A stretch of 30,256 bases of DNA from Pyrinomonadaceae bacterium (GCA_035300785.1 DATGVD010000232.1:1-30256); one strand, 5' to 3'. Shown: positions 1 to 30,256, counted from the stretch's first letter. Notes: generated from the letters alone by a model not told the origin. Numbers and translations: made by a program.

Positions 1-2
1 AA

Positions 3-3000
3 AGAGATCGTGGAGGCGCGCAATCAACGGCACGGCAATCACGGCAGGTAATAGATTCGCTCGCCATTTTACCGATGAGAAACGAGAGTGGCGATCCCGG
101 CATGGAGTATTTCAGCGACGGCATCACCGAAAACATCATCAACGCGCTCTCGCAGCTACCCGGGCTCCGAGTGGTGGCTCGCTCGACAGTCTTCCGCTAC
201 AAGGGATTAGAAGTTGACCCGCGGGAAGTCGGGCAGCAGCTAGGCGCCCGCGCGGTTCTGACTGGGAGAGTAAGACAGGTCGGCGATGGGCTGATGATTG
301 CAGCGGAATTAATAGATGTTACGAATGACTCACAGCTCTGGGGCGAGCACTACAACCGGAAACTCTCGGACATTTTTGATGTGCAGGAAGAGATTGCTAA
401 AGAGATTTCCGAGAGACTGCGTCTAAAGCTGACCGGAGACGAGAAGAAATTTCTTGCCAAACGATATACCGCTAACCCGGAAGCCTACCAACTTTATCTC
501 AGAGGCCGCTACTTCTGGTACAAACGGACGGAAGAGGCTTTGCGGAAAAGCATTGAATACTTCAACCAGGCGATTGAAGAGGATCCCTCTTACGCCGCCG
601 CATACGCTGGACTCGCAGACTCTTATACGCTGCTTGCGCTGCGAGGAATCATAGCTCCGAGGGAGGGGCTTCTGAAGGCGAAGGCCGCAGCGCGAAAGGC
701 TCTTGAGATAGATGACTCACTCGGAGAAGCTTACGCCTCACTGGCCCACGTCAGACTTCATGACTGGGATTGGTCTGGCCTCGAAGAAGAATTCAAGCGT
801 GCCCTCAAACTAAATCCCGGTCATGCGATTGCTTACCACTGGTATTCAGAATATTTGATGGCGATGGGCAGGGCGGATGAGTCAATCGCCGTAGTCAAAC
901 AGGCCCAGGAGACAGACCCGCTCTCGCCCGTCATCACCTCGACTCTGGGCTTCGCATTCTTATTTGCGCGCAAGTACGATCCGGCGATTGAACAATTCCG
1001 AAAGGCGCTTGAGTTGGATCCAAACCACTTCTTGTCACACTACAGGCTCGGGCACATCTATTCGCTAAAAGGACTGCATCGAGAGGCCATCGAGGCGGCT
1101 CAAAAGTCTGTGGCCCTCTCTGGAAGGAGCACCGAAACATTGGCGGGGCTGGCACAGGCTTACGCGGCGGCGGGGATGAGCGAGGAGATGCAAAAGGTAC
1201 TTGACGAGTTAACTGAGCGCTCAAAAGAACGTTACGTCTCGCCGTATTACGTGGCGAAAATCTACGCCTCGCTGGGAGAGAAAGAGCAGGCGCTTCATTG
1301 GCTGGAAAAAGGTTACGAAGAGCGCAACCCGGATTTCATAGAGCTTAAGGTAGAACCTGTGCTAGACGTCCTTCGCACAGACGAGCGTTTTCGAGACCTG
1401 CTGCGCCGCGTCGGTCTGGCGCCGGCCGAAACTTTTCCGGCCACATCTTCAATCAGGACCGCTCTGAAATCGCCCCGGACTGGGCCATCGCGCAAGCGTG
1501 CTGCCAGCAAATCCATCACCTCTCTGGCTATCCTGCCGCTCGTGAACACCAGCGCCGATCCAAACATGGATTATCTCAGCGACGGCATCACTGAGAGCAT
1601 CATCAACAGCCTCTCTCAACTACCTAAGCTGAGGGTGTTGGCGCGTAGCACGGTGTTTCGCTACAAAGGTCGCGACGTAGATCCACAACACGTCGGCCGT
1701 GAGTTGGGAGTGCAGGCAGTGTTGACCGGAAGAGTTCTGCAAATCGGTGAACGTCTCATCATTGGAACGGAATTGGTTGACGTGGACGACGGATCACAAC
1801 TCTGGGGTGAGCAGCACCATCGGGCTATGGCCGACATCTTTGAGCTGCAGGAAGAAATCTCGGGACAAATCTCCGAAGCGCTGCGGCTTAAAGTTTCAGG
1901 CGCCCAGAAAAAGCGCCTCATGAAGCGCCATACAAGAAATGCTCAAGCCTATGAACTTTATCTCAGGGGTTGCTTCTTCTTCAACAAGCGTACAGAAGAA
2001 GATGCAAACCGTGGGATCGAGTACTTTCAGCAGGCGCTCTCGCTGGATCCAAACTTTGCTCTGGCTTACACGGGTCTGGCCGACTGCCAGATACTGCTCG
2101 GTGACGTCGGCGTTCAGGCAATACCGCCGAAAGAAACTTTTTTGCAGGGCCAGGGATCTGCCGCCCGGGCGCTGGAGCTGGACGATGCTTTGGCCGAAGC
2201 TCACGGAACGCTGGGGCACGTCAGCATGCATCTGTTTGACTGGCCCAGAGCAGAGAAAGAATTGCGACGCGCGCTTGAGCTAAATCCGAATATTGCCCAG
2301 GCTTGTTTATGGCAGGCCTATTATTTAGCTTTTACGGGCCAGTTCGAAGATTCCATCGCGTCGATCAACTGCGCTCTGCAACTCGATCCATTGGCGTTGC
2401 CGGTGAATACGAGCGCCGCAGAGCTGCTTTACTTTGCCGGCCGATTCGATGAATCGATGAATCAATTCCACAAATCCATAGAGATGGACGCGCACTACTC
2501 AATGGCGCATCTTGAGCTGGCGCGAGTCTACGAACACCGCGAGATGTACGATGCCGCGTTGGCCGAATTCGCGAAAGCCAGAGAACTCTCCCAGGACAGC
2601 CCTGAGAGCCTCGCTTCTTTAGCTCATTGTTATGCGGTTTCGGGCGCAACGACCGAGGCGAAAAAACTGCTGCATGAGCTGACAGAAATATCTGAGCGGC
2701 GATATGTATCATCTTATGATTTGGCGCTCATTCATAGCGGACTCGGTCAGAAGGAAGAATGTTTCGAATGGCTGAACCGAGCCTTTGAAATACATGACGG
2801 CTGGATGATCTACATCACAGTCGATCCGCGATGGCAAAGTTTGCGTAGCGACGCCAGATTTACGCGCGTCGTGCGCCGCGTCGGATTGCCGGTTCGGCAA
2901 TTTGCCACCCAGGAGCCGGAAGCTGAGCTTAAGTTGGAATCTCCTTCGGTTGAGTCCGCTGTGAACGCGTCCAGCGAATCACAGACGATAATTGGTACGA

Positions 3001-4535
3001 CAGATCGAACGATTGAAACGAAAGCCCTGGTACCCTCAACAGGTGAATTCATTGCCGCAGGGATCAAGCGCAATAAGATAGCGGTTGCTGCCGTGATGAC
3101 GCTGACTGCGTTGCTAATAGCCGCATTTCTCTACTCTACACTTACGTCCAGAGAAAGAACTATAGACTCACTCGCAGTGTTACCTTTCCAGAACGTTGGT
3201 TCGGATCCTAACACTGAGTATCTCTCAGACGGGCTCACGGAGAGTATCATTTATAGCACTTCACGCTTGTCCAATCTCAAAGTAATACCGCGCAGTTCTG
3301 TCTTTCGTTACAAAAGCCAGGAAGTAGATCCACAGACAGCAGGACACCAGTTAGGCGTGAGCGCGGTGATGACCGGCAGGGTAATTCAGCGCGGCGATGA
3401 TCTATCGATTAGCGCAGAGCTTATCGATGTTCGAGATAACACACTGCTCTGGGGCCAGCACTACACTCGAAAAATGGCCGATATTCTCGCGGTCCAGGAA
3501 GAGATCGCGAAGGAGATCTCTGAGAAGCTGCGCACGCTCACGAATGAAGAGAAGAAACAGTTGGCGAAGCGTTATACCGATAATGCCGAGGCCTATCAGC
3601 TTTATCTCAAAGGTCGATATTACTGGAACAAGCGAAGCCGAGACGGCTATAAGAAAGCCGCGGAGAACTTCGAACAGGCGATCGCTAGAGATCCCACTTA
3701 TGCGCTTGCGTATGCCGGCGTAGCCGACTGCTACAACGTTTTGCCTTCGTACGGCATGTTGCCGCCAAGGGAAGCCTTTGCCAAAGCGCGAGAGGCGGTG
3801 ACCCGCGCACTCGAAATCGATGACAAACTCGCTGAAGCACACACGTCGTTAGCCTATATCAAGAACTGGTATGACTGGGACTGGTCGGGCGCCGAAAATG
3901 AGTACCGGCGGGCCATCGAACTAAACCCAAACTACGTCACGGCCCATCAATGGCTCGCCCTCGAAATGGCCCAGATGGGCCGAATGGATGAAGCCACACG
4001 CGAGATCAAACGAGCCCAGGATCTCGATCCTCTGGGATTAATTGCGAACATCAATGCGGGGTGGATCTTCTATCATGCGCGCAAATACGACCGGGCCATA
4101 GAAGAAATGAGAAAATCGCTTGAGCTCGACCCTAACTTTGCTCGTGGGCATTGGGCAATCTCAGAACCTTTAGAGCAACAGCAGAAGTATGACGAAGCAA
4201 TTGCCGAGCTACAGAAGGCCCGGCAACTGGATGAAACTCCGATCATGCTGGCTTTGTTGGGCCATGTCTATGCCGTCACGGGAAAAAGGAACGAGACCCG
4301 AAAGATCATCGACGAGTTAAACGACCTATCAAAACGAATGTATGTCGATCCTTATTTCTTAGCTGAGATCTATGTGGCCCTTGGCGAACGAGATCAGGCC
4401 TTGCAGGCGCTTGAGAGCGCTTATGCACAGCGCTCGAGCTGGCTGGGCTGGCTAAAGGTTGAGCCCAAGTTTGACCAGTTGCGAGCCGACCAAAGATTCA
4501 AGGACATTGTGCGCAGAGTCGGCCTTACCCCATGA
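3..4535 (+). CDS. 5'-truncated large protein with three tandem TolB-N-like + TPR modules and one internal TM helix (module type usually found C-terminal to Ser/Thr kinases or adenylate cyclases)
   Basis: The frame is open from position 3 (…QVIDSLAILPMRNESGDPGMEYFSDGITE), so the ATG at 75 is internal. The motif (I/T)xSLA(I/V)LP…D…(E/D)YxSDGxTE(N/S)II recurs at about 51, 1515 and 3162. Each copy is followed by AYxLYLxG and TPR helices and ends RRVGL. A hydrophobic segment IAVAAVMTLTALLIAAFLY lies at 3078-3134. Confidence 0.85.
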   Translation, partial: RDRGGAQSTARQSRQVIDSLAILPMRNESGDPGMEYFSDGITENIINALSQLPGLRVVARSTVFRYKGLEVDPREVGQQLGARAVLTGRVRQVGDGLMIAAELIDVTNDSQLWGEHYNRKLSDIFDVQEEIAKEISERLRLKLTGDEKKFLAKRYTANPEAYQLYLRGRYFWYKRTEEALRKSIEYFNQAIEEDPSYAAAYAGLADSYTLLALRGIIAPREGLLKAKAAARKALEIDDSLGEAYASLAHVRLHDWDWSGLEEEFKRALKLNPGHAIAYHWYSEYLMAMGRADESIAVVKQAQETDPLSPVITSTLGFAFLFARKYDPAIEQFRKALELDPNHFLSHYRLGHIYSLKGLHREAIEAAQKSVALSGRSTETLAGLAQAYAAAGMSEEMQKVLDELTERSKERYVSPYYVAKIYASLGEKEQALHWLEKGYEERNPDFIELKVEPVLDVLRTDERFRDLLRRVGLAPAETFPATSSIRTALKSPRTGPSRKRAASKSITSLAILPLVNTSADPNMDYLSDGITESIINSLSQLPKLRVLARSTVFRYKGRDVDPQHVGRELGVQAVLTGRVLQIGERLIIGTELVDVDDGSQLWGEQHHRAMADIFELQEEISGQISEALRLKVSGAQKKRLMKRHTRNAQAYELYLRGCFFFNKRTEEDANRGIEYFQQALSLDPNFALAYTGLADCQILLGDVGVQAIPPKETFLQGQGSAARALELDDALAEAHGTLGHVSMHLFDWPRAEKELRRALELNPNIAQACLWQAYYLAFTGQFEDSIASINCALQLDPLALPVNTSAAELLYFAGRFDESMNQFHKSIEMDAHYSMAHLELARVYEHREMYDAALAEFAKARELSQDSPESLASLAHCYAVSGATTEAKKLLHELTEISERRYVSSYDLALIHSGLGQKEECFEWLNRAFEIHDGWMIYITVDPRWQSLRSDARFTRVVRRVGLPVRQFATQEPEAELKLESPSVESAVNASSESQTIIGTTDRTIETKALVPSTGEFIAAGIKRNKIAVAAVMTLTALLIAAFLYSTLTSRERTIDSLAVLPFQNVGSDPNTEYLSDGLTESIIYSTSRLSNLKVIPRSSVFRYKSQEVDPQTAGHQLGVSAVMTGRVIQRGDDLSISAELIDVRDNTLLWGQHYTRKMADILAVQEEIAKEISEKLRTLTNEEKKQLAKRYTDNAEAYQLYLKGRYYWNKRSRDGYKKAAENFEQAIARDPTYALAYAGVADCYNVLPSYGMLPPREAFAKAREAVTRALEIDDKLAEAHTSLAYIKNWYDWDWSGAENEYRRAIELNPNYVTAHQWLALEMAQMGRMDEATREIKRAQDLDPLGLIANINAGWIFYHARKYDRAIEEMRKSLELDPNFARGHWAISEPLEQQQKYDEAIAELQKARQLDETPIMLALLGHVYAVTGKRNETRKIIDELNDLSKRMYVDPYFLAEIYVALGERDQALQALESAYAQRSSWLGWLKVEPKFDQLRADQRFKDIVRRVGLTP

Positions 4536-4545
4536 TTATTAATGG

Positions 4546-4680
4546 AACGTCGTACTGTGGGTTTTGCAGATCGCCGCCGCGGGGATGTTCCTGATGGTAG
4601 GGTTCTTGAAATTGTCGGGGAATGCGCAATTAGTCGGGCTTTTTAAGGCCACCGGCCTCGGGCAGTGGTTCCGTTACCTC
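4546..4680 (+). pseudogene. DoxX-family membrane protein fragment
   Basis: Translates NVVLWVLQIAAAGMFLMVGFLKLSGNAQLVGLFKATGLGQWFRYL, a typical DoxX N-terminal half. There is an in-frame stop at 4540-4542 with no ATG between it and the fragment, and the similarity ends abruptly at 4680. Confidence 0.65.
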
Positions 4681-4877
4681 TGCGCCCGGTCATGGCGGAA
4701 TTGCAGATTGCCGACGTCAAAGCGCAGGTTGGGCTCTCGCTCTTCACGGACTTCGAGAACTTTAGCGTCTTCAAGCCGGCCCCCAAGCAAGAGCAGACAG
4801 TCAACACTATGCTTGACCAGGTGATCGCCTGGGGCGGCGCGTTGAAGTCGCTGCGGGAACTGACCGCTGATCACTAA
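4680..4877 (+). pseudogene. C-terminal fragment of an NADPH-dependent FMN reductase
   Basis: LRPVMAELQIADVKAQVGLSLFTDFENFSVFKPAPKQEQTVNTMLDQVIAWGGALKSLRE matches the C-terminus I recognise for this family. The N-terminal ~130 aa, including the FMN-binding GSxR loop, are absent. Confidence 0.7.
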
Positions 4878-4905
4878 CGGGAGTTTCCACATTGACTCGG
4901 GGAGC

Positions 4906-7323
4906 GTGACAAATTCGATGAAGGGACAAAATCAACAATCGGCGTTCGGGCATCCCGGAATTGAGCCTCGCTGGACGAGAAGCGCCAAAGATGGCGTGGG
5001 CACTGCTTACTCGGCCTCAAGCCGTGTTTGGTATAGCCTTTCTTCAGGAATACTCAACGAGATTTATTATCCGACAATCGACCGGCCGCAAATCCGTGAC
5101 CTACAGTTTCTGATCTCTGACGGCAAGACGTTCGTCCATGAAGAGAAGCGTCACCTACGATCCGAGATCGAGAGTCTCTCTCACCACGCGCTCGGCTTCC
5201 GCGTGACAAATTCAGATCCCGAAGGCCGTTACCGGATCGTCAAGGAAGTGATCGGCGACCCTCATCAGGACGCGGCGCTGATTCACACCAGGATGGAAGG
5301 AGACGAGAATTTTCTTTCTCAGCTGAAACTTTACGTTCTGCTTGCACCTCATCTCGAGGCTGGTGGCTGGAACAATAACGGCTACGTTCGGAAGGTTGCT
5401 GGACAAAAGATTCTCGCGGCTCACAAAGGCAGAACGTGGCTGGCGCTCGGCGCTACGCTGCCGCTGCTGAAGAGTTCTTGTGGTTATGTCGGTCGCAGCG
5501 ACGGCTGGACCGATTTGATGGACAACCTCCAGATGGATTGGGAGTTCCCTTTCGCGGCTGATGGGAATATTGCCTTGACCGGAGAGTTGGATTTGAGCAA
5601 GGGCTATGAGTTTGCTGTTGGCCTCGCCTTCGGCGACACCTTTCACAGCGCCACAACCACGTTGCTGCAATCGCTTGATGTGCCGTTCGACCGGCAGCGG
5701 CAGCGGTTTATCGAGCAGTGGGATCGCGCAAGTCGGCGGATAGTGCCACTTGAAAGTGCCGCAGGTGACGGCGGGAAACTTTACCACACCAGTCGTAGTC
5801 TCCTCTTAGCGCATGAAGACAAGCAGTATCAGGGTGCGATCATCGCCTCGCTCAGCATTCCATGGGGCGAGGTCAAGGGTGATGAGGACATTGGCGGTTA
5901 CCACCTGGTTTGGACACGTGATATGTGCAACAGCGCGATGGGCTTGTTGGCGGCAGGAAACATCGACACGCCCCGACGCGCGCTGGTCTATTTGGCAGGC
6001 ACCCAGCAAGAGGAAGGTGGCTTTTACCAGAACTTTTGGATCAATGGTGAAGCTTATTGGCGAGGCATCCAGCTCGATGAAGTCGCATTTCCCATCATCC
6101 TTGCGTGGCGTTTGCATGACGCTGGTGCACTGCGAAACTTCGATCCGTACCCCATGGTGTTGCGCGCCGCGCGTTACCTGATCCAGGAAGGGCCCGCCAC
6201 CCCGCAGGAACGCTGGGAAGAGGCCAGTGGCTACTCGCCTTCGACCCTCGCCTCAAACATCGCCGCGCTGACTTGCGCCGCCAGCTTTGCCCGCGAACGT
6301 GGCGACGATACGACGGCGCAGTTTATTCAGGACTACGCGGACTTTCTTGAATGTCATATCGAAGCGTGGACCGTGACCACTGAAGGTACGCTCGTGCCGG
6401 GAATTAATCGTCACTTCATTCGGATTAATCCGCTGGAGATTGGAAACCCGCAGCCGGATGAGGATCCCAATCGAGGCATCTTGAGGATTCCCAATCGCCC
6501 GCCGTTCGCCCAAGCCGAGTTTCCCGCCAGGGAGGTAGTTGACGCGGGCTTCCTTGAATTAGTTCGTTATGGCATTCGCAAAGCAGGGGCTCCTCTGATC
6601 GAAGATTCTTTGCAAGTGGTCGACGCTATGCTGAAAGTAGAAACGCCTTTTGGCCCATGCTGGCGTCGTTACAACCACGACGGCTATGGTCAGAGAGTAG
6701 ATGGTAGTGCTTTTCAGGGAACGGGCGTCGGACGCGCGTGGCCGCTGCTGACAGGGGAACGGGGGCATTATGAGTTGGCTGCCGGGCGCGATCCGAAAGT
6801 TTATATCACTGCTTTGGAAGCATTCGCCGGGTCGACAGGGCTACTGGCCGAACAGCTATGGGACCAGCCTGATAGTCCAAATGTGAGGATGAAATTCGGT
6901 CATCCGACAGGTGCACCGATGCCGCTGATGTGGGCGCACGGCGAATATATCAAGCTGCTTCGGTCTGCGAGCGAAGGCCAGGTGTTCGATCTCATCCCGG
7001 CAGTTGCGAATCGCTATCTGGAACAGAGAGACACTCGGCCCCTGGAGATCTGGAAGTTCAACCGACAACCCCGTTCCATCAACGCGGGCACGACCCTGCG
7101 CGTTCAGGCCGCAGGCAGCTTCGTGCTGCGTTGGACGAGTGATGAGTGGCGACAGGTCCGTGATTCGCCGTCGACGCCAACCGGCCTCCAACTCGAATTT
7201 GTAGACATCGATGTCCCAAAGGCGCAGCGCGCTCCGCTCCAGTTTACCTTCTATTGGCCAGGGGAAGATCGGTGGGAAGGACGGGATTTTCAAGTCGCCG
7301 TTAACAATTCTAGGAAGCGATAA
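4906..7323 (+). CDS. Glycoside hydrolase family 15 glucoamylase / glucan 1,4-alpha-glucosidase
   Basis: N-terminus AFGHPGIEPRWTRSAKDGVGTA, motifs GGYHLVWTRD, IQLDEVAFP, QERWEE (catalytic region) and PLMWAHGEY, and a C-terminal small beta domain. GTG start at 4906 with a GGGGAG RBS; ATG at 4918 is an alternative. Confidence 0.9.
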   Translation: MTNSMKGQNQQSAFGHPGIEPRWTRSAKDGVGTAYSASSRVWYSLSSGILNEIYYPTIDRPQIRDLQFLISDGKTFVHEEKRHLRSEIESLSHHALGFRVTNSDPEGRYRIVKEVIGDPHQDAALIHTRMEGDENFLSQLKLYVLLAPHLEAGGWNNNGYVRKVAGQKILAAHKGRTWLALGATLPLLKSSCGYVGRSDGWTDLMDNLQMDWEFPFAADGNIALTGELDLSKGYEFAVGLAFGDTFHSATTTLLQSLDVPFDRQRQRFIEQWDRASRRIVPLESAAGDGGKLYHTSRSLLLAHEDKQYQGAIIASLSIPWGEVKGDEDIGGYHLVWTRDMCNSAMGLLAAGNIDTPRRALVYLAGTQQEEGGFYQNFWINGEAYWRGIQLDEVAFPIILAWRLHDAGALRNFDPYPMVLRAARYLIQEGPATPQERWEEASGYSPSTLASNIAALTCAASFARERGDDTTAQFIQDYADFLECHIEAWTVTTEGTLVPGINRHFIRINPLEIGNPQPDEDPNRGILRIPNRPPFAQAEFPAREVVDAGFLELVRYGIRKAGAPLIEDSLQVVDAMLKVETPFGPCWRRYNHDGYGQRVDGSAFQGTGVGRAWPLLTGERGHYELAAGRDPKVYITALEAFAGSTGLLAEQLWDQPDSPNVRMKFGHPTGAPMPLMWAHGEYIKLLRSASEGQVFDLIPAVANRYLEQRDTRPLEIWKFNRQPRSINAGTTLRVQAAGSFVLRWTSDEWRQVRDSPSTPTGLQLEFVDIDVPKAQRAPLQFTFYWPGEDRWEGRDFQVAVNNSRKR

Positions 7324-7351
7324 ATCATGCATCATCCGAAACAGGCAGAGC

Positions 7352-7633
7352 GAAACGTGGCGTCGTCTGAAGGTCCGTTTTCCCGCGGACATCGCGACCC
7401 ACAGTACCGAGCAGACACTGTACTTTGATCAGCAGGGATTGTTGAAGAGGCACGATTACGACGTCGAAATCAGCGGCGGTACACCAGCCGCTCACTACGT
7501 CTCCGATCTCAAGGAGTTCTCAGGCATCGTCTTTCCGACGAAGCGGAGGATCTTCCCTCGGCAACCCGACGGCCATGCCGCGCCCGAAGCGTTGGTCGTC
7601 TCCATCGACCTGGATCAGTTTGTCCTTAGTTAA
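7352..7633 (+). pseudogene. C-terminal remnant of a conserved hypothetical protein (WRRL…RHDY family)
   Basis: ETWRRLKVRFPADIATHSTEQTLYFDQQGLLKRHDYDVEISGG…VSIDL resembles the second half of a widespread ~240-aa hypothetical protein. There is no in-frame ATG after the GH15 stop. Confidence 0.55.
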
Positions 7634-7746
7634 GGGATCTGACGAATTTCTCGATTGCTGTGACGCGCAACTTCGTCACAGCGACGGTCCGGGTTTTTCT
7701 CTACTGATTCGACTCTGGCGTCTCGCTTACCGGCGCCTGGGGGCGC

Positions 7747-7806
7747 GATCCGCGCCTCGGCCTTCCTGTTAGGATCATGATCTGGGAAGATGATCGCGAC
7801 AGTGTG
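7747..7806 (+). pseudogene. Possible DUF302-like remnant
   Basis: The short stretch DPRLGLPVRIMIWEDDRDSV resembles the DUF302 C-terminal motif. An upstream in-frame stop is present. The support is weak. Confidence 0.2.
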
Positions 7807-7976
7807 CCCTGGCCGCAGAGCGGCCAAATGTCTATAGCTCATGTAGCGGGAAAGAACCCTTTATTTGTTTGTTGCGAGAATTTCTGAGACACGATACTAG
7901 AAAGCTTGGCAGTTAAAGCCGTGAATTAGGCACGACAGCTCTCTAAGCGAACGGTGGCGGACAGGAAACTTTCCAG

Positions 7977-8408
7977 ATGAAGATCGCGATCGGCTCAGAC
8001 CACGCTGGCTTTAGATACAAGGAGGCGATCAAGCGGCTCCTTAATGAACTAGGACACGCGGTCGATGATTTCGGCACCGATTCGGAAGAGCCGGTCGATT
8101 ACCCTCTCTTCATCCGTCCCGTAGCTCTTGCCGTCGCAAGGGGCGAGGCCGACCGTGGCGTAGTGCTCGGCGGCTCCGGCAATGGTGAAGCTATGGTTGC
8201 TAATCGCGTCAGAGGAGTGCGTTGCGCTCTCTGCTGGAATATCAAAGCCGCGCGCTTAGCGCGACAGCACAACGATGCCAATATGATCTCAATCGGCCAG
8301 CGAATGATAACGGAGGAGGTCGCTTTGGAGATTGTGCGCACTTGGCTCGAGACGCCCTTCGAAGGTGGGCGTCACCTGCGCAGGATTCAGCTGATCGATC
8401 AGGAGTAG
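7977..8408 (+). CDS. rpiB: Ribose-5-phosphate isomerase B
   Basis: MKIAIGSDHAG, VDYP, GGSGNG, ANRVRGVRCAL, ARQHNDAN and FEGGRHLRR motifs; 143 aa. Confidence 0.95.
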   Translation: MKIAIGSDHAGFRYKEAIKRLLNELGHAVDDFGTDSEEPVDYPLFIRPVALAVARGEADRGVVLGGSGNGEAMVANRVRGVRCALCWNIKAARLARQHNDANMISIGQRMITEEVALEIVRTWLETPFEGGRHLRRIQLIDQE

Positions 8409-8443
8409 CACCACTCTTGGCGAAATCGGCAAAGAAACTTACG

Positions 8444-10057
8444 TTGACCAGGAAACATAAAGGAAAAGATTCCGCTAGTAGTGCATCGGCGTGGAGTCCT
8501 CTTAGCGGGTCCGTATTCCGGGCGCTTTGGATCGCAACCGTTATCTCCAACGTCGGAACCTGGATGCAGGACGTAGGGGAATCGTGGTTGATGACCTCGT
8601 TGACTCCCTCGCCAGTCCTCGTGGCGCTGGTAGAAACAGCCGGCAGTCTGCCAGTGGTTCTGGTGGCGCTGCCGGCGGGAGCGCTGGCAGACATTGTCGA
8701 CCGCCGTCGTTTGCTTCTGGTCATGCAAATCTGGATGTTCGTCGCCGCGGGCGCAATGGGTGTCCTCGCGTTGATGGGTCATGTGACTCCCAGCCGCTTA
8801 CTCTGGTTAACCTTTCTTCTGGGCATCGGATCGGCGATGAGTAATCCGGTCTGGCAAGCGATTACTCCTGAGTTGGTTTCTCCATCGGATTTGCCGGCGG
8901 CGATCACGCTGAGCGGCGTCGGCATTAACATAGCGCGGGCAATTGGTCCGGCGTTAGGCGGCCTCATCGTTGCCGCATCTGGCCCATGGGCTGTCTTCTT
9001 GCTCAACGCCGCTTCATTCATTGGAATAATGTTTGTCGTCTATCGCTGGCAACCCGCTCCGCGAAAGAGCAAGCTGCCTCCCGAAGATATGATTGGCGCT
9101 ATGCGTGCGGGCACACGCTATCTGCGCCACTCGCCGGAATTGCAAACCGTTCTGATCCGGAGCGGCATCTTCGTGACTTGCGCGAGCGCCCTCTGGGCGC
9201 TGCTTCCCCAGCAAGCCCGGAGACATTTGGGTCTGGGTTCGTTTGGTTACGGACTGCTTCTGGGTTGTATCGGTTTCGGGGCCCTCATCGGCGCGTGGTT
9301 GCTGCCGAAGTTGCGAGAGCGGCTGTCAACAAATCAATCGGTGGCCGCAGGCACGGTCGTGTTTGGCTTGACCACAATGTCTCTTGCCTATGTGCACTCC
9401 TTTGCAATGCTGGCCGTTACTCTGGCCGGCGGTGGGATCGCATGGATTGTGGTGTTGTCGAATCTGAATGTTGTAGCCCAGACCGTCACACCTTCCTGGG
9501 TTCGGGCGCGGGTCATGGCAGTTTACCTGCTGGTCTTCATGGGCGGTCTGGCTGCCGGTAGCGCCATCTGGGGTTTTGTGGCGGCGCGAGGCGGCGTCTC
9601 AGCCGCGCTGATGTTCGCCGCGATTGGTCTGATCATCGGACCTTTGGCGACATGGCGTTTTCGTCTTGTTGGTAACAACACTTTGTCGCTCACTCCTTCT
9701 ATGCATTGGCCCGAGCCGGTGATGATGATCGATACCGAGGGGTCGGAGGGACCGGCTATTACCCTCGTTGAATTTCGAATAGATCCTAAGACCGCCCCGG
9801 AATTCCTGCAGGCAATGAAAGAGATGAGGCGGATACGTCAGCGCGATGGCGCGATCCGTTGGAACTTACTGCGCGATACAGCGGACCCGCAAAGATACGT
9901 CGAGACCTTTGTCACTGAATCGTGGGCCGATCATTTGCGGCAACACGAAAGAGTCACCGCCGAGAATCGCGAAGTTGAGCAGCGCGCTCAGGCATTTCAT
10001 CTCGGCCCTGAGCCACCGAAGGTAACTCATCTAATCGCGGAAGAAATTCCGGACTGA
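8444..10057 (+). CDS. MFS transporter (MFS_3 / transmembrane secretion effector family) with a C-terminal ferredoxin-like small domain
   Basis: FRALWIATVISNVGTWMQDVG, GALADIVDRRR and ARAIGPALGG motifs, about 12 TM segments, and the tail RRIRQRDGAIRW…YVETF…SWADHLRQHER. The start is estimated at TTG 8444 because the ORF-track extension overlaps rpiB. Confidence 0.88.
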   Translation: MTRKHKGKDSASSASAWSPLSGSVFRALWIATVISNVGTWMQDVGESWLMTSLTPSPVLVALVETAGSLPVVLVALPAGALADIVDRRRLLLVMQIWMFVAAGAMGVLALMGHVTPSRLLWLTFLLGIGSAMSNPVWQAITPELVSPSDLPAAITLSGVGINIARAIGPALGGLIVAASGPWAVFLLNAASFIGIMFVVYRWQPAPRKSKLPPEDMIGAMRAGTRYLRHSPELQTVLIRSGIFVTCASALWALLPQQARRHLGLGSFGYGLLLGCIGFGALIGAWLLPKLRERLSTNQSVAAGTVVFGLTTMSLAYVHSFAMLAVTLAGGGIAWIVVLSNLNVVAQTVTPSWVRARVMAVYLLVFMGGLAAGSAIWGFVAARGGVSAALMFAAIGLIIGPLATWRFRLVGNNTLSLTPSMHWPEPVMMIDTEGSEGPAITLVEFRIDPKTAPEFLQAMKEMRRIRQRDGAIRWNLLRDTADPQRYVETFVTESWADHLRQHERVTAENREVEQRAQAFHLGPEPPKVTHLIAEEIPD

Positions 10058-10188
10058 CATTAGCTGCTGCTTAACCAACCGTTAGGGAGATTAGCTGATC
10101 CTAAAGCCTAAGCCAGGGTCCCAATTGTCAGCGCAAGTAGTGCGAATATGATAAGCCACAGACAATAGTGTCTTAGTTTGGGGATGAG

Positions 10189-10310
10189 GTCAGTATCGGG
10201 AGCGGTAGCGACCGGGTACAAGGCGCAATCTGGCACGGAACCGGTTCTTCGTGGCTGCGTCGTTGCCACAAGCGAGAGTCAACCCGGTCGCTACCGCTCC
10301 CGGTACTGAC
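10189..10310. repeat. REP-like inverted repeat pair (29-bp arms)
   Basis: GTCAGTATCGGGAGCGGTAGCGACCGGGT (10189-10217) and ACCCGGTCGCTACCGCTCCCGGTACTGAC (10282-10310) are reverse complements with 1 mismatch. Confidence 0.85.
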
Positions 10311-10583
10311 GCCATAACTGGAATTTCGGTTATTCTTCTTACAACTACCGCGAGAGCCTGCTGGTGGGACCGCGACCGCAAAATTATCACGCGCACTTGC
10401 CGTACACGTCCCTGCGGTTTTATTTTGGACGAAGAGAGTAAGGACCAGGTCTGCGGAAAAGTCTGAGCCACGTAAACTCCGGCGCGGTTATTGACCGCGG
10501 CTGGAGTTTGCTTATGACCGGCAAACAAACCGTCAGGCGTCGAAGCCGGAAGCGGGAGAACACGAGACCATACGCCGACAATA

Positions 10584-11813
10584 ATGAGGGTCACGCATCC
10601 GGTAATCCTAATGTTCATGGTGGCGGCGTCGGTGATTCTTGTGACGTCGCGCTTTGGCCCGAACGCAGATCAAGCCAGCGCCCAGAGCCGTCGCCCGCAG
10701 AAAAAAGTCGCGACGCCAAAGAAACCTCGCATTGATTACACAAAGTTTTCGCACCAGACTCACGCCGTCACGCAAAAGCTCGCTTGCAGTTCATGCCACA
10801 AAGTTCCCTCGAAGAATTGGAAAGAAGTACGTAAAGGCGACGCCGCCTTTCCGGACGTCAGTGATTTTCCCGAGCATGCCACCTGTTTGACCTGTCATCG
10901 CGAACAATTCTTTGCGCGTGAAAGACCCGCGCCGGCGATTTGCTCGAACTGTCACGTCAACAACAGTCCGAAAGACACCAGCCGCTGGCTGTTTCCCAGT
11001 CTCGGCGACGTTAACGATCCGTTGAAGAAGCGCCGGACATTCGTTTCGGAATTCGGCGTCGGTTTCCCGCACGACAAGCACCTCGACGTCGTAGGCGTTA
11101 ACGCGCCAGCGCCCGGAAGAGATCCGCTCGTTTGGTTCGTGACGGTATCGCTGCAGGAAAAGAAAAAGGACGGTCCGCCAAAGAACTGCCCCGTCTGTCA
11201 CGAGACTTATCGGCCACAGGGTAATTCAAGTGAGGAATTCGTGACCAAGCCGCCGAAGAATATCGGCGATGCTTTCTGGCTAAAGAAGGGCACGTTCAAA
11301 ACCACGCCCAACAGTCACACGGTTTGCTTCACCTGCCACAGCGCCGATTCCGGAATTGCGCCCGCGCCGACCGATTGCAACGTTTGCCATAAACTGTCAT
11401 CGCCCCAGGCATTGAAAGTCGATTTCGAGGCGAAACTGGCGACCACCATGGGGATCACGGATGCAACGATATTGAGCAAATGGAGCCAACGCATTTCCGC
11501 CGGCGCTTTCCGTCATGAAGGCGGAGAGCATCCTGACCTGAACTGCATGGGTTGTCATAACGTGGCGAGTTCTGGGTTCAATACGCTTGATTTGAAGACG
11601 CTGAAGGTTCCAGTGCGGTCGTGCGGCGGCGCGGACGGATGTCACGTCACTGCCACAACCGATGATGGTGGAGCTTTGAATTTTGAAATCGATCAGAAGA
11701 AGAAAGATCCTGGGTTTGTTTGTACAAAGTGTCACGTCACCTTTGGCAAGGAAGGCATTCCCGAAGATCATCCGAAGGCGATTCCGACACCGAAAGCGAA
11801 GACGGCGCTGTAA
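10584..11813 (+). CDS. Secreted nonaheme c-type cytochrome (three c7/c3-like triheme domains)
   Basis: Signal-like N-terminus. Eight CxxCH motifs (CSSCH, CLTCH, CSNCH, CPVCH, CFTCH, CNVCH, CMGCH, CTKCH) plus one CX5CH (CGGADGCH). FxHxxH-type distal-ligand motifs FSHQTH, FPHDKH and FRHEGGEH open each domain. Confidence 0.9.
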   Translation: MRVTHPVILMFMVAASVILVTSRFGPNADQASAQSRRPQKKVATPKKPRIDYTKFSHQTHAVTQKLACSSCHKVPSKNWKEVRKGDAAFPDVSDFPEHATCLTCHREQFFARERPAPAICSNCHVNNSPKDTSRWLFPSLGDVNDPLKKRRTFVSEFGVGFPHDKHLDVVGVNAPAPGRDPLVWFVTVSLQEKKKDGPPKNCPVCHETYRPQGNSSEEFVTKPPKNIGDAFWLKKGTFKTTPNSHTVCFTCHSADSGIAPAPTDCNVCHKLSSPQALKVDFEAKLATTMGITDATILSKWSQRISAGAFRHEGGEHPDLNCMGCHNVASSGFNTLDLKTLKVPVRSCGGADGCHVTATTDDGGALNFEIDQKKKDPGFVCTKCHVTFGKEGIPEDHPKAIPTPKAKTAL

Positions 11814-11818
11814 GGAAC

Positions 11819-12850
11819 ATGAACGACACCGCAAGAAGAGATGAGGCATTGAGTGGGCGTTGGCGGCGGCGTAGGGCTCAGGAGCCCTCTCCCTTTGGGA
11901 GAGGGTTGGGTGAGGGCCTGTCGGCGCCACGCTTCGCGGCCTCTCCCCCTGTCCCTGCCCCTCTCTCAAACGGAGAGGGGGAAAAGCCCTGCGTATCAAT
12001 CCGATCACTCACCGTCGGCGTCGTATTCGTGTGCGCCGTGATCGGATTGACGCTCGTTACTGTTTTGAACTCGCGCGCTTCTGAATCGACGGCTAACTTA
12101 ACCGAATCGCCGACGCCACAGGAGCAGATGCAATTTCCCGAAGGGTTGGATTACGGAAAGTTCCTCCACGGCAGCCGCAACCATTCACGTTTGCCGTGTC
12201 TGCTCTGTCATCGTCGCGACTCGAATTCACCCATTCCGAAACTGCCGGGCGGTTCCAATCACCTGCCCTGCGCCGGCTGTCATGCGCAACAGTTTTCAAG
12301 CTCTGAGAGTCCCATCTGCACCATCTGTCACACCGACGTAAAATCCGGAGCCCTGAAATCGTTTCCTCGTTTGAAGAGCTTTCGGATGAAGTTCGATCAC
12401 TCGCTGCACGTGAAGATGGGCAGCGTCAGTTGTGCGACGTGCCATCGACCGGCGAGTGGTGGCGTTGCCCTCTCGATACCTGCGGGATTCAACGCGCACA
12501 CAACTTGTTATGGATGCCACACCGCGCGCGCGCAATCCGGCGGCCGCGACATCTCTTCGTGTGGCACGTGTCATCAGTTGGGTGGGTATTCCCGAACTTC
12601 CGCGTCGGCCGCAGCCTTCCGCGTGGGATTCAATCATGCCAGGCATCAAAAAGTAACCTGCAACGAATGCCACCAGGTTAGGGCGGGAATGCCGCAACGA
12701 AGACAGGTCACCGCGCCGGAAGCGCTCAACCATCACGCGACGGGTCGCGGGCAAAGCTGCATGACTTGCCACGATGGCAAGCGCGCGTTTGGCGACGATG
12801 ACTTCACAGTTTGTAAGCGGTGCCATACGGCAGCAACGTGGCACTTTTGA
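11819..12850 (+). CDS. Nonaheme c-type cytochrome (three c7-like domains), paralog of the upstream gene
   Basis: ATG at 11819 with AAGGAA RBS, 5 nt after the upstream stop. Hydrophobic segment SLTVGVVFVCAVIGLTLVTVL. Nine CxxCH motifs (CLLCH, CAGCH, CTICH, CATCH, CYGCH, CGTCH, CNECH, CMTCH, CKRCH) with FLHGSRNH, FDHSLH and FNHARH. Confidence 0.9.
   Translation: MNDTARRDEALSGRWRRRRAQEPSPFGRGLGEGLSAPRFAASPPVPAPLSNGEGEKPCVSIRSLTVGVVFVCAVIGLTLVTVLNSRASESTANLTESPTPQEQMQFPEGLDYGKFLHGSRNHSRLPCLLCHRRDSNSPIPKLPGGSNHLPCAGCHAQQFSSSESPICTICHTDVKSGALKSFPRLKSFRMKFDHSLHVKMGSVSCATCHRPASGGVALSIPAGFNAHTTCYGCHTARAQSGGRDISSCGTCHQLGGYSRTSASAAAFRVGFNHARHQKVTCNECHQVRAGMPQRRQVTAPEALNHHATGRGQSCMTCHDGKRAFGDDDFTVCKRCHTAATWHF
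11885..11981. repeat. CCCTCTCCC-type palindromic (REP-like) doublet inside the cytochrome ORF
   Basis: A perfect hairpin CCCTCTCCC-TTT-GGGAGAGGG (11885-11905) followed by TTGGGTGAGGG. A degenerate inverted copy CCCTGTCCCTGCCCCTCTCTCAAACGGAGAGGGG ends at about 11981. Confidence 0.8.
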
Positions 12851-12862
12851 AAAGCAAGAGGT

Positions 12863-12937
12863 GTTCAGAGTACCGACTTTAGTCGGGTATTTGATCGATA
12901 AAAGAAGACAGACCCGACTAAAGTCGGTACTCTAAAC
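12863..12937. repeat. REP-like inverted repeat pair (26-bp arms, each with an internal CCGACT/AGTCGG palindrome)
   Basis: GTTCAGAGTACCGACTTTAGTCGGGT (12863-12888) and ACCCGACTAAAGTCGGTACTCTAAAC (12912-12937) are reverse complements with 1 mismatch. Confidence 0.88.
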
Positions 12938-12955
12938 CACGAAAGGGAGTTCACC

Positions 12956-13537
12956 ATGAAAGTCCTTACAATACTCGCAGCCTTTATTCTTGCGATTTTT
13001 CTGGTCTCGAGCACGACGAAGATCACGACGGACGCATCAGCTCAGGACGGAAAGAAGCCGCCGGAAGTGATCACGCTGGGAGCGGATGCGAAGCTTGGAC
13101 CGGTTAAGTTCAACCACCTCGATCACATCACTAAGAAATGGAGCGCCGACGGTACCGGCCTGATCGCTTGCGTCGAGTGTCACCACACCGCGCAGCCGGC
13201 AGCTGAGGCGCTCAAGCACCCTCCACACAAGACGGCATGGCCGGCGGATCGCACTACCACTTTGACGGCAGAGTTGCTTGAGAAAGATTCTAATGCGGTC
13301 GGTGCTGTTTGTCGCGATTGCCATGCGCGCGCGGATACCAAGCCGAAGCTGCTGCCGGAGATTCCGCAGGTCAAGTTTGAAGGCAGTACAGAGCCGACAG
13401 TCATGACTAACCAACAGGCGTTCCATCGCAGGTGCGGTGACTGCCACGATGAAGCGGTGAAGGCCAGACCGACTTTGGATCCGGCACCGCCAACCTCGAA
13501 GAAGTACCTGCAGTGTCACAAGAAGTCGGCGGCTTGA
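12956..13537 (+). CDS. Periplasmic cytochrome c3 (class III)-like protein with 3 intact heme motifs and 1 degenerate
   Basis: AGGGAG RBS, Sec signal peptide ending ASA-Q, FNHLDH, CVECHH, CRDCH, AFHRRCGDCH and a terminal YLQCH. Confidence 0.88.
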   Translation: MKVLTILAAFILAIFLVSSTTKITTDASAQDGKKPPEVITLGADAKLGPVKFNHLDHITKKWSADGTGLIACVECHHTAQPAAEALKHPPHKTAWPADRTTTLTAELLEKDSNAVGAVCRDCHARADTKPKLLPEIPQVKFEGSTEPTVMTNQQAFHRRCGDCHDEAVKARPTLDPAPPTSKKYLQCHKKSAA

Positions 13538-13615
13538 TTGGCACGGGCCTCTCGCCCGTGAATCACGCTCAGGATCAGGTTGTGATTCCTTGAGAGTCGC
13601 GGGAAGATAGGCGCA

Positions 13616-15190
13616 ATGGGTGAAGCGGTCGACAGGAAAGTACCGGCACTCTTTCATAACTACTCAAGCTTTGCCGGTTTCGCCATCGCCATCGCAAGTT
13701 TGTGCAGCATTATCCTGCTGTTCCTCATTGAACTTACCGGAAGCACCAATACCGCATATCTCGGAATATTCGCTTACGTAATCCTTCCTGCGGGTCTGGT
13801 TTTCGGTCTGGTCGTAATTGGCGCCGGAATGTTACTTGAACGCCGCCGCCGCAGCAGCAGGCTTTCTCCTGCTGAAATTGCCGCGTTTCCCAGAATCGAT
13901 TTCAACAACCCCGGCAGCCGCCGCGCGTTCTTTACCTTCATCGGTCTGAGCATGATTTTTGTTTTCATGAGTGCGTTCGGCAGTTATCGCGCTTTCGAGC
14001 ACACCGAATCGGTAGCCTTCTGCGGGACCACCTGCCACCAGACGATGAAGCCTGAATACGTCGCCTTCCAGGTTTCTTCGCACGCGCGCCTGCGTTGCGT
14101 CGACTGTCACGTCGGTTCGGGTGCGGAATGGTACGCCGGCTCAAAAATTACCGGCGCCTATCAGCTCTATGCCGTCACCTTTAACAAGGTGCCCAGGCCG
14201 ATCACCACGCCGGTTCACAACATGCGGCCGGCCCGTGATACTTGCGAACAGTGTCACTGGCCGGCGAAGTTCTATGGCAATCAATTCAGGAGTCTTACTC
14301 ACTACGCCAATGATGAGCAGAACTCCGCGCGCACTATTCGCTTGTTAGTAAACGTGGGAGGCGGCGACCCCACCACCGGAGCAGTCGCGGGCATTCACTG
14401 GCACATGAACATTGCTAACGAGATCACCTTCATTGGATCTGATGATCATTGGCAGGTAATTCCCTGGATTCGACTTAAGGACAGTCAGGGTAATGTCACC
14501 GAATATACAGATCGAAATCGACCTCCTACTTCTCAGCAGCTGGCCACGGCCGAGAGGCGACGAATGGACTGCATCGATTGTCACAATCGTCCCGCGCACA
14601 TTTACCTGCCGCCCGACGTGGCCGTCGATCAGGGTTTCGTTGCCGGCCGGTTGGATCTTTCGCTCCCGTATCTCAAGCGTCAGGCGGTTGAAGTTCTGAG
14701 CGCCCGATACGACACAACCCCTCAAGCCCTCAGTTCAATTGATAAGGGCCTGAACGAGTACTATCAAACGAACTACAAAGACGTGTACTCAGAAAAGCAG
14801 GCCGCCATCAAGGGCGCCGTCACGGAAGTTCAGCGGATCTTTCAGACTTACTTTTTCCCGGAGATGAAGACCGACTGGCAGACCCACCCAAACAATATTG
14901 GTCATCTTTATTTCTCGGGCTGCTTCCGCTGTCACGACGGCGAGCACGTCAGCAACACCGGCAAAGTTATCACCAACAACTGCAACCTCTGCCACACGGT
15001 AATCTACGACTCGCTTAATCCAGCCGCGTCGGTAAAGACCGGACCATTCCAACACCCGGTTGATCTCGGCTCGCTGGCCGACCGCAAATGCGAGTCTTGC
15101 CACAAAGCTAACAAGCCATTCCAACATCCGATTAATCTTGGTGATATCTCGATGTTCCAGTGTGTTGAGTGCCATTCGCTAAAGAAATGA
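13616..15190 (+). CDS. NapC/NirT-type membrane-anchored octaheme cytochrome c (putative quinol dehydrogenase)
   Basis: Three N-terminal TM segments, FCGTTCH (CX3CH) followed by MKPEY…SSHARLRCVDCHVG as in the NapC/NirT N-terminal domain, then CEQCH, CIDCH, CFRCH, CNLCH, CESCH and CVECH. Confidence 0.88.
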   Translation: MGEAVDRKVPALFHNYSSFAGFAIAIASLCSIILLFLIELTGSTNTAYLGIFAYVILPAGLVFGLVVIGAGMLLERRRRSSRLSPAEIAAFPRIDFNNPGSRRAFFTFIGLSMIFVFMSAFGSYRAFEHTESVAFCGTTCHQTMKPEYVAFQVSSHARLRCVDCHVGSGAEWYAGSKITGAYQLYAVTFNKVPRPITTPVHNMRPARDTCEQCHWPAKFYGNQFRSLTHYANDEQNSARTIRLLVNVGGGDPTTGAVAGIHWHMNIANEITFIGSDDHWQVIPWIRLKDSQGNVTEYTDRNRPPTSQQLATAERRRMDCIDCHNRPAHIYLPPDVAVDQGFVAGRLDLSLPYLKRQAVEVLSARYDTTPQALSSIDKGLNEYYQTNYKDVYSEKQAAIKGAVTEVQRIFQTYFFPEMKTDWQTHPNNIGHLYFSGCFRCHDGEHVSNTGKVITNNCNLCHTVIYDSLNPAASVKTGPFQHPVDLGSLADRKCESCHKANKPFQHPINLGDISMFQCVECHSLKK

Positions 15191-15447
15191 AGCCGGCGCG
15201 TCTACTGAAGCAAATGCGCGAAAAACTCTCGCAGCCTGCGCAAAAACCCGCAGATGCTGGGCTAAGGGCCTGCTCTAAGGCCGCTTTGCGCGGGCGAACT
15301 TCACGCTTGATGCAATGGCTGGATGCGTCGATGGTAACGCTGATCGTGGGCCGTCTGAAGATTGATCCAAAACTCGGGTGCGCTGCGGCGCCCTTCACAA
15401 AAGTCAGGACTGCATCCCAGGTTGGTGAGCGACCTGAGCTGTCTGTC

Positions 15448-15720
15448 TCATTCCTGATAATGGTCGATCAGCCTGCTCTGTAACGCGGAAGGAACGGTTT
15501 TCCAGTTGGACATGGACAGTTCTCGAGGTGAAAAGTCGGCCGCGTGCACGCGGGCGCCGCGCCATTGTTCGAGCCGTTTCTCATAACGCCAACGGTAGTA
15601 CGGACCGTCCGCACGCCGGCTATAAAATACGCGATCGCCGCTGGTGGCCTCCAGGGCTGTGTCGTTAATATAGATTCGCAAACCGTTGACCATAACGTAA
15701 CTCGTCTCATCACTACTCAT
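15448..15720 (-). CDS. Hypothetical protein (90 aa)
   Basis: Aromatic-rich, globular-looking sequence (FYSRRADGPYYRWRYE…W…HYQE). Its ATG overlaps the TGA of the upstream omega-like gene (ATGA coupling at 15717-15720). Confidence 0.7.
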   Translation of the reverse strand: MSSDETSYVMVNGLRIYINDTALEATSGDRVFYSRRADGPYYRWRYEKRLEQWRGARVHAADFSPRELSMSNWKTVPSALQSRLIDHYQE

Positions 15721-15971
15721 TCTGCGTTCCCTTCTTCCGGACTCTGAGTACTGAAGTGCACCAGGCCCCGCTTTATTTCTTCGAGCGCGACGCTCGTGTT
15801 TTTGCGTCTCAAAGGATTGGGTGCGATCCTAGCCGTCGCGCCGTGCAAAAGCTGCTTGGTTCTTAGGGCAGCCACGATGACCAGACGAAAGTCCGAATCC
15901 ATTCCGGATCGTTGCGGGTCAGCTTTAGTCGCGCCGAACCTCTTGCTGGTGCTGTTTTGTGTTGCCGGCAT
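15717..15971 (-). CDS. RNA polymerase omega subunit (RpoZ)-like paralog
   Basis: MDSDFRLVIVAALRTKQLLHGATARI…KNTSVALEEIKRGLVHF matches the omega pattern (DSK(F/Y)RL…AA.R..QL..GA…K.T..A.EEI..G). AGGAG RBS upstream. Confidence 0.7.
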   Translation of the reverse strand: MPATQNSTSKRFGATKADPQRSGMDSDFRLVIVAALRTKQLLHGATARIAPNPLRRKNTSVALEEIKRGLVHFSTQSPEEGNAE

Positions 15972-15993
15972 AAGAGCGGTCTCCTGAACCCTT

Positions 15994-16155
15994 CTAAAGA
16001 AATCTAAGCATCAATAAGAGCGCGGGCAGGGCGAATGCTGCGACTGCGATCACATGCAGCCAACTCAGCGCCAGCCGATGACAATTGGGGCACTTCATCT
16101 TCCATAGCGGCAGGACCGTGCCGCAGCCGTGACAGGACCAGATTATCTTAGTCAT
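15994..16155 (-). CDS. Small Zn-ribbon membrane protein (53 aa), absent from the ORF track
   Basis: Manual translation: MTKIIWSCHGCGTVLPLWKMKCPNCHRLALSWLHVIAVAAFALPALLLMLRFL*. It has two CxxC knuckles and a C-terminal TM helix, with an AGGGGA RBS directly after the upstream stop. Confidence 0.75.
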   Translation of the reverse strand: MTKIIWSCHGCGTVLPLWKMKCPNCHRLALSWLHVIAVAAFALPALLLMLRFL

Positions 16156-16166
16156 TCGTTTTTCCC

Positions 16167-16433
16167 CTACGCCAGGATTGAACGAGACGTATCTTCACGT
16201 GAGCCTTCTTCCCTTTCCGCCATTGACGTGACTTTCTTAAGCTCTGTTTTTCGAAACCCAAAAAAGGTGGCCATCTGGACGATCTGGCTCGGACTCACGA
16301 AGTCTTTCGGGTCGGCGCAAAATTTCTCAAGCCCTGGGCCAAATTCACGACAGCTCATCGCTTTGGGTATCTTAAGACCCAACATGCACTCGCCGGCGGA
16401 CGTATAATTCAAACAGAATTCGCAAACTATCAT
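16167..16433 (-). CDS. Cys-rich hypothetical protein (88 aa)
   Basis: MIVCEFCLNY…C…MSCREF…FC has five Cys in the first 40 aa and sits in an operon-like position. Confidence 0.7.
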   Translation of the reverse strand: MIVCEFCLNYTSAGECMLGLKIPKAMSCREFGPGLEKFCADPKDFVSPSQIVQMATFFGFRKTELKKVTSMAEREEGSREDTSRSILA

Positions 16434-16460
16434 TTGCCCTCAGTCTTAGTGAAAGGGGTG

Positions 16461-16763
16461 TTAGATCAGGTCGCGACTGAGCACGGCAAGCTCCAGGTGA
16501 CTCAAAGCAACGCCGCGCTTCATACTTGTGGAAGCCTTCTCGACCAGCCAGAAATATGAGGGACGTTCACCGTCTGTGGGCTCAAGATCCTTGAGCGCGC
16601 GCTCGTCGAGAAGCACCGGCTTGAAAACTAACATCTCTACGTTGAAGGCCCGCGCCTGCATTGCTTCGCGGTTGCTGGAAAAGACGGGCACGCGAAAACT
16701 CCCGCGCTCTTTCAGCGCGAACCAGTCGCCGTTGGCACGTTGCATGGCGTATATGTCGCTCAT
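16461..16763 (-). CDS. Hypothetical protein (100 aa)
   Basis: Protein-like composition (IYAMQRANGDWFAL…VPVFSS..EAMQAR). The ATG lies 4 nt after the STAS stop. Confidence 0.7.
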   Translation of the reverse strand: MSDIYAMQRANGDWFALKERGSFRVPVFSSNREAMQARAFNVEMLVFKPVLLDERALKDLEPTDGERPSYFWLVEKASTSMKRGVALSHLELAVLSRDLI

Positions 16764-16767
16764 CGCG

Positions 16768-17205
16768 TTAATGGTCTTTCAGAGAGCTCGCGTTTTGGAT
16801 GTTCCTGCTCGGGCCAGGAACTGTTTCCGCTGCGGCCAGGGCGTCGCCCGCGAAGCTATCGACGGCCTGGGATTCAGTCTCGTAAACGTCGAAGACGGTT
16901 TGGAGTTTTGTAGTCATCATCAGCTCGCGCAGCATTTGTGTAAGATTAAGCAGCTTGAACTGCCCGCCGCTCCTGGTCACCACCATGTAGGTCGAGACCA
17001 ACTCGCCCAATCCTCGTGCGTCAATTGAGGCAACACCCTCAAGATTCAGAAGGATGTGGTGTTGCCCTTGTTCCAGCAAAGAGTCAACGGCGCTCGGCAA
17101 TGAGACACTGCTCCCCCCGAATCTCAACCCGATTCTTATCTCACCATCTGCACTCAGAATGGTGACGTTTCCGACTCGCCGCTCTTTGATACCAATATTA
17201 CTCAC
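16768..17205 (-). CDS. STAS-domain anti-sigma-factor antagonist-like protein
   Basis: ERRVGNVTIL…GEIRIG, ILLNLEGVASIDARGLGELVS, GGQFKLLNL and LQTVFDVYETESQAVDSF motifs. GTG start. Confidence 0.88.
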   Translation of the reverse strand: MSNIGIKERRVGNVTILSADGEIRIGLRFGGSSVSLPSAVDSLLEQGQHHILLNLEGVASIDARGLGELVSTYMVVTRSGGQFKLLNLTQMLRELMMTTKLQTVFDVYETESQAVDSFAGDALAAAETVPGPSRNIQNASSLKDH

Positions 17206-17247
17206 TGCGCTGCTTCGATCTTTGTCAGACAGGGAAAGTTCATAAGA

Positions 17248-17327
17248 GCAGTGGTTTGTTTGCCGGCGAGGTGTCCCATTGACGGCAAACTCGCGCGAGC
17301 GACACCCCTCGCGGTACAGGCCACTGC
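17248..17327. ncRNA. Candidate structured RNA / cis-regulatory element with pseudoknot-like complementarity
   Basis: Outer GCAGTGG/CCACTGC stem. Inside it, A=GTTTGCCG (17258-65) pairs with A'=CGGCAAAC (17283-90), and B=GCGAGGTGTC (17266-75) pairs with B'=GACACCCCTCGC (17301-12), in the order A-B-A'-B'. Confidence 0.35.
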
Positions 17328-17545
17328 TGGACCCCCGAGTTATTAGCTGACAACTTCAGATGATCTGGGTGATTCCAGAGGAGCTGAGAACGGAGTTAGC
17401 TGGACTCAATCTGGAAACAAAGTTATACTACGGCACGGTATATGTCAAGAATGCAATATATTCTGTGGACACACGATGGGCATCTGTGATAAATAGCACG
17501 CACGCTAAACGAAGACCGAGCCAGGCTAAAGAGGATCGAGTATTA

Positions 17546-17788
17546 ATGATCAAAATCCGAATCAATGAGCTGCTGAAAGAGCAGGAGCGGTCTTTCTATT
17601 GGCTGGCCAAAGAGACTGGCATCAGTCATACGACGCTGTGGCGCTTGAAAAAGGGTAAAGCCCAGGGAATGACTTTCGATACGCTGGAAAAGATTTCCAT
17701 GACGCTAAAGTGTCAACCCGGCGACGTCCTGAAGCTCGGGCGAAACAACCAGGCAAACAAAAACCACGCAAACAAGAAACGCAGGTAG
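17546..17788 (+). CDS. Cro/C1-type helix-turn-helix transcriptional regulator (YozG/HTH_26-like)
   Basis: MIKIRINELL…SFYWLAKETGISHTTLWRLKKG…FDTLEKI…CQPGDVL with an AGAGGA RBS. The ORF-track extension from 17360 is not homologous-looking. Confidence 0.88.
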   Translation: MIKIRINELLKEQERSFYWLAKETGISHTTLWRLKKGKAQGMTFDTLEKISMTLKCQPGDVLKLGRNNQANKNHANKKRR

Positions 17789-17850
17789 CATTTGCGACGA
17801 AGGATGTAAGCGAAGCGCCGTAGTTATTGCTGTGGTCTAAAGGAGTAGTG

Positions 17851-19335
17851 ATGAAGGTTCTGCTGATTAATCCGGAATTTCCCGATACGTATTGGAGTTT
17901 TCGCCACGCGCTGCCCTTCGAGGGCAAGCGGTGCGCGTTTCCACCGCTCGGCTTGTTGACCGTGTCGGCTTTGCTGCCAGATTCCTGGGAGCGGCGCCTG
18001 ATTGATCTCAACGTGCGGCGACTTAAGACTTCGGACATTGAGTGGGCCGACATGGTGTTCGCCACGGCGATGCTGGTGCAAAAGGATTCGCTGAAAGAAG
18101 TAGTTCAACGCGCCAAAGCAATGGGCAAGCGCGTCGTCATCGGCGGCCCGTACATTACGACCACGATTGAAGACTTGCCTGAGGCCGACCACATCTTCCT
18201 GGGCGAAGCGGAAACTACGCTGCCTCAGTTCGTTGAAGACCTGGCCCGCGGCGAGGCCAAGCGGACGTATCAGGCTGCGGAGCGGCCACCGCTCTCGGCG
18301 ACTCCGCTGGCCCACTTTCATCTGGCTGAACTCAAACGCTACAGCGCGATGTCGGTGCAGTACTCTCGCGGCTGCCCATTCTCGTGCGAGTTTTGCGACA
18401 TCATCGAAATCTACGGGCGCGTGCCGCGCACCAAGAGCAATCAGCAGATGATCGCCGAATTCGACGCGCTCAAGGCCCTGGGCTGGCGCGGTACGGTTTT
18501 TATCGTTGACGACAATTTCATCGGCAACAAAAAGAACGTGCGCCAACTGTTGCCGGAACTCGCCGCGTGGCAGGAACGCAATGGCTATCCTTTTTCGTTG
18601 CTGACTGAGTCAAGCGTGAATCTCGCGGACGACGTACCGCTCCTCGAGAGCATGCGGCACGCCGGCTTCCGGCGCGTCTTTCTGGGCATTGAAACTCCGG
18701 TCGAAGAGAGTCTCAAAGAAGCGCAGAAGTCGCAGAACCGCGGCAACCTGCTCGAATCGGTGGAAAAGATTCAAAGCTACGGGATGGAAGTAATGGCCGG
18801 CTTCATCGTCGGCTTTGATAACGATCCCGCAGATATTTTTGAGCGGCAGATCGATTTCATCCGCAAGAGCGCGATCCCCCTCGCGATGGTGGGGCTGCTG
18901 AATGCGCTGCCGGACACCCAACTGTGGAGGCGACTCGAGCGCGAAGGACGGCTTCTAGGCGAAGCTTCGGGAAACAATACCGTCTGCACCTTCAACTTCA
19001 AGACCGTAATGGATCCCGCCCTGCTGATTCAGGGCTACCAAACCATCATGCGCACCATCTACAGCCCCCGCGAGTACTATCAACGGGCGCTTGATTCAAT
19101 GAGGCGGACCGCGCAGGAAATTTCCGAGCCGCAGCACTACGACCTGATGAATGGCGTTGCGTCATTCATGCGCATCATGGTTAGGCTGGGAGTGCTTGAT
19201 AGTGAGCGCAAAGAGTTTTGGCGCTTCCTCGGCCAGGCCCTCGCAAAACATCGCGACAAGTTCGCTGAAACGCTGCGACTGGCCGCGATGGGCTATCACT
19301 TTCGTCGTTTGAATGAGGCGTATAGCGAGGGTTAA
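17851..19335 (+). CDS. B12-binding radical SAM protein (DUF4070 C-terminal family)
   Basis: AAGGAG RBS and ATG at 17851, a cobalamin-binding N-domain (FPPLGLLTV…GGPY), CxxxCxxC in [12 protein letters not shown], and VDDNF, GIET and GFIVGFDND motifs. Confidence 0.9.
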
Positions 19336-19396
19336 GCGCGCGCACACAACTCCTCTGTGACTCGCTGATAACGGTAGTCTTTGGCCGGCGATTATC

Positions 19397-20734
19397 TCAA
19401 CGTGAGCCGCCCTTCGCCAGGACCTTCCCTGAAGTCGCGAGCCGTTCAAATCCTGGGTGGAGAAAGACAACACGTCCGGCAACGATAGTAGCTACCGCGG
19501 CGCCCGTCATTACCCGTCCATCAAACGGAGTATTGCGGCTCTTGGATTTTGAGCGCGACGCGTCGACCGTCCACTGAAACGAAGGGTCGAGAATCGTCAC
19601 ATCGGCGTAAGCATCTGCGCCCAGCGTTCCGCGATTCTCCAAGCCAAGGATCCGCGCGGGATTTGTAGCGAGAACTTCCACCAGTCGCTCAATATCGATC
19701 ACACCTTGATTTACCAAATCAAACGCTAAGCCAACTGCAGTTTCCAACCCGGTGATTCCAGACGGGGCTTGATCGTATTCCAGGGCCTTTTCATCCGCGT
19801 GATGCGGTGCGTGATCACTGGCAATCGCATCGATCGTGCCGTCACGCAAGCCCGCGAGGATGGCTTCGATATGATCCCAGCTGCGCAACGGCGGGCTCAT
19901 CTTCGTGTTCGTCTCATAGTCAGCCACGGCTGCATCCGTCAGGGTCCAATGATGCGGCGCGACTTCGCAGGTTACCCACAAGCCTTTTTCTTTCGCGCGG
20001 CGAACGGCTTCAATCGCTCCGCGCGTCGAGACGTGCGCGAGGTGCAGGCGCGCGCCTGTCACTTCTGCCAGCGCGCAATCGCGCAACGCGTCCACTTCTT
20101 CAGCAGCGGCCGGCATGCCGCGCAAACCAAGCACCAACGACCAATGACCCTCGTGCATGACGCCGCCGCGGGCCAGCGATTTGTCTTCACAGTGATCGAT
20201 CACGGGCAAGTCAAAACCGCGCGCGTATTCCATTGCGCGCCGCATCATTCCCGGCGACGGGACGGAACGGCCGTCGTCAGAAACCGCGACGATGCCGGCG
20301 TCTTTCATCTCGCCCATTTCGGCCAGTTCAGTCCCCGCGGAATTCTTCGTGAGGGCGCCAATCGGAAAGACATTCGCCAAACGTGCGTTCTCGGCCTGCT
20401 CGATGATGAACCGCGTCACCGCGGCACTATCGTTAACCGGATCGGTATTAGGCATCGCGCAGACGGTCGCAAAGCCGCCGGCAACTGCTGACGCCGCGCC
20501 GCTGGCAATCGTCTCCTTGTATTCGTGGCCTGGTTCGCGCAGATGCGTGTGCATGTCGATAAAGCCCGGCGCAACGATCAGCCCGACCGCGTCGATCACT
20601 TCGCAGCCTTCGGGTACGTCATCGCTGTGGCTCAACAGCCCCACCACGCGGCCATCTTCGATGAAGACACTCTTGCCGGTATTAATTCCCTGCGCAGGAT
20701 CTATGACGTAGCCGTTAGCAATTAGTAAGCGCAT
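19397..20734 (-). CDS. pyrC: Dihydroorotase (type I)
   Basis: PGFIDMHTHLREPG, GGFATVCAMPNT, SDDG, HCED, EVAPHH, KMSPPLR and ASDHAPH motifs, in pyr gene context. Confidence 0.95.
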   Translation of the reverse strand: MRLLIANGYVIDPAQGINTGKSVFIEDGRVVGLLSHSDDVPEGCEVIDAVGLIVAPGFIDMHTHLREPGHEYKETIASGAASAVAGGFATVCAMPNTDPVNDSAAVTRFIIEQAENARLANVFPIGALTKNSAGTELAEMGEMKDAGIVAVSDDGRSVPSPGMMRRAMEYARGFDLPVIDHCEDKSLARGGVMHEGHWSLVLGLRGMPAAAEEVDALRDCALAEVTGARLHLAHVSTRGAIEAVRRAKEKGLWVTCEVAPHHWTLTDAAVADYETNTKMSPPLRSWDHIEAILAGLRDGTIDAIASDHAPHHADEKALEYDQAPSGITGLETAVGLAFDLVNQGVIDIERLVEVLATNPARILGLENRGTLGADAYADVTILDPSFQWTVDASRSKSKSRNTPFDGRVMTGAAVATIVAGRVVFLHPGFERLATSGKVLAKGGSR

Positions 20735-20736
20735 TC

Positions 20737-21828
20737 TTAGTTTCGAGTTTCGGGTTTCGAGTTTCGCGTTCGTTTTGCAGCCGAGCCCTCCCTATCGACC
20801 ACCCCACGCGGGCTGCCCGCGTGGGGACCCCGGTTAGTCGGGCTACTGCCCCGCGTTGCGTTCTTGCCGTTCCTTTTAGTTCCGTTCTCACTCTTGCCCG
20901 CGCCGGCGAGCAGGTAAAGCACCGCCATGCGCACGGCGACGCCGTTAGTCACCTGCTCGAGAATCAGCGAACGTCCGCCGTCGGCGATCTCGGAAGAAAT
21001 CTCGATGCCGCGATTCATCGGGCCGGGATGCATCGCGATCGCATCGGGCGCGGCCAGGTTCAGATGACGCAATTGCAACCCGTAGTGCACGGCGTACTCG
21101 CGCATCGAGGGAACAAAAGCGTCCGTCTGGCGTTCGCGCTGAACGCGCAGAATCATCACCACGTCGGCGTCCACCAGCGCGTCTTCGATCCTTCGCTCGA
21201 CGCGCACGCCAGACTCGATCAACTCGGCAAACTCTGGCGGTACCAGCGTTCCCGGGCCGGCGACGCTGACGCTGGCGCCCAGCTTTGACAGCAGATAAAT
21301 GTTCGAGCGCGCCACGCGCGAGTGCAGCACGTCGCCGATGATTGCTACTTTCAATCCGGCTATCCGGCCCTTGTGTTCGCGAATCGTCAGCGCGTCGAGC
21401 AAGGCCTGGGTTGGATGTTCGTGCGAGCCGTCGCCGGCGTTAACAATCGCCGCATTGGACGCTCGCGCGAGATGCTGTGGCGCGCCGGCTGATGAATGGC
21501 GAATGACGATGCAGTCGGGCGCCATCGCTTCAAGGTTCCGCGCCGTATCCAACAGCGTCTCGCCCTTCGAGACGCTGGAAGTTGAAACGCTGATATTGAC
21601 TGCATCGGCCGACAAACGCTTGGCCGCAATCTCGAACGAAGTGCGCGTGCGCGTCGATGGTTCGAAGAAGAGATTGATGACGGTGCGCCCGCGCAGGGCC
21701 GGTACTTTCTTGATCTCGCGCTTCGAAACATCGCGGAACGTCTCAGCCGTGTCGAGCAAATACGTAATTTGAGCGACCGACAGCTCGCGGATTCCGAGCA
21801 GATGTTTCAAATTGAAGTTAGCGCTCAA
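20737..21828 (-). CDS. pyrB: Aspartate carbamoyltransferase catalytic subunit with a repeat-derived C-terminal extension
   Basis: [37 protein letters not shown] and MHPGPMNRG motifs. The start is estimated at TTG 21828 because the ORF-track start overlaps pyrR. Confidence 0.93.
20740..20767. repeat. Heptamer tandem repeat (GTTTCGN) x4
   Basis: GTTTCGA GTTTCGG GTTTCGA GTTTCGC. It encodes the last PyrB residues (RNSKPETRN). Confidence 0.85.
20783..20854. repeat. Composite palindromic (REP-like) element inside the pyrB 3' end
   Basis: A perfect 11-bp hairpin CCCCACGCGGG-CTG-CCCGCGTGGGG (20802-20826), flanked by GAGCCCTCCCT and GTCGGGCTACTGCCCCGC. Confidence 0.75.
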
Positions 21829-21844
21829 AGTAGTTTCCGAACAC

Positions 21845-21870
21845 AAAAAAGCGGCCTTTCGGGCCGCTTT
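21845..21870 (-). terminator. Intrinsic terminator between pyrR and pyrB
   Basis: The minus strand reads AAAGCGGCC-CGAAA-GGCCGC-TTTTTT. The 5' arm overlaps the pyrR TAA (21869-21871). Confidence 0.75.
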
Positions 21871-22438
21871 AGCTTGCCGCTTCCGCTGTCGGCCGCTCCA
21901 CGATGACGACCCCTTCGTCCTCGTCAAACTCGGTCAGCATCACTTTTATGATCTCACTCTTTTTGGTCGGCACCAGCTTGCCGATGTAATCCGCTTGAAT
22001 CGGCAACTCGCGATGTTCGTTGCCGCGGTCGATCAGCACGGCCAGCTGCACACGTCTTGGTCTTCCGAAATCGATCAGTTGGTCGATCGCCGCGCGCACC
22101 GTGCGACCGGTGTAAAGCACGTCGTCGATTAAGACGATGTTGCGGCCTTCGATATCGCCGGGCAATTCAGTGCCGCTGACGACGGGCTTCGCTCCCACCG
22201 TCGATAAATCGTCGCGATATAAAGTTATGTCGAGAATGCCGACCGGCGGTCGCTTGCCTTCGAGATCAGCAACTTTGTCAGCGATCCGTTGGGCCAAAGG
22301 AACGCCGCGGCGGCGAATTCCTACCAGAATGAGGTCGTCAGAGCCGTGGTTTTCTTCGACAATCTCAGATGCCAGCCGCGCCAGCGCGCGATTGATGCGC
22401 GCGCCGTCCATGATCCGAGCCTTTTCAGTAAATTCCAC
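21869..22438 (-). CDS. pyrR: Bifunctional pyrimidine regulatory protein / UPRTase PyrR
   Basis: [51 protein letters not shown] and [10 protein letters not shown] motifs. GTG start at 22438 ([11 protein letters not shown]). Confidence 0.95.
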
Positions 22439-22447
22439 CGGCGCGAA

Positions 22448-22476
22448 ATAGTAACAAGAACAGTGACAAGTGACAA
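22448..22476 (-). promoter_or_regulatory. Putative sigma70 promoter for pyrR
   Basis: Minus strand TTGTCA (22476-22471), a 17-nt spacer, then TACTAT (22453-22448). This predicts a TSS only a few nt upstream of the GTG. Confidence 0.5.
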
Positions 22477-22522
22477 GTGACAAGTTAAACTCTGATTCCG
22501 GCTCGTCACTCGTCACTTGTCA
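22463..22522. repeat. Inverted heptamer arrays (GTGACAA) x3 … (CGTCACT) x2 + TGTCA
   Basis: GTGACAAGTGACAAGTGACAAG at 22463-22484 and CGTCACTCGTCACTTGTCA at 22504-22522 are mutually complementary. Confidence 0.85.
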
Positions 22523-23623
22523 ATTTATTCTGCAATCGCGCGCCCGCTACTCTTTCGTCTGCCGCCAGAGACGGTGCACGAACTGGCGTTACATTCACTC
22601 ACTCTTGTTTTGGGCTCGCGGACGGCCAGAAAATTAGTTGCCGGGCGTACCACGCTCTCGCCCTTTGGTAAGCTCGAGCGTTTTGGTTTGACGTTCGCGA
22701 ATCCTCTGGGACTCGCGGCGGGTTTTGACAAGAATGGAACCGCCGCGCAGGCGCTGGCCGCCCTGGGCTTCGGCTTTATCGAAGTTGGTTCGGTCACGAG
22801 CGAGCCGCAGCCCGGTAATCCGAAGCCGCGATTGTTTCGTTTGCCGCGCGATCGCGCGTTGATCAATCGCGCCGGGTTCAATAATTGCGGGGCCAGGCAA
22901 TTAGCAGAAAATATCAAACGGCATCGCCCGGACTGCGTACTGGGTGTGAACATCGGCAAATCTCGACGCACCGCGATTGAAGATGCGATTCCTGATTACC
23001 TTGAAAGCTTTGCCGCGGTTTATGACGTGGCCGACTACCTGGCGGTCAATGTCAGCTCACCGAACACGCCCAACCTGCGCGACCTGCAACGGCCGGAAAT
23101 GCTGAGGAACCTGCTGGAGAGTTTGCAGCAGCGGAATGCAGAATTGGCCCGGCAAAACGCGTTTTCCAGACCAAAACCGCTCCTGTTGAAGATCGCGCCG
23201 GACCTGACTGAAGCCGAGATTGAATCGATCGTCGAGGTCGCAATGGGCGCCGTCATCTCCGGCATCATCGCCACGAACACGACCATCAGACGCGATGAGT
23301 TGCTGACGTCGAATGAATACGTTATTGCCTGCGGCGAAGGCGGATTGAGCGGCGCGCCGTTGCGGCAACGATCGAATCAGGTCGTCGCGCTGATTTATCG
23401 CCTGACGCGTGGCGCGCTGCCGATCATCGGCGTGGGCGGCGTATTTACGGCCGAAGATGCCTGGGAGAAAATTTGCGCGGGCGCAAGTTTGATTCAGCTT
23501 TATACTGGATTCATCTATGAAGGCCCGAATGTGGCGCGACGAATCAACCAGGGGCTCGGTGAGATTCTTAAGCGCGAGGGATTTCGTTCGCTTGACGACG
23601 CCGTCGGGTGTCGCGTGAAGTAA
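22517..23623 (+). CDS. pyrD: Dihydroorotate dehydrogenase (quinone), class 2
   Basis: [69 protein letters not shown] and QLYTG motifs. TTG start. Confidence 0.95.
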
Positions 23624-23625
23624 CT

Positions 23626-24399
23626 TTGAAGACGGCAAAAGACAAACTAATTGTTGCGCTCGATGTAGAGACGGCCTCGCGCGCCCGCGAACTCTTCGCG
23701 GCGTTACGCGGAGTAGTAGGTATGTTCAAGATCGGGATGCAGCTCTTCACCGCTGTTGGTCCGTCAATCGTTCGCGAGATCATTAATGCAGGCGGACGTG
23801 TCTTTCTCGATCTCAAGTATCACGATATTCCCAATACGGTCGCAGCCGCGGGCGTGGAAGCCGCGCGCCACGGCATATCGATCTTTAATGTCCACACTTT
23901 CGGCGGAACGGAAATGATGCGGCGCACCGCTGATGCAGTCGGTGAAGTTGCTGAACGTGAGGGTCTGGTGCGTCCCAAAATCATTGGCGTCACGCTTTTG
24001 ACCAGCGTTAACGACAGAATATTGACCGAAATCAGGGTCGTAAACAGTCCGGAGCGCCAGGTGACCGCGCTCGCCCAATTAGCCGCCGCGAGCGGTCTGG
24101 ACGGAGTGGTAGCCTCGCCCCTCGAGGTAGTCCCGGTCCGAGCGGCCGTTGCGAAAAAAGATTTTCTGGTTGTCACACCGGGTGTTAGACCCGCAGGCGC
24201 AGCTCCGCACGATCAAAGACGCCTGACGACCCCGGCTGAAGCGATTCGCGCGGGCTCAGATTATCTGGTGATCGGGCGGCCAATAATCGATGCCGACGAT
24301 CCGGTCGCCGCCGCAAACTCGATCGTCGCAGAAATTGAAGACGGGTTACGAGCTGATCAAGGCATCGCTCCCCGATCCGCGGAACAAACCAGCGGCTGA
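23626..24399 (+). CDS. pyrF: Orotidine-5'-phosphate decarboxylase
   Basis: KLIVALD, FKIG, FLDLKYHDIPNTV, GLDGVVASP, VTPGVRP and YLVIGRPI motifs. The likely start is TTG 23626, just after the pyrD stop. Confidence 0.95.
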   Translation: MKTAKDKLIVALDVETASRARELFAALRGVVGMFKIGMQLFTAVGPSIVREIINAGGRVFLDLKYHDIPNTVAAAGVEAARHGISIFNVHTFGGTEMMRRTADAVGEVAEREGLVRPKIIGVTLLTSVNDRILTEIRVVNSPERQVTALAQLAAASGLDGVVASPLEVVPVRAAVAKKDFLVVTPGVRPAGAAPHDQRRLTTPAEAIRAGSDYLVIGRPIIDADDPVAAANSIVAEIEDGLRADQGIAPRSAEQTSG

Positions 24400-24456
24400 A
24401 GCGTTCAGTTGGATTGAGTCGTTGCGCCGCGCGCGGCTTGCCATTATCATTCGAAG

Positions 24457-26046
24457 GTGCACGGACAACTGAAGTTCTCACTAAAAATCGCGCAATTAAC
24501 GGCCCTGCTCATTTTGCTGACCTGTACGCTTCACGCCCAACAGAAGAGCGAAGCGTCTCAGTCACCTTTCAACGCCGCAGCCTATCGCGTGGGCGAACGG
24601 CTGACTTACAACGTTTCGTTCTCGCAGTTTGTCAGCGCTGCTCACGTCGAACTTCTGGTCGCCGGCCGGGGCACGTTTTTCAGTCGCGAAGGCATTCAAC
24701 TGCGCGCGCACGCCGAGACCAGCGGCGTGGTGAACGTGGCCGTGTTTGCCATCAACAACGATTACACGACCTACGTGGATCCCACGACGGGATTGCCGTT
24801 CCGTGCGCAGCAGGTCGTGCGCGAAGCGGACCGCACGTCCGATAGCGCGAGCGATTACAACCAGCCTGCGGGCATCGCGGCGCTGCCTTCGCAAGCAGGC
24901 ACGGGGGTGTTCCCCGGAACCTACGATCTGGTTTCCGCGCTCTATCGCGTCCGCGCTCTGCCGTTAGTTGACGGCGCTTCTTATTTAATCACCGTCCGAA
25001 ACGCGGGCGACGAGTATCAAGCCGAAGTAAAGGTCACTGGTCATCAAGTCATCAAGACCGGCGTCGGTTCATTTAGCACGATCGTCACGCGGGTGAATGT
25101 GAAAGGGCGGCATGACGACAACACGCGGATCTATTTCAGCGATGACGAGCGCCACGTGCCGGTGATCGTTACGGCGAAACAGCAAGGCGGCGAGATTCGC
25201 GCGGAGTTAGTAGCCTCTGAGTTCGTCACCCCGCCAAGACCCAGCGAAGCGAAGGCCTCGCCGGCACCGACCCCGATCTCCGTCCCCGATCCGCGCATTC
25301 CCGTTACGCCGCGAACAACAGCCAGGAGCAATCAACCCTCGCGATCTGCGGCCGAGGCGAGCGACCCTCTTCCGCCGGATCTTCCGTTCAAAGTTGGCGA
25401 GCAACTCAACTATCAGGTTTATCTTGCCAACGGCGCTCAACCTGTCGGCACAATCTCGTTTGCGGTGCGGGCGCGCGGCCGGTACTTTAATCTCAACGGT
25501 TTGTTCTTCTCAGCCTCAGCGCAAACCTCAGGCGCCCTGGCGCGAGCCTTTCCGGTCGGCGATCAGGTCAATTCATACGTCGACCCCGCGACGCTGCTTC
25601 CTTTTCGCACCGAGCTTAGTATGTCCGAGGGCAAGCATCGAACCAATCGGAGCTACAACCTCGATCAGAATCGTGGCGCGGCGGTGTCGGACAGCCGCGA
25701 ACGCATCGATATTCCCGTCGGTACGCATGACTTAGTTTCGCTGGTTTACGCGATTCGCACGTTTAGCCTAACACCGCCAAAACGGAATGCCATCTCGATA
25801 ATGGCAACGGCCCGGCCGCGCACATTGTTCATCACTTCGCTGCGCCGCGAGACGATCGAAGTCAGCGGCCAAAGCATTTCGGCGATTCAGTTGTCGCTCA
25901 CCACCGACGATCCGCAAGCTGACAAGCTGCAAATGCGAATGTGGGTTGGCGACGACACGCGGCATCTGCCGTTGCGCTTCACCGCGGTGACTGAACTGGG
26001 CCCGGTGCGTGCCGACCTCGTGATTGTTCCAGCGCCACCGCAGTAA
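24457..26046 (+). CDS. Secreted protein with two tandem DUF3108-like domains and a Pro-rich linker
   Basis: Signal peptide ending LHA-Q, repeated domain starts YRVGERLTYNV and FKVGEQLNYQV, repeated YVDP.T.LPFR and D.VS..Y..R motifs, and domain ends DD.RH.P. Confidence 0.75.
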   Translation: MHGQLKFSLKIAQLTALLILLTCTLHAQQKSEASQSPFNAAAYRVGERLTYNVSFSQFVSAAHVELLVAGRGTFFSREGIQLRAHAETSGVVNVAVFAINNDYTTYVDPTTGLPFRAQQVVREADRTSDSASDYNQPAGIAALPSQAGTGVFPGTYDLVSALYRVRALPLVDGASYLITVRNAGDEYQAEVKVTGHQVIKTGVGSFSTIVTRVNVKGRHDDNTRIYFSDDERHVPVIVTAKQQGGEIRAELVASEFVTPPRPSEAKASPAPTPISVPDPRIPVTPRTTARSNQPSRSAAEASDPLPPDLPFKVGEQLNYQVYLANGAQPVGTISFAVRARGRYFNLNGLFFSASAQTSGALARAFPVGDQVNSYVDPATLLPFRTELSMSEGKHRTNRSYNLDQNRGAAVSDSRERIDIPVGTHDLVSLVYAIRTFSLTPPKRNAISIMATARPRTLFITSLRRETIEVSGQSISAIQLSLTTDDPQADKLQMRMWVGDDTRHLPLRFTAVTELGPVRADLVIVPAPPQ

Positions 26047-26165
26047 TTTAGTCGGTCAAAGAGCCCGGCGTAAGCTCGACCTGGTGGGACGGTGCTAAGC
26101 GGCGCGGGCGCAACCACGATCCTCTCCCCCCACACGGTTGGGTCTCGGCAATACGCCCACTTCGA

Positions 26166-26197
26166 AATTGACAATCATTTTCAATTTGGGGCATACT
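26166..26197 (+). promoter_or_regulatory. Fur box overlapping a putative sigma70 promoter of the iron permease
   Basis: TGACAAT-C-ATTTTCA (26169-26183) matches the 7-1-7 Fur consensus TGATAAT-N-ATTATCA at 12/14 positions, inside the AATTGA…TCAATT palindrome. TTGACA lies at 26168 and CATACT at 26192. Confidence 0.75.
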
Positions 26198-26251
26198 GCT
26201 CAGCGGGCCACGGTGGGCCAGTCCGAGTTTACAGCCTAAAGGGTTTCATCA

Positions 26252-27088
26252 GTGCTTCAGTCATTCATCATCATTCTACGCGAAGGTTTCGAGTCCTTTC
26301 TGCTGGTCGCGGTGATTCTTTCTTACCTGCGCAAGTCGCGTCAGCGGCAACTGGCTCCGGCCGTCTTTTGGGCGATCGGCGTCGCGCTCGCAATCAGCGG
26401 CGGGCTCGGTTACCTGCTCTTCAAAATGCAAACGGGCCAACCCGAGTTGATTGAGCGCTATCTTGGCGTTACGGTCGCCGGGTTTCTGGGCAATGAATCG
26501 TTGCGCGAAGCCGTGCTCGGCGTGGTCGCGATCGTGATGGTCCTGTCGCTGGTAGTTTACATGTGGCGCGCGGGGCCAAACCTGAAACAGAGAATGGAAG
26601 GGCGGCTCGGCGAGGTCTCCGCGAAGCGGACTGGCTGGACTGCCTTCGCCGGGATCTTTCTCTTCACCGTGTTAACGATCAGCCGCGAAGGCATGGAGAC
26701 GGCGCTGCTGCTTCTGCAAGTGCGGAGTCCCCGGCTGATCTGGGGAGCGCTTTTGGGACTCGGCGCGGCGATCGCTATGGCCTGGGCGTGGGCGCAGTTC
26801 GGCCACTTGATTAATGTGAAGCGCTTCTTTCAGGTGACAGGAATCTTCCTGCTGCTCTTCATGGCCCAGGTAGCTATCTATACCCTTCACGAATTCGCCG
26901 AAGCCGGGCTCCTGCCTAACAGCGAAGCCTTACATACCGCCACCGAAAAGTTTTCCGCGGACGGATTGTATGGCAAGTGGTTTTCGGTCGTGATGGTTGG
27001 GATTTGCGCAGTCTGGTTACTGGCAGCTTGGGTCATAGATCGTCTGAGAGTTGCGCACCAAAGCAGTGCGAGATTTGGCGAGGTATAA
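26252..27088 (+). CDS. FTR1-family (EfeU-like) iron permease
   Basis: Two RExxE motifs (REGFE, REGME), about 7 TM segments and KRFFQVTGIFLLLF. GTG start. Confidence 0.92.
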   Translation: MLQSFIIILREGFESFLLVAVILSYLRKSRQRQLAPAVFWAIGVALAISGGLGYLLFKMQTGQPELIERYLGVTVAGFLGNESLREAVLGVVAIVMVLSLVVYMWRAGPNLKQRMEGRLGEVSAKRTGWTAFAGIFLFTVLTISREGMETALLLLQVRSPRLIWGALLGLGAAIAMAWAWAQFGHLINVKRFFQVTGIFLLLFMAQVAIYTLHEFAEAGLLPNSEALHTATEKFSADGLYGKWFSVVMVGICAVWLLAAWVIDRLRVAHQSSARFGEV

Positions 27089-27123
27089 GCAAGCGGGTCA
27101 CTGACTCTGATTTTGGTTTTGGT

Positions 27124-27158
27124 AAAAAAAGGGCGAAGCCTCATGGCCTCGCCCTTTT
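27124..27158. terminator. Bidirectional intrinsic terminator between convergent genes
   Basis: AAAAAAAGGGCGA…TCGCCCTTTT forms a 10-bp stem with A and T tracts on both sides. Confidence 0.8.
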
Positions 27159-27191
27159 CGTCAATTCTAACCGCCTCCGGTGCAATTTGGA

Positions 27192-28442
27192 TTACTTGCC
27201 AGTGTTGACGAACTGGATGCAATCGCCCTGGTTCTTAAAGGTGTGGGGCGTATTGAAGGTCTGCCAACCGCCGTTCTTGCACTGATCTTTATTCGTCGGT
27301 GGTCCTATCTGCGGCACTGGCGCACAGGAACTCGGACTGGTCAGGAATGGCTTGTACATAACAATGCTATCCGGATCCACGATTTTGTCCCCGGTGCCGC
27401 CTGGATTGCTTGCGATGGTCGGCCCAGTCGCGCTGCCCCACCAGTTTCCCTGGGCATTGAGAATTCCTGCGTAACTGAGGTGGTCCACAACCAATCCGGC
27501 CACCGCATTGCCGGCAATGTTGTTCGAATTGATCGTGATGTTAGAGTTAGGGCCAGCGCTAAATGCATCATCCATCCGAATTCCGCGACCAGCTCCATTC
27601 GTGATGTCGTTGCAGGTAATGGTCAAGCCGCTAACCGCGCCAAAGAGGCGTATGTCAGCAGTCGCAGAATCGGTGGAGTTGTGGATGTTGTTCTTCGTGA
27701 TGCTGGAGGAAGCCACACTTATCCAGCCAATAGCGCGGCGGTTCCCAACAAACTCGTTGTTTGACACGGTAAGCGAATTCGATCCACCGGAAAAGTCGCC
27801 CATTCCGCTATTCATGTTTCCGGCAAACTTGTTGCTGTCGATGATGACGTTGTGGGCGCCAAAGTTGGTGTCGATCCCGGTTCCGCTGTCTGGACCGGGG
27901 GACACGTTATTGTTTTGGATCAAGTTTCGCTGCACCGTAGCTTGCAAGGCGCCGGTGTTGTCCATCTCAATTCCGATGATGTTGTTCTGGACGATGTTGT
28001 TCAGAATTTGGTATCCGCCAACGTCCGCATTATGGGAGCCGGGATTAGTATAGATTCCGGCGATGAAACACGGATCGAGCTGTGTCGATCCTTGAATTGT
28101 AAAACCATCAAGCACGACACTGTCGGCGAAGATCTGAACCGGACCGCATGAGCTGTTAATTATAGACTCGCTCGTCGGCACGCGGGTTCTGGCATCTACG
28201 CCGTGCTGAGCGCCGTTAAGAGTGAGCGTCCTGCTGATCGTCACCTGCTCGTTGTAAGTGCCCGCAGCGACGTTGATCGTTGTGCAACTGGGATCGTTGA
28301 CTGCGCCCTGAATCGTTGAGTAATCACCGGGGACCGTGCAGACGGGGCCGGCTGCCCGTGTTCTGCGACCACCAAAAATCATCACTCCCAAGACAAGCGT
28401 TAAGGCCAAGCCCGTTAGTACGGCTAGTTTCTTGTAATTCAT
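27192..28442 (-). CDS. Secreted right-handed parallel beta-helix (pectin-lyase-like/NosD-like) protein with a C-terminal disulfide tail module
   Basis: Signal peptide, YSTIQGAVND…INVAAGTYNEQV, N/I-rich beta-helix repeats, NAQGNWWG, and the tail PTNKDQCKNGGW…FKNQGDCIQFV. AAGGAG RBS. Confidence 0.82.
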   Translation of the reverse strand: MNYKKLAVLTGLALTLVLGVMIFGGRRTRAAGPVCTVPGDYSTIQGAVNDPSCTTINVAAGTYNEQVTISRTLTLNGAQHGVDARTRVPTSESIINSSCGPVQIFADSVVLDGFTIQGSTQLDPCFIAGIYTNPGSHNADVGGYQILNNIVQNNIIGIEMDNTGALQATVQRNLIQNNNVSPGPDSGTGIDTNFGAHNVIIDSNKFAGNMNSGMGDFSGGSNSLTVSNNEFVGNRRAIGWISVASSSITKNNIHNSTDSATADIRLFGAVSGLTITCNDITNGAGRGIRMDDAFSAGPNSNITINSNNIAGNAVAGLVVDHLSYAGILNAQGNWWGSATGPTIASNPGGTGDKIVDPDSIVMYKPFLTSPSSCAPVPQIGPPTNKDQCKNGGWQTFNTPHTFKNQGDCIQFVNTGK

Positions 28443-28470
28443 AAATTTCTCCTTTTCATTCTTTCATTCA

Positions 28471-28517
28471 TTAAGTGAGTGGTCGTCATAATAACCGACC
28501 GCTGGCGAAGACACTTC
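28471..28517 (-). promoter_or_regulatory. Conserved leader motif, copy 1 (shared with 29519-29570)
   Basis: The blocks TTAAGTG.GTGGTCG, AACCGACC and CTGGCGAAGACACTTC (16/16 identical) are shared with the leader of the paralog. Confidence 0.55.
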
Positions 28518-28528
28518 CGAGTCAGAAA

Positions 28529-28556
28529 CGGGGATCGGGACGCATCCCGATCCCCG
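28529..28556 (-). terminator. Strong hairpin / probable terminator after the upstream beta-helix gene
   Basis: Perfect 12-bp stem CGGGGATCGGGA-CGCA-TCCCGATCCCCG, followed by TTTCT on the minus strand. Confidence 0.65.
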
Positions 28557-28583
28557 ACGCGATCACTTTGCCCAAGCCCATTC

Positions 28584-29501
28584 CTATCTGTTAAAGGGTG
28601 AGTTAGCTGACGGACCGTTGCCAGCCGTACAAACGTTTTGCTCGTTTCCAGAGAATATGCTGGTCTTGGTTTGTCCCAGGCTTCCTCCGGCATTGAAAGC
28701 AAGCATTCCGCAAGCGACAAACGACGCCGGCGTATAGTTGTTATCGGAAATGGTGTTGTTCGTCACCTTCCCGTGCGCGCCAAACCCGATCTGGACGCCA
28801 TTCTGCGCCGCATCACCCGAACCCACCGGGCCGCGGCCCGTCACCGTGTTGTTAGTTATGGTCACAGCAGTACCCGCCTCGTTAGCAGTGATGCCGTTCT
28901 TGCCGTACTTGTCGACAGTGTTGCCGTCTATGACGACGTTCGCATTGAGGTTCGGTCCCCCGTTTCCGCTTTGCACAAAGATCCCCAGGAAACCCTGACA
29001 CCCAGGCATCGCGGGATTGAAGATGTTCGTCACATGGGTGTTCGAGATCGCGCCTGAACCGGCACGATAGAAGATGCCGACATACGTGGGCGCGCAACCG
29101 CTAGGCGCCGCCGTACTCCCGTCCACGGTCAGATCCTCCACCGTTATACCCGTAGCGCCATCGACCAGAACGATCGCGGCAATGGGCGCGCCGGAGAAAA
29201 GGCTGGAGCTATTCGCAGTAACGATGGACGGCTGGATGATGGTCGACCCTGCCCCCGCGCCCGTAATCGTCACATCGGATCTCGTCACGGTCACTTGTTC
29301 ATTGTAAGTGCCGGCCGCCACGTTGATAGTAGAGCAAGCGACATCGTTGACTGCCGATTGAATCGTTGGATGGCTGACACTTGGGACAGAACAGCCGGCG
29401 AGAGCTGCTTTTGTGGTGCTTCCGCTCCCGCTGAGACCTACAAAACCTAAGACTAGAGCGAAGGTCATGGACGAAAGGACGGCAAGTTTTCTGAAATTCA
29501 T
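28584..29501 (-). CDS. Secreted right-handed parallel beta-helix protein (paralog of 27192-28442)
   Basis: ATG at 29501 with AAGGAG RBS, MNFRKLAVL signal peptide, HPTIQSAVND…INVAAGTYNEQV, and beta-helix repeats (GNTVDKYGKNGI, AQNGVQIGFGA). Confidence 0.82.
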   Translation of the reverse strand: MNFRKLAVLSSMTFALVLGFVGLSGSGSTTKAALAGCSVPSVSHPTIQSAVNDVACSTINVAAGTYNEQVTVTRSDVTITGAGAGSTIIQPSIVTANSSSLFSGAPIAAIVLVDGATGITVEDLTVDGSTAAPSGCAPTYVGIFYRAGSGAISNTHVTNIFNPAMPGCQGFLGIFVQSGNGGPNLNANVVIDGNTVDKYGKNGITANEAGTAVTITNNTVTGRGPVGSGDAAQNGVQIGFGAHGKVTNNTISDNNYTPASFVACGMLAFNAGGSLGQTKTSIFSGNEQNVCTAGNGPSANSPFNR

Positions 29502-29518
29502 AGATTTCTCCTTATTCG

Positions 29519-29570
29519 TTAAGTGGGTGGTCGGAATGAGAACCGACCGGTTTCCTGGCGAAGACACTTC
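29519..29570 (-). promoter_or_regulatory. Conserved leader motif, copy 2
   Basis: Same blocks as 28471-28517, with a 5-nt indel and a different hairpin loop. Confidence 0.55.
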
Positions 29571-29745
29571 AACGCCGAGCTTTAAAACTAAGGATTTTTC
29601 CGCGGGTGTCTTTCGGGAAGCGGTAAGCGGGCAAGAGAAAACGACTTGGGGGCTTAGAGCTTCTAACACCACACGCACCGTCGAGTGTCCGCACCCAACC
29701 GCCGGTGGATACTACATTTACGAGAGCTTGTACTAGATCGTGCGT

Positions 29746-29775
29746 ACTCTATCCAGTTAGGTTGACTCTGTCAAC
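29746..29775 (-). promoter_or_regulatory. Putative sigma70 promoter with an overlapping palindromic operator
   Basis: Minus strand TTGACA (29774-29769), a 17-nt spacer, then TAGAGT (29751-29746). A perfect GTTGAC-TCT-GTCAAC palindrome (29761-29775) covers the -35. Confidence 0.6.
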
Positions 29776-29854
29776 GCAGCAGCAGCGGCACCGCGACTGG
29801 ACAAAAGCGATTCCCGCCGCGCTACTACTCTTAAGCCATGGGGAAGAGTCCGAA

Positions 29855-30256
29855 TCACTCGGTGGCGTAAATCCTGGCGAGCTCTCGCTTGAGAAGTTTT
29901 CCGGTTGGGCCTTTGGGAATTTCAGCGACGATGCGAATTGACTTGGGACATTTATAATCCGCCACTCGTTCGGTGCAATAGCTGATCAGTTCCGCTTCAC
30001 TTACCTTCAATCCATCTTTCAGCACGATAAACGCCGCGACCTCTTCGCCGTATAGATCGTCAGGAACACCGATCGTCGCTGCAGCGGCGACGGCCGGATG
30101 CTGATACAGCACTTCGTCGATCTCGCGCGGATAGATGTTCTCGCCGCCGCGAATGATCATGTCGCTCTTGCGATCGACGATGTAGAAGAATCCATCCTTG
30201 TCGCGATAACCGACGTCGCCGGTGTGAAACCAACCATTCCGGAATGCTGTCTCGGT
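29855..30256 (-). CDS. AMP-dependent acyl-CoA synthetase (long-chain fatty acid-CoA ligase-like), C-terminal part; the gene continues beyond the window
   Basis: The frame is open to the window edge: GWFHTGDVGYRDKDGFFYIVDRKSDMIIRGGENIYPREIDEVL…IPKGPTGKLLKR. Confidence 0.92.
   Translation of the reverse strand, partial: TETAFRNGWFHTGDVGYRDKDGFFYIVDRKSDMIIRGGENIYPREIDEVLYQHPAVAAAATIGVPDDLYGEEVAAFIVLKDGLKVSEAELISYCTERVADYKCPKSIRIVAEIPKGPTGKLLKRELARIYATE

Follow-up and report, generated by a model that had tools for sequence, protein, structure and literature searches.

Positions 10584-15190 of the window, by which we mean the whole 30,256-nt stretch of Pyrinomonadaceae DNA under analysis (GCA_035300785.1, DATGVD010000232.1:1-30256), hold four co-oriented multiheme cytochrome ORFs on the plus strand, designated A, B, C and D, all of them intact and of full length (Table 1). 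A six-frame scan of this 30-kb window returned 28 CxxCH motifs, 27 of which lie inside genes A-D, a clustering far beyond chance. With one CX5CH site in gene A and one CX3CH site in gene D, the total comes to about 30 heme sites. The motif scan thus bears out a preliminary description of this DNA, which had reported four co-oriented heme-rich genes with 9, 9, 3 plus 1 degenerate, and 8 heme motifs. The flanks named there, an MFS gene and a convergent small-gene cluster, were likewise recovered, as an MFS_3 gene upstream and convergent RpoZ-like and STAS genes downstream. The same description held that the window contains no MtrB/PioB-like barrel; this needs correction, as a stub of an MtrB-like barrel gene lies just upstream of gene A. 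No decaheme gene was detected in the window by the CxxCH scan, and NCBIfam provided an equivalog for none of A-D, every match falling far under its cut-off.

Table 1. Features of the cytochrome locus and its upstream junction (positions counted from the first nucleotide of the window).
Feature	Position	Strand	Description
Palindromic MITE/REP-like repeat	10189-10310		122 nt; exactly at the deletion breakpoint
MtrB-like beta-barrel gene stub	10310-10441	+	Last 43 codons and stop
Gene A	10584-11813	+	409 aa; exported nonaheme c-type cytochrome; N-terminal signal or anchor helix
Gene B	11819-12850	+	Nonaheme cytochrome of probable c7-type triheme domains; 9 CxxCH
Gene C	12956-13537	+	193 aa; small exported c3/c7-like cytochrome
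Gene D	13616-15190	+	524 aa; ImcH-family (predicted) inner-membrane multiheme cytochrome

The nine heme sites of gene A comprise eight CxxCH motifs and the CX5CH site C347-X5-C353-H354, whose two cysteines and histidine are invariant in 27 orthologs; orthologs of the gene are present in 30 related loci. A sequence search of the PDB gave no match for A, and an AlphaFold2 model built with the 27 orthologs was unusable (mean pLDDT 44, pTM 0.21) and was discarded. For gene B, the mechanical ORF begins at 11720 and the gene is placed at 11819; the start codon is uncertain because of a REP-like insertion in the 5' region (about 11885-11920). Pfam Cytochrome_C7 matches B in three stretches, and the protein also matches PDB entry 3ov0 (E 5e-11); its TIGR04257 score, 34.2 bits, falls short of the cut-off of 40. 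Gene C carries three CxxCH motifs and a YLQCH in the assembly, the tyrosine being due to a single A at 13506 (TAC, Tyr184). Contigs of four soil metagenome runs, together with L041, an independent JGI metagenome contig, have G at this position (TGC, Cys) and hence a fourth CxxCH. The degenerate heme site noted at the outset is peculiar to this assembly, and gene C is tetraheme in the population.

The earlier view of A, B and C as exported c7/c3-type multiheme proteins is supported. Their closest parallels are the GSU1996-type multi-domain and PpcA-type c7 cytochromes of Geobacter (PDB 3OV0, 3H4N), which B resembles in its 3ov0 match and its three c7-type stretches, and A and C in their c7/c3 domains. 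The GSU1996-type proteins differ in having twelve hemes, as opposed to nine in B, and A has no detectable relative in the PDB. A role as a periplasmic relay or "capacitor" has reportedly been proposed for these Geobacter cytochromes, and by analogy the c7/c3 makeup of A-C fits such a role.

Gene D had been described as the last gene, with three transmembrane helices and a NapC/NirT-type N-terminal domain, and both features were recovered. Kyte-Doolittle analysis places transmembrane segments at residues 16-44, 45-75 and 103-124, the same hydrophobic blocks aligning across 25 homologs, and PF03264 (NapC/NirT) matches residues 105-192 (E 4e-9). Directly after the third helix lies CGTTCH (136-141), a CX3CH site whose residues C136, C140 and H141 are invariant in the alignment of 25 diverse homologs; with seven CxxCH motifs it makes eight heme sites. 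Six of these CxxCH (residues 161, 210, 319, 436, 456 and 492) are also invariant in that alignment. This architecture is that of ImcH (GSU3259), described in Geobacter sulfurreducens in 2014 (Levar et al., PMC4251993), in a family of proteins of about 500-525 aa that have three N-terminal transmembrane helices, a CX3CH beside the third and a NapC/NirT-like region, along with six more CxxCH (range 5-9) at conserved positions. The family is further characterised by being required for the respiration of high-potential extracellular acceptors. A monocistronic protein of 506 aa from Geobacter sp. UBA6151 shares 42% identity with gene D across 502 aa (E 5e-158), and homologs in three Geobacter MAGs and one Desulfuromonadaceae MAG reach 42-43% along the whole protein; the named Geobacter sequences compared come from MAGs. 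These values fall within the 31.5-49% published for ImcH homologs outside Geobacter (PMC6295460). On sequence criteria, then, gene D is a full-length predicted member of the Geobacter inner-membrane quinol oxidase family ImcH, and this assignment supports its initial reading as a membrane quinol-dehydrogenase-type cytochrome. It does not support the view of the module as "undescribed".

Certain differences from ImcH deserve mention. The eighth heme motif of D, a C-terminal CxxCH at residue 516, is common only to close Pyrinomonadaceae relatives; imcH is monocistronic in Geobacter, whereas D is the last of a four-gene cytochrome cluster; and D, known from sequence alone, belongs to a lineage regarded as aerobic heterotrophs. 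The family was previously reported from Acidobacteria, often beside c-type cytochrome genes; no mtrAB/mtoAB adjoining imcH was reported in the 2018 survey (PMC6295460). Of the 199 high-quality Acidobacteriota genomes that we sampled, 97 encode an ImcH-family protein.

Comparison with relatives places the four genes in a larger cluster. In congeners, and in the same order in other Pyrinomonadaceae, an MtrA-like decaheme gene and a gene for an MtrB-like barrel of about 750 aa are followed by A, B, C and D, with a CbcL-like gene between C and D in some cases. The ten-heme protein of the congeners matches 6r2q_A (333 aa) over its full length (E 1e-31), the chain of the Mtr complex that we take to be MtrA. 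The protein of 750 aa carries a signal peptide and is predicted to form a large barrel (pLDDT 80), with MtrB (6r2q_B) as its best PDB match (TM 0.61/0.69); no Pfam family, the MtrB_PioB model included, recognises it at E<0.01. Its probable identity as an MtrB-like protein rests on the fold match and gene context. The ancestral cluster thus opens like MtrAB/PioAB/MtoAB (6R2Q) with an MtrA homolog and an MtrB-matching barrel, but it differs in that the barrel family beside imcH escapes the Pfam MtrB_PioB model and that no MtrC-like lipoprotein gene was seen. An intact barrel gene with a decaheme MtrA homolog is found in the congeners, whereas the window retains only the 43-codon stub. The CbcL-like genes (9-13 hemes and a Ni_hydr_CYTB domain) recall CbcL of G. 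sulfurreducens, a nonaheme plus diheme cytochrome b, and in some congeners, as in many other Acidobacteriota loci, they stand immediately beside the ImcH homolog; neither a CbcL-like gene nor a cytochrome b gene lies in the window or next to A-D. Elsewhere, homologous neighbourhoods contain MtrAB-like, CbcL-like and other multiheme genes along with sigma54, PAS-kinase and Crp-family regulators.

The stub provides a trace of how the two layouts are related. It lacks a start codon and is immediately preceded by a stop codon, and it shares 81% identity with the barrel protein of the conduit-bearing relative L042 (residues 712-754). A tblastn search with the 754-aa barrel protein of another relative (L022) matched the genome at the stub alone. 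In a nucleotide alignment, homology to the barrel gene begins one base past the 122-nt repeat, whose 29-nt terminal inverted arms (10189-10217 and 10282-10310) are complementary at 28 of 29 positions. The genome contains three full-length copies of the repeat, and copies of its arms recur on 46 contigs; metagenome contig depth spikes at the element. Logan contigs break at repeats (10164 and 10287) and leave the junction between the MFS gene and the stub unbridged. A chimeric contig as the cause of the missing porin was considered and rejected, as L041 carries the same stub-repeat junction at 99% nucleotide identity. The alignments indicate that the MtrA-like and MtrB-like pair was deleted at the repeat element in this lineage and that the absence of the porin is a secondary loss. 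The "stand-alone" design originally ascribed to the locus accordingly finds no support, as A-B-C-D of the congeners follow the very genes that are missing here.

Elsewhere in the genome, the searches proposed in the preliminary description had mixed yields. On contig C530, a Pfam MtrB_PioB barrel (199 bits) adjoins an MtrA-like decaheme, which makes viable the suggestion that the module feeds a porin-cytochrome complex encoded elsewhere. Genes for menaquinone synthesis were found and belong to the futalosine pathway. The organism has two heme-copper oxidases and belongs to an aerobic lineage. A search of metatranscriptome runs returned only two, with about 4% of the sampled words.

We consider it probable that the locus is what remains of a Geobacter-type extracellular electron transfer (EET) gene cluster after deletion of the conduit pair, namely its inner-membrane and periplasmic half. 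Gene D, anchored by its three helices, would oxidise menaquinol on the periplasmic side of the inner membrane and hand the electrons to three exported, predicted low-potential cytochromes: the tetraheme C, B with its three probable c7-type triheme domains, and the nonaheme A. These may relay or store electrons in the periplasm. In congeners, the MtrA-like/MtrB-like pair would carry the electrons across the outer membrane; here their most likely destination would be either the candidate MtrA/MtrB_PioB pair of contig C530 or soluble acceptors able to enter the periplasm. We infer outward flow solely from Geobacter genetics.

Electrons could also run the other way, entering from Fe(II) or reduced humics outside the cell by way of MtrAB-like conduits and the periplasmic cytochromes and reaching D, which would then reduce the quinone pool. 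The model for such inward flow is the mtoAB-mtoD-cymA cluster of Sideroxydans, and the ancestral cluster shares the Mto/Pio logic of an MtrA homolog, a barrel like MtrB, periplasmic cytochromes and a NapC/NirT-like cytochrome of the inner membrane, in an aerobic lineage whose two heme-copper oxidases suit the scheme. This direction is nonetheless unlikely, given that low-potential bis-His carriers of the c7/c3 type suit outward transfer, and that to date all reported ImcH homologs come from Fe(III) reducers, quinol oxidation being the one role in which they are implicated (PMC6295460). It is extremely improbable that D belongs with the ordinary quinol dehydrogenases of the NrfH/NapC/CymA type and serves a distant reductase (Nrf, Nap or Tor), with A-C as accessory carriers. 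Similarity to NapC/NirT and NrfH does run through residues 105-215 (NrfH TIGR03153, E 2e-13; PDB NrfH 2j7a_C, E 4e-4), but D stays far under the NrfH, NapC and TorC equivalog cut-offs (50.6 bits against 134.2 for NrfH, 15.1 against 349 for NapC, 15.8 against 310.6 for napC_nirT). Instead of the single transmembrane segment and four hemes of that group, it has three segments, eight hemes and an end-to-end alignment with the ImcH family. A known terminal reductase beside the homologs had been named beforehand as the observation that would speak against a separate module; no terminal or catalytic reductase occurs in about 100 homologous neighbourhoods, and the terminal-reductase explanation was rejected on this gene content.

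A further question is whether the deletion left anything of use. With the decaheme gene and most of the barrel gene lost, A-D might be a decaying relic, useless without its conduit and drifting to pseudogenes. Repeat elements have inserted upstream of A and into all three intergenic spacers (A-B, B-C, C-D), and one heme cysteine is missing from C in this assembly. CcmC/CcmF, CcmE and ResB were also not found; we regard this absence as uninformative, since the assembly, in 682 contigs, reaches a completeness of 88.7% and CcmF and CcmC occur in five of five congeners. We judge such decay very unlikely. All four ORFs are full length, the cysteine of C is kept in L041 and four metagenome populations, the truncated layout persists in soil metagenomes of 16 studies, and the genome has a second MtrAB-type pair. 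For A, B and C, comparison with L041 yields a dN/dS of 0.2-0.3, based on 4-12 substitutions per gene. Amino acid change in A, B and D is no faster than in the conduit-keeping L042 lineage (lineage-specific changes, window versus L042: A 15 versus 20, B 3 versus 6, D 16 versus 10). Taken together, the remaining four genes are intact and still look constrained. It is conceivable, though we put it forward only tentatively, that ImcH and the three periplasmic cytochromes have been kept under constraint without a conduit, the inner half being a self-sufficient module and the truncated lineage a natural experiment. If true, the inner half would have no need of an adjoining outer-membrane channel; it could take up electrons in the periplasm as a sink or capacitor when conditions swing between oxic and anoxic, or reduce soluble acceptors, for example humics or chelated Fe(III).

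What was supposed to be a new system can now be assigned precisely, as a probable truncated member of the known ImcH-type electron-export cluster, which is common among Acidobacteria of soils. Its evolutionary point is that a repeat-associated deletion can remove the conduit while the inner half stays. The mtrAB-like genes beside imcH in Pyrinomonadaceae update the 2018 survey (PMC6295460). Soil Pyrinomonadaceae, usually seen as aerobic heterotrophs, appear to carry widely, in one cluster, a complete route in the style of Geobacter and Shewanella, predicted to lead from ImcH (often with a CbcL-like protein) via c7-type cytochromes of the periplasm to an MtrAB-like conduit in the outer membrane. 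The frequency of ImcH in the sampled Acidobacteriota bears on the phylum's possible share of iron and humic reduction in soil.

As judged from sequence, the four multiheme cytochrome genes of the window form a truncated version of a known type of cluster, with D belonging to the ImcH family of inner-membrane cytochromes and an outer-membrane conduit deleted. They are not the novel system for which the preliminary description had named them a candidate. These genes (A to D, co-oriented) carry 27 of the 28 CxxCH motifs found on scanning six reading frames of the window, and their ORFs are all intact. By Pfam, every one of the four proteins contains c7/c3 domains, and D also a NapC/NirT region. 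Three hydrophobic helices occur in D; A, B and C have a single N-terminal signal or anchor helix apiece, and none of these three has a lipobox. The CX5CH motif of A is invariant among 27 orthologs. The flanking genes are ordinary, with TPR, GH15, RpiB and MFS_3 genes upstream and convergent small genes (RpoZ-like, STAS) downstream, followed by HTH, B12-radical SAM and pyrimidine genes. ORFs, motif counts, domains, helices and flanks being as found, the earlier account of four heme-rich genes and their surroundings is therefore correct.

Features of the cytochrome locus in the window
Feature	Position	Strand	Content
Palindromic element	10189-10310		122 nt, 29-nt inverted arms
Stub of X (MtrB-like barrel gene)	10310-10438		last 43 codons, 81% identical to residues 712-754 of the nearest intact X; stop codon immediately 5'
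A	10584-11813	+	8 CxxCH + C347-X5-C353-H354
B	11720/11819-12850 (alternative starts)	+	9 CxxCH
C	12956-13537	+	3 CxxCH + YLQCH
D	13616-15190	+	CGTTCH (CX3CH) + 7 CxxCH

ImcH has been defined by three putative transmembrane helices, seven heme motifs, the first being CXXXCH, and a NapC/NirT-like region (Levar et al., PMC4251993), and its homologs span 495-519 aa with 5-9 CxxCH motifs (2018 survey, PMC6295460). D displays all the structural features of ImcH, and its eighth, C-terminal heme (residue 516) is confined to its near relatives. It aligns over 502 residues with a monocistronic 506-aa protein of Geobacter sp. UBA6151 (42% identity, E 5e-158), and a named-genome scan returned full-length relatives at 42-43% identity from four MAGs, three of Geobacter and one of Desulfuromonadaceae; the Geobacter ImcH group shares 31.5-49% identity with outsiders (PMC6295460). 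D scores far beneath the NrfH, NapC and TorC equivalog cut-offs. More than 8000 homologs sharing words with D, labelled NapC/NirT-family, occur in Pyrinomonadaceae and other Acidobacteriota, and D matches 746 clusters (50% identity clustering, E<=1e-30). Homologs are present in 33 of 41 relatives and in 97 of 199 sampled high-quality Acidobacteriota species genomes; the 2018 survey listed 19 for Acidobacteria, frequently adjoined by c-type cytochrome genes (PMC6295460).

Neighbourhoods of 8 to 10 kb on either side of the D homolog were compared in 20 related genomes and 82 other loci. The prevailing order in Pyrinomonadaceae is a 10-heme cytochrome (about 340-360 aa), X, a 9-heme protein, A, B, C, a CbcL-like protein (9 hemes plus cytochrome b561) and D, the 9-heme and CbcL-like members being variable; C always has 4 CxxCH in these relatives. 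Along its whole length, the 10-heme protein matched the 333-aa chain A of 6r2q, a structure of the Mtr complex (E 1e-31); we take this chain to be MtrA, the molecule label given for it, 'Cystathionine beta-synthase', presumably being wrong. X (750-790 aa, heme-free) has a cleavable signal peptide, and distant members end in a C-terminal aromatic beta-signal. Its AlphaFold2 model is an all-beta barrel (pLDDT 80, pTM 0.71) whose best PDB match is MtrB (6r2q_B; E 3e-15, TM 0.61/0.69), TonB-dependent transporters reaching only ~0.35-0.45. Partners around D homologs comprise multiheme cytochromes, CbcL-like proteins, MtrAB-like pairs and sigma54/PAS and Crp-family regulators. No terminal reductase was found in any of these neighbourhoods, a point on which the earlier account is supported. 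After congener clusters stand a sigma54-dependent response regulator and a PAS histidine kinase, and in one a Crp/Fnr-type regulator precedes (L022:13776-17022; L028:11-784 and 9555-12200); genes of these three types do not adjoin the window cluster. In one congener X is broken up into ORFs of 327 and 431 codons (L030:13847-16123 = L048:3417-5693, same contig); here the conduit may have been inactivated a second time, independently.

With X as tblastn query, the sole match in the window was 10196-10438. Only the 43-codon stub of X remains, starting at the base next to the palindromic element, from which we infer that the locus lacks the decaheme gene along with 94% of X and that the breakpoint sits at a mobile or repeated element. 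The earlier statement that there is no porin thus holds for an intact barrel gene, but overlooked the stub. The element has three full copies in the own genome, and arm copies lie on 46 contigs. Short repeated or palindromic families also occur at 11885-11920, 12860-12935 and 13539-13575; several families crowd the stretch preceding A and the spacers between A and B, B and C, and C and D. At the 122-nt element and the first two of these sites, where assemblies break, the depth of metagenome contigs increases 30- to 100-fold.

Over window 3637-25187, a JGI metagenome contig of independent origin (L041) shares 99% nucleotide identity, and its genes are arranged identically (GH15, RpiB, MFS_3, stub, A, B, C, D, downstream genes). 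Logan contigs from four soil runs cover the stub and A, and none bridges the junction, breaking at repeats. The MFS_3-stub junction is, on the evidence of L041, judged real. A second contig (L042), whose D is 90% identical, has the downstream flank in common and keeps A, B and intact decaheme and X genes; at L042:9554-17228 D runs opposite to A and B, and in place of C a 109-aa monoheme Cytochrome_CBB3-type gene precedes D. The locus is thus prone to rearrangement, its ancestral form being the one with the conduit.

The remaining genes appear constrained. Against L041, dN/dS was 0.29 (A), 0.31 (B) and 0.22 (C), from few substitutions. With three congeners as outgroup, lineage-unique amino-acid changes in the window versus L042 numbered 15 versus 20 (A), 3 versus 6 (B) and 16 versus 10 (D), with no sign of relaxed constraint in this comparison. 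The window stretch is present in 20 DNA runs, which come from 16 soil studies. In the assembly, C codon 13505-13507 reads TAC (Tyr184; A at 13506), which costs the fourth heme motif its first Cys; L041 and the contigs from each of the four soil runs have TGC (Cys; G at 13506). Tyr184 is likely a rare variant or an assembly/consensus error in the MAG rather than a population feature.

The closest known systems are ImcH, to whose family D belongs; MtrAB-type conduits, whose counterpart is deleted here; GSU1996/PpcA-type c7 cytochromes, B matching structure 3ov0; and CbcL, which has a counterpart in relatives and none at this locus. No mtrAB adjoining imcH was seen in the 2018 survey (PMC6295460). 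The putative imcH and mtrAB-like genes in one cluster in Pyrinomonadaceae are mildly new, as is the apparent retention of a truncated derivative in the window lineage.

The own assembly is fragmented (682 contigs, 3.66 Mb, 88.7% complete), the window being an entire 30,256-bp contig (C232). A predicted second outer-membrane module lies on C530:1-2999 (L123), where a 372-aa 10-heme MtrA-like gene, 28% identical to the cluster-type decaheme, precedes a barrel gene truncated by the contig end (199 bits, Pfam MtrB_PioB); among 41 genomes of the genus, 9 carry a barrel of this type. At C395:148-3364 and C263:1-3527, B and C have paralogs (47% and 39% identity, respectively, that of C with 4 hemes), which lie beside two mutually 44% identical membrane proteins of ~500 aa with one TM helix, seven CxxCH and, by eye, an N-terminal FHA-like domain. 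At least 13 ORFs have two or more CxxCH; those at C338:4490-8662 (1391 aa, nine CxxCH) and C590:4896-7175 (760 aa, five) have an apparently repeat-rich long C-terminal part and a seemingly TPR-like C-terminus, respectively. The genome encodes futalosine-pathway menaquinone genes and two heme-copper oxidases. CcmC/CcmF, CcmE and ResB gave no match in this 88.7% complete assembly; CcmF and CcmC are present in five of five congeners, and the ccm operon is probably unassembled.

The sequences show family memberships and topology, ancestral gene order, the deletion and the intactness of A-D; the mechanism draws on Geobacter genetics (PMC4251993) and c7/c3 cytochrome chemistry. D would oxidise menaquinol and reduce C, B and A in the periplasm, and in congeners electrons would cross the outer membrane via the MtrA-like/MtrB-like pair. 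In the window lineage they would exit through the C530 pair or to soluble acceptors. Inward, Mto/Pio-like electron flow is a possible alternative.
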